Assembly: GCA_040222015.1 (NCBI GenBank)
Contig: JAVJWO010000193.1
Location: forward strand, 64,001-128,000
From: Coleofasciculus chthonoplastes F2-STO-03
GTDB lineage: Bacteria > Cyanobacteriota > Cyanobacteriia > Cyanobacteriales > Coleofasciculaceae
Direction: 5' to 3'
DNA length: 64,000 nucleotides
Within the stretch, counting starts at the first letter, position 1. Each line of letters begins with the position of its first letter. Below are positions 1-64,000 of the stretch, piece after piece. The notes under the pieces were generated by a model. The model was not told the origin of the DNA and did not search any database. It worked only from the letters and a program-made list of their open reading frames with translations. The position numbers and the translations under genes are program-made.

Positions 1-6
1 TCTCTG

Positions 7-193
7 AACCCAAGTGCATTTTCATCCTTGTTCGTTTCCCCTTGCCAATACTACGGGCAAATCCATTAATTTTCTTGAGGAACCCGAATTTTTTGTTAAC
101 CCGGATTCAATGGTAACTTGGTGGGTTACGGCGGATTTATTATTGAATGGTTCATTTCCTAAATTTAATACCGCCTAACCCACCCTACGGGTC
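7..193. repeat. Dispersed ~187 bp repeat module (copy 1) ending in a GTAG-REP-like hairpin at 120-188
   Basis: Near-identical to 1692-1878 and partly to ~2869-2955; minus strand reads GTAGGGTGGGTTAGGCGG...CCGCCGTAACCCACC. Confidence 0.9.
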
Positions 194-292
194 TGGGGAA
201 ATATGTATCTTTTTGTAAACCGAACACAACAGTTGCAATTGCCCAATTTTGGCTAAAGCGATTAGGTGACTAGCATTAGAAACCACAATCAT
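175..292 (-). pseudogene. Truncated DUF3368-like (PIN-domain) toxin, N-terminal fragment
   Basis: Manual translation MIVVSNASHLIALAKIGQLQLLCSVYKRYIFPQTRRVG*; ATG overlaps the UPF0175 stop (ATGA); frame runs into the REP and stops. Confidence 0.7.
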
Positions 293-573
293 TGTTCAGT
301 TGTATTTAATAGGGTTTCTAAGAGATTTACCTCGGCAACTAAATTCTCTGGAGTCTGATTAAAATAAGGGACTTTGTATCGGCTCAAAAGCTGAATAAAA
401 TCCCATTTAGAGACCCCCAATAATTCTCCACCTTTACCAGAATAAATCCTGCCTTCTCGAAATAACTCAATTGCAATCAATTCTCTGATACGCTTTTCTA
501 AGCCAGTTTCCGAGACATCAAGTACCCCAAGTAAATCACGGGGTAAATTTAAACGAACCGTTAATTCTTCCAT
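289..573 (-). CDS. UPF0175 family protein (putative antitoxin)
   Basis: IAIELFREGRIYSGKGGELLGVSKWDFIQLL motif; ATG at 573 preferred to TTG at 600. Confidence 0.8.
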   Translation of the reverse strand: MEELTVRLNLPRDLLGVLDVSETGLEKRIRELIAIELFREGRIYSGKGGELLGVSKWDFIQLLSRYKVPYFNQTPENLVAEVNLLETLLNTTEQ

Positions 574-681
574 GTTTAAATCTTGATTATTTGCGATCAA
601 ATTTTAATCGACGGTGGCAACATAAATCTACACTACCAATTTCTACACCTAATCGCCACAGATTGTAACAGCTAACTGGGA

Positions 682-1449
682 TTACTGGAGCGATGTTCTA
701 GACAATTCCTCTACAAATGCCTGATGCTCTGGGCAACCGATTCCCTCCTGTAGCACAGTCAGAACTCGCGACATATCTCCCCGCAACAGTGCCTGCACAT
801 CCAACCGTAACCCTGGTAAAAAGGGACTACTCAACACCTCGGCTCCGCTCGGTGTTGACGCTGAGCGGAGCCGAAGCGTCAACACCCCTAACGAATCCGG
901 TTGCTGCTGTCGATACTCTCCCTGATCCAAAACATACCAGCGAAACTTCCTATCCTGCACCAACCACACCAGATACTCCCGTACCCCATTGCGCCGATAA
1001 GCCTGTAACTTATCATGAAGATCATAAGACACGCTACTGGCAGCAATTTCAACAATTAGCTCTGGCGCTCCTTCCACATAGTCATCCTCACTAATCCGCG
1101 ATCGCCCCCCACTCTCTTCATCTAGCCGCAGCAGCGCATCGGGTTGCGGTTCGTTGTCTAAATCCAGGCGTACCGTCGCATTATCCGCTAATTCAACACC
1201 CGGTGTCCCAGCCACATAAACCCCTAACCAGGTCATCACTTGGCTATGGGGTTTACCGTGTCGGTTATAGCGTAGAGGCGATGCCACGTAAACCACTCCT
1301 TCAATTAACTCGGCTTTCTTGATATCAGGTATCAGAGAATAGCGTCGCTCAAACTCAGCACGAGTCAAGCGATCGCCATTCTCTAAAGCGGGAATCAGTT
1401 GTTGGGCAAGACTACCATAATTCACGATCGCACCTCCAGTAAGCGTCAC
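682..1449 (-). CDS. Uma2 (DUF820) family endonuclease-like protein with a 16-aa in-frame repeat insertion
   Basis: LENGDRLTRAEFERRY, ELIEGVV, PQPDALL, APELIVEIAASS, YRRNGVREYLVW motifs; exact start uncertain. Confidence 0.9.
   Translation of the reverse strand: MTLTGGAIVNYGSLAQQLIPALENGDRLTRAEFERRYSLIPDIKKAELIEGVVYVASPLRYNRHGKPHSQVMTWLGVYVAGTPGVELADNATVRLDLDNEPQPDALLRLDEESGGRSRISEDDYVEGAPELIVEIAASSVSYDLHDKLQAYRRNGVREYLVWLVQDRKFRWYVLDQGEYRQQQPDSLGVLTLRLRSASTPSGAEVLSSPFLPGLRLDVQALLRGDMSRVLTVLQEGIGCPEHQAFVEELSRTSLQ
831..885. repeat. 48-bp insertion of two small palindromic dispersed-repeat units inside the Uma2 gene
   Basis: TCAACAC repeated at 831-837 and 879-885; cores CTCGGCTCCGCTCG and CTGAGCGGAGCCGAAG in opposite orientation, each flanked by short inverted repeats. 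Confidence 0.75.
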
Positions 1450-1526
1450 ATCTTCAGGATATCTTTGTCACACAATCAATCCTCTGCTCCATCCATTAGA
1501 AGAGAGGGTAGGCGACCCAACCGTCT

Positions 1527-1589
1527 GTAGGGGCGGGTTTTACCGATAACATGCTCTTCAAAACTGATAACTTATGTAAACCCGCCCTG
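1527..1589 (+). repeat. GTAG-REP-like hairpin, GTAGGGGCGGGTTT...AAACCCGCCC family
   Basis: Same family at 35198, 35817 and 37783. Confidence 0.85.
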
Positions 1590-1691
1590 TTTCTGGAGTT
1601 GTTCATTAGTGCCAGCGCCCCGCCCCTACCTGACCCCAGGTGTTTTGGCTCATCCCTAACGGGTGCGATCGCGTGGGGGAGACTCCTATCT

Positions 1692-1925
1692 AACCCAAGT
1701 ACATTTTCATCCTTGTTCGTTCCCCCTTGCCAATACTACGGGCAAATCCATTAATTTTCTTGAGGAACCTGAATCTTTTTTTAACCCGGAATCAATGATA
1801 ACTTGGTGGGTTACGGCGGATTTATTATTGAACGGTTCATTGCCTATATTTAATACCGCCTAACCCACCCTACGGGTCACGCTTGATTGGGGTCTATAGG
1901 ACGGCACATTTTCCCATGATATAAA
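1692..1925. repeat. Dispersed repeat module (copy 2) including REP-like hairpin 1805-1873
   Basis: Matches 7-193 at offset 1685; its right part matches ~2869-3004. Confidence 0.9.
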
Positions 1926-1969
1926 ATTACCTAAAATCTCCATGAAAGTCAATCCCTAATTCTATTTTT

Positions 1970-2098
1970 TTAGCCGCGATTACCATTTGTTACCCAAATA
2001 AAATCAGTAAGAGCTTGCTCAATCTGCTCCGATTCGGCTCCAAATTTGGCCAATAATTCTCGGTAAACGGTAGGGGGAATAAATACTTCTGCAGCCAG
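1970..2098 (-). pseudogene. Internal fragment of a DUF3368-like PIN toxin
   Basis: Manual translation LAAEVFIPPTVYRELLAKFGAESEQIEQALTDFIWV resembles the 'V.IP..VY.EL' segment of DUF3368 proteins; no start codon. Confidence 0.55.
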
Positions 2099-2102
2099 CT
2101 CT

Positions 2103-2294
2103 AAGCCTGACGCCCCACACCCGCACGCTTATTTTTCGGAGAGGGAAGCCCCACTAACGCGGCGTCTGACAGATCAGTGTAGGTCTGAATTAGCTCAATT
2201 TAGGTATTTTAAGTAGCCAATCGGAGTTTCCATTTACACGCTCTGTTCTAATTTCCATTTTCTCCTCCCCATTATCACAGTAGTTACGAAAACT
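2103..2294 (-). pseudogene. Collapsed, multiply deleted copy of the 3526-4584 region (DUF4058 fragments plus upstream regions)
   Basis: Collinear blocks match ~3526-3569, ~3756-3796, ~3941-4011 and ~4545-4584. Confidence 0.8.
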
Positions 2295-2745
2295 AACGAC
2301 AATCCGGCAGAAAATTTTGAGCCAAAATCTCTTCTATCTCAAAAGGACAGGATAAGGGAAATGCCGTCTCAGGAAGACCCGTTTCTCTACAGGCATCTCG
2401 CACAGCTTTCGGATACACCCTTGCCAATCCCTGCTCCAACTCGCCTCTTAAACTCGGACTATCTAGCAATAGGGCTTCAATTTCATCACGCTGATGATCA
2501 ATCGTCACTAGCCAACTTTTGCTTTGTTTGTCGGGTTGATATTGCCACTTGAGCAGGTGCATGACTAAAACCTGTAAGCGGCTGCGAAGTTGACGGAGGT
2601 CACGCTTGCCCATACTTTCTAGCTCTTCAGCAATATGCTCCACATCAATTTCGGACAAACAGCCTCGCCGCAGTAATTCTACATTTTTACGAATCCAAGC
2701 ATAGAAGTCCAGATCGTATTCAGCCTCTAGATTCATCGTTCTCAT
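2293..2745 (-). CDS. DUF29 family protein
   Basis: YDLDFYAW...IDVEHIAEELESMGK...HLLKWQYQP...SW...SPSL...FPLSCPF signature. Confidence 0.9.
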   Translation of the reverse strand: MRTMNLEAEYDLDFYAWIRKNVELLRRGCLSEIDVEHIAEELESMGKRDLRQLRSRLQVLVMHLLKWQYQPDKQSKSWLVTIDHQRDEIEALLLDSPSLRGELEQGLARVYPKAVRDACRETGLPETAFPLSCPFEIEEILAQNFLPDCR

Positions 2746-2868
2746 GCTCCAATCAATATAAATCTATTTTCTAGCCGTCGTCTAATCGGCACAATTCAAA
2801 TTATCGATCAGGCTGTATAAAATACTATTTTAGCTGGTATAAATCCGGCTGGGTATTTGATTTTCCTC

Positions 2869-3004
2869 TGGAATCAATGATAACTTGGTGGGTGACGGCG
2901 GATTTATTATTGAACGGTTCATTTCCTAAATTTAATACCGCCTAACCCACCCTACGAGTCACGGTTGATTGGGGTCTATAGGACGGTACATTTTCCCATG
3001 ATAT
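2869..3004. repeat. Dispersed repeat module (copy 3, partial) with REP-like hairpin 2887-2955
   Basis: Matches ~1787-1925. Confidence 0.85.
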
Positions 3005-3019
3005 AGATAGAATAATGGC

Positions 3020-3123
3020 TCTCATCCTTGTAGTGCGAGCATCTTGCTCGCTACCCAGTCTCATCCTTGTAGTGCGAGCATCTTGCTCGCTACCCATTCC
3101 CAATTTAAATGCGTGACAGCTTA
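3020..3123 (-). mobile_element. Partial family-B MITE with a 39-bp internal tandem duplication
   Basis: TCTCATCCTTGTAGTGCGAGCATCTTGCTCGCTACCCA twice (3020-3057, 3059-3096), then terminal repeat TTTAAATGCGTGACAGCTTA. Confidence 0.75.
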
Positions 3124-3148
3124 CACTAGGTCATCCTCTTCTTGACAA

Positions 3149-3940
3149 TTATCGCCATCCACTCTCTTGCAACAGGGTAGCCGCCCAAACAGCGTCATCT
3201 CCCTTGAGAGGGGGTACAGGTTCACTCCCATAATCCACAGCTAAGTCAAAACTGGCTCTGTCATAGACTTGGGTGAATAACTCCTGTAAATCCACAATGG
3301 GTTCCACATCGGTTGACGTCAAAGGTAGTGGAAAAACTGGAATTTTCTCACGAACCCCAAACCGATACAACTGAGCTAGGGGTCGTTTGTCGCTACGACT
3401 GATTAAAATATTGTAATCACTGCGTGGTCTTTCTCCCAAAATTAGCATCGGCTTTCCCCCCCTCAACAAATCAATTTCGACTAAATGGGTAAAACTGCCT
3501 AAAACCTCTAGGCGTTTGCGAGAATAAGCCTGACGTCCCACACCCGCACGCTTATTTTTCGGGGACAGGATTTCTATGGCTGTCACCACCGCCCCGGTTC
3601 CAATTTCTCGAATTTCTAAATAACTCTCCCTGACTTCTTCCGGTATCGGTATTTTAACCGTTACAGGTTCATTTTGAGTTAACACAGTCGCCGTTGATGA
3701 AGTCGTTGATGAGTTCTGATTTGGGGTTGAACGTCTAGACACAACAGCCACATCAGGAAGTCCGACTAACGCGGCGTCTGACAGATCAGTATAGGTTCGT
3801 TTTTCGACAGCGACTCGGTATTTAGGGCGCAGTTGTGGACCCAAAAAATCGGCTAGGTTCACGATTAACCGACTATGAACCTCCGCCCATAATTCGGAAT
3901 ATTCTAAATAAGGGTCCATGCCCGGAAAGGGAGAAGGCAT
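3149..3940 (-). CDS. DUF4058 family protein (PD-(D/E)XK-like)
   Basis: MPSPFPGMDPYLE start, IEILSPKNK, HLVEIDLLRGG motifs. Confidence 0.9.
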   Translation of the reverse strand: MPSPFPGMDPYLEYSELWAEVHSRLIVNLADFLGPQLRPKYRVAVEKRTYTDLSDAALVGLPDVAVVSRRSTPNQNSSTTSSTATVLTQNEPVTVKIPIPEEVRESYLEIREIGTGAVVTAIEILSPKNKRAGVGRQAYSRKRLEVLGSFTHLVEIDLLRGGKPMLILGERPRSDYNILISRSDKRPLAQLYRFGVREKIPVFPLPLTSTDVEPIVDLQELFTQVYDRASFDLAVDYGSEPVPPLKGDDAVWAATLLQESGWR

Positions 3941-4080
3941 CTGAATGACCTCAACGTAGGTATTTTAAGCAGCCAATCGGAACTTCCATTTACACACTCT
4001 GTTCTAATTTCAATTTATATCATCCTTCATCACCCAAATGGAAAGTTATCTCTTCCAATCCCCGTCCTCACGAAGTAGGG

Positions 4081-4548
4081 CTAGGTTGATGAACCTTCTG
4101 TCTCCATCTGAGAATTCGGCCAAAAGTCTTCGCACATCACCTGCTCGAAGGAAAACGGACAAACATCAGGAAACTGTTCATCGGGTAAATCCGTTTCCGC
4201 GATCGCCAAATCCCTGGCTTCAAGCCAACTTTCCTCCATCGCTTCATCTAAGCGGGATTTCAACCCTGGATTACGCCGTAGCAGCTTGGCAATCGCAGTT
4301 CTTTGCACCCGAATCGTCGCTCGCCAACTGTTCGTTTGTTTCCAATATTGAACTTGCCACTTCAACAAGTGAGCGATCAACTGAATCAATCGAGATTCTA
4401 GTTGATCGTAGTGACGATTCCCCAAGTCTTCTAACTCCTCAACCAGATGACCCAAATCCAACTGCTCAAACCTACCCTGACGGAGTAAATTCGCTTGATT
4501 GAATGCCCAACTATAAAAATCCCGTTCATAAAGGGCTTCTCCTGCCAT
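4081..4548 (-). CDS. DUF29 family protein
   Basis: LYERDFYSW...LVEELEDLG...HLLKWQVQ...FPDVCPF; ATG at 4548 preceded by GGAGG. Confidence 0.9.
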   Translation of the reverse strand: MAGEALYERDFYSWAFNQANLLRQGRFEQLDLGHLVEELEDLGNRHYDQLESRLIQLIAHLLKWQVQYWKQTNSWRATIRVQRTAIAKLLRRNPGLKSRLDEAMEESWLEARDLAIAETDLPDEQFPDVCPFSFEQVMCEDFWPNSQMETEGSST

Positions 4549-4586
4549 TTTATCCTCCCTGTTATCACAGTAGTTAAGAAAACTCA

Positions 4587-4653
4587 TCCCCTCTCCCCTG
4601 GTGGGAGAGGGGCTGGGGGAGAGGGGGTTTCAGCTTAAGTTGACACCACCATG
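4587..4653. mobile_element. Family-A MITE remnant (one end)
   Basis: CCCCTCTCCC...GGGAGAGGGG hairpin followed by CTTAAGTTGACACC terminal repeat. Confidence 0.65.
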
Positions 4654-4836
4654 TTAGCTATGCCAGTCCAGTAGAACTCCATATCCCTACCCCATCAACA
4701 ATGGCACCAGGGTTGCTGATTTTCCATGTTAAGTCTAGAAAGATTTGATTGATATCAGCCATTGAATTCACTCTCATGACGCTACAGCTCGACGCTGTAT
4801 GCTAATGGTAATCATGCTTATCGGTGTAGGAGAACT

Positions 4837-5691
4837 ATGGAATTGACGCAAAATACAGAACTGAGAACGATTGAGGATGAAGATGAAATTTCCTTACTCG
4901 ATATTATTCAGTTTTTCCGCCGCAACTGGCGGTTTATGGCATGGGGAACCCTGGGACTATCAGCCGTCGCGATCGCTCTCTCCCTACTCATGCCCAAACA
5001 GTACCAGAAACAGCTCACCCTCTCAGTCACGCCGGTTCCTATCTCGGTGTCCGGTATCCCTGGCGTCGATATCCAGCAAGCCAGTAACCAAACCGTAAAA
5101 CTTTTGGAGAATCATTACGACAAAATCGATGAAACTGAGGTTAAACCCACCTATAACACTGAAACCCAGCAAATCGACATCACCGTGCGATCGCCTGATA
5201 CGGGTTTCTTAGCTGAAGCTGGCTCCCAAGTCTCTACCCTGCTCCAGCAGGAGTTTCAAGATACATTAGGTAAAGCGATCGCCAATAGTCTCTTCAGCAC
5301 CGAGCTGGAAATCACCAAACAGCAACAAGTTCTCGAACAGCTCGAACAACAAATTGCTCAAGTTCGTGACTCCAATATCATCGATCCCGAACGGATTAGA
5401 ACGACTCTCAGGCTGGAGGCGCTAGAGACACAACGGGCAGCTGTTCTGGCTCGCATTGCCAGCCTAGAATTTGATAAACAGTATCTCGAACCCGCCCAGA
5501 AGAATCTAGCGGAGTTTACCTCTCAAATTATTTCTATCCAACTCTTAAGCGAATCCAAAGTTGAACCGACACGCTCCCTAGTACAAATCGCAGTACTGGC
5601 TGCGATCGCTAGTTTCATGGTTGCCATCCTGGCTGCGATTATCCGCGATCAAGCCAGACGCCTCAAGGATGAGTTATCCCAGAAAAAGTAG
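4837..5691 (+). CDS. Wzz/FepE-like polysaccharide chain-length determinant
   Basis: DEISLLDIIQFFRRNW N-terminus, two terminal TM helices, coiled-coil periplasmic region. Confidence 0.75.
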   Translation: MELTQNTELRTIEDEDEISLLDIIQFFRRNWRFMAWGTLGLSAVAIALSLLMPKQYQKQLTLSVTPVPISVSGIPGVDIQQASNQTVKLLENHYDKIDETEVKPTYNTETQQIDITVRSPDTGFLAEAGSQVSTLLQQEFQDTLGKAIANSLFSTELEITKQQQVLEQLEQQIAQVRDSNIIDPERIRTTLRLEALETQRAAVLARIASLEFDKQYLEPAQKNLAEFTSQIISIQLLSESKVEPTRSLVQIAVLAAIASFMVAILAAIIRDQARRLKDELSQKK

Positions 5692-5838
5692 CTACGCTTA
5701 GGGAACTAAAGTTCCCACTACGAACCTTTTGTGCAACTGATAGGCTTGTCTGTGGGGAACAAAAGTGATCCTAGCCAGGACGTTAAAGCCAATGTATCAT
5801 ACCTTGTTGCAGCCAGTATCGCCTTAGAGGTGCCGTTC

Positions 5839-7752
5839 ATGCCCCAAAAAAGGCTCTTTCCTTCCGCATATCGATTGGGACAACTTGGACTCGATGGATT
5901 TGTAGCTTGGTCAGCTTGCAGCCTTGCTTTTTGGTTCCGCTTTGATGGTCATATTCCTGCTTCTCACCAAACCATGGCTGGGATGCTTCCCCTCTTAGCA
6001 ATTCCCGGGCGTTTGCTGTTTCACACCATTTTTGGTCTGTACCGCCAAGTCTGGCGTTTATTTGGACTGAAAGATGCTACCACCCTTTGCCAGTCGATCA
6101 CTCTCTATTCCTTACTCCTTCTAGTCATCACTCGCTTACTGATTCCCCGCTTTACCTCCTTTTCGGGAATTCCCTTGGGTGTGGCGGTGATTGACTGGAG
6201 TTTTTGTGTGATGGGGATGATCGCCCTACGCTACGCCCGTCGTCGATTTGTCCTTTACCACCCACGCGATCGCACGGCTTCACCCAGAGATCCCCAGCGG
6301 GTACTATTAGTCGGTGCGGGGCGGGCTGGATCACAAATTGTCCAGGAAGTCAACCAAAATCGCCAGCTTAACCTGGAAATTCTCGGCTTTCTGGATGATG
6401 ATCCGACGAAGATTGGACGTAAAGTGGAAGGTATACCCGTTCTCGGTGCGACATCCCAACTTGTACCCATTGCCAAACGCCTCAACGCCGATGAAGTGAT
6501 AATTTCTATGCCCTCGGCTAAGGCGTCCCAAATCCGCAAATTGGTGGAACTTGCCCAAGGTAGCGCCCTGAAACTGAAAGTGTTACCGGGACAAGCCGAA
6601 CTGTTATGCGATCGCTCTCTGACTCCCCAAGCTAGACCCATCCAAATCCAGGATATCCTGGGACGCCCGGAGATTAAACTCGACTTTGCCGATGAATTTA
6701 ATCAGCAATTTCCCTCCGCGCGATCGCAAGTCTATCAGCGCACGGTTCTAGTTACGGGTGCAGGCGGTACGATTGGTTCAGAAATCTGTCGCCAGCTTGC
6801 TCGTCTCGAACCCCAACATCTCCTATTACTGGGACGCGGGGAAAATAGTATTTTCAACATAGAGCAAGAATTGCGCCGCGATTTCCCCAACCTGAAGGCG
6901 ACACCCATTATTGCCGATATTCGCCATCAACGTCGTATCCAGACCATCTTCCAAACCTGGCAACCTCAAATTGTTTTCCATGCAGCGGCTCATAAACATG
7001 TCCCCTTAATGCAGCATAACCCCACTGAAGCCCTGGAAAACAATGCTTTGGCATCGGCTCATCTGGCACAACTAGCGGAACAACAGGGTGTAGATACCTT
7101 TGTCCTCATTTCTACCGACAAAGCCGTTGATCCCTGTAACTTTATGGGTTTAAGTAAGCGGTTAGCCGAACTCCTGGTTAAAGCGTGCGCCGCCAAAAGC
7201 CAAACCCGCTTTCTTGTGGTGCGCTTTGGCAACGTTTTAGGGAGTCGTGGTAGTGTGATCCCAATTTTCCAGGCACAAATTGCCAGAGGCGGTCCTGTCA
7301 CCGTCACTGACCCCAATATGACCCGTTATTTCATGACCACTCCTGAAGCCTCTCAGCTTGTGATTCAGAGCCTTGCTGTTGGACAATCCGGTCAAACTTT
7401 AATTTTAGATATGGGTCAACCTGTAAAAATCTTAGACTTGGCACAACAAATGATTCAGTTGGCAGGTTTCATGCCAGAACTGGATATCCCAATTAAGATT
7501 ACCGGATTGCGTCCCGGCGAGAAACTGCATGAATCCTTAGTCTGTGCGACAGAAAAAGTCATACCCACCGCTCACCCCAAAATTTTAGCGGTTTCTAGTC
7601 AACCGCCAGCACCCTTATCCCAGCAAAAGGCGATCGCGACTCTCTTAGATGCGACTACGGCTAGCTTACCCCCTGACTGTCTCTGGAAAACCGCTCAGCA
7701 TTGTATTACTGTTCTGGAAGATTACCCAGTATGTAAACAGTCAGCAATGTAA
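5839..7752 (+). CDS. CapD/PglF-like nucleoside-diphosphate sugar dehydratase
   Basis: N-terminal TM segments, LVGAGRAG, VLVTGAGGTIGSE, HAAAHKHVP, ISTDKAV, RFGNVLGSRGSV, GLRPGEKLHE; ATG 5839 with AGAGG preferred to GTG 5731. Confidence 0.93.
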   Translation: MPQKRLFPSAYRLGQLGLDGFVAWSACSLAFWFRFDGHIPASHQTMAGMLPLLAIPGRLLFHTIFGLYRQVWRLFGLKDATTLCQSITLYSLLLLVITRLLIPRFTSFSGIPLGVAVIDWSFCVMGMIALRYARRRFVLYHPRDRTASPRDPQRVLLVGAGRAGSQIVQEVNQNRQLNLEILGFLDDDPTKIGRKVEGIPVLGATSQLVPIAKRLNADEVIISMPSAKASQIRKLVELAQGSALKLKVLPGQAELLCDRSLTPQARPIQIQDILGRPEIKLDFADEFNQQFPSARSQVYQRTVLVTGAGGTIGSEICRQLARLEPQHLLLLGRGENSIFNIEQELRRDFPNLKATPIIADIRHQRRIQTIFQTWQPQIVFHAAAHKHVPLMQHNPTEALENNALASAHLAQLAEQQGVDTFVLISTDKAVDPCNFMGLSKRLAELLVKACAAKSQTRFLVVRFGNVLGSRGSVIPIFQAQIARGGPVTVTDPNMTRYFMTTPEASQLVIQSLAVGQSGQTLILDMGQPVKILDLAQQMIQLAGFMPELDIPIKITGLRPGEKLHESLVCATEKVIPTAHPKILAVSSQPPAPLSQQKAIATLLDATTASLPPDCLWKTAQHCITVLEDYPVCKQSAM

Positions 7753-7799
7753 CAGGGAATCGGCAACAGATAATACTTAATTTCAATGTATATTCGCTG

Positions 7800-9788
7800 A
7801 TGACTAAGATAATAAAATTTCATTTTTTAGCTTCAACGATTTTTCTGATTAGTTGCTTCATTCTCCAAGTTTTTTTTAACGCTCATAATGCCTTACCGTG
7901 GCTGAATGTATTCCTATTTTTAGTGATATTGATATCAACGGTGGTTCATCCTCTGTCTGGTATCGGTGTTTTAGTATTTTTACTTCCCTTCACAGCAGGT
8001 GTTTTCCCTCAAACTCAAGCCCTATTTAATATCGCCATTCCCATGACAGATATTTTGAGTTTAGATTGTATGATTGGGGTTTTATTCGGGCTATTTTTCC
8101 TAGATGTTTTTACCAACAGATTAAAAATTGATCGGAATAAAGACTGGGATCAAACTAGGATACTTGAATCCCTGTTAATTGCTTTTCACATTGTTATCAT
8201 TATAACCGTCGCGATCGCTATATCTCGCAATCTTTACCAGTCTGTATCTCCCTACTCTGTTAAAGGATTTTTCTACAATCTTGCTAATATCCGCTACCTC
8301 AGCTTTCATGATGACTATTTTCCGCTCAGAGATCTGGTTATTTTTACGGCTGCGATTACACTCAGCATCAGGTTACTCAACCTAATCCGCACTCCGTCAC
8401 AGTTAAAACAAAGTCTATTAATACCTCTGGCTATTGCGACAACTATTATTTTAGGTTATGCACTGTGGTCAAAACTAACAGGATTGGGTTACAACCGAGA
8501 CGGTGTCGCGCTGGGTGTCAACAGCTTTCTCCCCGATATTCACGCTTATGGAGGATATGCTCTAGCCGCTGTTCTGGGGGGACTCTATTATTTAAGCAGC
8601 ACTAATGTCTTGATTAAATGGATAGCCGGGGCTTTTTCATTAATGGCGGTTGTTGGAGTCGTTGTTAGTGCTTCTCGCTTTGCGATCGTCATGTTATGTA
8701 TTGTCGTTATTAGTTATTTATTTTTTGTTTTCTGGACTAAAAAAAGAGGTAATCTAACAACAGTTGTATTGAGTGTTATTTTAGTTTTCGGAACAGCTTA
8801 TTTAAGTGTTAAATTTGATAATAGAGAATTATTCAGCCGACTTTATTCAGTGTTACAATCTCAATCTTTTGAAGACTTCAACACTACCCTAAGTCAGCGA
8901 CCAGAAATATTTCGTTCCAATCTATTAATGTACAGCCACTATCCCATTCTGGGTTTAGGTAAGGGCATTTTTTATCGCCAAAGTTCAATTGCTGAGTTTA
9001 GCCAGTCTGATTTCTTTGCGACATATAATAATGGAGAAAATGCCCATAACTATTTTCTGCAAATCCTCGTAGAAATGGGTCTGGTTGGGTTGGTTATTTT
9101 TTGTTGTTTATTTCTTTACCAAGGTCTGTACCTAAGAAATCGATCCACGGAAATTATCACAGTACTAATAGTGGGACTATTTTCGGGAAATATCTATGGT
9201 CATTCCCTGTTGATACCTAACCTGCTTTTCTTACTGTTTATCTTGCTAGGAGCATCCAATGTAGATGAGCAACCAGAAAAATCAATTTCCCCGACAATCC
9301 GGCTTATACCGTTGCCTAAAGCTTGGCGTTATTTCCTTATAGCAATGACAACAGCCATAGTCGTCGGAGCGATTTATGAAGTAAAAACTAGCTATGGTAA
9401 ACTTCCTTTCCAATCACAGTTTTTCTGTTATAAACCTGCTGAATACAGCGATCGCCAGACGAGCGGTCTGTTTAAAGAAACCTATACAGTCACTGGAAAA
9501 TATCTCATGCTCAATTATATTGTCCATCATGCCGATGCTCAAAGGCGTCCTCTCACGATTGACTTCAACTTAGAACAACAAGGACAAACGATTGCTTACT
9601 ACCAACGCTTGATTAATTCTCCAGGTGAGTATCAGGAAAGTTTGGATATCTCTCAATTAAAAACAGGTTCTAACATTTCACTACAAATTAAAACTTCAAG
9701 GTGCTTCACACCGATGAATTTAGGAGTTGGCTTAGATAAAAGACCTTTGGGTATTCAGTTAAACAAGGTTTTGCAGGATAGCAGATAA
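7800..9788 (+). CDS. O-antigen ligase (WaaL/Wzy_C) family membrane protein
   Basis: Many TM helices, SASR, HYPILGLGKG, NAHNYFLQILVEMGLVG. Confidence 0.85.
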   Translation: MTKIIKFHFLASTIFLISCFILQVFFNAHNALPWLNVFLFLVILISTVVHPLSGIGVLVFLLPFTAGVFPQTQALFNIAIPMTDILSLDCMIGVLFGLFFLDVFTNRLKIDRNKDWDQTRILESLLIAFHIVIIITVAIAISRNLYQSVSPYSVKGFFYNLANIRYLSFHDDYFPLRDLVIFTAAITLSIRLLNLIRTPSQLKQSLLIPLAIATTIILGYALWSKLTGLGYNRDGVALGVNSFLPDIHAYGGYALAAVLGGLYYLSSTNVLIKWIAGAFSLMAVVGVVVSASRFAIVMLCIVVISYLFFVFWTKKRGNLTTVVLSVILVFGTAYLSVKFDNRELFSRLYSVLQSQSFEDFNTTLSQRPEIFRSNLLMYSHYPILGLGKGIFYRQSSIAEFSQSDFFATYNNGENAHNYFLQILVEMGLVGLVIFCCLFLYQGLYLRNRSTEIITVLIVGLFSGNIYGHSLLIPNLLFLLFILLGASNVDEQPEKSISPTIRLIPLPKAWRYFLIAMTTAIVVGAIYEVKTSYGKLPFQSQFFCYKPAEYSDRQTSGLFKETYTVTGKYLMLNYIVHHADAQRRPLTIDFNLEQQGQTIAYYQRLINSPGEYQESLDISQLKTGSNISLQIKTSRCFTPMNLGVGLDKRPLGIQLNKVLQDSR

Positions 9789-9955
9789 CTTCAAGATAGA
9801 TAATTGGCTCAGCCTTTTTTTTTAAGGAAATGAATAAAAAAAGTTGCTACTTCTGATCCAAAACAGACTCCTGTTTGCTCTGATTTAGGCTCAGTCAAAT
9901 AAGTACAAACTACACCCGACACCCGACTTACCCAAACCCAAAGTAGAATGGTACT

Positions 9956-10024
9956 GATTTAAGGCTGGTGGGCAATGCCCACCCTACAGTATATCAAGGG
10001 TTTTGGCACTGCCCAAATGCTTAT
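9956..10024. repeat. REP-like repeat GGTGGGCAATGCCCACCCTAC with conserved flank
   Basis: Second copy at ~51716-51783. Confidence 0.75.
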
Positions 10025-10323
10025 CGAGCGTGCTACTAACCCTAAGCAGGATCTGTATGTAAGTCTTAAAGATGTTGGAACTGCACAGGGTAAGCAGGGG
10101 TCAGTAATGGTAAGACCCAAGGAGCATATTACCTTTGTCGGCTGGGTAACGCTTACGCTCTACCCAACCTCCAAGAACATTTTGTGTTCTGACATGCTTC
10201 CAAGACCTAGCGAGGTGCGCTAGGTAAGTTTATTTGATACTGTTTTAGTGTGGTGTGTGAATTGAACAGCGACGCGATTAGCGTGAGCTGATGTCCTCTA
10301 GAGGTTACTAAAACCGTACTGGT

Positions 10324-11616
10324 GTGATGAGTGAGATAGCGATTTCATTGACAAATGTCTCCAAGTGCTATAAGCGCTATAACCGTCCCCTCGATAGACT
10401 CAAAGAAATAGTACTGCCAGGAAAGAGCCGCGCCCAAGCGTTTTGGGCATTGCGTGATATCAACCTGGAAGTCGCCCCAGGGGAGACTCTGGGCATTGTG
10501 GGGCAGAATGGTTCAGGGAAAAGTACCCTGTTGCAGATCATTGCCGGAACCCTGACACCAACGACAGGTGAGGTGTGGGTTAATGGTCGAGTTTCCGCCT
10601 TGCTGGAACTTGGAAGTGGGTTCAACCCAGAGTTTACCGGACGGCAAAATGTCTTTTTTAATGGTCAAATTCTGGGATTAAGTCGGGAAGAGATAGCAGC
10701 GAAGTTTGATAACATTGCCGCTTTTGCTGATATCGGTGATTTCCTCGATCAACCAGTCAAAACCTATTCTAGTGGCATGGTAGTTCGCCTCGCCTTTGCC
10801 GTGGTAGCGAATATCGATCCCACGATATTAATCGTAGACGAAGCCTTAGCTGTTGGTGATGCCCGTTTCCAAGCGCGTTGTATGAAACGAATTCGCCAGC
10901 TTAAAGAGCAAGGCGTAACCATTCTTTTTGTTTCCCACGATTCAGCCAGCGTTAAAATGCTTTGTACTCGTGCTGCCCTGATGAATTATGGTTCCCTCAT
11001 TGAAGTGGGCCAGCCCAAAGAGGTTATTAATCATTATACGGCGCTATTGAGTTCAGACAACCCCCGTAATTATAAAGAGATTCTTTCGCCTAAAGAAAGG
11101 TTAGAGTTCAATCATTGCCAACCGGAAACTTCATTAAACCGCACCCTACATGGATTACACGAACATCGACATGGGAATCAAATCGCCGTAATCAATGAGG
11201 TTAAGATTATCAATATCTATAACCGCCAAGTAGAGACAATAGAAACGGGTTCTCTGTTTAAGATTCAGGTGAAGTTAGCCGTTAATGCCAAGCTGCCTGA
11301 TCTGGTGATCGGTATTTCCATTAGAAACTTAATGGGGTTGGTTATCTATGGCACGAATACTCAAGGATTGAACTGTCAATTACCCCAGCTTGACAGGGGA
11401 CAAAAGTTGACTGTAGAATTTCAACTTCCCTGTAACTTACATAAGGGGATTTATACCGTAACCGTAGGGGTTCATTCCCAAGAAGGATTAAGTTATGATT
11501 GGATTGATGATTTAGTCGTGTTTGAAGTAATCAATGACAGTCATTGTGAAGGTATTGTTGATTTGCAAGCTGATGTCAAAATCAAAGCTGATGCCGTTTT
11601 TTGTCTAACTCCATAA
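10324..11616 (+). CDS. wzt: Polysaccharide ABC transporter ATP-binding subunit with Wzt C-terminal domain
   Basis: GQNGSGKST, YSSGMVVRLAF, ILIVDEALAVGD, C-terminal carbohydrate-binding domain. Confidence 0.9.
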   Translation: MMSEIAISLTNVSKCYKRYNRPLDRLKEIVLPGKSRAQAFWALRDINLEVAPGETLGIVGQNGSGKSTLLQIIAGTLTPTTGEVWVNGRVSALLELGSGFNPEFTGRQNVFFNGQILGLSREEIAAKFDNIAAFADIGDFLDQPVKTYSSGMVVRLAFAVVANIDPTILIVDEALAVGDARFQARCMKRIRQLKEQGVTILFVSHDSASVKMLCTRAALMNYGSLIEVGQPKEVINHYTALLSSDNPRNYKEILSPKERLEFNHCQPETSLNRTLHGLHEHRHGNQIAVINEVKIINIYNRQVETIETGSLFKIQVKLAVNAKLPDLVIGISIRNLMGLVIYGTNTQGLNCQLPQLDRGQKLTVEFQLPCNLHKGIYTVTVGVHSQEGLSYDWIDDLVVFEVINDSHCEGIVDLQADVKIKADAVFCLTP

Positions 11617-11657
11617 TCTCAAGAAAATCTCCTAAATTTCCTCAATTTTTTTAACTA

Positions 11658-12887
11658 ATGAGTATGATTGAAGCCAATAACCCAGAAATTGATGTTGATG
11701 AGTTAATGGAGAAAGTTCGGGAAGAGGTCGCCAAACGTAACACTAAACCGTTCACAAAAGAAAATGTAAATCGGCAACCTACCCTTGGCATTAATCCTCT
11801 TCTTGCTCACCAGATACAAGCCTTTCTCAATAACGCCGAATCCAAGTCTCAAGTTCGCACAGAGTTTCCCGAAAAGCTGAATCGTTTTCCGTTTACACTC
11901 AGTAGACGATTACAGAAGTTCATTTTAAGACTGTATGCCTTTCTCTTCAAGGAACAACGCGCTGTTAATTTCTCTTTAATTCAAGCGCTAAGAGAGTCTT
12001 TTGCACTAAATCAGCAGTTGAGTGAGCAAATGGCGGCTCTTCAATCTCAACTCAAGTTGATGGATAAGCGTTATGAAAAAAATTACATCGACATCAAAAA
12101 TGATTTGGCTCAACAGCAGCAACTGATTAATTTTCTTTTAGATTTAGATGAGGTTAAAGATCAATTGCCTGCAATTTTGAAGTCCGAGCAACTTCAAAGG
12201 CAAAGCTTGATCAATCAAAATACAAGATTAGTTGATACGTTTTATCTTGCCCTAGAAGACAAATTTCGGGGGAGTCGAGAGGAAATTATTGAGCGATTAA
12301 AGGTTTACTTGCCACGAATTGCACAAGCTAAAAATGACACCAAAAACTTGCTTATTCTCGATCTAGGCTGTGGGCGGGGGGAATGGTTGGAGTTGTTGCG
12401 AGATGAGGGATATGTGGCTCGCGGGTTAGATATTAATCAGCTTATGCTCGATCAGTGTAAGACTGGGGGGCTAGACGTTATTGAAGCTGATGCATTGACT
12501 TATCTGAAATCTCAACCTGATGCGAGCCTAGGTGCAGTGACAGGATTTCACTTGATTGAGCATTTACCTTTTCCTGTGTTGATAAACTTGATTGAGGAAA
12601 GTGTCAGAGTTCTCCAGCCAAGAGGGTTAGTAATCTTTGAAACTCCAAATCCTCAGAATGCGTTAGTGGGAATGCATAATTTTTATATTGATCCAAGCCA
12701 CCTCAACCCCTTACCTAGTGCATTGGTAAAATTTATGCTAGAACACAGTGGATTCGATCAAGTAGAAATTATCAATCTTCATCCTTATGACGAATCGTTT
12801 AAACTGAGTGGTTCTCCAGTAGCAGAACGTTTTAATGAGTATTTCTATGGTTCACAAGATTATGCAGTGATTGGATACAAGCCATGA
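11658..12887 (+). CDS. Class I SAM-dependent methyltransferase with N-terminal coiled coil
   Basis: LDLGCGRGEWL, FHLIEHL, FETPNP, FYIDPSH. Confidence 0.85.
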   Translation: MSMIEANNPEIDVDELMEKVREEVAKRNTKPFTKENVNRQPTLGINPLLAHQIQAFLNNAESKSQVRTEFPEKLNRFPFTLSRRLQKFILRLYAFLFKEQRAVNFSLIQALRESFALNQQLSEQMAALQSQLKLMDKRYEKNYIDIKNDLAQQQQLINFLLDLDEVKDQLPAILKSEQLQRQSLINQNTRLVDTFYLALEDKFRGSREEIIERLKVYLPRIAQAKNDTKNLLILDLGCGRGEWLELLRDEGYVARGLDINQLMLDQCKTGGLDVIEADALTYLKSQPDASLGAVTGFHLIEHLPFPVLINLIEESVRVLQPRGLVIFETPNPQNALVGMHNFYIDPSHLNPLPSALVKFMLEHSGFDQVEIINLHPYDESFKLSGSPVAERFNEYFYGSQDYAVIGYKP

Positions 12888-15199
12888 AACCCCTTGCCAT
12901 CGTAACACCTTGGTTTAATAAAAATCTAACAGGAGGAGCCGAGCAACAAGCGTGGCAAGTGGCTACCCGTTTGGCGAGTCGGGGTCATAAAATTGAAGTG
13001 TTAACTACTTGCTGTCGTTCCTTTCATGATGACTGGGCGGTGAATCATTTCAAAGCCGGAGTTAGTCGGGAGAATGGGTTACTCATTCGGCGGTTTCCGG
13101 TGAGTCGTCGCGATCGCACGGCGTTTGATCAGGTTAATCGCGTTATGCTAAGTTTACCCCCTTGCCAACTTAAACCAGGGGTTAATCCGGTTAAATCGGG
13201 AGAATCAGCTGTTTTCGCATCAGCAAATATTAATTCCCCCAAATTGCTGAATTATTTGTCCAAGAAATCCAAAAGCTATCAAGCGTTTCTATTTATTCCT
13301 TATCTTTATGGCATAATTTTAAACGGACTTCCTCTTGTGTCCAGTAAGGCGTTTTTGCAGCCCTGTTTGCATGATGAGGTTTATGCCTATCTGCCAGAGG
13401 TTGCTAAAATTTTTCATCAATGCCAAGGTTTGTTATGGATTAGTGAGGGAGAATATCACCAAGGGATAAAGTTATATGGTTCTGGTATTATTCCTAAAAG
13501 TGTTGTCGTCAGTGCGGGTGTAGAGGTGACTCGACATGAAGAAAACCAAACAGAACCTGTCCTAAGTTTACAACTTGACAAAGAATTTTATATTCTTTGC
13601 TTAGGTCGTCGCGATAGGACTAAAAATACTAATCTATTAGTAGATGCTTATATAAAATTTAAGCAACAGTATCCTGAATCAAAACTTAAGCTGGTTTTAG
13701 CGGGTTCTGGTAATCAGTCATTTAATGACTCAGAACAGGGTGTGATTGATTTGGGTGTAGTGGATGAACCGGAAAAAGCAGCATTACTCACCCACTGTAT
13801 CGCCTTATTTCAACCCAGCCGTAACGAAAGCTTCTCCCGTGTAATCATGGAAGCCTGGTTTTACGGTAAACCTGTGGCGGCTAATCGAGACTGTCTAGCA
13901 ACAGCGATGGCGGTGGAATCTAGTCAAGGGGGTTGGTTAGCAGGGAGTGAGGTAGAATGGGCGGAATTATTTGCCAAAGTTGATCAGATGGGAGAGGAAC
14001 AACTGGTAAGCTATGGGACGAGGGGTCAAGCTTATGCAAAAGAAAATGCGGTATGGGATAAAGTTATTGAACGGTATGAATTCGCCCTAGGATTATCTAA
14101 ACCAGGCAGAGGTTTAAACGCGCTAACAAGACGCGGAAAGCTCAAGGAAATCCATCAACTTCTACCAAATTTAGCGTATGGTGACGCAATCTCAAATCAA
14201 GCACTAGCCATTCGAGATTATCTGCGTCGCTGCGGTTATCACTCCGATATTTTTGTTCGTTGTATCGATGAGCGAGTTGCCCATGAAGCCAAACTATTTA
14301 ACCCAAATGACATTAGTGAGCAAGCTGGGAGCATCTACCACCATTCAATTGGCTCAGAACTTACCGACTACGCGATCGCCCATTCCGGTTCTAAGTGCTT
14401 AATTTATCATAATATCACACCATCGGAGTTCTTCCGTCCCTATAAACCTGAGTTTGCTCAACTGCTAGAAAAAGGACGTGTTGAATTGAATAAATTGGCT
14501 CAACACTTTCCTTTATCCGTGGGAGATTCTGCCTATAATGCCGCAGAACTCGCAGCCGTTGGGTTTCATCAGCCAGGGGTGTTGCCGATAATCGTAGACC
14601 CCAGCAAATGGGATATGCCTGCCGATGCTACATTGATGGATCAATTACAGGATGGAAAATCAAATTTACTCTTTGTTGGTCGTATTGCTCCAAACAAATG
14701 CCAGATTCATCTAGTAGAATCATTCTACCATTACCTGACAATGGATCAAGCGGCGAGGTTAATTCTAGCTGGATGGGGAGATGTGAATGATCCCTATTAC
14801 TGTCACCTGTTGGATAGAATACAAGAACTCGGTTTAAAGGATTATGTTTTAGTGTCAGGGTTAGTTAGTGAAACTCAATTGTTAGCCTTTTACCGAACAG
14901 CACATCTATTCTGGTCGATGAGTGAACATGAAGGGTTTGGTGTGCCATTAGTGGAAGCAATGTGGTTTGATATTCCGGTTTTGGCATATAAGAGTAGTGC
15001 TGTTCCGGAAACGTTGGGCAATGGTGGTATCTTGTTTACTCGTAAAGACGAGCTAGTTCAAGTTGCCGCCTTAGCCAAACTGTTAATCCACAATCCAGTC
15101 TTAAGGAATCAAGTGATAACTCATCAAATTCAGAGACGTATATTTTGCTCACCGAAATCTGTTGAACTAAATCTTATAAATTTAGTGAATTCACTATAA
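12884..15199 (+). CDS. Two-domain GT4 glycosyltransferase
   Basis: Two GT-B modules: PSRNESFSRVIMEAW and SEHEGFGVPLVEAM. Confidence 0.9.
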   Translation: MKPLAIVTPWFNKNLTGGAEQQAWQVATRLASRGHKIEVLTTCCRSFHDDWAVNHFKAGVSRENGLLIRRFPVSRRDRTAFDQVNRVMLSLPPCQLKPGVNPVKSGESAVFASANINSPKLLNYLSKKSKSYQAFLFIPYLYGIILNGLPLVSSKAFLQPCLHDEVYAYLPEVAKIFHQCQGLLWISEGEYHQGIKLYGSGIIPKSVVVSAGVEVTRHEENQTEPVLSLQLDKEFYILCLGRRDRTKNTNLLVDAYIKFKQQYPESKLKLVLAGSGNQSFNDSEQGVIDLGVVDEPEKAALLTHCIALFQPSRNESFSRVIMEAWFYGKPVAANRDCLATAMAVESSQGGWLAGSEVEWAELFAKVDQMGEEQLVSYGTRGQAYAKENAVWDKVIERYEFALGLSKPGRGLNALTRRGKLKEIHQLLPNLAYGDAISNQALAIRDYLRRCGYHSDIFVRCIDERVAHEAKLFNPNDISEQAGSIYHHSIGSELTDYAIAHSGSKCLIYHNITPSEFFRPYKPEFAQLLEKGRVELNKLAQHFPLSVGDSAYNAAELAAVGFHQPGVLPIIVDPSKWDMPADATLMDQLQDGKSNLLFVGRIAPNKCQIHLVESFYHYLTMDQAARLILAGWGDVNDPYYCHLLDRIQELGLKDYVLVSGLVSETQLLAFYRTAHLFWSMSEHEGFGVPLVEAMWFDIPVLAYKSSAVPETLGNGGILFTRKDELVQVAALAKLLIHNPVLRNQVITHQIQRRIFCSPKSVELNLINLVNSL

Positions 15200-15216
15200 A
15201 ATCAAGGAGTTTATGA

Positions 15217-16629
15217 ATGAATAAAACAAAAAATAAATTCACAGTAATTACTACTTCATTTTTGATACAACTTGCAAAAACAATAAAATTAATTTTAAAT
15301 ATTTACTTCAGCAAAAATACAAACCAATCAATAAATTCAGAAATAATAGAAACAGAAGAAGATTCAGACAAATCAAATGATATCACAAGTAAGATTTATA
15401 GCCTTAGTCCTGACTATTCTATAGAGCAGTTAGACGCAATTTACAACACAATAATTTTAAAGCAAAGCTTTTATAATTCAGAGTATAGTCAAAATTGGGA
15501 AATCACTCCCTATCGGGCTATGGCAGAGATGATAGTTACCGTAATAAATCCAAAATCGCATCTGGATATAGGATGTGGCATAGGTTTATTAGTTCAAGCA
15601 ATGCGAGATAAACAGGTCGAATCTTGTGGATTAGAATACAGTGAATCTTTAGTTGAACAAGCAAATAGTTCTATACGTCAATATATTAAAAACATTTCAA
15701 TAGAAGAGATGATTTTAGATTGGGAAAACCATTTTAAACAAAAAGATGTAATTAGCTTAACAGAAGTTTGCGAGCATTTACCAATTTCTATCCTTGAAAA
15801 AGTTTTTTCGCTTTTTAGTCAAAATCATAAAGGAGCCATCTTTGCAACCATTCCTTCCTATGGACTTGATTCTACCTTTAAACATGGAATAAAAGTAAAT
15901 CCAGATACTCCATCATGGCTAAGAGATATGCAGGAAAATATACCCTTCAAAAATATTGTTTTAGAAAATGCTTTGCCTCATCATGGACATATCACACTCG
16001 CATCTTACAGATGGTGGACTGAATTTTTTCTTTATTATGGATGGTCTAGAAATAGAGACTTGGAATTTTCATGTAACCGTAATTTTAAGCACACACTCAT
16101 AACCTATAACTGGAATCCTTATATTCTTGAGCCAATCGTTGAAATAGATCGAGTTAATGAATCGATAAAATCAGGAAATGGTTTAAATTTGGGTTGGTAT
16201 GACTACGATGATGATGTAAAAGGTCGTTGGACTGACGGTTTCGCCAGAATTGTTTTCAAGAACAATTCATCTATTTATGGCATTAAACTAAAATTATCAA
16301 CTCCTGATATAAATATTATACAAGATTGGGAATTATGCTTAAGAGTGGATAGCTTAGCTAAAGATTATAATTATAAATTTATTTGGAATCCATGTTTAAT
16401 AAGTAAACCCATAGAAGTTCCTCGAAAATCAGAAACTGAAGTTGAAGTTGAGATTTTATTGTTTCCTTTCAAATCAGTTGATGTTGAATTGCCGTCTTTA
16501 CCAAACTGTTGGCGACTCAATATCATGTCATCAAAATTTTCTCCCAAAGATTATGATTTAAGCCCAAATGTAAAAGAATTAGGAATTGTAGTTCACTCAA
16601 TTGAAATATTAGTAGACGATAGACTATGA
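15217..16629 (+). CDS. SAM-dependent methyltransferase with C-terminal beta-rich domain
   Basis: HLDIGCGIG, EVCEHL; AT-rich gene. Confidence 0.75.
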   Translation: MNKTKNKFTVITTSFLIQLAKTIKLILNIYFSKNTNQSINSEIIETEEDSDKSNDITSKIYSLSPDYSIEQLDAIYNTIILKQSFYNSEYSQNWEITPYRAMAEMIVTVINPKSHLDIGCGIGLLVQAMRDKQVESCGLEYSESLVEQANSSIRQYIKNISIEEMILDWENHFKQKDVISLTEVCEHLPISILEKVFSLFSQNHKGAIFATIPSYGLDSTFKHGIKVNPDTPSWLRDMQENIPFKNIVLENALPHHGHITLASYRWWTEFFLYYGWSRNRDLEFSCNRNFKHTLITYNWNPYILEPIVEIDRVNESIKSGNGLNLGWYDYDDDVKGRWTDGFARIVFKNNSSIYGIKLKLSTPDINIIQDWELCLRVDSLAKDYNYKFIWNPCLISKPIEVPRKSETEVEVEILLFPFKSVDVELPSLPNCWRLNIMSSKFSPKDYDLSPNVKELGIVVHSIEILVDDRL

Positions 16630-16632
16630 CCT

Positions 16633-17808
16633 ATGAAAGTAGCCTTTGTTGTTCAACGTTGCGGATTGGAGGTTAATGGGGGTGCAGAATCACATTGCCT
16701 TAAAATTGCCCAACGGATGTCTAAGTATTGGGATTTAGAAATTCTAACAACTTGTGCTTTGGACTATATGACGTGGCAGAATTACTATTCACCAGGAGTA
16801 TCAAACGTCTTGGGTGTCAACGTGCGGCGTTTTCAGGTAGCCAAACCTAGAGATGTTGTCAGTTTTAATAAGTTATCTGATAAAATTTACTCTCGGCTCA
16901 AAACAGTCTCACTAGAAGAACAAGAAGCGTGGATGCAAGCGCAAGGACCATGGTCTCCTGACCTGATAAACTATGTTAAAGCTTGTCAAGATGAGTATGA
17001 GGCTTTTATCTTTTTCACATATTTATATGCGACGACTTACTTTATATTACCCTGGGTCGCTGAAAAAGCGTATTTAGCACCTTTAGCTCATAACGAGTGG
17101 ACTTTGTATCTGAGTATGTGGGATAGGTTATTTGAGAAACCTCGCGGTTTTATCTTTAATGCACCGGAAGAACGGGATTTGATACAAGCACGCTTTCCTT
17201 ATGCTAACTGTAAAGGACAGATTGTGGGAGTGGCGGTAGAACCCCCCGATAGTTATAGTGCAGCAGTGTTTCGGCACAACTATAAGATTGATGAGCCATT
17301 TTTGTTGTATATTGGCAGAATCGATCCGTCTAAGGGATGCGAGGAGTTGTTTCGCTATTTCATGGAGTTGCGATCGCAGGAAACAAAACCCAGAAAGTTA
17401 GTCTTACTAGGAAAGCCAGCTATGCCGATTCCCCAGCATCCCGATATCCTCGCGTTGGGGTTTGTGGATGAGCAAACCAAGTGGAATGCACTTGCAGCTT
17501 GTGATATTTTAGTCATGCCATCGCCTTATGAAAGTCTTTCCATGGTATTGTTAGAAGCCTGGGCAGTCGGTAAGCCGGTTTTAGTTAATGGGCAATGTGA
17601 TGTTTTAGTGGGACAGTGTAGGCGGGCGCAAGGGGGAATTTGGTATAAGAATAAGGATGAATTTATTGTAGCTGTAGGCATGATCCACAACTCCGTCAGC
17701 TATCAGTTAGGATTACAAGGGCAACGCTTTGTTCAAAGCCATTATGTTTGGTCTCAGATAGATTCTGATTATTTAAGTATAATTCCTCAAAATGACTGCT
17801 CTAAATAA
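16633..17808 (+). CDS. GT4 glycosyltransferase
   Basis: GGAE, YIGRIDPSKG, PSPYESLSMVLLEAW. Confidence 0.9.
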   Translation: MKVAFVVQRCGLEVNGGAESHCLKIAQRMSKYWDLEILTTCALDYMTWQNYYSPGVSNVLGVNVRRFQVAKPRDVVSFNKLSDKIYSRLKTVSLEEQEAWMQAQGPWSPDLINYVKACQDEYEAFIFFTYLYATTYFILPWVAEKAYLAPLAHNEWTLYLSMWDRLFEKPRGFIFNAPEERDLIQARFPYANCKGQIVGVAVEPPDSYSAAVFRHNYKIDEPFLLYIGRIDPSKGCEELFRYFMELRSQETKPRKLVLLGKPAMPIPQHPDILALGFVDEQTKWNALAACDILVMPSPYESLSMVLLEAWAVGKPVLVNGQCDVLVGQCRRAQGGIWYKNKDEFIVAVGMIHNSVSYQLGLQGQRFVQSHYVWSQIDSDYLSIIPQNDCSK

Positions 17809-19171
17809 AATCAACAAATTATACCGCACGAAAGTCAAACCATTTGCTGCCTTGATCATTGCCTTAATTGTATTTATTACATATTTTTACTATGCTTTGG
17901 TAAGCCATAGAACTCCCACAGGTGATGAGCCTCATTATGTATTAGCAACTATCAGTCTAATCAAAGACCATGATCTCAATCTACTTAATAATTATATCGA
18001 GCAAGATTATCTAGATTTTGCTCAATATGCTACTTTAGACATGCATGCGCGAGAATATCAAAAAGGTATCTTATTTCCTGTACACAGCTATTGGTTTAGT
18101 TTATTGCTCCTCCCATTCTATCTAATTGCTGGACTGCCCGGTATATACTTTTTTCTGGCTTCGCTTTTAGCGGTTAGCATATATCTAATCAATAAAATAA
18201 TGTGTTTTCTATTAGCCCCAGACAAACAGTACTTGGCTTACGGAAGTTCTTTAACCTTTGCCTTTATTGTACCTTTTGCCAGTTCTTCAATTACCATCTA
18301 TCCCTCCGTCCCGGGTACAGTATTAGTTTTACTGAGCTTATATTTTTATTGTAAATTTTTGAGGACAGACAAAACCGTTTATTTGGGGTATTCGCTATTA
18401 ACCATAGCTACGATAGAATTTTTGCATCATACTTATTTAATTATTTCAGTCGCCTGGGTTATTTATCTAGTTTTAAATTATTATAATAGACTCAGTAAGC
18501 GTATTTTTTTTGCGGTTGCACTCGTATACCTCGTATGGATAGTGACTCCCTATTTTTGGGGAGGAGATATATTTGTAGGTTCCCAAAAGGGTAATTTTAT
18601 TAATCTCCAAACATTCTTTAATCAATTTGCTTATCATAGTTTTAACCTTGAAATTGGGCTAATTTCCAATTCCCCTGTCTATGCCTTACTCGTTATCATT
18701 CCGATAATTTTAATAGTTTTAAGTAAACGAGTCAACCTATTATCTATCAAAGCATTACAGCTATCCTATGTCTCTCTAGTCTGCTTTTATTCCTTTGTCT
18801 GCTTACATCAAATAACGCCAGGAGAGTCACCAATTGCCCGATATTTTGTACCCGTGTTACCCCTAGTATTTATTAGCATAGTTTATGCTATTTCCCTGAG
18901 TTATTTTACGGAATTACTATTTTGTATTTTAGTAGCATATAGCTTTCTAATTGGTATCGTAATTTTTGATACTAGATGTAATGTATTATCTTGCCATAGT
19001 TGGATTGTAGAAAGATTACAAGAATGGACGGGGAGCAAACTACTCTTTCAAATTAGCTATTTTGATGACTATCAATTAGCTGGTATTTTTATTTTTAGTG
19101 GATTCCTCGCGACTCTAGTTGTGAATCAATTATTTTTGTCCGCTAAAAACTTTTTAAATTATCAGCAATAA
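17792..19171 (+). CDS. Polytopic membrane protein, probable GT-C glycosyltransferase
   Basis: TGDEPHY motif after first TM, many TM helices, RYFVPVLP. Confidence 0.65.
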   Translation: MTALNKINKLYRTKVKPFAALIIALIVFITYFYYALVSHRTPTGDEPHYVLATISLIKDHDLNLLNNYIEQDYLDFAQYATLDMHAREYQKGILFPVHSYWFSLLLLPFYLIAGLPGIYFFLASLLAVSIYLINKIMCFLLAPDKQYLAYGSSLTFAFIVPFASSSITIYPSVPGTVLVLLSLYFYCKFLRTDKTVYLGYSLLTIATIEFLHHTYLIISVAWVIYLVLNYYNRLSKRIFFAVALVYLVWIVTPYFWGGDIFVGSQKGNFINLQTFFNQFAYHSFNLEIGLISNSPVYALLVIIPIILIVLSKRVNLLSIKALQLSYVSLVCFYSFVCLHQITPGESPIARYFVPVLPLVFISIVYAISLSYFTELLFCILVAYSFLIGIVIFDTRCNVLSCHSWIVERLQEWTGSKLLFQISYFDDYQLAGIFIFSGFLATLVVNQLFLSAKNFLNYQQ

Positions 19172-19204
19172 TTTTCATCACCAGTACTACCAATAGAATT
19201 AAAC

Positions 19205-19897
19205 ATGAAACTATCAGTGATCATACCTTGCTATAACGAAGTAGGAACCATTGGTAAAGTTATTGAATCGGTAAAAGCATCTCCCGTGAGAGATATTGAA
19301 ATTATTATAGTTGACGACTGTTCAAAAGACGGTACAAGAGAACTCCTACAATCAAAACTAGAAGCCCAGGTTGATCGTGTCATTTACCATCGAAAAAATC
19401 AAGGCAAAGGAGCCGCTTTACGCAGCGGATTTGCTGCGGCAACGGGAGATATTGTAATTGTTCAAGATGCTGATCTAGAATACGATCCTCACGAATATCC
19501 GATAATGATCAATCCTATCCTTAAGGATAAAGCCGATGTTGTTTTTGGCTCGCGCTTTCAAGGAGGTAGACCTCACCGAGTTGTGTATTATTGGCACATG
19601 GTAGGCAACAAGTTTTTAACCACCTTGTCAAATATGCTCACGAATATCAATTTAACCGATATGGAAAGTTGCTATAAGGCATTTCGACGAGAGATTATTC
19701 AATCCATCAACATCAAAGAAAATCGATTTGGCTTTGAACCCGAAATAACGGCAAAGGTGGCGAAAACGAATTGTCGTATTTACGAAGTTGGCATATCCTA
19801 TTATGGTCGAACCTATAAGGAAGGTAAAAAAATAGGATGGAAAGATGGGGTTATAGCCATTTATTGTATCCTGAAGTACAATGTTTTCAGAAATTGA
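19205..19897 (+). CDS. GT2 polyprenol-phosphate glycosyltransferase (DPM1-like)
   Basis: [45 protein letters not shown]. Confidence 0.92.
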
Positions 19898-19920
19898 AAT
19901 TTTTCTAGTAATTTTTTATT

Positions 19921-21756
19921 GTGATTTTGGGTTACTGTATCATGAATGTATTCAGGGAATTAAATAAATTTAACTATAAATTGAATGAAATTTCTCCAAA
20001 AGTAAAATGCATGATTATATTTTTTATTAGCTTGACAATTTATTTAATAAATGATCGGACAATTAGCTCAGGTGATACCGTCCCTAACTCACTGTTGGTA
20101 TTTAATTTATTAGAAAATAAAACCTTAAACTTTGATGCATTTAGAACCAGCTATTTTGCCAACGGTGGTTCTTTACATTATTCTTTTGTAGAAGCACAGA
20201 ATGGACATTTGACATCGGTTTACCCCATAGGTGCAGCAATTTTAACGTCACCTATATACGTAATTTTTTATGGTTTTTTAAAGCTGTTTCATGTTTCCGT
20301 TGAATTAACGCAGTCAAGTTTTGAACCCTATAGATTGTTTTTTGAAAAGCTGGCAGCAACTTTAGTAACTGCCAGTTCTGTTGTGGTCTTTTACTTAGCC
20401 ACTAAATTGAAATTTAGCGAAAAAATTGCAGTTATTTCAACTTTCATATTTGCTTTTGCTACAAATACATGGATGACGAGTTCTCAAGGTTTATGGCAAC
20501 ATGGATCATCTAACTTAGCCGTTATCGTAATTATATTCTGTTTGCTCAAAGTTAATCATACGACTGTTCAAAAAAAGAAATTTTCATTCTTAATTGTTGC
20601 GGGAATAATGGAGGGATTGTTGCCGATAATTCGTCCCACAAGTACATTATTTTTAGTCGCAGCTTTAGCATACTCTGTGGTAATAAATCGATTCAATACT
20701 TTGTTTTTTTTGTTAGGAATGCTGTCAATATCGCCAGGTTTAATGTGGAACAGTTACTACTTTAATAACTTAACAGGAGGATATTCCCAGGTTGGTCGAT
20801 CTTGGTATTCATTTACTCTCGATACTTTTTTAGAATCTTCATTAGGTACTTTAATAAGCCCCAGTCGGGGTGTTTTAATATTTTCTCCAATCCTCATCTA
20901 TTCTTTTATCGGAGCCTACAAACTATTTAAACATAGATTTAGGAAAGATGAGCAATTAATACTATGCATGACGACTGCCGTTATACTATTATTTTTGAAT
21001 TATTGTTTTTATCTTGTGTGGTGGGCTGGACATAGTTATGGTCCAAGGTTCATGACCGATATTATGCCTGTTGCTTGCTATCTCATAAATTACTCTCTGA
21101 TTGATGTCAGCCAAAAACCTGTTATTTATAAAAAGAGAATTTTTAGTTATTTTGTATTTTTATCACTGCTGATGTTTTCGTTATTTACTCAGATTGTAGG
21201 CGCATTTGGTCATAAAGGTTTTGATTGGAATGGTTATCCTCTCAACATAGATACCTACAGATTCAGACTCTGGCAACTAAAAGATAATCAGATAGAAAGA
21301 CACGCCAATGCATTATTCCACAGAATATTTGCTCCTCCTGTAAAGACTAACAAATATATCAATGGTTTGAGTGGAAGTATAGAAGCGATAGAATTTGCTA
21401 ATCAAAAAACTACAAATAAAAATTTGATTCTGTCAGCAAAATCAAAAATTTTACTAAAAGCTAAAGTAAAAAATACAGGGTATTCTCAATGGTTTGGCTA
21501 TCAGTCAGCGATTCGTAAAGGAGAAACCCGCGTCAGAGTTGTTTTCTACGATATCCAGAACAATTTAGTCAAAGAAAGCTACTTATATGTATCAGGTTTA
21601 GTCAGTCAAGGCGAGACAACCCAAGCAATTGGAACGGTTATTATTCCTGAACAACCAGGAGTATACAACATGGTTTTGGAATTGGTTTCTGATCATAACG
21701 TCATGTTTCCAGAAAATCATGGAAATCCCTATAATTTACAGGTTGTGGTAAAATAA
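19921..21756 (+). CDS. Polytopic membrane protein, probable GT-C glycosyltransferase with soluble C-terminal domain
   Basis: SGDT, LWQHG, SPSRG...FSP, WWAGHSYGPRF motifs; start may be ATG at 19942. Confidence 0.65.
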   Translation: MILGYCIMNVFRELNKFNYKLNEISPKVKCMIIFFISLTIYLINDRTISSGDTVPNSLLVFNLLENKTLNFDAFRTSYFANGGSLHYSFVEAQNGHLTSVYPIGAAILTSPIYVIFYGFLKLFHVSVELTQSSFEPYRLFFEKLAATLVTASSVVVFYLATKLKFSEKIAVISTFIFAFATNTWMTSSQGLWQHGSSNLAVIVIIFCLLKVNHTTVQKKKFSFLIVAGIMEGLLPIIRPTSTLFLVAALAYSVVINRFNTLFFLLGMLSISPGLMWNSYYFNNLTGGYSQVGRSWYSFTLDTFLESSLGTLISPSRGVLIFSPILIYSFIGAYKLFKHRFRKDEQLILCMTTAVILLFLNYCFYLVWWAGHSYGPRFMTDIMPVACYLINYSLIDVSQKPVIYKKRIFSYFVFLSLLMFSLFTQIVGAFGHKGFDWNGYPLNIDTYRFRLWQLKDNQIERHANALFHRIFAPPVKTNKYINGLSGSIEAIEFANQKTTNKNLILSAKSKILLKAKVKNTGYSQWFGYQSAIRKGETRVRVVFYDIQNNLVKESYLYVSGLVSQGETTQAIGTVIIPEQPGVYNMVLELVSDHNVMFPENHGNPYNLQVVVK

Positions 21757-21863
21757 TATCTTAAATTAGCAAACATCTATTAAATTAGATAAAATCGGGT
21801 TAAAGCAATGAAAATCAATACTACATTTTTTTGAACAACCCCCCAGTAAGTTGATGACTATTT

Positions 21864-23015
21864 ATGTATCACATTGGAATTGATGTTACTCCTCTATCCA
21901 GTAAACCCAGTGGGATCAGTTTTTACGTGGCCAACCTAATCCGTTATCTTTATCCTCTCCAATACCACAAAAATTTTCAACTTGCATTAATTTACCAACC
22001 TAGACTCAGAAACTGGCTACGCCGCTGCCGAGATTTTCCCAACTCACTTTCTAGCTATTCAAACCGCTATTTTCTGCCTTTACCCGTTAGAATTACTAAC
22101 ATTATTCTTGATTACTTTCCCGGCATTTTCTCAAGCCATCTCGGACATGATCTGGACTATCCCACAATTGTACATGGGACGAACTATACCATTTTTCCTT
22201 ATCCGAATACTCTAAAAGTCATGACGATTTATGACCTTACCTTTATTAAATATCCTGATTATATTGATTCTGTGGTTAAGACCTATTCAAAGCGCGTACA
22301 AAAATGTTTAACTTGGACTGATTTAGTGATCACAATCTCCGAAAGCTCCAAAAATGATATTATAGAATATCTCAACGTTAATCCCAACCGCATCCACGTC
22401 ACGCCCCTAGCCAGCCGCTACTCTTCTGATGACCTATTTATTCCATCCAACCCATCCGTTAACTACGACTTCTCCCACCCCTATATTCTCTTTGTCAGCA
22501 CCATCGAACCGAGAAAAAATGTCACCACCCTAATTTCGGCTTTTAACTATCTTAAACAAAAACATAAAATCGAGCATCATCTAATTATTATTGGTCAAAA
22601 AGGCTGGCATCACAAACCTATATTTGCCGCCATTGAAAACTCTCCCTGGACTCATCATATTCATCATCTGGACTACCTTTCAGATGAACTTGTCGCCCTT
22701 TTCTACTCTAAAGCTGATGTCTTTGTTTATCCCTCCCACTACGAAGGCTTTGGTCTTCCGGTTCTCGAAGCCATGACCCTGGGCGCACCTGTGGTTACCT
22801 CCAATACCTCCTCTCTTCCGGAAGTCGCTGGAGATGCAGCCCTTCTCATTGACCCTAATGACCCAATCCAATTAGCTGAGGCTATCTTAAAAATTATCAG
22901 TGACACCCAATTCCGCCAGGACTTAATTCAAAAGGGCAAAGCAAGAGCTAAACTATTCTCTTGGGAAAGAACGGCGAAAGAAACCCTAAACGCCTATAAA
23001 TCTCTACTCAGTTAA
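21864..23015 (+). CDS. GT4 glycosyltransferase (WbpY/MtfB-like)
   Basis: [30 protein letters not shown]. Confidence 0.92.
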   Translation: MYHIGIDVTPLSSKPSGISFYVANLIRYLYPLQYHKNFQLALIYQPRLRNWLRRCRDFPNSLSSYSNRYFLPLPVRITNIILDYFPGIFSSHLGHDLDYPTIVHGTNYTIFPYPNTLKVMTIYDLTFIKYPDYIDSVVKTYSKRVQKCLTWTDLVITISESSKNDIIEYLNVNPNRIHVTPLASRYSSDDLFIPSNPSVNYDFSHPYILFVSTIEPRKNVTTLISAFNYLKQKHKIEHHLIIIGQKGWHHKPIFAAIENSPWTHHIHHLDYLSDELVALFYSKADVFVYPSHYEGFGLPVLEAMTLGAPVVTSNTSSLPEVAGDAALLIDPNDPIQLAEAILKIISDTQFRQDLIQKGKARAKLFSWERTAKETLNAYKSLLS

Positions 23016-23041
23016 TAAATTCTTCAATCAATTATTCAACC

Positions 23042-24199
23042 TTGTCTTCTCCCCTATTAATCAACCTCTCCATCCTCTTTTCCCAACCCACTGGCATCGC
23101 CACGTATGCTGCCAACGTATTCCCCTACTTAAAACCCCTGAATCCCACTCTGCTCATTTCACCCGTCGCGTCAAACCACTTCCCCCTCGCCTCTAACTTT
23201 CACAGCTACCCTGTTCCCGCCAATCTCAGCCCCGCCCACGGAACAAAAGGACACTTCCGTCGCCTGTTATGGACTCAACTCCAACTTCCCCGCCTCTACC
23301 AAAGCTTAAACTCTTCCCTCCTCTTTTCTCCCATCCCCGAAGCCCCCCTTAATAGCAAGTGTCGCTATGTGGTAATGGTTCATGACCTAATCCCACTACG
23401 CTTTCCCAAACCTAACTCTCCCCTCACCCCCTACTTCCGTTACTATATCCCCCAAGTCCTCACCCAAGCCCAACACATTGTTTGTAACTCCACCGCCACC
23501 GCCAGAGACATTACCGACTATTACCCCATCCCCGCCACCAAAATCACGCCCATTCCCCTAGCTTACGACGCCAACCACTTTCGCCCCCTCTGCGCCCCTC
23601 TGCGTCAACCTCTGCGCCCCTCTGCGTTTCAAAACAATCCCAATGAAGCAACTCCAGCTAACGATAACCCCTACTTCCTCTACATTGGACGCCATGACCC
23701 CTATAAAAACCTACACCGACTGATCAACGCCTTTGCCACACTTCCCAACTGCGGCGACTATGAACTGTGGATCGCGGGGTCAAGTGACAAACGATACACC
23801 CCTAACCTTCAAGCCCAAGCCAACCACCTCGGTTTAAACCATCAGGTTAAATTCCTCAACTATGTTCCCTACAACCAACTGCCCATACTTCTAAATAACG
23901 CGATCGCACTTATCTTCCCCAGCCTCTGGGAAGGCTTTGGACTCCCGGTTCTAGAAGCCATGGCGTGTGGGACTCCCGTAATCACCTCCAACCTCTCCGC
24001 CCTCCCCGAAGTCGCAGGCGACGCGGCTATCCTAGTGAACCCCTACAACACCCTGGAACTCACCGCCGCCATGCACTCTATCGCCACCGACAGCCAACTG
24101 CGATCGCGCCTTAGCACCCTCGGACTTCAACGTGCCCGTCAATTCAGGTGGGCAAAAACTGGACAGAAAACGATTGAAGTCCTGCAAAACTATCTTTAA
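23042..24199 (+). CDS. GT4 glycosyltransferase (WbpY/MtfB-like) with short repeat insertion
   Basis: [28 protein letters not shown]. Confidence 0.92.
23582..23628 (+). repeat. CCTCTGCG-unit short tandem repeat inside the GT4 CDS
   Basis: Four CTCTGCG units encoding [16 protein letters not shown]. Confidence 0.7.
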
Positions 24200-24287
24200 A
24201 AAAAAAGAGGGATTTACCCTCTGTTCAAACCAAAAAAATTCTTGCCCAAAAAATTCTTGGATGTATAAACCTGTCCTGACGCCGGAA

Positions 24288-25259
24288 TTACTCTTCCGTC
24301 GCTGACACAAACTCTTCTTCTTCAATCCCCTCTTCTTGAGATTCAGGATTAACGCCTTCTTGTTGTGCCAGCATCTTCTCCCGATACTTCTGAGCCATTT
24401 CTTCTGCCTTATCGTAGACTTGATCCCGATTGTTGATCATATCTCCCGGTTCAGGTTCCAACTGCTTTGTTGACAGCGAAATCCGACCGCGTTCGGCATC
24501 CAAGTCAATGATCATCACTTTCAATTCATCATTGACATTAAACACACTATGAGGCGTGTCAATATGATCATGAGAAATTTCCGAAATGTGGAGCAATCCG
24601 CTCACACCACCAATATCAATGAACGCACCGTAAGGCTTAATACCCCGTACTGAACCAACGACCACTTCACCAACTTCTAAACGGTTCATCTTGCGCTCAA
24701 CCAAAGCGCGACGGTGAGAGAGAACCAAACGGTTTCGGTCTTCGTCTACCTCTAAGAATTTCAGTGGCAGTTCTTCGCCAACTAAATCTTCTTTCGGTTT
24801 GCGAGTGCTAATGTGGGAACCGGGAATAAAACCTCGTAGCCCTTCAATGCGAACCAGCGCCCCACCTCGGTTTGTGGCAAAAACCAAAGAACGAACGGTC
24901 GCGTCTTCAGTTTGAAGCTGGCGCACCCGCTCCCAAGCCCGCATATACTCAATACGCCGAATGGAAAGGGTGAGTTGTCCATCTTCATTCTCGTCAGTCA
25001 AAATGAAAAATTCTCGCGTTTCATTTGACTGCAAAACTTCTTCGGGAGCGTCAACCCGATTAATTGACATCTCCTGTATGGGAATATAAGCGGCGGTTTT
25101 AGCACCAATGTCAATCAGAGCGCCTCTTGGCTCCAGACTGAATACTGTACCTGCGACAATATCACCAGGGCTAAAGTGATAATCATATTTGTCGAGGAGG
25201 GCGGCAAAATCGTCGTGAGTGAAGCCAATATCTATTGTATTTGTGTTCTGACTGAGCAT
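24288..25259 (-). CDS. rps1: 30S ribosomal protein S1
   Basis: IGFTHDDFAALLDKYDYHF and three S1 domains; ATG at 25259. Confidence 0.96.
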   Translation of the reverse strand: MLSQNTNTIDIGFTHDDFAALLDKYDYHFSPGDIVAGTVFSLEPRGALIDIGAKTAAYIPIQEMSINRVDAPEEVLQSNETREFFILTDENEDGQLTLSIRRIEYMRAWERVRQLQTEDATVRSLVFATNRGGALVRIEGLRGFIPGSHISTRKPKEDLVGEELPLKFLEVDEDRNRLVLSHRRALVERKMNRLEVGEVVVGSVRGIKPYGAFIDIGGVSGLLHISEISHDHIDTPHSVFNVNDELKVMIIDLDAERGRISLSTKQLEPEPGDMINNRDQVYDKAEEMAQKYREKMLAQQEGVNPESQEEGIEEEEFVSATEE

Positions 25260-25421
25260 GTGCGTTGTGTTTCCTTGTTTAATCTCCGTAATGACTATGC
25301 CTCCTGTCGATGTACTCGCACGTCGGTATTGTGCCACCTACACCTACATTGCTTTGTCTCAACCTAACCTTATTTTAAAAGATTTAATAAAGTCCAGACA
25401 GGTAATTATAACTCAATCTGG

Positions 25422-27130
25422 ATTACCGCTCATTCGTGTATGGACAAAACTACCCAAAGCTAGATAATTTGACCATATCGCATCCTAGCGGCTAGATGCT
25501 ATTGCCTGTTCAAAGTGCCTGACGGCTTGCCTCTGACTCGATCTGAGTTACAGACTCAATCAGAGGCTTGACCTTGAACTCCCAGTTAGAGACACTGTAG
25601 AAGTCATGGCGTGACATCCCAGTGAGGACTTTATTCAGTTGGTTGATCCCGCTCCATACGTGCTTACGCGGATTCACTCCGAGCAAGGCGGTTATGGAGC
25701 GGGGTAATCGTTCAGACAAATTCATGGCTCTACGTGCCAATACTAATGCGGCAGCTTCATCGCTCCCCATACCATACATTCGAGCATATTTCACCAAAGC
25801 TAAGAAGCTAGACCATGCTGGATTACGGCGAATGACTTCAATTCCTGCATTCCCACATTGCAACACTAATTGCTCTATAAATCGACTGTAGGCAAAGTTT
25901 GACAACATTCGAGAATACTTTTTACCACGCTCACGTAATTGTGTTTTTTTAGTGTTGAAGTCGAGATTCTCAAAGCAAATTGGCACTCCAAAGTACAAAG
26001 CCAGATTTACCAATGAATTGCAAACATCCGCAATAATGGCGATGGTTTGACCGCGCCGTTTAGAACTGACATCAAACGATAAACGTCCTTTAGTAACCAA
26101 ATTCCCGTCATGATCTACCGCAGCATAGCCAATAGATTTTGGATTGATGTCAATCCCAATACAACCATATTGCCGAGGTTTGGTGACTCGCTTCGGTACA
26201 CTCAGGTCAACTGTGACTGCCCAAAACCAGCGCAAATCCTTGGCGTAGAATCGGTGCGTCATTGCCACGCCGTAGCGGATTGGCGTTTGATATCCGGTCT
26301 TCTTATTCGTAGTGAATCCAGGCGTTGACAATGCTTGTTCTAGTTTGTTCTGACCATAAGGAAACGGATCAACCGAACATTCTAATATCTCACCATACTT
26401 TGTTTTTAGGCATTCTGGAACACGGAGCTTGAGGGTAGCACCATCGAATTGAAAAACCTGATTACCACAGGTTTCACCTTTGGAACCGAGAAAGAGGCAG
26501 TCAGGTTGTTTACTGATAGTGACTTGAATCGGAGCTGTTTTTAATGCTGATATTTGACTTTCTAGGTGCGTGATGTATCGCTTTTTGTGATGAATAGCAA
26601 ATCGCTTACTTTGCCATGAGGTTCTGTGCGTATCAAGGTAACAGAACAGTTTTAGATTTGTCGATTGTTTTTTGTTTTGCCACTTGCCAGAGTAATGCTT
26701 ACGAGAGTCTTTTAACGACTTTTCAGCCCTGCGTAACCAGTCTTTAGCCGATTTGAGCTTGCCTTCGAGTTGCTTAATGTGGTTGACATGGCATTTCTTA
26801 GCAGAGTCAATTTTCCCATCTGCATCTGCAATCACCGCGCCGGCTTGACGCTTGTTGATTTTGAAAGTCTGTTGAATTAGTGTGTTTAGCTTTGATTTGT
26901 TGCTGAAACCTTTAAGACGCTGATTGACAGTGAAGATCAAGGCAAACCGATAAACCTCGCTGTAATCAGCTATGAAATTTTGCACAATGACAGGCAATTG
27001 ATCGGTTGCGTAAGTCTTCATAACCATTCATTTTCTTGAGATAAATCATCCATAATGCTACCAAGTTAATGACTTACCTCAATATATAGACGTTCCGGGA
27101 GTTTTGTCTAGTTCTGGGTAGAAATTACCG
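25422..27130 (-). mobile_element. Non-autonomous IS607-like element carrying only tnpB
   Basis: ATTACCG direct repeat at 25422-25428 and 27124-27130; shared subterminal motifs (CTACCCA..CTAG, GACAAAACT) inverted at the two ends; sits between nrdR and rps1. Confidence 0.65.
25510..27027 (-). CDS. tnpB: TnpB-family RNA-guided endonuclease-like protein (505 aa, no zinc finger)
   Basis: RuvC-I CIGIDIN, RuvC-II ICFENLDF, LSNFAYSRF, NPAWSS, SDEAAALVLARR. Confidence 0.85.
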   Translation of the reverse strand: MVMKTYATDQLPVIVQNFIADYSEVYRFALIFTVNQRLKGFSNKSKLNTLIQQTFKINKRQAGAVIADADGKIDSAKKCHVNHIKQLEGKLKSAKDWLRRAEKSLKDSRKHYSGKWQNKKQSTNLKLFCYLDTHRTSWQSKRFAIHHKKRYITHLESQISALKTAPIQVTISKQPDCLFLGSKGETCGNQVFQFDGATLKLRVPECLKTKYGEILECSVDPFPYGQNKLEQALSTPGFTTNKKTGYQTPIRYGVAMTHRFYAKDLRWFWAVTVDLSVPKRVTKPRQYGCIGIDINPKSIGYAAVDHDGNLVTKGRLSFDVSSKRRGQTIAIIADVCNSLVNLALYFGVPICFENLDFNTKKTQLRERGKKYSRMLSNFAYSRFIEQLVLQCGNAGIEVIRRNPAWSSFLALVKYARMYGMGSDEAAALVLARRAMNLSERLPRSITALLGVNPRKHVWSGINQLNKVLTGMSRHDFYSVSNWEFKVKPLIESVTQIESEASRQAL

Positions 27131-27240
27131 AACAGCTTCTAACCCCTGTTGAGATCGAGAATTACACAAAACTTTATAAAGATAGATTATCCTAAATCGC
27201 GAACTGATCAAACTGCTGTCTGCTAAGGATTGGGCGTCCC

Positions 27241-27813
27241 TTACTGTAAAACCTGTTGCTCCTCTGAGGTGGGAATAACCAGGGAGGCTGATGTCTCCGA
27301 ATCATCAGACTCGTTGGGGATAGCGGGTGGTATAGGCGACATCCCTGGCTTGTCTAGTTCAGCATTATTTCTGAGATGCTCTAGGGTTTCGATAAAATCG
27401 CGAATGCCCTGAAACTTCCGATAAACTGAGGCAAACCGGACATACGCTACTTCACTCTCGTGTCGTAGGTAGCGCAGGACTAACTCACCCACTTCATCAC
27501 TGGTGACATCCCGCCCATAGTGCTGCTGAACTTCAGCTTCAATCTCATCGACTATCGCTTCTAGGCGTCGTTGGGAAACTCCTGTTTTCTCACAAGCTCG
27601 CACCATTCCCCGTAATAACTTAGAACGGTCGAAAGATTCTCGCTTACCATCCCGCTTCAGAACAGTAATCGGCACAAATTCAATCCGCTCATAAGTCGTG
27701 AAGCGATGTTTACAAAGCAAACACTCCCGACGACGCCGAACACTTTGTCCTGCTTCTGTTGAACGAGACTCCAAAACGCGGCTGTCGGTGTGCTGACAAT
27801 AGGGGCATCGCAT
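27241..27813 (-). CDS. nrdR: Transcriptional repressor NrdR
   Basis: MRCPYC...[11 protein letters not shown]...FTTYER, ATP cone, [10 protein letters not shown]. Confidence 0.97.
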
Positions 27814-27851
27814 AATAGCAAGTCTTTTCCGACTGGTTAAATACAGAAAAT

Positions 27852-27931
27852 TGAGCCGATACGAGTCTATCTAATGTCCTCCTGCTCAAATCCCTGTCGG
27901 CAAAAGTAATCAGATAGACTCATGTAGGCTC
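27852..27931. other. Long imperfect inverted repeat upstream of nrdR
   Basis: TGAGCC-GATAC-GAGTCTATCT ... AGATAGACTC-ATGTA-GGCTCA. Confidence 0.6.
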
Positions 27932-28025
27932 AGGGTATCCTAGAAAGCTGATCAAATTCACGATTAATCATAATCATCAGGGAGACGATGGCGCTCTTCC
28001 GGAGAGAAGACAGCGCCACAGGGAT

Positions 28026-28121
28026 CTACTTTTCAATCCGAGGCGGTTCCCGGAACGCGATCGCAAAAAACAGAACGCCTAGAGCGCCAATCAAAACAAA
28101 GATATAAATGAGGCTTTCCAT
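28026..28121 (-). CDS. psbT: Photosystem II reaction center protein T (not in ORF track)
   Basis: Manual translation [31 protein letters not shown], directly downstream of psbB. Confidence 0.97.
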
Positions 28122-28189
28122 GTCACAACTTACCCAATTATCTGCTGTACTACCAGTTTACCTTGCTCAGTCAACCAGAATAGCGAAAG

Positions 28190-28221
28190 AGGCAAAAGAA
28201 AAATTAATTTTTCTTTTGCCC
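28190..28221 (-). terminator. Hairpin downstream of psbB
   Basis: GGCAAAAGAAAAATT-AATTTTTCTTTTGCC palindrome. Confidence 0.55.
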
Positions 28222-28233
28222 TCAATGATTATG

Positions 28234-28261
28234 GTAGAGACGCGCCATGGCGCGTCTCTAC
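28234..28261. repeat. Perfect 28-bp GTAG-REP-like palindrome
   Basis: GTAGAGACGCGCCATGGCGCGTCTCTAC, identical copy at 41622-41649. Confidence 0.9.
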
Positions 28262-28280
28262 GAGTAGGGGTCTGAAATGT

Positions 28281-29810
28281 TTAGACCGCTTCTTTCTTCC
28301 GAGTGGTCTTATCACCCACTTTCTGGAACAGACCGAATTCGACTTGTTCCTCTAGGTCAGCATCAACCCCAGCAAATACATCTCGGAACAGAGTCCGGGA
28401 ACCATGCCAGATATGACCAAAGAAGAACAACAGAGCAAATACCGCATGACCGAAGGTGAACCAACCTCGTGGACTGGTACGGAATACCCCATCCGAGTTT
28501 AAGGTTTCACGATCAAATTCAAACGGTTCACCCAGTTGAGCTTTACGGGCATACTGCTTAACAACAGCAGGCTCTTCAATGGTTTGACCATCCAAAAGAC
28601 CACCGTAGAATGTCGCTGTAACACCAGTTTGCTCAAAGCTATATTTCGACTCAGCCCGTCGGAAGGGGATGTCCGCCCGAACCACACCATTGGCATCCGT
28701 CAAGACAACCGGGAAGGTTTCAAAGAAGTTGGGCATACGGCGCACCGTCAATTCCCGACCTTCGCCATCAGTAAATACTGGATGACCTAACCAAGCTTCG
28801 GCAATACCATCACCCTTGTCCATCGGACCAGTGCGGAACAAACCGCCCTTAGCTGGAGAGTTGCCAATATAGTCGTAGAACGCCAGCTTCTCCGGAATCT
28901 GATTCCACGCCTCTGAGGGGCTGACTCCGTCTGCCATCGCCATTTCCACACGGCGATCAATTTCTTCCTGGAAGTACCCTTGATCCCATTGGTACCGGGT
29001 TGGACCAAACAGTTCAATCGGCGTAGCCGCAGAACCGTACCACATCGTACCCGCGACCACAAACGCCGCAAAGAATACAGCAGCAATACTGCTAGATAGT
29101 ACGGTTTCAATATTCCCCATCCGCAGCGCTTTAAACAGTCGCTCTGGGGGTCGAACGGTCAAGTGGAATAACCCAGCAATAATTCCGACAATCCCTGCGG
29201 CAATATGGTGAGCCACAATACCACCCGGGTTAAAGGGATTAAATCCTTCTGGACCCCAGGCTGGGGCTACAGGTTGAACACTACCCGTGAGACCGTAAGG
29301 ATCAGACACCCACATTCCTGGACCAAACAGTCCAGTCTGGTGAAACGCCCCAAAGCCAAAGCAGAGAAGACCAGATAAGAACAGGTGAATGCCAAACATT
29401 TTTGGCAAATCCAGCGCCGGTTCGCCCGTGCGAGGATCTCTAAACAGTTCTAAATCCCAGTAAACCCAATGCCAGCAGGCGGCTAAGAACAACAGACCTG
29501 CCAGAACAATGTGAGCAGCGGCGACGCCTTCAAATGACCAAAAGCCGACATCTGTCGCTGTTTCGCCACTAATACTCCAACCCCGCCAGGAGTCAGTGAC
29601 CCCTAAACGCGCCATGAACGGCATCACGAACATCCCTTGACGCCACATGGGATTGAGGACTGGATCACTCGGATCAAATGTGGCTAGTTCGTATAGAGCC
29701 ATCGAACCAGCCCAGCCTGCCACGAGGGCAGTGTGCATCAAATGCACAGCAATCAGACGCCCTGGATCATTCAGGACGACTGTATGTACTCGATACCACG
29801 GTAGTCCCAT
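28281..29810 (-). CDS. psbB: Photosystem II CP47 protein
   Basis: [27 protein letters not shown], full-length 509 aa. Confidence 0.99.
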
Positions 29811-29971
29811 CGACTACGCTCCTCCTAGAGATAGAGTTTCTACTTTGACGCTTCTTTTGAATCAAGATATTAGAAATTGATCTTACCCGCCTAAAAGCGT
29901 GAACTGATGACCTTTTTCGGTTATCCTTCATGTTCCAAACAGCTAGGCGGGTTAGTCTTTGACTTTAAAGA

Positions 29972-30000
29972 AGTGTAACTTTTCTTAGAAACGATTGCAA
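29972..30000 (-). promoter_or_regulatory. Putative sigma70-type promoter of psbB
   Basis: Minus strand TTGCAA-N17-TACACT about 160 bp upstream of the ATG; leader has an ACCCGCCTA/TAGGCGGGT stem (29885-29952). Confidence 0.65.
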
Positions 30001-30117
30001 GCAGGGGGAAAGTTTTTAGTGTTGACCCTTCGCTTCGGAAAGAGGGCATGGTATGTGAGTTACTCCCTCCCCTAGCTCCTCTGCTCCTCTACTCCGAGAG
30101 CTACGCGATCGCTTAAA

Positions 30118-30453
30118 TCACCCATCGCTAGTTTCTGAGGAGAGATTCAAAACACTCGGCGTCGTGGTTAATCGCTCAACCACTTGTTCTGCACTCATCA
30201 AGCGTTTGAGGACAACTTGACCAATAGTTTTTGTGGATTGGGGTGAAGCATCCGGTGTCGGTTTAACTTCTACCATCAATACCGCATCCTCAACCCGATA
30301 TAGCCATAACTTTTCCCCCTGTTCCAAGATGCAAAGGTTGAGACGGATGATTTCGGGTTCCCGTCGCCAAGCATTGACATTCCAAAGTCCTCCAAACTCC
30401 CAAACTCGTCCCACAGTCCAGCCATCGGATAGAAAAAAGTACTTTACAGACAT
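30118..30453 (-). CDS. Conserved cyanobacterial hypothetical protein
   Basis: KYFFLSDGWTVGRVW...TIGQVVLKRL; plausible coding ORF. Confidence 0.75.
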   Translation of the reverse strand: MSVKYFFLSDGWTVGRVWEFGGLWNVNAWRREPEIIRLNLCILEQGEKLWLYRVEDAVLMVEVKPTPDASPQSTKTIGQVVLKRLMSAEQVVERLTTTPSVLNLSSETSDG

Positions 30454-30728
30454 TTGTATTACATTTAGGAAACTGGTGTTCTAGTGCAGCATGGCAAAAG
30501 TTGTTTTGTTGTTTTAGTCTGTATTGATAATAGGGGAGATGGGGAAGATAGGGTAGATGAGAGAGATGGGGAGTCGGGGCGAGTTGAGTCGCATTCCTGC
30601 TGAGACCACGATAATAGTGAAAAGAACCCCTCCATACAACCAGGTTTCCTGGAGCGAACCGCAGGGTCAAAACTTTACCTTTCCCATTTTGCAGCAGGAT
30701 CAAACCAGAGTAGCTTGGAGGCTGGGCA

Positions 30729-31898
30729 GTGAGTCTGGGTAAATGGATTGGCATACTTGTTTTTATCATTTCACTATTTGTTTTGTGGCAAATTCGGCAG
30801 ATTCTCCTGCTTATATTTGCCGCAATTGTGATATTTAATGCCTTAAATATTCTGGTAGAACGATTCCAGAGATCTGGAATTCAGCGATTTTTTGCAGTTC
30901 TGCTGTCGCTTTTTCTCCTCCTGTGCATTCTGGTCGGATTTTACTTCCTAATTGTCCCTCCTTTTACCGAACAATTTTTACAACTGAGTGAGTTAGTCCC
31001 TCAAGGTATTGAACAATTAAGCAAATGGATAGAAGCTTTAGAAGCCGATATTTCCTCGGAATTACTCGATCAGTACATCCCAGATATTAACCAATTACTG
31101 CAACAGCTTCCTCCCTTGATAAATCGGGTATTAGGGGGCGGATTCACGTTTTTCAATAATGCTTTGGGTGTCCTCCTGAATAGTTTGCTTGTTTTAGTAT
31201 TAACACTAATGCTCCTTGCCGATCCTCACCCTTACCGGAAAAGCTTTGTTCGCCTTTTTCCGTCATTCTATCGGCGTCGAGTTGATGAAATTTTGCAGCG
31301 GTGTAATGAAGCATTGCGAGGATGGCTAGCCGGCATTCTGTTTAACATGGCAGTCATTTCATTGTTAAGTTTTTTCGGCTTACTGCTATTGGGAATTCCC
31401 CTGGCACTGGCACAAGCTACGTTAGCGGGGATTTTAACATTTATTCCCAATCTTGGACCCGTAGTGAGTGTGATCCCACCCATTGCGATCGCGCTGCTAG
31501 ATTCGCCATGGAAAGCCATTGCTGTATTGATTCTCTATATTGTGATTCAGCAGGTTGAAAGTAATTTACTCACACCTTTAGTCATGGCGCAACAGGTATC
31601 CCTGTTACCCGCTATAACATTGCTAGCCCAGTTATTTTTCGTCACCTTCTTTGGATTTTTAGGGTTATTGTTAGCCCTTCCCCTAACAGTAGTGGCTCAG
31701 GTTTGGCTCAAGGAGGTTCTCGTTAACGATATTCTTGACAAATGGCATCATCCGAGTCACAAGGATGCTCAACCTGTGGCAACAACGTTTGCTGTCTCTC
31801 CCACTGCTGATATGGTAAGGGATGAGGGAGATGGGGGAGCTGGGGGAGCTGGGGGAGCTGGGGAAGCTGGGGAAGCTGGGGAAGCAAATGACCAATGA
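30729..31898 (+). CDS. AI-2E family transporter
   Basis: Multi-TM, FIPNLGP, QQVESNLLTP, GFLGLLLALP; repeat-derived C-terminal tail. Confidence 0.9.
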   Translation: MSLGKWIGILVFIISLFVLWQIRQILLLIFAAIVIFNALNILVERFQRSGIQRFFAVLLSLFLLLCILVGFYFLIVPPFTEQFLQLSELVPQGIEQLSKWIEALEADISSELLDQYIPDINQLLQQLPPLINRVLGGGFTFFNNALGVLLNSLLVLVLTLMLLADPHPYRKSFVRLFPSFYRRRVDEILQRCNEALRGWLAGILFNMAVISLLSFFGLLLLGIPLALAQATLAGILTFIPNLGPVVSVIPPIAIALLDSPWKAIAVLILYIVIQQVESNLLTPLVMAQQVSLLPAITLLAQLFFVTFFGFLGLLLALPLTVVAQVWLKEVLVNDILDKWHHPSHKDAQPVATTFAVSPTADMVRDEGDGGAGGAGGAGEAGEAGEANDQ

Positions 31899-31934
31899 CC
31901 AATGACCAATGACCAATGACCAATGACCAATGAC
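31826..31934 (+). repeat. 9-mer GGGGAGCTG/GGGAAGCTG tandem repeats followed by heptamer AATGACC repeats (STRR-like)
   Basis: Directly visible; spans the AI-2E stop codon. Confidence 0.9.
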
Positions 31935-31952
31935 GAATAACAACTTTTTATC

Positions 31953-33152
31953 GTGCGAACCTTAGCTGATATCAATGATAAAATTCACCATCGACGAGCT
32001 GTCGTCTGGACAGTCGAGGAATTAAAAGCGCGAGTCGCCGATATCGGTGTCACGCAGGCGGCTAAGAACGTCGATGTGATTACCACAGGTACATTTGAGC
32101 CAATGGAGTCCTCGGGCGCGATTATTAATTTAGGTCACACAGACCCCCCGATTAAGATTCGTAAATGCTGGTTAGATGGTGTACCTGCGTATGCTGGCTT
32201 TGGTGCGGTGGATTTGTATTTAGGCGCGACTCAAGTCGTGGACTCTACCGATATGGGAGATCTATCAGAGATCGAGGAATCTAGAGAACGGGGTGGTTCT
32301 CATGTAATTGAAGACTTGATTGCCGGTAAACCCGTGCAGTTGAGGGCGATTGGACAGATGACTGACTGTTATCCTAGAGCATCTTGTGATACGACGATTA
32401 CTCGCGAAACGATTAACCAGTTCTATCTCTACAATCCGCGCAATCTCTATCAAAATTTTATCGTCGGCGTCAATGGGGGCGATCGCCTCTTGTACACTTA
32501 TCTTGGTCCGCTCCACCCCAGATTAGGCAATGCAGTCTACTCCAATCCGGGAGCAATTTCCCCGCTACTCAATGATCCCGAACTCAAGCTGATTGGGATT
32601 GGTACACAAATTTTCTTGGGTGGGGGTATTGGTTACATCGCTTGGGAAGGGACTCAACATTTTCCCCTCCAGAAACGCCTACCCAATCATACCCCCATTG
32701 GTCCAGCCGCTACATTGGCGTTAATTGGAGATGCCAAGCAGATGAATCCCAAGTGGGTACGGGGTTGCTACTTTAAAAATTATGGTCCGTCTCTAATGTT
32801 GGGCGTTGGTGTACCCTTACCTGTCTTGAGTGAAGAAGTGGTTCAGCATTGTGCTGTGTCGGATCAGGATATTGTCGCCCCAGTGGTTGATTTCTCGATT
32901 CCCCGTCGCGTTCGTCCTACCTTCGGATTAGTTAGCTATGCCCAGCTGAAGCAGGGGCGCATTACTATTGACGGCAACTCTGTACGGACAGCTCCTTTGG
33001 CAAGTGTATTTCGTTCACGGCAAGTTGCTTTGGAATTAAAGCAATGGATTGAACGGGGCGAGTTTACTCTCACCGAACCTGTGGCATCCATTCCCATGGA
33101 TCGTTCCTTTCTGCCTCAGGATCGCTGGGGTTCTCAACTGAGTATAGAGTAA
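31953..33152 (+). CDS. Homocysteine biosynthesis protein (DUF39 family)
   Basis: VDVITTGTFEPMESSG, AVDLYLGATQ, GGSHVIEDLIAGK, PRNLYQN. Confidence 0.85.
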   Translation: MRTLADINDKIHHRRAVVWTVEELKARVADIGVTQAAKNVDVITTGTFEPMESSGAIINLGHTDPPIKIRKCWLDGVPAYAGFGAVDLYLGATQVVDSTDMGDLSEIEESRERGGSHVIEDLIAGKPVQLRAIGQMTDCYPRASCDTTITRETINQFYLYNPRNLYQNFIVGVNGGDRLLYTYLGPLHPRLGNAVYSNPGAISPLLNDPELKLIGIGTQIFLGGGIGYIAWEGTQHFPLQKRLPNHTPIGPAATLALIGDAKQMNPKWVRGCYFKNYGPSLMLGVGVPLPVLSEEVVQHCAVSDQDIVAPVVDFSIPRRVRPTFGLVSYAQLKQGRITIDGNSVRTAPLASVFRSRQVALELKQWIERGEFTLTEPVASIPMDRSFLPQDRWGSQLSIE

Positions 33153-33153
33153 A

Positions 33154-33184
33154 CTAATCCCACAACTTGAGGTCGTGGGATTAG
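33154..33184 (+). terminator. Hairpin immediately after the DUF39 stop codon
   Basis: CTAATCCCAC-AACTTGAGGTC-GTGGGATTAG. Confidence 0.6.
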
Positions 33185-33333
33185 CCGTCATCTGTCATCT
33201 GTCATTTGTCCTTTGTTATATTAACACTTTATTGTTAATTCCTCATAGCCGCCCCTAACTACCGCTTCTACCTCATCGGTGAAGCGCAGGATGGGCGGCG
33301 GAATCTAGCTCACGTCCTAATCAGGAATCGCTC

Positions 33334-34320
33334 TTAGGAATTATCTTTACCTGGCTTGTCCTTACGTTGAACTGGTTTGGATAAGGGTTCTGAACGCTTG
33401 GGTGAGCTTCTTTTTCCTGTTGTCGAACGATCTTCGCCCAAACCACGACGGGGAAAACTCTTTTTAGGTCTTGACCCTTTGCGTGGACGAAACTTATTCG
33501 ATCGCCTTTTGGGTGCATGAACGATACCAATATCATTGCCTTCCTCAATCATCAGGGTATTGGTATGCAGTTTGACGTGCAAATCCCAAAAGTGATTGAT
33601 CACCTTTTCCCCAAGCAATCCCTTGAGCTGAAGCTTGAAAAATTTGGTTTTCTCTGATTCTCTGCGGGGAGACTGCTTGATTTTGACGATAACGTCTTCA
33701 TTCTCCCGCGACTGGTAAATGACTTGACCCCGAATTGAAAAATAACCTTCTGGTAATTGCTCTGTTGGTTCAGGTTGAGAATGATCTGGAGACGTTTGTG
33801 CCTCAGGGGTTGACTCTTCCGGTGGCGAGTCGGTTGATTCTGAAGCCGTCGTTGGATCTTGATTGAGTGTTTCCGGTTCCCAAACACCGACAATTTGGAC
33901 GTGCAAATTTCCGTCTTGTTGTCTTGTGCGAGGATAAACGACCCAAAGATGGGATAGAGCTAAATCGAGATGGTTTTTCACCAAACTCATGACCCGACCC
34001 AGTAAGACGGCATCAATTAAGGTGCCGTCATCTGCCAGTAAAGTACCCCTTGTCAATTGCTCTTGAGAGGGCATATATTTTCCCCGAATCAGCCCGATGG
34101 CTCGGTACTGCATGGGTTCACTGGGCGGAGGAATGGGTTGTTGTCGTTGGACATCTGATGGCATTGTCCCGGTTGAATCTGTTGTAGTAGATGAGTTAGT
34201 CACGTTTTGAGAATTGCCATTGGGTGGGGCTGAGTGTGGCGGTTGCACACTGGATGCTTCTGGCAGATTTTCACCAGAAGACTGGGGTGAGTCGGTAGAC
34301 CGATTCACAGAAGGACTCAT
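33334..34320 (-). CDS. Conserved cyanobacterial hypothetical protein
   Basis: QYRAIGLIRGKY, HLWVVYPRT, GYFSIRG; ATG at 34320 preceded by AGGAGG. Confidence 0.8.
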   Translation of the reverse strand: MSPSVNRSTDSPQSSGENLPEASSVQPPHSAPPNGNSQNVTNSSTTTDSTGTMPSDVQRQQPIPPPSEPMQYRAIGLIRGKYMPSQEQLTRGTLLADDGTLIDAVLLGRVMSLVKNHLDLALSHLWVVYPRTRQQDGNLHVQIVGVWEPETLNQDPTTASESTDSPPEESTPEAQTSPDHSQPEPTEQLPEGYFSIRGQVIYQSRENEDVIVKIKQSPRRESEKTKFFKLQLKGLLGEKVINHFWDLHVKLHTNTLMIEEGNDIGIVHAPKRRSNKFRPRKGSRPKKSFPRRGLGEDRSTTGKRSSPKRSEPLSKPVQRKDKPGKDNS

Positions 34321-34644
34321 ATAACCTCCTAGCGGCGGAGACACATTCCCTTGTGGGAGATTTGGACTGACTGCTTGAATTTTAGTTTCTTCAACATCCT
34401 TACTGGAGTGGTGCAATAGCTAGAATGACTCTCCTAGCTATGTTCCCACCGAAAATTAACAAAGTAAGGAAACTCAGTATCAGTCTGCCCATTTTACAAA
34501 ATGCAGTCATAAGACTGGTACATCCGCAAAGTTTATGGAATCTTTACTCGCAGCAATCTGCACTCTATTCAAATTTTGGCGGGAAAATAGGGGAGTGGCG
34601 ATAAATCTGAGTAATCCGTTACACAATAGTTAAGAGGACAAGAG

Positions 34645-35115
34645 ATGAGTGAATCATCCATCAATTCCTTACTGGAGAACCTAAAAAACCCTGACGAAAA
34701 CGTCCGCAAACAGGCAACCGAAGAACTCTGGCGTATCTGGTTCTACCAAAAGGGCATTTCTGGCATGGAACGGCTAGGGCGGACACAGATTTTATTAGAA
34801 CGTGGGGAAACAGCTCAAGCTGAAGCACTGCTGACCCAGATTATTAGAGAGCAACCTGATTTTGCCGAAGCGTGGAATCGACGAGCCGTTCTTTACTACG
34901 TACTTAAACAGTATCAAAAGTCAAGGGACGATTGTCAGCAGGTTGTCCGGCTCAATCCCATTCATTTTGGGGCGCTGCATGGTTTGGGATTATGTTATAT
35001 GGCGTTAGGAGATTATCAAGCGGCAATTACAGCATTTCGCAGGGCGTTGGACATTCAACCCTATTCTTTAATTAATCAAAAGTTTATTCTTGAATGCACG
35101 GCGCGGTTGAGTTAG
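34645..35115 (+). CDS. Tetratricopeptide repeat protein
   Basis: PDFAEAWNRRA, NPIHFGALHGLG. Confidence 0.9.
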   Translation: MSESSINSLLENLKNPDENVRKQATEELWRIWFYQKGISGMERLGRTQILLERGETAQAEALLTQIIREQPDFAEAWNRRAVLYYVLKQYQKSRDDCQQVVRLNPIHFGALHGLGLCYMALGDYQAAITAFRRALDIQPYSLINQKFILECTARLS

Positions 35116-35440
35116 GAGGAGATGAGGGAGATGAGGGAGATGGGGGAGATGGGGGAGATGGGGGAGCAGGGGAACCAAGGGAACCAAGGAAGGGGATGTA
35201 GGGGCGGGTTTTACAGATAACTTATGGCAAAAACTGATAACTTAACTAAACCCGCCCTTCTCCGGTGGCTAAAAATTAGAATGGGCAAGGGTTATGGCTT
35301 AAGTTGACACTAATGCACGTCGGTGCGCCCCTACAGTGGGATAGATTGTAGGTTGGGTTTCGACTTCGCTCAACCGACTTCGCTCAACCGATTTCGCTCA
35401 ACCCAACGGAATCTAGGGCGAAGGTTCCTTTACAAAAGCC
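35116..35440. repeat. Composite repeat region: GGGAGATGAG decamers, REP hairpin (35198-35257), MITE-A end, REP containing three CGACTTCGCTCAAC units
   Basis: Directly visible; the outer parts of 35340-35440 resemble the sequence flanking the MITE at 37957-38150. Confidence 0.8.
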
Positions 35441-35492
35441 GGAAATCCATTGAATAAGGTGTCCTACACCACAACAATCAGGTGAGGTCAAT

Positions 35493-36542
35493 TTGCTGAA
35501 CATAAATCAACCTAGTCCCTTACAACCAGGCAATTTGCTAAGGGTGATTGCTCCGAGTGGTGCATTACGAGAGGTTGACGCATTCCATCAGGGAGTGGAA
35601 ATTTGGCGTCGCCGAGGCTATCGGGTTGAATTGCCAGCCAATTGGGATGCTAGGGATGGTTACCTGGCGGGTACAGATAACCAACGACGTCAGCAGTTAA
35701 CCGCCGCTTGGTATGACCCAGACTGTCGGGGGATTCTTTGTATCCGAGGTGGCTATGGTAGCGCCCGTCTTCTGGAAGACTGGACGTGGAATTCTCCAGT
35801 AATATCGCCCCAGGTTGTAGGGGCGGGTTTGACCGATAACGCTACCCCAGAAACCGATAACTTGACTAAACCCGCCCTGCTTGGGGAACAGGGGCGCAGC
35901 GGCGCACAGGTCAATCAAATTGATCAAAGGAGTCTTGAGCCAAAATCCCCTATCCCCAAGTGGCTGATTGGGTTTTCCGATATTACCTGTCTCCTCTGGA
36001 GTCTAGCTGGGGTAGGAATTAGCAGTGTTCATGCTCCAGTCTTAACCACGTTAGCTAGTGAACCGGAATGGTCACTCAATCGCTTATTTGACTGTGTAGA
36101 AGGACGCCCTCTGCCCCCTTTAACCGGGAAGTGTTGGGGTGGGGGTAAAGTTAAGGGATGGCTTTTGCCAGGGAATCTGACTGTGGCAACTCATCTACTG
36201 GGTACGCCGATTCTACCACCGCTAGAGGGGGCAATTCTGGCGTTAGAGGATGTGACAGAAGCACCTTATCGAATTGACCGCCTGTTGACCCAGTGGCGGA
36301 TGAATGGCATGTTACAAAAAGTTAAGGGTATTGCCTTGGGACGGTTTAGCCGCTGCCATCCTCCCCAGAATGTGCCAAGTTGGACGGTTGAAGAGGTATT
36401 ACGCGATCGCATAACCGATCTTGATATCCCGATTGTATCCGAGTTGCCCTTTGGTCACGATGGGGTCAACGCCGCTTTGCCTGTGGGACGTTGGGTTGAA
36501 CTCGATGGGGATCAGGGAACATTATGTTGGAAAACTTCATAA
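35493..36542 (+). CDS. LD-carboxypeptidase (peptidase S66) with in-frame REP insertion
   Basis: RGGYGSARLL, IGFSDIT, GNL, LEDVTE, FGH. Confidence 0.92.
   Translation: MLNINQPSPLQPGNLLRVIAPSGALREVDAFHQGVEIWRRRGYRVELPANWDARDGYLAGTDNQRRQQLTAAWYDPDCRGILCIRGGYGSARLLEDWTWNSPVISPQVVGAGLTDNATPETDNLTKPALLGEQGRSGAQVNQIDQRSLEPKSPIPKWLIGFSDITCLLWSLAGVGISSVHAPVLTTLASEPEWSLNRLFDCVEGRPLPPLTGKCWGGGKVKGWLLPGNLTVATHLLGTPILPPLEGAILALEDVTEAPYRIDRLLTQWRMNGMLQKVKGIALGRFSRCHPPQNVPSWTVEEVLRDRITDLDIPIVSELPFGHDGVNAALPVGRWVELDGDQGTLCWKTS
35817..35880 (+). repeat. GTAG-REP-like hairpin inside the LD-carboxypeptidase CDS
   Basis: GTAGGGGCGGGTTTGACCGATAAC...GATAACTTGACTAAACCCGCCC, same family as 1527 and 35198. Confidence 0.88.
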
Positions 36543-36607
36543 ATAATTGTCAACTGTGAATGGTAAGCTAACAGAGCGTTTAAAAATTTAGATGGGGTAG
36601 GTCTAGT

Positions 36608-37669
36608 ATGGCTGGGTTAACCCAGGTTCCTTATTTATTACGAGCCGCTCGTGGTGAAAAATTAGAACGTCCGCCTGTGTGGATGATGCGACAGGCGGGT
36701 CGATATATGAAAGCCTATCGGGATTTACGCGATAAGTATCCCAGTTTCCGGGAACGCTCCGAAATTCCCGAAATTGCTATTGAAATTTCTCTCCAACCCT
36801 GGAAGGCGTTTCGTCCCGATGGGGTGATTCTATTTTCGGATATCCTTACGCCTCTCCCCGGAGTCGGTATTCCTTTTGATATTGTTGAAAGCAAGGGTCC
36901 GATTATTGATCCGCCGATTCGCTCCCAAGCACAAATTGACGGGATTCATCCCTTAGAGTTAGAAAAATTAACATTTGTCGGGGAGATATTAAAAGCGCTG
37001 CGTCGGGAAGTCGGGAACGAAGCCGCTGTCTTAGGCTTTGTCGGTGCGCCCTGGACATTAGCCGCCTATGCGATTGAGGGGAAAAGCTCTAAGAATTACT
37101 CGATTATTAAAGGGATGGCATTTTCCCAACCCGCCATGCTACATGAATTTCTGGGAAAAATCGCTGATGCGATCGCGGTTTATGTACGCTATCAAATTGA
37201 TAATGGTGCCCAAGTCGTGCAACTGTTCGATTCCTGGGCGGGTCAACTGAGTCCCCAAGACTACGATACCTTTGCCTTACCCTATCAGCAGCGCGTGGTT
37301 GAGCAAGTAAAAGCCACCCATCCGGATACGCCTCTGATTTTATATATCAGTGGGAGTGCGGGAATCTTAGAGCGCATGGGCAAATCTGGCGTGGATATTA
37401 TCAGCGTAGACTGGACGGTGGATATGGCAGAAGCGCGACAGCGGTTAGGCTATAAAATGAACGTTCAGGGGAATATGGACCCAGGGGTGCTATTTGGGTC
37501 ACAGGATTTTATCCGCGATCGCATTTTGGATACGATTCGTAAAGCGGGGAATCGAGGTCATATCTTTAATTTGGGTCATGGTGTCTTACCGGGAACCCCA
37601 GAAGATAATGTCAGGTTCTTCTTTGAAACCGCCAAACAGGTTGATCAATTGTTGAGTGTTCATGCGTAA
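36608..37669 (+). CDS. hemE: Uroporphyrinogen decarboxylase
   Basis: [31 protein letters not shown]. Confidence 0.98.
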
Positions 37670-37782
37670 GAAATTGGGGAAAAGGGGATTGGGCGAAGCC
37701 TTCGTGCTGGTATGTTGACAGAAAACCGAGACATCTGGACACGAATGCGAGAACCCATACGTTCGTCGGACATGGCGCGTCT

Positions 37783-37846
37783 GTAGGGGCGGGTTTATGG
37801 GCTTTCGTGTCGCTATTGATGATAACGTTTATTCAAAACCCGCCCT
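37783..37846 (+). repeat. GTAG-REP-like hairpin
   Basis: GTAGGGGCGGGTTT...AAAACCCGCCC. Confidence 0.8.
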
Positions 37847-37984
37847 TTCCAAATGTAGAGGTAGGATTTCACTATTGTCGTTTCGTCCATCACCCAGATG
37901 TGACTCAATCCGCCCCTGACACAAATTCAGGTGGATCATACAGCTAAAATCGTGGAATAGATTGTAAGTTGGGTTGACTCAGGT

Positions 37985-38112
37985 TAAGCTGTCATGCATT
38001 TAAATTGGGTATTAGTAGCGAGCAAGATGCAAAGCCTGCGGCATGGCTTCGCTTAACGCACTACAAGGATTTTACCATTATTGATATTAAGGTTTAAATG
38101 CCGAACAGCTTA
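37985..38112 (+). mobile_element. Family-B MITE (103-bp unit) carrying a 25-bp extra insertion
   Basis: TAAGCTGTCATGCATTTAAA...TTTAAATGCCGAACAGCTTA; copies at 41803-41905 and 48185-48287 are 103 bp. Confidence 0.85.
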
Positions 38113-38116
38113 CCCA

Positions 38117-38350
38117 AAGGAATCTAGGGCTAAAGCCCTTACTACAAGCCTAATATTTACATAATGTCATATCGGTTAAGTTAGGATCGGATTATCAAGA
38201 AATCTCAAATCAAATGGCTCCCAAGCGAATTTTAAGGAATCTAGGGCTAAAGCCCTTACTACAAGCCTAATATTTACATAATGTCATATCGGTTAAGTTA
38301 GGATCGGATTATCAAGAAATCTCAAATCAAATGGCTCCCAAGCGAATTTT
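38117..38350 (+). repeat. Perfect 117-bp tandem duplication covering the upstream region and first codons of the epimerase gene
   Basis: 38117-38233 equals 38234-38350. Confidence 0.95.
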
Positions 38351-39308
38351 TATGACCGGTGCTAGTGGTTGCATCGGTCAGTATGTCGCCGAAACCTTAA
38401 TTCAACAAACAGATCACGAGTTGTATTTGTTGGTCAGAAATCCCGATAAATTAGGATTTGACTACCATGCTCGTCCGGGGATTACGATTTGTCAAGCGGA
38501 TTTACGGCAGATTGATCACTTTAGCGATTTGCTCAAAACGGTAGATGTAGCAATTTTGGCTGCAACAGCTTGGGGAGGAGTCCAGGAAGTTTTTGATATT
38601 AATGTGGTCAAAACCCTGCGATTGCTGGACTTGCTGGATACTCAACGTTGTGAACAAGTCATTTACTTTTCCACCGCTAGCATTCTCAATCAACAAAACC
38701 AGTTACTCAAGCAAGCCGGTCAACTGGGAACCGATTATATCCGTTCTAAATACGACTGTTTACAGCAACTCTCAAAACTCGCGATCGCGCCTAAAATTAC
38801 TACAGTGTTTCCCACGTTGGTATTGGGGGGAGATGAGCGTAAACCGTATTCCCATATTTCATCAGGGATTAAGGATGTAGTCAAATGGATGGACTTGATT
38901 CGTTGGTTCAAAGCCGATGGCAGTTTCCACTTTATGCACGCCCAGGATATAGCTCAAGTAGTATGGTATCTGGTTGAGCATCCTCCTAGTCAGGAGTTGA
39001 CCACTAAAACGGGTGAAATATTATCGACAAATCGTTTAGTCTTAGGCAATCCGCGCCTCACCGTTAACCAAGCGGTAGAAGAAGTCTGTACTTATTTAGG
39101 TAAAAAAATTTATCTTCGAGTCCCCTTATCAATGGGACTAGCCAATCTATTAATTATCGTATTCCGGATTCAGATGGCGGCGTGGGATCGATTTTGCCTC
39201 AACTATCGCCATTTTACCTATCAAAACCCAGTAAATCCCGATACATTCGGTTTACCCACGTACTGTCCCACCCTGAGTGATGTTTTGAAAATTAGTGGTC
39301 TTCCGTAG
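38331..39308 (+). CDS. NAD(P)-dependent epimerase/dehydratase family protein
   Basis: IFMTGASGCIG, YIRSK; follows hemE. Confidence 0.88.
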   Translation: MAPKRIFMTGASGCIGQYVAETLIQQTDHELYLLVRNPDKLGFDYHARPGITICQADLRQIDHFSDLLKTVDVAILAATAWGGVQEVFDINVVKTLRLLDLLDTQRCEQVIYFSTASILNQQNQLLKQAGQLGTDYIRSKYDCLQQLSKLAIAPKITTVFPTLVLGGDERKPYSHISSGIKDVVKWMDLIRWFKADGSFHFMHAQDIAQVVWYLVEHPPSQELTTKTGEILSTNRLVLGNPRLTVNQAVEEVCTYLGKKIYLRVPLSMGLANLLIIVFRIQMAAWDRFCLNYRHFTYQNPVNPDTFGLPTYCPTLSDVLKISGLP

Positions 39309-39357
39309 GGGCGCACCGACGTGCGCCCTTTACCAACGTGCGCCCTGCACTGACATG

Positions 39358-39674
39358 TATCTGTATCAATTTAAGCCACAACCCCCTCACCCCCAGCCCC
39401 TCTCCCACCAGGGGAGAGGGGAGCAAGAAGCAAGCGGTATTCCAGAGTTACTTTGGAAGCGTCTTTATGTGATGGTTCCCCTTCTCCCGTGCAACAAAAG
39501 CGAAGCATCCGCTGTCCTCCCCCATGCAACAAAAGCGAAGCATCCTCTGTCCTCCCCCCTCTTGTAGGGGGGAACGAGGGGGGTAGGGGGGAACGAGGGG
39601 GTCCGGAGAAGGGGTTAGGGGATGAGGGTAAAATGCTTGCCAGTCGTGCTTTTCGCCTTAAGTTGACACCAATG
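39358..39674. mobile_element. Family-A MITE inserted in a REP-like array
   Basis: Degenerate left end TATCTGTATCAATTTAAG, right end CTTAAGTTGACACCAATG; flanks ACTGACATG / ACTGACGTG; internal C/G-rich hairpins shared with 50327-50524. Confidence 0.75.
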
Positions 39675-40352
39675 ACTGACGTGCACCCTTTACCAACGTG
39701 CGCCCTGCACTGACATCCGCCCTTTACCGACATGCATCTGCATCAACTTAAGCTCAAAAAAAGCGATACCTTGATCTAACCCCTCCCTAACCCTCCCCTT
39801 GCCAAGGGGAGGGAACTTCAAGGACTTTGGTTTCTCCCGACACCCGACAAACCAATTCAAAATGTAAATTGTTACCTACTGCCTATTCATTGTTCTATAC
39901 AATGGAATAGAAAGAGATGGAATTAGCGGTATGACCCGATGCTATCCATCCAGTTTTCGCAGACGATACCCCAGTCAACAAACGGTTTTCTGGACAAATA
40001 TAAATAATCCTTCAGGAATCCGTCCGATGGGTGATGTAGATTAATACAGCCTTTGACTAAGGTTACTCATTCCCCAAGAGGGTATCGCGTATACTATCTG
40101 CTAGAGGAGAAGCCCAGTTATCTAACCTGAGACAGAGTTTAAGCCCAAAATGCTGAACATTCTGTAAAAACGGAAACTGTGGCGATGCGTTAGCAGTAAA
40201 TCTCAGTAAGGGTTTCCTGGAAAAACAGGTAACCCTTATCGCTGAGAAAAACGAAAACGCTGTTATCCGGTCATCAAGGGTGGGAATTCTAATCATAAGT
40301 GATGACACACTTCGATCAAGTGTCGTTATCGGTCGTAATCTAAGAGATCACT

Positions 40353-41603
40353 ATGCCAGCCACTCCTTTTGCCGACACGGAATTCGACCAAGACCAGCCT
40401 ACCTACAGCCTGGATTTGCATGATACCCACAGCGATATAGACAATTCTGTGGATGATTTCGTTGATCCAGATATTGAAGAGGATATCGACACGACTAGCT
40501 TTGCTAAAAGTGCCAACCGCCGTACCACAGATTTGGTGCGGCTATATCTTCAGGAAATCGGTCGGGTTCGTTTATTGAGACGAGATGAAGAAGTCTCAGA
40601 AGCTCAAAAAGTTCAGCGCTATATGCGATTATTGGACTTGCGAGCACAGTTCGCCACACCAGAGGAGCAAGTTATTGAGCATTTCGTTCATTTAATCGAA
40701 ACCCATGACCGTTTAGCCTCTCAGTTAGGTCACCGCCCCTCCTTAGAACGCTGGGCGACAACCGCTGGGGTGGAGGTGGCTACCCTGAAGCCAAGTCTGA
40801 TCGAAGGAAAACGGCGCTGGGCGGAGTTAGCCGAACTGACGGTTAAGGAACTGGAACAGGTTCAAGCCCAAGGGTTGCAGGCGAAGGAACACATGATTAA
40901 AGCCAACCTGCGCCTGGTGGTGTCGGTGGCGAAAAAGTATCAAAATCGCGGGTTAGAACTGCTGGATTTGATTCAAGAAGGAACCTTGGGATTAGAACGG
41001 GCAGTTGAGAAATTTGATCCGACGAAAGGGTATCGGTTTAGTACCTATGCCTATTGGTGGATTCGCCAGGGAATTACTCGCGCGATCGCGACTCAAAGCC
41101 GGACGATTCGCTTACCGGTTCACATTACCGAAAAGCTGAATAAGATTAAGAAAGCCCAACGGAAGATTTCTCAGGAACAAGGGCGCACCGCCACCATTGA
41201 GGATATCGCCAAAGAGTTGGAAATGGATGCGCCCCAGGTGCGGGAAGTGCTGATGCGAGTTCCGCGATCGGTTTCCTTGGAGATTAAAGTCGGCAAGGAG
41301 AAGGATACGGAATTGGGGGATTTACTGGAAACTGAGGAAACCTCCCCAGAAGACGTATTGATGCGTGAAGCCTTACAACGGGATTTACACCAACTCCTAG
41401 CTGATTTAACCAGTCGCGAACGGGATGTGATTTGTATGCGGTTTGGTTTAGGGGATGGACATCCTTACTCCTTAGCTGAGATTGGGCGGGCGCTGGAACT
41501 GTCTCGCGAACGGGTGCGGCAAATTGAAGCGAAGGCGTTGCAGAAGTTACGCCAACCCAAGCGGCGGAATCGGGTGCGGGATTATCTGGAAGCGTTGAGT
41601 TAG
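40353..41603 (+). CDS. sigC: Group 2 RNA polymerase sigma factor, SigC-type
   Basis: TTDLVRLYLQEIGR, ANLRLVVSVAKKYQNRG, FSTYAYWWIRQ, long region 1.2 insertion, MPAT N-terminus. Confidence 0.85.
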   Translation: MPATPFADTEFDQDQPTYSLDLHDTHSDIDNSVDDFVDPDIEEDIDTTSFAKSANRRTTDLVRLYLQEIGRVRLLRRDEEVSEAQKVQRYMRLLDLRAQFATPEEQVIEHFVHLIETHDRLASQLGHRPSLERWATTAGVEVATLKPSLIEGKRRWAELAELTVKELEQVQAQGLQAKEHMIKANLRLVVSVAKKYQNRGLELLDLIQEGTLGLERAVEKFDPTKGYRFSTYAYWWIRQGITRAIATQSRTIRLPVHITEKLNKIKKAQRKISQEQGRTATIEDIAKELEMDAPQVREVLMRVPRSVSLEIKVGKEKDTELGDLLETEETSPEDVLMREALQRDLHQLLADLTSRERDVICMRFGLGDGHPYSLAEIGRALELSRERVRQIEAKALQKLRQPKRRNRVRDYLEALS

Positions 41604-41621
41604 GGGAGTTCCCCACACATT

Positions 41622-41649
41622 GTAGAGACGCGCCATGGCGCGTCTCTAC
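41622..41649. repeat. Perfect 28-bp GTAG-REP-like palindrome
   Basis: Identical to 28234-28261. Confidence 0.9.
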
Positions 41650-41717
41650 AAGTACGACAGTACACAAATAAATGGTTTCCGGTTTTTCCTCTGCTAGAGC
41701 GTTGGTCAAGTATTATG

Positions 41718-41784
41718 AGAAACCGGGTTTCTCGTGAGGATGACAACGAAATATCAAGCTTTCACCCAAAGAAACCCGGTTTCT
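41718..41784. repeat. AGAAACCGGGTTTCT double-palindrome repeat
   Basis: AGAAACCGGGTTTCT ... AGAAACCCGGTTTCT. Confidence 0.7.
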
Positions 41785-41802
41785 TGACCGATTTATCCTT
41801 CC

Positions 41803-41905
41803 TAAGCTGTCATGCATTTAAATTGGGAATAGGTAGCGAGCAAGATGCTCGCACTACAAGGATTTAGCCATTATTGACATTAAGGTTTAAATGCCGAAGA
41901 GCTTA
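41803..41905 (+). mobile_element. Family-B MITE (103 bp)
   Basis: Terminal inverted repeats beginning/ending in TA; internal GTAGCGAGCAAGATGCTCGCACTAC hairpin. Confidence 0.85.
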
Positions 41906-41964
41906 CTCTTTGGAACTGCTATACTAATAGAGTTCAATAAAATACTCTTGTTTTCTCGGTCGAG

Positions 41965-42070
41965 TTGACGTGCGATCGCGGCGGTTTCATCGGTACAATT
42001 ATCGGCATATAACTACCAGTTGTTTCAGGTCGGTGAATCGGGGTAATATCGGGGTAATATAGTGTTCAGG
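41965..42070 (-). pseudogene. Decayed fragment of the GT2 gene at 44397-45620
   Basis: 39-nt exact match 41965-42003 = 45318-45356, with diverged similarity continuing to ~45410. Confidence 0.75.
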
Positions 42071-42174
42071 TTTGGGCAGCTACCAAATAACCCTTTTTTG
42101 ACTAACCTGTCCCTCCTGGGATATCACAGCTACCCAACTGAACCCAAGCCTCAAAATTATAAGAAGTCTTTAAA

Positions 42175-43476
42175 ATGGTAGATAAAAAACTTAAAGTTTT
42201 ACTGATTATAGAACAATGCAATCCCGACTGGCCCTCTGTACCTTTAGTCGGATATAGATTCTTTCAAGGGATTAACCAGCTTGCCGATGTAACTTTGGTG
42301 ACCCATGAAAGGAATAAAAAAGCTTTCGATAAACTACCACAGCATAATAATGTTGTTTTTATACTCGAAAGTGATTATTTGAAAAAATACTATAACCTTG
42401 TAGCTAGTCTTACAAAAAAAGGAAAAGTAAATTGGTCTTTAATTCATACGCTAACTTATCCTATTTATGCAGAATTTAACGATAAATTATACAAGCAATT
42501 TCAAGCCAAAATAATCAACGGTGATTATGACATTGTACATGCGATTACTCCAATGATGCCCAGATACCCATACAAAGTCGTTAAAGCATGTAAGCATACT
42601 CCTTTCCTCCTAGGACCCGTCAATGGAGGTGTACCGTTTCCGCCAGGATTTAGCGAAAAAGCCAGGGAGGAGTATGCTTACCTCAACTTTTTGAGGGCTA
42701 TTGGTCGAGCTTTAATACCGGGATACAAAGAAACTTATCAAAAAGCAGACCGCATATTGGCAGGATCAACTTATACTTTAAATCTAGTCAAGGATTTATT
42801 TAAAATTCCAGATAACAAAATTAGTTTATTTTATGAAAATGGAATCGATAAAAGTTTTCTGGTCGAGGACGAAAGTAAGTATCCTAAAAACAGAGACAAA
42901 ATAAATTTACTATTCGTTGGCAGATTAGTTCCTTACAAATGTGCCGATATTGTTATCGAATCTATTAGTAAACTAGGGCAAACTATTCAAGATAAAATAG
43001 TTTTGACGATAGTCGGTGATGGCTCAGAGAAAACAAAGCTAGAAAACCTAGTGCAGAAACTCGGTTTAAGTGAAAAGGTAAAGTTCACAGGTCGGATTCC
43101 GCAACAGGAAACAGTGAAGTATTACAGACAAGCGGATATTTTTTGTTTCCCATCGATTCGGGAATTTGGTGGCGCAGTGGTGTTGGAAGCCATGGCTAGT
43201 GGGCTTCCCTGTATTGTGGCAAATAATGGTGGTATTGGGGAATATGTTACGGAGGAAACGGGGTTTAAAATTGAACCGCTATCCAGAGAGTATTTGACAC
43301 AGGAGTTGACAGATAAGATTAAAATCTTAGTTGAAGATGAGCAATTGCGGGAAGGTATGTCAACCAAGGCTGTTGAAAGAGCGAGAGAATTTACTTGGGA
43401 AAACAAAGCCCAAAAAATAGTTGATATTTATCAGGAAATGATTAAAAAAAATGAATTTATCAAAATCTCAATTTGA
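42175..43476 (+). CDS. GT4 glycosyltransferase
   Basis: FVGRLVPYK, PSIREFGGAVVLEAM. Confidence 0.92.
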   Translation: MVDKKLKVLLIIEQCNPDWPSVPLVGYRFFQGINQLADVTLVTHERNKKAFDKLPQHNNVVFILESDYLKKYYNLVASLTKKGKVNWSLIHTLTYPIYAEFNDKLYKQFQAKIINGDYDIVHAITPMMPRYPYKVVKACKHTPFLLGPVNGGVPFPPGFSEKAREEYAYLNFLRAIGRALIPGYKETYQKADRILAGSTYTLNLVKDLFKIPDNKISLFYENGIDKSFLVEDESKYPKNRDKINLLFVGRLVPYKCADIVIESISKLGQTIQDKIVLTIVGDGSEKTKLENLVQKLGLSEKVKFTGRIPQQETVKYYRQADIFCFPSIREFGGAVVLEAMASGLPCIVANNGGIGEYVTEETGFKIEPLSREYLTQELTDKIKILVEDEQLREGMSTKAVERAREFTWENKAQKIVDIYQEMIKKNEFIKISI

Positions 43477-44212
43477 ACAAGCTTACGATCAAGTTATTTT
43501 AAAGAATGACTTTTTTGAAAGAGACTCATACTATGTTCAATACAAGCCCAGATATTGGAATACTTTAAAACATATTTGTCAACATCCTCTACCTGAGTCT
43601 GCTCGTATTCTGGAAATTGGAGGAGGACAAATTGCTTTACTTTGCCAAAAGTTATTTAAGTATGAAGGAACTGTCGCTGATGTGAATGAAAAATATAAAC
43701 AGGGCATTTTAGTCCAGAATTTATCATTTCGATGTTGCGATTTGTTACACGATGATCTGGAAGAACGGGATTATTACGATTTAGTGGTTATGTGTGAAGT
43801 TATTGAACATATGCCAATACCTCCTTATATTGTTCTAGAAAAAATTAAATCGTGGATTAAACCAGGAGGTCTACTTTTCTTAACCACTCCTAATCTGTAT
43901 CGATTTAGAAATTTAGTTAGACTTGCCCTAGGGTTACGTGTATTTGACACCTTCCGTATTCCCGAACGGGGATCGGGAATTGGTCATCCCTTAGAATATA
44001 GTCGAGAGCATTTGAAGTGGCATCTTGAAAAGGCGGGTTTTGAATCTATCCATATCGATTTACGGCAACTTGACCATGCTGGTTCAACGTTATGGACACA
44101 GCTAGGAAGGATTATGGCTAGTCCTTTTTTACTGCGTCCGCTTTGGCGAGATAAGTTAGTTGTTGTTGCTCAGAAACCGGAGAACTCTATGCCAGTTGAG
44201 GGGCAAGTCTAA
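43451..44212 (+). CDS. Class I SAM-dependent methyltransferase
   Basis: ILEIGGG, CEVIEH, KPGGLLFLTTPN. Confidence 0.88.
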   Translation: MNLSKSQFEQAYDQVILKNDFFERDSYYVQYKPRYWNTLKHICQHPLPESARILEIGGGQIALLCQKLFKYEGTVADVNEKYKQGILVQNLSFRCCDLLHDDLEERDYYDLVVMCEVIEHMPIPPYIVLEKIKSWIKPGGLLFLTTPNLYRFRNLVRLALGLRVFDTFRIPERGSGIGHPLEYSREHLKWHLEKAGFESIHIDLRQLDHAGSTLWTQLGRIMASPFLLRPLWRDKLVVVAQKPENSMPVEGQV

Positions 44213-44396
44213 AGCAATTGTATTTGCTAATCATAAATGATTACTTCTATCTGTAATCTACTGATGCTAGCTTGGAAAGGATTACGGGAAACTCCTCGGA
44301 TCAAAGAGAGGGAGTTTATCGCGGTTCCCGTTTGGGTGCAACACAGATGTGTGTGTAGGGTAGCGCTAAGTTGCGCCCTATCCATCTCACAACTCC

Positions 44397-45620
44397 TCAA
44401 GATTCGGGAATATCAACTGCATCTCGTTCTGTGCGAATCCACTTATTCTCAGGCTTCACCAGAAAAGCAAAATACAGGGGAATTTTCCACAAAATATAAA
44501 AAGGTACAGTTAAAAGTGTCTGTACAGGTATATCCTTACGGCAAAACTTAGCCCATGCCCCAATAATTGATAGTAGAATTAATAGTCCTTCTAATCCTAC
44601 AAAAATCGCTGGTATCCAGGATATTCCCAAAACCGCCGCTAGTAAAGTTCCCCCCATAGCCGCTACCCAAATCATGACAAGTAGGGAAAGTGGAGGTACA
44701 ACTAAATCAAGAGCGATCGCGAATAAATCAACCCGTCGCTGAAACACAGACTGGGTAAGGAGTCGCGGGACTTGGGTAAGTAAGGTTTGTAAGTGTCCAT
44801 GTTCCCAGCGGGTGCGTTGAGTTTTGGTGGCTTCCTGCTGCTGGGGGAGACATCCGGTGACTCTAGCGTCTAAACAAAATACTGGAGAATGTCCAGCTAT
44901 GGCTAAATCAATGCCAAGCTGCATATCCTCGACTATATTATTACTCGCCAGGGGCGCTTGACGGATAACTGACCAAGGAAACGCCATTCCTGTACCCGTC
45001 AATAAGCAGGGGAATCCCAGTTGATTTAGTCCACAGGGACGGACTAAGTTTTTCACCCGAAACGCTAGAGCGGAAATGGTATCCTTGGGTGTAGGGTTGG
45101 GGGGTTGTTCTAATAGGTAAATGGCTTGGGTAGGTCTTTGGGACGTGTTGGCACGTTGAGCGAGTTTCGCGATCGCGCCTTCATGTACGATACAGTCAGC
45201 ATCTACAAGTACCACGATATCGGGTGGGTTTGTGGCTAGGTATTTTATCCCATAGTCTAGGGCATATCCTTTACCTTGATGTTCTGTATCCTGGCGTTCG
45301 ATTACCGTCGCGCCTAATTGACGTGCGATCGCGGCGGTTTCATCGGTACAATTATCAGCAATAACTACCAGTCTGTCTGGGTCGGTTAGCTGGGGTACTA
45401 TGGTTTTTAGGGTACTGCTAATTCCAGAGGCTTCATTGTGGGCGGGAATTAACACGGTTATGCGGGGAGGGGAGGCTAAGGCGGCTTCTGGGTGTTGACG
45501 CGGTGGGAAAAGGGCGGCGAAACACTCGATAAACAGCATCCCGATAGGGACAAGAAGGGAGAGTGCGATCGCGAATAGGATTATTTCCACGATAATAAGC
45601 CATGGCGGATTGGTAAACAT
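44397..45620 (-). CDS. GT2 glycosyltransferase (cellulose-synthase-like)
   Basis: IPAHNE, ADNCTD, VDAD, VED, QRTRW. Confidence 0.92.
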   Translation of the reverse strand: MFTNPPWLIIVEIILFAIALSLLVPIGMLFIECFAALFPPRQHPEAALASPPRITVLIPAHNEASGISSTLKTIVPQLTDPDRLVVIADNCTDETAAIARQLGATVIERQDTEHQGKGYALDYGIKYLATNPPDIVVLVDADCIVHEGAIAKLAQRANTSQRPTQAIYLLEQPPNPTPKDTISALAFRVKNLVRPCGLNQLGFPCLLTGTGMAFPWSVIRQAPLASNNIVEDMQLGIDLAIAGHSPVFCLDARVTGCLPQQQEATKTQRTRWEHGHLQTLLTQVPRLLTQSVFQRRVDLFAIALDLVVPPLSLLVMIWVAAMGGTLLAAVLGISWIPAIFVGLEGLLILLSIIGAWAKFCRKDIPVQTLLTVPFYILWKIPLYFAFLVKPENKWIRTERDAVDIPES

Positions 45621-45674
45621 GACCCTGAAACCTCGCTGTGTCTAGAACTCTGGGGAATAGGGATAGTGAGATCG

Positions 45675-46235
45675 CTAGGAAGTAGTTTGGGAAATCGGAG
45701 TGTCACAGTCAGAATTCTCTTGAGTTTCCGACTGAGAATGGGTAATAATTCTCGCAGGGACTCCTACGGCTGTTGCGCCTGCGGGGACATCACAAAGCAC
45801 GACGGCGTTAGCCCCTATTTTCGCATGGTTACCGACCTTAGCCTCGTAAAAGATTCTCGCACCCGCACCGATATCAACATGACCGCTGATTTTGATATCC
45901 TTACTTATTGTGACCTGTTGCATAATCAGGCAATTGGGTCCAATCGAAGCCTTGGAATGAATGACAACCCCATTGGGATGAGGCAGTAGTAGTCCCCCTT
46001 CAATTTGGCAGTCTAGTGGGATATCAGCGCCCGTGACCACACTCCAGAAGCGATGCTGGAGGACGTTAACACGGCGCAATAATCCTCCAATAAGTCCTCC
46101 TTTTGCATACCACTTTTGATACTCACGGATAGATTTGAGGAGTTGGCGGCTTGGGTCCCACCAGCGGCGCAATTGTTCGCGACTCCAATCGGGTTCTGTT
46201 GCAGAAATGTTGGGGACAGTGACGGATTTAACCAT
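45675..46235 (-). CDS. CysE-like hexapeptide acetyltransferase
   Basis: PHPNGVVI, IGANAVVLCDVPAGATAVGVPA. Confidence 0.88.
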   Translation of the reverse strand: MVKSVTVPNISATEPDWSREQLRRWWDPSRQLLKSIREYQKWYAKGGLIGGLLRRVNVLQHRFWSVVTGADIPLDCQIEGGLLLPHPNGVVIHSKASIGPNCLIMQQVTISKDIKISGHVDIGAGARIFYEAKVGNHAKIGANAVVLCDVPAGATAVGVPARIITHSQSETQENSDCDTPISQTTS

Positions 46236-46809
46236 TGTCCTGAGTGTTTCGGGATTTTACGATCTTAGCAGGTACGCCCACGGCTGTTGCGCCTGCTGGC
46301 ACGTCACAAAGCACGACGGCGTTAGCGCCAATATTAGCATCATCACCGATAGTTAGGTTACCAAAGATTTTCGCACCTGCACCAACGTTAACGCGATTCC
46401 CTAATTTTGGCGCATCGAATGGATGATCCACGTAGCGATTGCCTAGGGTAACGCCTTGACGGATAATACAATCATCACCAATGGTACAATCGCCGTGAAT
46501 CACAATCCCATGTTGATGTTCGATGATCACACGACGACCCAGTTGAATGCTATAGGATAATTCTATGCCGTAGGTATTACGGATTTTACGATACAATGCT
46601 CGGTAGAGAATGCTAAACGGCGCTCGTAGTAGTTTGGGGTGAATTTGCATACGCCAGACGCCAAAGCGCTGAATGGCAACAGCGCGGAATCCTGGTCGAG
46701 TCCAGTCGCGATCGTGGGCAATCCAGTCTTCTTTGATTTGTTGCCAGAGTCCGAGATTGTTAGGGACTGATTCCTCTATATTAGATTTTATCTCTGGTTG
46801 CGTGACCAT
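46228..46809 (-). CDS. CysE-like hexapeptide acetyltransferase
   Basis: HQHGIVIHG, IRQGVTLG, IGANAVV; ATG at 46809 preferred because upstream codons derive from a repeat. Confidence 0.88.
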   Translation of the reverse strand: MVTQPEIKSNIEESVPNNLGLWQQIKEDWIAHDRDWTRPGFRAVAIQRFGVWRMQIHPKLLRAPFSILYRALYRKIRNTYGIELSYSIQLGRRVIIEHQHGIVIHGDCTIGDDCIIRQGVTLGNRYVDHPFDAPKLGNRVNVGAGAKIFGNLTIGDDANIGANAVVLCDVPAGATAVGVPAKIVKSRNTQDNG

Positions 46810-46827
46810 AGTTTTTTTTGTTAACTG

Positions 46828-47050
46828 GGCGGTTGAAACCGCAGCTACACAAGCTAAACCCGCGCAGGCGGGTTTCCACACCTCTAGTTTTTCGGTATTA
46901 GTCCGCGTAGGCGGACTTTGTTTGTCTAGCCGCGATTTCCAATCGCCATGGCTGAAGCTCCCCTCTTGCTCCCCTCTCCCCAGGGTGGGAGAGGGGCTGG
47001 GGGTGAGGGGTTTAGCGTTGACACCAATGGATAATATAGTGTCTCTACTA
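46828..47050. repeat. Palindromic dispersed repeat plus family-A MITE remnant
   Basis: GGCGGTTGAAACCGC...GCGATTTCCAATCGCC; CCCCTCTCCC/GGGAGAGGGG hairpin; GTTGACACCAATG end followed by GTCTCTAC. Confidence 0.7.
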
Positions 47051-47058
47051 GCGTGACA

Positions 47059-48051
47059 CTATGATACACCGCCCTTGAGAAACACGCTATTGCGGAGGAA
47101 ATCTCCCAAAAGTTGGGGCGGATCAGTATCTGGTTTACGTTGAATCACCCGACGCAAGCGCCATAGGGTAAACCCTGAAGCCCACAACATATCAGCACAG
47201 GAGGCGTACAGCCAACCGTAATTTTTGATAAAATACCGTCGCCGGGAATCAAACCAGTACTGGGGGCGGCGTTTAGGTGGGCGTTTGGTATCCGTGACAC
47301 CGGAACTTTGTCCAACTAAGTGAACAACCCGACTCTCAGGCACATACCAGCAACTCCAACCTGCTTTTTTTGTCTGTAGGCAAAAGTCCATTTCTTCATA
47401 GTACATGAAGTAGTCTTCGTCGAGTAAGCCCACTTGTTCAAAGACTTCGCGACGAACAATCATGCTGGCACCAGCTACCCAGTCAGTTTGGCAGGCGGCT
47501 TCGGGAACCGGAGGGGCAACCACCCATTGTTCGAGGAGAGTCGATACCACACCCAGACGCAAGCCATTGTCGAGTTCACTAAAGGCTGTATGGAAGCGAA
47601 AGGCTGAACGCTGGGGAGTAGCATCGGGATCTTCTAAGCGACTTCCAGCGATTCCTACGTCGGGATGTTCGTTCATGAAGTTGACTAAGGTTTTGATGGC
47701 ATTGGGGCGTGCGATCGTGTCGGGGTTAAGGAGTAGGATGTAGGGAGGGGGATTGGTTGATTCCAGGGCTGGACGAATTCCCGCGTTGTTGCCGAAAGCG
47801 TAACCACCATTATGATCTAATGGCATAACGGATGCCCAGTCACTCCAACCTTCGGTTTCTATGGCGGTGGTGATTTGTTCGACTGAACCGTCGCCGGAAG
47901 CATTGTCGGTAACAACAACGCGAGTACCGGGTAAGGATTGGACTTCATCGACTACAGAGTGGAGGCAATCGATAGTCATGCTAGGGGTGCGGTAGTTGAG
48001 GATGACTACGAGTAGGGGGTACGAGTGATCAGGTTGAGTTGTATTAGGCAT
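47059..48051 (-). CDS. GT2 glycosyltransferase (rhamnosyltransferase-like)
   Basis: VILNY, DNASGDGS, NGGYAFGNN, LLNPD, FMYYEEMD. Confidence 0.92.
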   Translation of the reverse strand: MPNTTQPDHSYPLLVVILNYRTPSMTIDCLHSVVDEVQSLPGTRVVVTDNASGDGSVEQITTAIETEGWSDWASVMPLDHNGGYAFGNNAGIRPALESTNPPPYILLLNPDTIARPNAIKTLVNFMNEHPDVGIAGSRLEDPDATPQRSAFRFHTAFSELDNGLRLGVVSTLLEQWVVAPPVPEAACQTDWVAGASMIVRREVFEQVGLLDEDYFMYYEEMDFCLQTKKAGWSCWYVPESRVVHLVGQSSGVTDTKRPPKRRPQYWFDSRRRYFIKNYGWLYASCADMLWASGFTLWRLRRVIQRKPDTDPPQLLGDFLRNSVFLKGGVS

Positions 48052-48184
48052 GGCAGAGTTGCTTTTTTGGGTGAAGCCAATGGTAATTTCACTCTAAATG
48101 CTTCTTTAATTTTAGAAAGAATATGGGGGGTTATCCTATAGCGTATAACACAGAGTAGGTGTAGGGGAGTACTGACGCACTTCT

Positions 48185-48287
48185 TAACCTGTTCGGCATT
48201 TAAACCTTAATATCAATAATGGCGAAATCCTTGCAGTGCGAGCATCTTGCTCGCTACTAATACCCAATTTAAATGCATGACAGCTTA
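48185..48287 (-). mobile_element. Family-B MITE (103 bp, reverse orientation)
   Basis: Reverse-complement match to 41803-41905. Confidence 0.85.
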
Positions 48288-48340
48288 TCCTCGTCCTGTA
48301 TTTTTTCCTAAAAACAACTTATCTTAACAGGCATTTGTCA

Positions 48341-49174
48341 TTACCAATTATACCGAGTACCCAAGATATAATATAGCTTTTCATTAAAGGGAGCAAAATA
48401 TTTTTTTAGTAATTCTATTGTTGCTTCATCATCAGGAGTTTTTGAATATTTATATTTGCCTACATTATGCTTTTGATTATAAAAATCATAAATCTTATCC
48501 TGAGTAAAATTTTCGAGCTTGAGAAAATTACAGACGCGATTGAGTACGGATTCTAAATTTTCACGAAATTCCTCAACGTTTAAGATTAAAATGCTTTCTA
48601 TATCAAAATAATTATAGTAATTTTCTAGCTGTTCAACATACTTCCCCCTATCAATATAATCATAAGGGTACTTTGCCGTATTATACTCAAGATATAGTTC
48701 CTGTTCAATCGCTTCAGCAAAACTTCTTTCATCTGCTATTGCTTTCAAATTCTCATGAATACTATTGACAAAGCTGTGATGCATTTGCCATGATGAATAG
48801 GCACGAGCAACAGGTTCTCTCAGTACAGCAATCATTTTGATATTTCCTAAATCTTGTTTTATCAGTTGAGGAATATGCTTAAAGTAGAGATAGCAAGGTG
48901 TTGCATCGCAGGTTAGTTTGTATTTTTTCTTAAACTTAGAAGGAAAACTTCCCAAATACCAGCCAAAACCTTTAGCATAATTTTCAGGTTTATCAAAGTA
49001 GTGAATTTCCTTCCATGTATTGTTCTCTAAAACTTGAGGATGTTGACTTAAATAACGATACAATGAAGTTGTGCCTGCCTTTTGCGCTCCAATGATTAAG
49101 AAGTCTGGTTTCGACTTAAAAACTGGATAAACCACCCTCTTGATTAATTGCTTGCTCACGATAATAGATAGCAT
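48341..49174 (-). CDS. PAPS-dependent sulfotransferase
   Basis: PDFLIIGAQKAGTTSLY, KEIHYFD, LREPVARAYS. Confidence 0.92.
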   Translation of the reverse strand: MLSIIVSKQLIKRVVYPVFKSKPDFLIIGAQKAGTTSLYRYLSQHPQVLENNTWKEIHYFDKPENYAKGFGWYLGSFPSKFKKKYKLTCDATPCYLYFKHIPQLIKQDLGNIKMIAVLREPVARAYSSWQMHHSFVNSIHENLKAIADERSFAEAIEQELYLEYNTAKYPYDYIDRGKYVEQLENYYNYFDIESILILNVEEFRENLESVLNRVCNFLKLENFTQDKIYDFYNQKHNVGKYKYSKTPDDEATIELLKKYFAPFNEKLYYILGTRYNW

Positions 49175-49405
49175 AAGAAGTAAGGATTTCCAAAAATATA
49201 GACAATTATTATAAATTCAATACTTAGTAAAATATGCTTTATTGTGTCATTGTTTTACTTTTAGCTATATCTCATATCTTCTATAAAATGAATTCATTTA
49301 AAAAAATATTTACTTTTTATGTTAGATTAGTTCAAATATTCAAATTTTACACAAACCAACAATGTGGGCTTCATAGCAGATTTCACAAAAACTAAACAGC
49401 ACGTC

Positions 49406-50236
49406 TTACCAATTATAACGACTCCCTAATAAAGAATACAATTTTTTATTATAAGGCAAAAAATAATCCTGCAAACGCTCCAATATTTGATTATCGTCAG
49501 AACTAATCACATATTTGGCAGCCGCATACTTCTGTTTCTGAAATTTTTGGATTGCTTGCTGAGAAAAATGTTCGATGTTTAAGAAATCACAGACTTGCTT
49601 TAAACTTGAACCTAGATCATCGCAAAACGTAGCAAAATTCATAACCAGAATCTTATCCTTATCAAAATAGCTATAGTAATTTTCTAGCTGTTGAACGTAC
49701 TTTCCTCTGTTAATATAATTATAGGGGTATTTCGCCGTATTGGATTCCGGATTAAATTCCTGATCAATCGCCTCAGCAAAACTCCTGTCATCGGCTCTCT
49801 CTCGCAAATGTTTGAGAGGAAGATTAGAATAGCTATGATACATCTGCCAAGCTGAGTACGCCCGATCCACAGGATTTCTGAGTATGGCAATCATTTTAAT
49901 AGTTCGTAAGTCTTGTTTAATTAGCTTAGGAATATGGGGGTGGTATATATAACTGGGTGAAGCTTCAAAGGTTAGCTTCTTGTTTTTGCCAAGCTTAGAG
50001 GGGAAGTGACTCAGATACCAGCCAAAACCTTTACTGTAATTTTCGGGATTGTCAAAGTAGTAGGTTTCTCTCCAGTTATGAGTGACCAATATCTGAGGAT
50101 GTTCCGTTAAATAGTGATACAGTGATGTCGTTGCAGCGCGTTGGACTCCAATAATTAAAAAATCTGGTGGCGAATTAAGAATTGGATATAGTGGATAGAC
50201 CAGTTTCTTGATCGATTGTTTGATTGGTTTTATCAT
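49406..50236 (-). CDS. PAPS-dependent sulfotransferase (variant P-loop)
   Basis: PDFLIIGVQRAATTSLY, EASPSY, LRNPVDRAYS; ATG at 50236. Confidence 0.9.
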   Translation of the reverse strand: MIKPIKQSIKKLVYPLYPILNSPPDFLIIGVQRAATTSLYHYLTEHPQILVTHNWRETYYFDNPENYSKGFGWYLSHFPSKLGKNKKLTFEASPSYIYHPHIPKLIKQDLRTIKMIAILRNPVDRAYSAWQMYHSYSNLPLKHLRERADDRSFAEAIDQEFNPESNTAKYPYNYINRGKYVQQLENYYSYFDKDKILVMNFATFCDDLGSSLKQVCDFLNIEHFSQQAIQKFQKQKYAAAKYVISSDDNQILERLQDYFLPYNKKLYSLLGSRYNW

Positions 50237-50326
50237 TGCACCACTGTTTCCCAAAAGAACTTAGCTAGAGTATATAGCGGTTTCCCAATGTGTTAGGTAA
50301 ACCAAAATGTAGGGACGCAATGCTTG

Positions 50327-50524
50327 CATTGGTGTTAACTTAAGCTCAACCCCTCACCCCCAGCCCCTCTCCCACGCCGGGGAGAGGGGAGCAACAAAAT
50401 CCGGTTCCCCTTCTCCCCACGGAGGGAGAAGGGGTTAGGGGATGAGGGGGAAAATGTTGAGGAGTAGATAGACACAGCTTAAAACCTTGCCAGCATTGAC
50501 TTTCACCTTAAATTGACACGGATG
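50327..50524. mobile_element. Family-A MITE (198 bp) with 8-bp target duplication inside a REP-like palindrome
   Basis: Ends CATTGGTGTTAACTTAAG / CTTAAATTGACACGGATG; AATGCTTG at 50319-50326 and 50525-50532. Confidence 0.85.
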
Positions 50525-50580
50525 AATGCTTGCACCCCCACCAATGTACTCCATAAGACCTAAAATTGCCATAACTCGCT

Positions 50581-51405
50581 TCACCAGGCATAACGCTCAC
50601 CGAGGAATTCATACAGCTTCTGATTAAATGGAGCAAAATAACTCTTAAGAAAATCGAGTTTTTCCTCATCTTCAGGTGTTTTCTGAAATTCATATTTTCC
50701 TTTATTATGTTTTTTTTGCTGTAAGGCTTGAAGCGTTTCCTGAGAGAACTCGTCAATACCCAGAAAATTACAGACACAATTGAGGACTGAACCCAAATCC
50801 TGACGAAACCAATCCATATTCAACACTAGAATATTGTCTTTGTTAAAGTAGTTATAGTAATTTTCTAATTGATAGACATACTTGCCTCGACCCACATAGT
50901 CATAGCGAAAAGGGTAATTGGTATGATCAAAGTCGGATTGGAATTCTTCTTCAATCGCTTCAGCAAAAGTTCTTTTATCGTAAAATCGTTTCAAATGATC
51001 GTTATCAATATCCGAGAAGCTATGAAACATCTGCCATGCTGAATAGGCACGAGAAACAGGTTCCCTCAACACGGCTATCATTTTAAGAGTTCCCAAATCT
51101 TTTTTGATGCGTTCAGGAACAAATTCGTAGTAAAGATAGTTGGGTGAGGCATCGCAGGTTAGCTTGTTGCCTTTCTTAAGTTTAGATGGGAAATTGCCCA
51201 AATACCAGCCAAAGCCTAGATTATAATGCTCTGGGCGATCAAAGTAACGAATTTCTTTCCAGCCAGTATTACCAAAGATTTGGGGATGCTGAATGAGGTA
51301 GTTGTATAGAGAGGTGGTTCCCGCTTTCTGCGCTCCAATAATCAGGAAGTCTGGTCGGGACTTAATAATTGGATAGGTGGCATCCTTAATCAATCGCTTA
51401 ATCAT
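50581..51405 (-). CDS. PAPS-dependent sulfotransferase
   Basis: PDFLIIGAQKAGTTSLY, DASPNY, LREPVSRAYS. Confidence 0.92.
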   Translation of the reverse strand: MIKRLIKDATYPIIKSRPDFLIIGAQKAGTTSLYNYLIQHPQIFGNTGWKEIRYFDRPEHYNLGFGWYLGNFPSKLKKGNKLTCDASPNYLYYEFVPERIKKDLGTLKMIAVLREPVSRAYSAWQMFHSFSDIDNDHLKRFYDKRTFAEAIEEEFQSDFDHTNYPFRYDYVGRGKYVYQLENYYNYFNKDNILVLNMDWFRQDLGSVLNCVCNFLGIDEFSQETLQALQQKKHNKGKYEFQKTPEDEEKLDFLKSYFAPFNQKLYEFLGERYAW

Positions 51406-51600
51406 TTGAACTCCTCTACCCTATGTTGGTGAGAGTGTAATCGTATTTTTTTCGCTTTGTATGTAGTATAGGCTAGAAATATCCACTTAGGACAAATGTC
51501 ACCGCCATAAGCTAAGTTAGTAGTTGCGCTTTAGCGCCATCAGCGCCCGCATCACCTACTACAAAACATTAAATTAATGCTATTCAACTTAGAACGAATG

Positions 51601-51698
51601 GGAGCATCCCAATTTGGCACGTTGGCTCTTTGAATGGGGCTGAAACCCTTGCCATTGCGTTACTTGAGGTAATGCTTTGTCCAAAACGGGATGCTCCC
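51601..51698. mobile_element. Small MITE-like element
   Basis: GGAGCATCCCAATTTGG ... CCAAAACGGGATGCTCC inverted repeats. Confidence 0.6.
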
Positions 51699-51798
51699 GA
51701 ACGAATGGCACTGACTGATATGCTGGTGGGCAATGCCCACCCTACGGTATACTAAAGGTTTAGGCGATTCCCTAATGCTTATTTCAGTGCCATTAAGC

Positions 51799-53346
51799 TT
51801 AGGACTGAATACTTGGTTCTTTAGAGAACACCCCCGAAATCGGTTCGCCGTCACTATGAGGAAGAGGCACATCAAGGAGAGACGCGATCGTCGGAGCAAA
51901 GTCTACAATGGATGTAGGATGTTCAATTCGTCTGGGTTCGATGGACGTTCCTGACACCAAGAAAAGCCCACCTGGTTTATGATCTCCAGTCCGGCTATCC
52001 CAGTAAACCTTATCAATTTTCCCGATTTTGGCAGAGGAAACAGAAGCAATAGGCGCATTGCGGTTCCACTCGACTAAAATATCAGGATGACCCATGGGAC
52101 GTTCTCCCTGGTAGATTTCGTCTGACCGGAAAATATTTCGGATTAGCGGTTCTTCTGTGTCATGGTTAACTAGTTCTGAGAGATCTTGACAGAGGGATTG
52201 GCAAAAGTCTTCATACTCTTGCCCCGGTTGGATCTTACCCTGGGGTTCACGACCCACTAGATTGATGCGAATTCCTCCGAATGCTTCACTCGAAGGAACC
52301 TGGAAACATTTGCGATTACTTAACTGTGAGATAGGTGGCTTCCCTTTACCGCGAAGATTCTGTATAGGTTTCCAGAGCCGTTTTTTGAGTTGCCGGAGAA
52401 ACTTATATCGCTTTAAAGAATTCAGGGTATTGCTAACCTCTTGATGCATTACTGCTCTCTGAGGATTTTCAATCCGTAAAAGGATTTCATCAAGAACATG
52501 CACCCCGGTATAGTTCGGACCCATGCCTGTACTAGCAAAAATAAAAACAGTTGTTTCTGGACTCACCTGCTGTAAGAGTTCCCCAATGGCAGCATCAATA
52601 GCGATATAGATATCCTTCATCGGGTTTCCCAGAGAACGAGCAATCTCTGGATCATATTCTGGGTGATTGGGATCATGAAGATGCCAACATTGGTGACCTG
52701 CCCAGTGAGCTTCACGAAAAGCTGTCAGAAAAAAGTCCCATTCGTCGTCTTGTTTGAGTAAATGACTAACCAGCTTAGTTTTCTTTTCGATGCTAGTCAT
52801 CAAATTTTGACGGAAGTCCTTTAAGTCAGCCAAACTGCGTCCAGCAGTACGCCAACTGCCAATCGGTTCTTTCCCCAAGCTAGTTTCTAATTCAACGGCT
52901 AAAGACGACGGATAGGTCTGAATTGATGAAGTTTTTTGACTATAACTATGGCGTTCAATGATCTGAATCCCATTGAGGTCGTCAGCCAGAGGAGCCTCTG
53001 GAGAATCAATTAAGGCAACTTTACGACCCGCTCGACTGAGAACATTCCAGAAGGGTTCCCATGGAAACCCAAAGGGTTTTATATCATAAGTACCTGGCTG
53101 AATCTGCTGCGCCCAATAACGACCGTGTTGAGCGGGTGAAACGCCACTTAAAAAAGTAGGCCAATGGCAGCCGTTGATTCCGGGTGGATCTTGGGTGATT
53201 CCCCATGCTCCTTTTTGCAGAAGAGATTGGATAGTTGGCAGCAAACCCTCATCTGCCCACTGACGGATTAAATCTCTATCTGCTCCATCAAGGCCAATAA
53301 AAAGCATTTTTCTTAAAATCATCAGGAAAGATTTAGGTGGGAACAA
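51799..53346 (-). CDS. Alkaline phosphatase superfamily protein (nucleotide pyrophosphatase/phosphodiesterase-like)
   Basis: FIGLDGAD, WPTFLSGVSPAQHG, HWAGH, INLVGREPQG, TGDH, VDFAPT; start uncertain (ATG at 53322 possible). Confidence 0.85.
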   Translation of the reverse strand: MFPPKSFLMILRKMLFIGLDGADRDLIRQWADEGLLPTIQSLLQKGAWGITQDPPGINGCHWPTFLSGVSPAQHGRYWAQQIQPGTYDIKPFGFPWEPFWNVLSRAGRKVALIDSPEAPLADDLNGIQIIERHSYSQKTSSIQTYPSSLAVELETSLGKEPIGSWRTAGRSLADLKDFRQNLMTSIEKKTKLVSHLLKQDDEWDFFLTAFREAHWAGHQCWHLHDPNHPEYDPEIARSLGNPMKDIYIAIDAAIGELLQQVSPETTVFIFASTGMGPNYTGVHVLDEILLRIENPQRAVMHQEVSNTLNSLKRYKFLRQLKKRLWKPIQNLRGKGKPPISQLSNRKCFQVPSSEAFGGIRINLVGREPQGKIQPGQEYEDFCQSLCQDLSELVNHDTEEPLIRNIFRSDEIYQGERPMGHPDILVEWNRNAPIASVSSAKIGKIDKVYWDSRTGDHKPGGLFLVSGTSIEPRRIEHPTSIVDFAPTIASLLDVPLPHSDGEPISGVFSKEPSIQS

Positions 53347-53349
53347 ACT

Positions 53350-53445
53350 ATAGCAATCCTACTTGAGTTGTGACAAGGGAGTAGATTGAAACCTAGGTAT
53401 AGCGAGGCTCTAAGTTTTAAAAATTGCCACAACCTATTTAGGATT
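53350..53445. mobile_element. MITE-like inverted-repeat element
   Basis: AATCCTACTTGAGTTGTGACAA ... TTGCCACAACCTATTTAGGATT imperfect inverted repeats. Confidence 0.55.
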
Positions 53446-53470
53446 ATTTCTCGATTAAGCTTCTATTGGT

Positions 53471-54253
53471 TCAGGATTCATCTTTTCTCTTTACCTTCTT
53501 TTTCCTCGAATAGGCTTGTTTGAGCAAGGGTACAAACCCTAACGCTGTGCCTGTACCCAGTAAAGTGATAGGTTCTGGGACATTCGCTACTTGATTGCCA
53601 TGGGTAATCACACGAAATGGGTCCATGCCATCAGCTGTCCACAAAGAAAATGTTAATGTACTTCCACTAAAACTAAGAGTGTCTATAATATTGTCTAGTC
53701 CATTATATCCTAAACGACCAAATTGAGTATCTTCTGGAGCTAACAAAGCATGGGTTGCATCAAGTCCATTGACAGTTCTAATGGTCGGAATTATGCCAAG
53801 AATATCCGAGTCAAATGTAATAGTCCCATCCCATTTACTTCCAGCTAAAGAGGTTCCTGGTGGATCGACAAAAATGAAATGGCTACTGATAAGAGTCCCC
53901 GATGAAATGGTAAGGTTTGGAGGAGTTGGTTGCCTACCCACACCGCCCTCAAAATCGCTGGGAACGTACCCATCCCATAGCCTAATCTCCTGGGTAAGCC
54001 TCAAGTTTTGTTTTTCATTAAAGGCAAAAACGCTATCACCTTCAAAATTTTGGGCAGCTACGTATGAGGGAGGAGGATCGAAAACAGTAATGTTGGAGTT
54101 ACCAAGCGGTTGACTACCTATTCGTCCTGTAAAACTACCTCCTACAACTGCCGCATCTGATGGGTTAGTTGCTAAAACAACAGCACAAACAGCAGCTACC
54201 TGTAAACCTTTAAGTAAGGGAGTCTTCATTTCTTGCACTCGTGTCATCTCCAA
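53471..54253 (-). CDS. PEP-CTERM sorting-domain surface protein
   Basis: Signal peptide; C-terminal VPEPITLLGTGTALGF + basic tail RKKKVKRK. Confidence 0.9.
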   Translation of the reverse strand: MEMTRVQEMKTPLLKGLQVAAVCAVVLATNPSDAAVVGGSFTGRIGSQPLGNSNITVFDPPPSYVAAQNFEGDSVFAFNEKQNLRLTQEIRLWDGYVPSDFEGGVGRQPTPPNLTISSGTLISSHFIFVDPPGTSLAGSKWDGTITFDSDILGIIPTIRTVNGLDATHALLAPEDTQFGRLGYNGLDNIIDTLSFSGSTLTFSLWTADGMDPFRVITHGNQVANVPEPITLLGTGTALGFVPLLKQAYSRKKKVKRKDES

Positions 54254-54572
54254 AGTATTCTTACCGTTTGTCCGGTTGAATTACTAAAACATCCAGATAA
54301 TACTCTATTTACCTGAGTTTTCAAACAAGTTACTCTACCTACAGGAAGAATCCAAAGGTGTAGATACTCGTTTAATTCCTCACAAATATAGAGATCCTGT
54401 TGCAAATTCTTCTTAAATAGTAAAGCATAACAGCAAATGATTGCGTGAAGTAACAGTAAAGAATACTGCCGATAACCTTAAAGATACTGTAAAGCCAAGG
54501 AAGGCATGAACAGTTTTAGAGGACAGGGCAAACACAATATATTAATACCGATACCTGCCTTCACCTACTTAG

Positions 54573-56261
54573 TCAGGTTCTTACCCCATCAACCACACCC
54601 TCACTCCTGACCAAAGGCAACGGTTTCCCCTGTAAGCGTTTCGGGATCTGCGCTCCCATCAACTCCAGAATCGTTGGTCCCAAATCCATGACATGACCCT
54701 CTGATAAACTAGACCCCGCCTCAATACCCAAACCCAACGCCATAATAAACCCTTCTGGACGATGACTTCCTCCCCGATAAGGCGGTAAAGGACCAAACCG
54801 CCCATACTCAGGACTATCCATCACATCCGTAGGATACTCTTCCTGCCATACCACAATTAAATCCGCATCCGGTAACTTCGGATCGCGCTCATTCGGATCG
54901 TTCCTCGTCCGCACAATGCGCTTAACCATCGGTATCCCCTTACGGGCATCTTTAAGCGCATAAAGCTTCTCACACAGCTCATCACACAGAGCATGATACT
55001 CCGACGGCGGCACAATCCCTTGCGGTTCTCGTCCCTGAAGGTTAATCCGGATATACCCTTCCGCAAAACTAGGCAGAGCAAATGCCTTCATCGAAGACCA
55101 TAACGGTTTATACCATTGAGCTGGATTCCAAGGAACCACCCGTTCTCCTTGTCGTACCAGTTGGAAGGGCGAGGCTAAATCTCCCGCCTCAGTCTTATCC
55201 AGAAACGGTTCAATCAACTTGAACAGTCGCGAAGGGGTTTCCCGTCTGAGAAAACGACGCAGGGGATTCGCATCATACTTAGTTCCCCAGACATGGCGCT
55301 CCCACCAATTCCATTTCATCTTCGTAATCAGTGGTGGCACAGGATCTGACACTTCACCATACCCCAATGCCCATTTCCCCGGAAAATTAAAGCGATACAG
55401 AAACTCAGCCAAAAAGATAAAGCTGGGTAAATCAATCGTCGCCGCGCCCGTACCATGAGCAGAAAACAGAACAATATAAGCATCATCAGGCGCCTTCGTC
55501 AAAATCTCCCCGATCGCCCGATCCATTTCCTGATACACTGCCAGCAGTGGGTCATGGGAGACACGGGATCTGAGAGATTCATACAACGGATGATCCGCTT
55601 GACTCAAGTGCCAAAACAGATGACCCCCAGAATGCGGGTCATTGAATACCGTCAAAAATAAATCCCAGTTTTCCCGTTCTAGCAAATCCTGGCAAATCGC
55701 CGATCGCCGTTCAATGCCAGTCTTTAATCGTTCCTCAACCTGAAACGCTTGTTTTAAGTCCAGACATACGGCATAGTCATTATGTAATGCTGGACTCGCA
55801 CCGTGCTTATCTACCAGTTCTTGGTAAAGGGATTCCGGAAGCGAACCCGTCTCCACTTGCGGCGAATGCGCTCCCCAAGCCGCCACCTGTACCCCATTAA
55901 TCTGATCCGTCAGCCGTACTTGAGGCACATCAAATGCCGCGACTCGATACTCCTCACCCAAGGCGTAAAAAGCGGGATACTCTTTAAAATTATAAGCCGC
56001 ACGGGTTTCAAACTCATACGTCCCTTCCCGCAACCCCATGTGCGCCCAGAACCCTGTTTTCTGGGGTGGATTCCCTGTAGCAAAGGTAGTCCAAGCGGTT
56101 TCCACATTCGAGTCCCGGAAATTTTCCAGACGCCCATAGATTCCTTGTTGCCGCAGACGGCTAATATTTTCCAGATACCCTTGCGCCATCCACTTTTCCA
56201 GTAGGGAGGGTTCAGCCGCATCTAGCCCGATGGCGATAACCGGATTTTTGCCCTCTACCAT
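54573..56261 (-). CDS. Alkaline phosphatase superfamily protein (nucleotide pyrophosphatase/phosphodiesterase-like)
   Basis: IGLDAAE, WTTFATG, HSGGH, SAHG, INLQGREPQG, GSHRPEG, MDLGPT. Confidence 0.85.
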   Translation of the reverse strand: MVEGKNPVIAIGLDAAEPSLLEKWMAQGYLENISRLRQQGIYGRLENFRDSNVETAWTTFATGNPPQKTGFWAHMGLREGTYEFETRAAYNFKEYPAFYALGEEYRVAAFDVPQVRLTDQINGVQVAAWGAHSPQVETGSLPESLYQELVDKHGASPALHNDYAVCLDLKQAFQVEERLKTGIERRSAICQDLLERENWDLFLTVFNDPHSGGHLFWHLSQADHPLYESLRSRVSHDPLLAVYQEMDRAIGEILTKAPDDAYIVLFSAHGTGAATIDLPSFIFLAEFLYRFNFPGKWALGYGEVSDPVPPLITKMKWNWWERHVWGTKYDANPLRRFLRRETPSRLFKLIEPFLDKTEAGDLASPFQLVRQGERVVPWNPAQWYKPLWSSMKAFALPSFAEGYIRINLQGREPQGIVPPSEYHALCDELCEKLYALKDARKGIPMVKRIVRTRNDPNERDPKLPDADLIVVWQEEYPTDVMDSPEYGRFGPLPPYRGGSHRPEGFIMALGLGIEAGSSLSEGHVMDLGPTILELMGAQIPKRLQGKPLPLVRSEGVVDGVRT

Positions 56262-56453
56262 ACAATCAGCCTCGGTTTAGTTTGTCGTACTTTGTTTTAA
56301 TTTAGCAGAAAATACGGGTTCAGTAAATATACGATTGAGATCAAGTCTGGCTAGACAATGCGTCTATCGTCGGATTTTTCACGGCGTCTGTTGGCGACAG
56401 ACAAAGTGAAGATGGAGAGGACAGAATCGCTTCCTCTTTTCCGCTTCTATCCT

Positions 56454-57584
56454 TTAGGCAACTATCTCAGTAATTATCTGATACATCCGTTCTCCCCATT
56501 TATCCCAATTCAAACGCTGATCATATTCTCGGCGAGACGAGTGAACTAATTGCTGATATGTACTGGGGTCTGAGATAGTCTGGGCGATTAAATCAGCATA
56601 CTCTTCCCCTGACGCCGATCGCGATAACATATAGCCGTTGTTACCATTCTTAACAATCGTCGGTATGCCGCCCACTTCAGTCGTCAGTACAGGCAAACCA
56701 AAGGCGTTAGCCTCACAAATCACAATTGGTGAACATTCCGCACGAGTTGGGAAAATGAAAAAATGTGAGTCTAAAAATAGCTGATTGAGTTGCTGACGCT
56801 GCTGGGGTACATTTTTATTCAAATAGGGAATCACCGTCAGCTTTTCATGTTGAATCGGGGGTATAGTCCCCACCACAACTAACTCCGCATCGACTCCCAT
56901 TCCCAGTAAAGCTACTAGCGTATCAAAGGCAATTGTCCCCCCTTTTCTTTGCCAGTCTTTGCCTACGAATAGAAGACGACAAGGTGAAGATATTTTTTTG
57001 CCAATAACATCCTCAGCCAATGGGGGATCGTCTAAATTCGCACCAAAGGGGACAAATTCTACTTTTTCAGCATCCGATTGATAATCATCAATCGCTGAAT
57101 TTGCCGCCCATTCCGAAGAATAGATGACTTTTTGAGATTTTAATATAGCCGCTTTTTCTTGATTTTCTTTCCAGTTTATTTCTTCAGTATCCAAAGCCAA
57201 TGGATAATATTTTTTATATAAAATAAATGTAACATCAGACAAGTAAATTATCGGTTTATTGCTATTAAAAAAACTTAATTCTTCTGAAGCCACAGGCGCG
57301 ACAATAACATCGCAGGGTGTCTTAAGAAGTTGTTTTTGTACCTGATAAGCAAATTTTGTATACTCAACGATATAATCTTGAGAGCCTAGTTTTAAAGAAG
57401 TCTTTTTGGGATGAAAGTAATGCCTAAGCTTGCGCCAGGGTGAAGGCATCTCGGCATTGCCCAGATTAAAAACTTGCAACGGTTGACTGATTAAGGATTG
57501 ATGCATTGAATAAAGCGTTCCGGAAAACGCATTCCTATCTAGGTAATTTTGACGCGATAAAAATCCAACTCGCGGTTTTGGCAT
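56454..57584 (-). CDS. GT4 glycosyltransferase
   Basis: FVGKDWQRKGG, PTRAECSPIVICEA. Confidence 0.92.
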   Translation of the reverse strand: MPKPRVGFLSRQNYLDRNAFSGTLYSMHQSLISQPLQVFNLGNAEMPSPWRKLRHYFHPKKTSLKLGSQDYIVEYTKFAYQVQKQLLKTPCDVIVAPVASEELSFFNSNKPIIYLSDVTFILYKKYYPLALDTEEINWKENQEKAAILKSQKVIYSSEWAANSAIDDYQSDAEKVEFVPFGANLDDPPLAEDVIGKKISSPCRLLFVGKDWQRKGGTIAFDTLVALLGMGVDAELVVVGTIPPIQHEKLTVIPYLNKNVPQQRQQLNQLFLDSHFFIFPTRAECSPIVICEANAFGLPVLTTEVGGIPTIVKNGNNGYMLSRSASGEEYADLIAQTISDPSTYQQLVHSSRREYDQRLNWDKWGERMYQIITEIVA

Positions 57585-57807
57585 GGCAAGCGTACCTCAG
57601 TGTTATTGGCTCAAGGGTTAATCCAGTGATATTTTCGCACAGCTTTAAGAAAACTAAAAATTCCGGTGTCAGGTTCAGTTGACACGGATGACAGAGGTCA
57701 AAGTGCGCTCACCGATATGTGCCCAAGTTTTAGTCAGTGATGCGAGTGCTTATGGCGAAGACAGCGCAACTACGAACCTAGATTCACCATCCAAAAAAAT
57801 ACAAAGC

Positions 57808-59241
57808 TTAAATTTCTTCCTGGCTTCCCTGATCCCTTACAGTCCCAACCAAGTGTTTCTTTTGAGGCAATGAACGCCTTGGTATCGATGAGCGAATACT
57901 TCTTCTCTTGCTAGTCTCGACCGGATTTAGTATCAACCCTGCTAGACCCCCATTAATTACCGTATACACTGGATTGGCCTGAGCATTCAAGAGACCATCC
58001 ACCACGTACAGCGTTAAGACCATGGCTAAGACGGCTGACGGTGCTACTTTAGGGTTAGACCAGGAATGAGCCGGATAACGCAGACAAAAACAGGCAGGGG
58101 GAAGTAACCGAGCTGCCATTATGCTAATGAGTCCAATAGAACCATTGGTACCAAAGGCGATAATCCAGAAACTATCTGTAATCGAGACATCCACCAGCTC
58201 ACCTGCCCAGTTATAGTCATAGACACGACTTCTTCCCCATCCCCCCCAGCCAAAAATCGGTCGCTGTCTAGCTTTATCCCCAAGCAACTCCTCGTTATCG
58301 AGTCTAAACTCCAATGATTCAGCTCGCTCTTGGGTTGTAACATCGGCTAAAAAGGAAACCAGTTGGTTCTTCATATCCCCCGTAAAGTTCCCCGTTGCTC
58401 CCAAAAAAAGGTAAGACGAGATACTCACAACCAGCAATAATAACGGAAAGGTTGTGCGAAACCAGCGAGTGAGGAACAAAATGGCAACCCCAAAGAACAA
58501 ATAAATGTAGGCACCTGTAGATTTAACTAAGACAAAGGTGATCAGTAACACCGCCACCAACCAACTTATCGGGATACCCCAGAGTTTTTTGAGTAACCCA
58601 CTTCGCCACAGCCAAATCCCAATTAGTGTCGCTGCCATCATCCACATCCCCAAGGTTAAGCCATGTCTCATAAAGACCATGGGTCTATATCCACCGTAGC
58701 GGATTGTCATCAAAAAACTGGTGGGAGCAAAGCCGTAAACCATGGCATGTAGTTGGGGACTCATGCGGATTTCATACAAGCATAGAGGCACATAAATCAA
58801 TCCACCCAAGAAGATGCCAATTGCCAGCTTCTGCAAGCCAGCCCAGTTATTCAGATATATCCGACCGAGGAAATAAGGTATGCCCCACTGTACAATTTGA
58901 CCAAACGAGGCTGAGAGTCCATCGTAAAGACCCAGATTATTAGTGAGGGAGGAGGCTAATGGGGAAAAACACCAAATCAGCATGGGTACATCCAGCCAGC
59001 CGAATTTAAAGCTCTGGAAGCGTCCCACATCGTATATTAACGTTGCCAGCAAGATACCATAGCAGGTTGCCGACATTTTAGTATAGTCAGGTAAACCGGG
59101 AAGGGGGTAACTGGCTTGGGGGAGGAATTGCCATGCCACAATGAAGCTGATCACAACTGCCCACTGGGCTGGAAATCGCTTAAATAAGTAGAGGACGGCT
59201 GGAATCCAGCCAAACATAACTAGGGGAACTAGAGGACTCAT
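57808..59241 (-). CDS. O-antigen ligase/Wzy-like polymerase membrane protein
   Basis: Multi-TM, KSTGA, SLEFR, RPIFGWGGWGR. Confidence 0.75.
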   Translation of the reverse strand: MSPLVPLVMFGWIPAVLYLFKRFPAQWAVVISFIVAWQFLPQASYPLPGLPDYTKMSATCYGILLATLIYDVGRFQSFKFGWLDVPMLIWCFSPLASSLTNNLGLYDGLSASFGQIVQWGIPYFLGRIYLNNWAGLQKLAIGIFLGGLIYVPLCLYEIRMSPQLHAMVYGFAPTSFLMTIRYGGYRPMVFMRHGLTLGMWMMAATLIGIWLWRSGLLKKLWGIPISWLVAVLLITFVLVKSTGAYIYLFFGVAILFLTRWFRTTFPLLLLVVSISSYLFLGATGNFTGDMKNQLVSFLADVTTQERAESLEFRLDNEELLGDKARQRPIFGWGGWGRSRVYDYNWAGELVDVSITDSFWIIAFGTNGSIGLISIMAARLLPPACFCLRYPAHSWSNPKVAPSAVLAMVLTLYVVDGLLNAQANPVYTVINGGLAGLILNPVETSKRRSIRSSIPRRSLPQKKHLVGTVRDQGSQEEI

Positions 59242-59264
59242 CAGGTTTGGGGATATTCCCTAAA

Positions 59265-60128
59265 TTACGGCTTTTTACTGAGCGCATTCTTGACATCAAT
59301 TAAAATTGGTGGCAGCAATTTCTTGAAGACATTTTTTCCTGTTACTTTAGATTGCTTTTTCTTTAATTGTTCGTTGATATCAGCCTGAAATTGCGTGGTA
59401 TGAGAATCAGAAATCTCTTCCGCTGGGCGTCCATTACTGTAGTAATAAAGGGCTAGCGACTTGCGCGTCCGGTCTTCTGGGCAAGTCAACGGATGAGGAT
59501 GTCCATGATAAGAAAAGTCAGTGGTGCTAAAAATAACACAGCGATTAAATAGGGGCAGAATCTGTTTTTCACAACGAGTCGCATCCCGGTTCCAAAGTTC
59601 TAGATGACCACCATACTCGTCTTGCCAGTCTTTATTCAGATATAGTAAGAGATTTAATCGCCGATCCAGGTTCAGTCGGGTATGACGATTAAAATCAACG
59701 TGAACCTTGAGATATCCCCCTGTTTCAATTTGATGAAGACCACCGCCGACAAAGTGAGGGTCAGGAATTATCCCTGAAATTCCGGTCAGCTTCTCTAAAA
59801 AACTAATAAACGTAGAAGAATTCAATTGATAGAGAAGAATACGGGTCATCTCCCCCATTTGTAATTCCGTTTTCGAGGCTAGTTTTTTAGACCCTGCTCC
59901 ATCAAACTTTTGCCAATCAATTTTCTTCGGATCAGGAAATTCACTCAAGATACTATCGAGTACAGATTCGGGTAAAAAGTCATCGATAACAATGTGAGGA
60001 AAGGGTTGAGCTTGCTGATAGGTATCCTGATACTTAGTTGCTAACTCATCTAAATAGTCTGGATTGAAACAAAACTTTAAGGGGATATCCCGATGATTTT
60101 TCTGTGGATGGTTTTCGGTTTGTGTCAT
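59265..60128 (-). CDS. 2OG-Fe(II) oxygenase
   Basis: PFPHIVIDDFL, GGGLH, HVDFN, GGHLELW, SYHG, RKSLALYYY. Confidence 0.9.
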   Translation of the reverse strand: MTQTENHPQKNHRDIPLKFCFNPDYLDELATKYQDTYQQAQPFPHIVIDDFLPESVLDSILSEFPDPKKIDWQKFDGAGSKKLASKTELQMGEMTRILLYQLNSSTFISFLEKLTGISGIIPDPHFVGGGLHQIETGGYLKVHVDFNRHTRLNLDRRLNLLLYLNKDWQDEYGGHLELWNRDATRCEKQILPLFNRCVIFSTTDFSYHGHPHPLTCPEDRTRKSLALYYYSNGRPAEEISDSHTTQFQADINEQLKKKQSKVTGKNVFKKLLPPILIDVKNALSKKP

Positions 60129-60173
60129 AATAAAGTCTCTTTTGTTTGTCAGCTAAAATAGGTGTTGATTGCT

Positions 60174-61070
60174 CTACTGAAGCCATTGGCTCAGGTCTTT
60201 ATGAATCAGATCCTGAAGTTTGAGAATATCGGGTGTATAACTCTGGGTTAACTCCCAGCGTAATTTTGGGTCAAGTTGAGGCTTAAAGCTATTTTTAGCT
60301 GTAATCGCTTGCCACAGCTTTTTCCTAACGCCAGCCGGGATTATCCGCTTTGCTAGCAGTTTAGCTGGGTTTTGCTGGTTCGTCAATTCATGAATAAGCG
60401 GATTTTTCGCAAAAAAGCGTTCATTGTGCTTAGTTTTGACATCCGGTTGGAAATCCGGATCGACTCCTAGATAACTATACATATCTCGAATTATATCGAG
60501 AGGGTTAGCCTTTAAGTCATCAAATAAGTAGGTACGGACTTGTGACTCTCCAAATAAAGCCTGAAAACGTTTGATCTGTTCAGCGTAAAACCCTTGTTGT
60601 TTATAGTGCCAACTGGGTCCCCAATTAGACTGAATCCGTTCACCTTCCTGAATCAGGGCATCGGAAAAACTCAGGGGCTCGTGACCCAGCCATTTGGTAT
60701 GAAGATAATGGGAAAAAGCTCGCTCCGCTGGTTGCCTGAGAATTACGATCAGTTTGACTTTGGGGAAACGTTTGTAGATTCTCAGAGGAACCTCTTTATT
60801 ATAAAGATAACTCGGTGTAGCTTCTCCCACAGCTATCTCATCTTTCGCGGACTCGAACAAAGCTCTATAGTCCCCAAATGTTTTGATAGACTTTTCGTAT
60901 ATTATCTGATCGTGGGGGTGAGAAAAACGCCTGGTTTCTCCATCCCACTGAAAAAACTTGGTTTCTTTGATGGGACTCATGTAAACTTGTGGATGCTGTT
61001 TTAAATAGTTATATACTGAAGTCGTACCCGCCTTGACTGCACCAATTACCATAAAGTTAATTAATTCCAT
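60174..61070 (-). CDS. PAPS-dependent sulfotransferase
   Basis: IGAVKAGTTS, KETKFF, GEATPSY, LRQPAERAFS. Confidence 0.92.
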   Translation of the reverse strand: MELINFMVIGAVKAGTTSVYNYLKQHPQVYMSPIKETKFFQWDGETRRFSHPHDQIIYEKSIKTFGDYRALFESAKDEIAVGEATPSYLYNKEVPLRIYKRFPKVKLIVILRQPAERAFSHYLHTKWLGHEPLSFSDALIQEGERIQSNWGPSWHYKQQGFYAEQIKRFQALFGESQVRTYLFDDLKANPLDIIRDMYSYLGVDPDFQPDVKTKHNERFFAKNPLIHELTNQQNPAKLLAKRIIPAGVRKKLWQAITAKNSFKPQLDPKLRWELTQSYTPDILKLQDLIHKDLSQWLQ

Positions 61071-61137
61071 GGTTTATAATCACAATTTATCAATATTTCT
61101 ATTACCTAATGAGTTATACCATTTAGCTGTAAACTTT

Positions 61138-62088
61138 TTACCTTGACCAATGGGATAAGTCACGGTTGAGGAACTCAGCTAATCTCTGATTTTGATCCTT
61201 AAACCGTTCTAAAAGCATTTGACGAGTTTCTGGAAGCATCGGCGGTGGCAGATAAGACTGTTTTTTGCCCCACTCGCCATAATAGGGTAATCCCTTTAAA
61301 ACCTGATAAGCCGCATCGCGCATCCCTTGGGGGAATAATGCTGCAGTACGCTTAACCCCAGGAATTACCTTGAGAGGAGCTGTCAGTTTTGACCGAACAA
61401 ATCCTTCAGCCGCTTCACGCGCTTGGTTTGCCACAACTGGAGTGTCCTGAATTAAATCTATGGTGTTGTCAACACCAATAAAGCAACAAACCTTATCGAG
61501 AATATCTCTTGGATTCTGAATTAAATCCTCCATTAATAGTAAAAGTAACGAGTCTCTGGTAAAATAATTAAGATACAGTTCAATATGCTGCATATAGTCG
61601 CCACTTTCTACCAAATAGGGACGTTCTTTAATTGCGGATTCAAAGGTTGTACGAGGTTTTTGCTCACGGCATTTTATTTCATGGACATGGTGTGAATAAG
61701 CTCGATCCACTGGATGCCGCATGATATAAATTAACTTTACATCTGGGAGCGCCTGAGCAATTCGTTCAGCAGCGTCAGGAAATTTTGGCAACCTGGTGTA
61801 GGTTGTTGAAGCCTCGCCGCACAGTTGGTGGGATTCAGCTTGATCAAAGAGTGAACTGTACCACGTCATCCCGCGCTCATAGATAGCATCAATCGCAAAG
61901 AAATCGGGTTCTTTGGGGGTACTCATATAAACTTGTGGATGCCGACATAAGTATTTATAGAGTGTCGTCGTTCCCGACTTTGCCGCTCCAATAATCAGAA
62001 AGCTGGGTTTGGTCATGGCATAGATTTTTGGGATATTTCCTTTATTATCGATTAATCGTCCTTCAACTGTCCACCTGGGAAAAGTCAC
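61138..62088 (-). CDS. PAPS-dependent sulfotransferase
   Basis: IGAAKSGTTT, KEPDFF, GEASTTY, RHPVDRAYS; true start probably the internal MTKPSF ATG. Confidence 0.9.
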   Translation of the reverse strand: MTFPRWTVEGRLIDNKGNIPKIYAMTKPSFLIIGAAKSGTTTLYKYLCRHPQVYMSTPKEPDFFAIDAIYERGMTWYSSLFDQAESHQLCGEASTTYTRLPKFPDAAERIAQALPDVKLIYIMRHPVDRAYSHHVHEIKCREQKPRTTFESAIKERPYLVESGDYMQHIELYLNYFTRDSLLLLLMEDLIQNPRDILDKVCCFIGVDNTIDLIQDTPVVANQAREAAEGFVRSKLTAPLKVIPGVKRTAALFPQGMRDAAYQVLKGLPYYGEWGKKQSYLPPPMLPETRQMLLERFKDQNQRLAEFLNRDLSHWSR

Positions 62089-63178
62089 CCCGTTTATGTC
62101 GTTCTATCGCTTTGTATAGTGCCGCCTCGAACAATTCAGTTGCTTCATCCCAAGTATAGTTGCTCGCCTTGGCATAAGCCGCATCGGACATGGCTTGCCA
62201 TTCTGCATCAGAGAGACTACAGACTTTCACAATTGCCCCCGCCATATCTTCGGGATCTTCTGGTTGAACCAGTATCCCAGCACAATCACTGAGTAGTTCT
62301 GGCGCTGCACCCGCCGGAGTCCCGATAACGGGTGTGCGACAAGCCATGGCTTCTAGAATTGGCAGACCAAACCCTTCTGAACGACTGCCGAACAGCCAAG
62401 CATCGCACCGACCATACATATCTTTTAGAGTATGTTGTAACGGTTGATGGACATACTCGCTACCGAGGGGTAAGGGTAACTCGGACGATGGTACGGAATG
62501 ACCAAAGGCAACCAGGCGCAGATTGGGGATTTTTTGGGCAGCTAAGGAGAATGCCTTCAGACTGATATCGCATCCTTTCCAATAAACCGGAGAGTACACC
62601 ATACCAACCGTTGGAATCGGCTGTTTACCACGAGGGGGTGTAGAAAACTGTTGTGTATCGACACTATTGGGGACGAAGGAGATATTCCCATCGCCATACT
62701 GAGTTTTCATTAGTTCAACCAACCACTTCGAGATGGCGATTTTATGCATAGGGAGTGAATAGGTGGCGTCCACTCTCCCCTTAGGCAAGTAATCAAATAC
62801 CTCGTGATGTTGAATAAAGTAGACTTTTACGCCTTTGGCTGTAGATAGAGTCGCTATCCACTCAGCCGTTTCCCACCAAGTTGCTACGATTACATCAGCA
62901 TCAGGCACATCTGACTCTGTAACTGGACCTAGGTGATCAAGTACCACATGAGGGACATCCAACTGATCGAAATATGATAACTGACGCTTTGGCACAGATA
63001 TCCAGTCCTCACCTTTGAGAAGAGATTTCACCCGCCTCAATAAACTGGGTTGAGCTTTAGCGGTAGAGACAACCAACACCTCATGACCCCGCCTTTTCAA
63101 CTGATCAGCGTAGATGGCAATGACGCGCATTCCACCTGCCAGACTAAAATAATCCGCAGTAACGAATGTAATTTTCAT
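62063..63178 (-). CDS. GT4 glycosyltransferase
   Basis: AGGMRV, VATWWETA, SRSEGFGLPILEAM. Confidence 0.92.
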   Translation of the reverse strand: MKITFVTADYFSLAGGMRVIAIYADQLKRRGHEVLVVSTAKAQPSLLRRVKSLLKGEDWISVPKRQLSYFDQLDVPHVVLDHLGPVTESDVPDADVIVATWWETAEWIATLSTAKGVKVYFIQHHEVFDYLPKGRVDATYSLPMHKIAISKWLVELMKTQYGDGNISFVPNSVDTQQFSTPPRGKQPIPTVGMVYSPVYWKGCDISLKAFSLAAQKIPNLRLVAFGHSVPSSELPLPLGSEYVHQPLQHTLKDMYGRCDAWLFGSRSEGFGLPILEAMACRTPVIGTPAGAAPELLSDCAGILVQPEDPEDMAGAIVKVCSLSDAEWQAMSDAAYAKASNYTWDEATELFEAALYKAIERHKRGDFSQVDS

Positions 63179-63227
63179 ACATATACAAACCCACGTTTTT
63201 AAATGTTTTTACAGAAAATTACTACAG

Positions 63228-64000
63228 CTAAGACTCCAGCCAAGGGGACAAATCTCGATGAATTAAGTCTTGCAGTTTGATTATATCATCCCGATAGTCT
63301 TCAATCAGTTGTTTTCGTAGCTCTGGCGAAAGTTTCGGCTTGATCATATTTTTGGCTTGGAGATTAGTTTTAAGGCGATCACGCATACGTTTAGGAACGA
63401 AAGGCTTCAAAATCGTTTTCATGGGATTGGCTTGGGTGATCAACTTATGGAATCTCTTATTTTTGGGAATTTTGGATACATTAGATTTATTCTGAAGATT
63501 AGGGATAAATGAATCATCCACATTCAAAAAACGAAATATATCTTGTACTAAATTTAGGGGGGTTTCTTGCAAGTCTTCGTATAGATAAACTCGGATTTTA
63601 TCTCCAGGAAACGCTGAAAAGAAACGTTGAAGCTGAATATAATAAAATCCCCTATGTTTATAGTGAAAAAGAGGACTCCAATTATTTTGTATCCGCCATT
63701 CCTCTTCTTCAAGCACCTGCAAGAAAGTAGAATTATAGGGTTCAAGTTCGCGCTGAACCCAATTGATAAAGTGCGAATAGGCTCTATCTACAGGGTGGCG
63801 AAGTATGGCAATTAATTTGGCTTCAGGTATATAATATTTGATACGTTCAACAGCTTTCGGGATATAGATGTATAATGGACTTGCCTCTCCTATCGCTTTT
63901 TCTTGAGAAACCTCTGTAAAGAGCTGACGATAGATTTCAATGTCCCTGATTCCCTCAATCCGAGTTAGACCACCTGATCCACGCCATTCAAACGTCTGGT
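63228..64000 (-). CDS. PAPS-dependent sulfotransferase, 5' end beyond the window edge
   Basis: Frame is open from the window edge: ...KAIGEASPLY...AILRHPVDRAYSH...FLQVLEEEEWR, continuous with ORF 63228-63722. Confidence 0.88.
   Translation of the reverse strand, partial: QTFEWRGSGGLTRIEGIRDIEIYRQLFTEVSQEKAIGEASPLYIYIPKAVERIKYYIPEAKLIAILRHPVDRAYSHFINWVQRELEPYNSTFLQVLEEEEWRIQNNWSPLFHYKHRGFYYIQLQRFFSAFPGDKIRVYLYEDLQETPLNLVQDIFRFLNVDDSFIPNLQNKSNVSKIPKNKRFHKLITQANPMKTILKPFVPKRMRDRLKTNLQAKNMIKPKLSPELRKQLIEDYRDDIIKLQDLIHRDLSPWLES

Follow-up and report, generated by a model that had tools for sequence, protein, structure and literature searches.

A strain-variable insertion of approximately 1.7 kb lies between two host genes of Coleofasciculus chthonoplastes F2-STO-03 that we take to be nrdR and rps1, names that come from a sequence-only reading of this DNA and from known motifs. 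Its sole gene is tnpB, which raises the question of what kind of mobile element this is, where exactly it begins and ends, and what its nuclease might recognize. Positions refer to the window, the stretch of 64,000 nucleotides that was analysed (Table 1); the focal genome is G000, and labels such as G000:C60 give genome and contig. We consider it probable (roughly 0.8) that the element derives from a cyanobacterial IS607-type transposon, is non-autonomous with tnpB as its only cargo, is mobilised by TnpA in trans and reinstated by TnpB, and shares its ends with IscB elements.

Table 1. Features of the nrdR-rps1 interval (window positions) and related cassettes.
Feature	Position	Strand	Evidence or remark
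nrdR-like host gene	27241..27813	-	upstream flank; presumed name
Host target G run, left junction	27143..27146	-	empty alleles; 6 resolved sister insertions; G before GG in 27/27
Left end of element, starting TTAGAAGC, with CTACCCA (27121-27115) and CTAGACA (27111-27105) 10 nt apart	27085..27142	-	
Left CGGTAAT copy, internal, variable	27124..27130	-	empty alleles and sister copies
Promoter-like site upstream of tnpB	27081..27110	-	weak, not above chance
tnpB, 505 aa, no zinc finger; D293 (26151-26149), E353 (25971-25969), D423 (25761-25759)	25510..27027	-	
Candidate omegaRNA scaffold, overlapping the tnpB 3' end and including hairpin 25499-25480	25426..25600	-	fold z, conservation, compensatory pairs
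Right-end subterminal motifs at 15, 25 and 35, inverted relative to the left end	25440..25466	+	the G002 IscB element and the TnpA-bearing IS607 share 15 and 25
Right-end core GG	25426..25427	-	7/7 subfamily copies end GAGCGG, then unrelated flanks
Predicted guide (host flank)	25406..25425	-	predicted from IS607 TnpB geometry in the available part of 10.1101/2023.11.20.567912
rps1-like host gene	24288..25337	-	downstream flank; presumed name
IscB + HEARO cassettes, antisense, on the same ends	L091:1651-3280 (G002:C40); G000:C1, C34, C57, C78, C101, C125, C167; L158, L162, L163, L199		

Alignment of the nrdR-rps1 interval in relatives, a check that the sequence-only reading had suggested, showed the insertion to be absent from all eight same-genus genomes searched, and an insertion-free joint was also present in metagenome contigs from two of the four sequencing runs examined. 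Inspection of the open reading frames of the interval revealed no tnpA, as had been noted. A second suggested check, a genome-wide search for further copies and for a trans-acting transposase, returned no other copy of the element in G000 and five IS607 TnpA genes, all above the NCBIfam NF033518 cut-off; beyond the single focal copy, nine contigs carry paralogs of the TnpB (34-55% identity). The close copies examined at the DNA level are mostly broken: truncation or a frameshift affects those of G003, L125, L126 and L127, and in run X1 the same insertion lacks 778 nt (window 26306-27083), the start codon included.

Several related sequences were seen along the way. Compared with the focal sequence, run X1 has no differences over 24900-26305 and 15 over 27084-27700, a pattern that may reflect recombination near the element. 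Fragments of the 5' part of the focal tnpB that have no recognisable left end (G000:C131:17694-17745; L027, L028, L030, L031) are fixed behind the same upstream gene in five same-genus genomes. A mini-element of ~130 bp (L029:1042-1169, on G004:C82) combines a focal-type end on each side with the scaffold's 3' half. G000 also contains a larger sister family with the right end TTTTTAGAAGCGG or a close variant (C20, C136, C82, C218, C12, C41, C75, C196, C18, C69), many members of which are truncated or located at contig ends; 11 of its loci were examined in G002.

The empty alleles define the insertion site. In all eight from the same genus, CAACAGGG is followed by C and then by flank starting near 25424, while the contigs of the two runs join 25424 to 27144 with one letter between. 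Together, these place the left junction within the host G run, ~15 nt (14-15) outward of the left CGGTAAT copy. The sequence-only reading had instead taken the two copies of this 7-mer as the ends, with crossover inside them and a TAM ending in (T)TCGG. The 7-mer does occur at both places (the second at 25422-25428), but the left copy is internal and unconserved, reading CGCTAAT in G017:C495, CGGTAGT in G004:C82 and TGYTAAT in the IscB-type ends, and CGGTAAT occurs 1,516 times in G000. Moreover, in all 10 empty alleles the joint is at the G run close to 27144, some 15 nt further out than the proposed empty site, and the outer 14-15 nt of the left end are conserved in other copies with unrelated flanks (G017:C495, the G004:C82 mini-element, IscB-type ends and many others). 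A crossover within the CGGTAAT copies is thus hardly credible.

For six sister insertions, both ends and an empty allele were available to resolve the junctions. Half of these insertions, from 11 G002 loci (three exact empty sites, one with a differing base before GG, and seven unresolved or diverged), are TnpB-type; the other three are IscB-type, two of which have their ends on separate contigs and were paired via the empty allele. In all six, the host retains the whole G run, one GG is shared and there is no duplication. GG is preceded by G at each of 27 distinct left junctions, contrary to a TAM ending in TCGG, and the next base is a purine in 23; at right junctions, the base after GG is T in 42 of 48. 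These junction patterns demanded GG plus a downstream motif, and left out G000:C11, G000:C69 and the G004 mini-element. The right end reads GAGCGG|T in all seven subfamily copies, in keeping with the right-hand GG that had been proposed. Whether the T after this GG belongs to the element was considered and rejected, as C or A is found at six of the 48 right junctions and T is present in empty alleles.

GG is present at both junctions and in the empty target, and the focal insertion has no target duplication, which upholds the suggested crossover at GG. The core GG is most likely 27144-27143, with a one-base ambiguity, and by the family junction rule the element would measure ~1,717 bp (27142..25426) with an interior of 27142..25428. 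At the focal locus, this rule implies a pre-insertion allele that differs from each of the 10 observed empty alleles in having one extra G and a T in place of C, which leaves a one-base uncertainty at the left junction (interior start 27142 or 27143). A start at 27143, which gives the left end an extra G, requires one substitution only relative to the orthologous empty alleles; against it, the whole G run stays in the host in the six resolved sister insertions. Because the left end lies in a G run, the predicted TAM is G-rich (RGGG) rather than TCGG, and its end is predicted to be G-rich under either choice of left junction. The target of the end family is RGG/G-T-like.

The insertion point lies 15 nt upstream of the TATAAT (25410-25405; window 25405-25425) that precedes rps1 and is conserved in 14 of 14 empty loci aligned, across genera. 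With the insertion at this distance, the putative -35 region is replaced and the -10 box is left.

Both ends carry the inverted subterminal motifs that had been described: CTACCCA at 27121 with its inverse at 25456, and GACAAAACT at 27108 with its inverse at 25451. Two or three motif copies 10 nt apart occur at both ends, compared with 53 of 200,000 random 50-nt genome windows, a contrast that exceeds chance but is inflated since the motif was defined after inspecting these ends. Counted from the terminus, the copies lie at 24 and 34 on the left and at 15, 25 and 35 on the right, as direct repeats that are inverted between the ends; left ends of the family have the motif at 24-25, the focal one additionally at 34. 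GG termini, (G)GG targets and phased subterminal motifs are features described for IS607 (PMC6188088, in the part available).

Of the five IS607 TnpA genes in G000, the copy on C60 is intact and at a contig end (211.7 bits, cut-off 110), and that on C25 directly precedes a paralog of the focal TnpB. In G002:C42 (L194), an intact 200-aa TnpA that is 97% identical to the C60 protein forms one element with a sister TnpB (frameshifted, 39-51% identity to the focal protein), and the matching empty site in G000 is exact. At the right end of this element the motif occupies positions 15 and 25, the same as in the focal one, and its left end is alike in layout only; similarly, the focal left end agrees with that of the C60 TnpA in layout and motif, and not closely in sequence. 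An autonomous IS607 carries a serine TnpA in cis, and since tnpB alone lies between the focal ends, we class the element as a non-autonomous derivative. The proposal of an IS607-type tnpB-only element is therefore borne out by the GG junctions, the phased motifs and the sister elements with serine TnpA. The same observations make it very improbable that this is an IS1341-like element moved by a Y1 (IS200/IS605) transposase. Such an element would have the same tnpB-only architecture, and many homologs of the focal protein bear the database label 'IS605 OrfB'; however, the GG core at both junctions, the G-rich target and phased repeats, and the serine TnpA in sister elements with the same motifs all point elsewhere, and IS200/IS605 elements insert downstream of AT-rich motifs, according to the available portion of PMC13565253.

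As far as the accessible text of the sources describes them, IS607 systems with RNA-guided TnpB (CboIStron, 10.1101/2023.11.20.567912; ISFba1, PMC11061315; IS607/IS1535, PMC6188088) share with the focal element the GG core, the lack of target duplication, the (G)GG target, phased subterminal motifs with an imperfect inverted repeat, a scaffold ending in CGG, and a G-rich TAM and right-flank guide, the last two being predicted here. The TAM is TGGG for CboTnpB (10.1101/2023.11.20.567912) and AGGAG or GAGGG for other IS607 TnpBs (PMC11061315) in those texts. Unlike these systems, the focal element has no cis tnpA, no intron and no RAGATH-18 or Rfam match, and its TnpB differs from that of ISFba1 in length (505 vs. 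387 aa), in lacking a zinc finger and in being similar at the level of fold only.

The 505-aa open reading frame is present as first described, and its translation contains GIDIN, FENL and SDEAAALVLARR motifs and no CxxC. The third RuvC motif, previously called atypical, is indeed unusual in context, but its Asp is kept. An AlphaFold model (pLDDT 84.5) matches AsCas12f best (Z 14.7, rmsd 4.2, 315 aligned), with further matches to Cas12k (Z 13.7), RuvC (Z 13.5), TnpB 8h1j (Z 12.3, rmsd 4.5, 276 aligned) and the IS607 ISFba1 TnpB (Z 10.7, 15% identity). The protein models as a TnpB/Cas12f-like fold with WED/REC and RuvC parts and a D-E-D triad, as the proposed RuvC/TnpB identity would lead one to expect. 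At the sequence level, TnpB family models stay below cut-off (NF040570, 42.3 vs. 100), a PDB sequence search gave no match for the protein, a profile search gave weak matches only, and a Pfam scan gave zero matches above cut-off. PADLOC reported weak Cas12f matches in four of seven proteins, the focal protein not among them.

The closest named relatives are from Coleofasciculus, and full-length homologs exist at 71-98% identity. The zinc-finger-less family is large (728 50%-clusters at E<1e-30), and no experimental study of this branch was found in the literature searched. Among 108 distant homologs (≥400 aa, from 147 new ones listed), the RuvC-III position is His in 78, Gly in 14, Asp in 10 and Ala in six. 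This resembles TnpB clade RIIIr-4, which lacks the C4 zinc finger, as does the focal TnpB, and has the RuvC-III Asp replaced by His (PMC10691335, in the part available). In contrast, the focal protein has D423, and close homologs retain the D-E-D triad (D293 in 107, E353 in 108 and D423 in 102 of 108). It is not filed as RIIIr-4 because the His is absent; judged by these alignments, it is an Asp-bearing offshoot of a mostly-His, RIIIr-4-like family.

The suggested closeness to Cas12n (type V-N/V-U4) found no support. The two are similar in length and share a D/E/D triad, but the focal TnpB has neither the CCCC zinc finger, which RdCas12n possesses together with an A-rich PAM (PMC12216341, available sections), nor a repeat array: no repeat family exceeded two copies among 20 of the 21 listed for 25200-27400, and the flanks are host genes. 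Cas12n did not appear among the profile and fold matches, drawn from libraries that may lack 9J09 and 9UDI, two structures with an unresolved nuclease lobe. Given the zinc finger of RdCas12n and the lack of a Cas12n match, the link is unsupported.

The folding of the right end agrees with the structured RNA that had been proposed there. None of 200 shuffles folded as well as the segment 25600-25426 (z = -4.2), and a consensus fold from five copies contains the hairpin starting at 25499, with five of 57 pairs compensatory and covariation weak. Conservation drops after 25425 in six aligned copies, a sharp boundary between scaffold and guide that agrees with the predicted guide start at 25425. 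Rfam gave no meaningful match on the focal locus, with no family over the scaffold and no RAGATH-18. In RNA run X3, available as contigs that cannot show expression, 268 nt of tnpB are matched exactly at depth 3, and the scaffold is left uncovered. A promoter scan upstream of tnpB found two sites, compared with 3.5 expected in shuffles.

The predicted guide reaches into the conserved TATAAT upstream of rps1, and this overlap could suggest a domesticated, TldR-like RNA-guided regulator of the rps1 promoter. However, every TnpB element takes its guide from the flank as a matter of course, the triad is intact, the element is absent from eight of eight relatives, and the filled site reads CGG where the target reads GGG, so we regard domestication as most improbable.

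For the IS607-derived, trans-mobilised element that we favour, the following course is proposed. The site of insertion would be a G-rich GG/T target that lies a short way upstream of the promoter region of rps1. An IS607 TnpA acting in trans, most plausibly the intact G000:C60 copy, would excise and reinsert it through the GG core. TnpB would bind an omegaRNA consisting of the right end plus flank and cut the empty site next to an RGGG-type TAM, with reinstatement by recombination; the filled right end, being CGG and not GGG, would spare the element from self-cutting. We infer the cutting, the guide RNA and the mobilisation in trans from the comparisons above. It is also conceivable, though unlikely, that an element of the same origin is now an inert relic, with an open reading frame that is intact by recency and with either no TnpA in this genome that recognises its diverged ends or a TnpB that no longer cuts. 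This would fit the single copy in the genome, the broken close copies, the scaffold left uncovered in the RNA run contigs and the D/G/A variation of the RuvC-III position in the neighbouring branch; it fits poorly with a triad conserved in more than 100 homologs, with the full-length homologs at 71-98% identity and with both ends and the RNA fold being intact. A still mobile element remains our preferred reading.

The same ends also enclose IscB. The focal left end has a ~83% match over 41 nt to ends located at the 3' end of antisense IscB genes, and IscB + HEARO cassettes in antisense orientation occur within IS607-type ends nearly identical to the focal ones, with GG-core empty sites. For example, the intact copy on G002:C40 encodes an IscB (NF040563, 452.7 bits vs. 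cut-off 175) with an upstream HEARO match that reaches 66.4 bits (E 1e-11) where the gathering score is 83, and the opposite end of this copy terminates in GAGCGG, as the focal right end does, with motifs at 15 and 25. Three of five genomes searched lack the insertion at the G002 IscB site and show an exact shared CC there; the other two gave no anchor. At least four such RNA-side ends with different flanks are present in G000. Ends related to these are found next to IscB genes in G111, G025 and G117 (families f32 and f2) and next to HEARO-like sequence in G023 and G016; IscB-enclosing ends span three cyanobacterial families, and the G025 IscB end is nearly the same as the end of a TnpA-bearing sister element. 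A scan of 76 loci, reaching ~1.5 kb to each side of the IscB or omegaRNA match, gave no IS607 TnpA hit, and no record of a plasmid collection covers 80% of the IscB element. L092 (G005:C51) is an IscB-type mini-element of ~370 bp with both ends. Since a clade of antisense IscB/HEARO cassettes uses the same ends, a single serine-transposase end family appears to carry either TnpB or IscB as exchangeable cargo.

The first helix of the IscB-associated RNA pairs columns 2-8 of the terminus. In nine related sequences, with a structure that we picked, 96.8% of cells are paired and two of seven pairs are changed on both sides; 12 of 500 shuffles scored as high, and slid controls reached 16-67%. The IscB-type scaffold seems to start at the transposon terminus itself, with the flank left as guide, and this speaks against the simple case of an ISC nested inside an IS607 mini-element. 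On the iscB strand, the termini are CCGCTCG... and ...TAA|CCC and the target is A|CCC; most other IscBs of G000 start with GTCAAC or TTCAAC. The IscB guide is predicted to be still host flank, and the 3' TAM to be C-rich (CCC-like), a mirror of the GGG TAM of TnpB.

In a tree of 50 IscBs, a clade of 22 (support 0.983) unites those with IS607 ends and a second class whose ends are also not IS605. This grouping suggests that IscB changed long ago from Y1 to serine transposition. The lone tip labelled as IS605-like in that clade, L115, takes its label from an end pattern and the label looks wrong. The second group in the clade (genus g13: L102, L104, L105, L109, L112, L114, L118, L119, L121, L123, L124, L182) has omegaRNA that starts close to CTCCTAGT and 3' ends close to TTCCTG; its ends belong to neither the canonical IS605 type nor the focal one. 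Three further IscBs (G000:C12:28391-29332, G000:C23:33042-33332 and L185) have upstream RNA that begins ATCCGCT...GGACA, like a reversed IS607 right end; they lie outside the main non-IS605 clade and possibly represent an independent switch.

Published ISC elements (IscB + HEARO; PMC4810608, PMC10055086) resemble this arrangement in that IscB and tnpB-only elements share ends, in opposite gene orientation and with no target duplication, all read as Y1-type in the accessible part of PMC4810608. Their ends are described there as IS200/IS605 (Y1) with GT|GG, GT|GA or N|ATGA targets, whereas the shared ends here are IS607-type; ISC membership is defined by IS605-like termini and targets, which the IscB sister elements do not have. 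A 2026 review lists IscB only in IS605 (PMC13565253, available portion). No report of IscB in IS607 ends was found in the literature searched, parts of papers included and the 2021 Science IscB paper and all supplements lying outside that search, and the available text of PMC9956272, PMC8987985 and PMC13180657 holds nothing further on the subject.

Overall, we think it rather likely that these sequences form a cyanobacterial IS607 end family with interchangeable cargo, either a zinc-finger-less TnpB in sense or IscB with a HEARO omegaRNA in antisense, in which the IscB versions are mobilised by a serine transposase, their first RNA helix has been rebuilt from the IS607 terminus, their 3' TAM is C-rich, and the change from Y1 to serine transposition is old. 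Such IscB cassettes would then count as IscB OMEGA elements that are moved by a serine transposase.

By itself, the focal element is an ordinary kind of transposon, now with a corrected left end and TAM. For a large family of TnpB proteins without a zinc finger, the locus supplies a TAM and a guide that can be tested, from an Asp-bearing branch whereas most relatives have His. An end family that carries both TnpB and IscB is new, as far as checks of partly available literature reach; what was found there ties IscB, the ancestor of Cas9, to Y1 transposases only, and non-autonomous elements of this kind would escape gene-neighbourhood surveys. If IscB on IS607 ends is true, either RNA-guided nuclease can pair with either scarless-excision transposase, the homing model is extended accordingly, and IscBs with C-rich TAMs are predicted.
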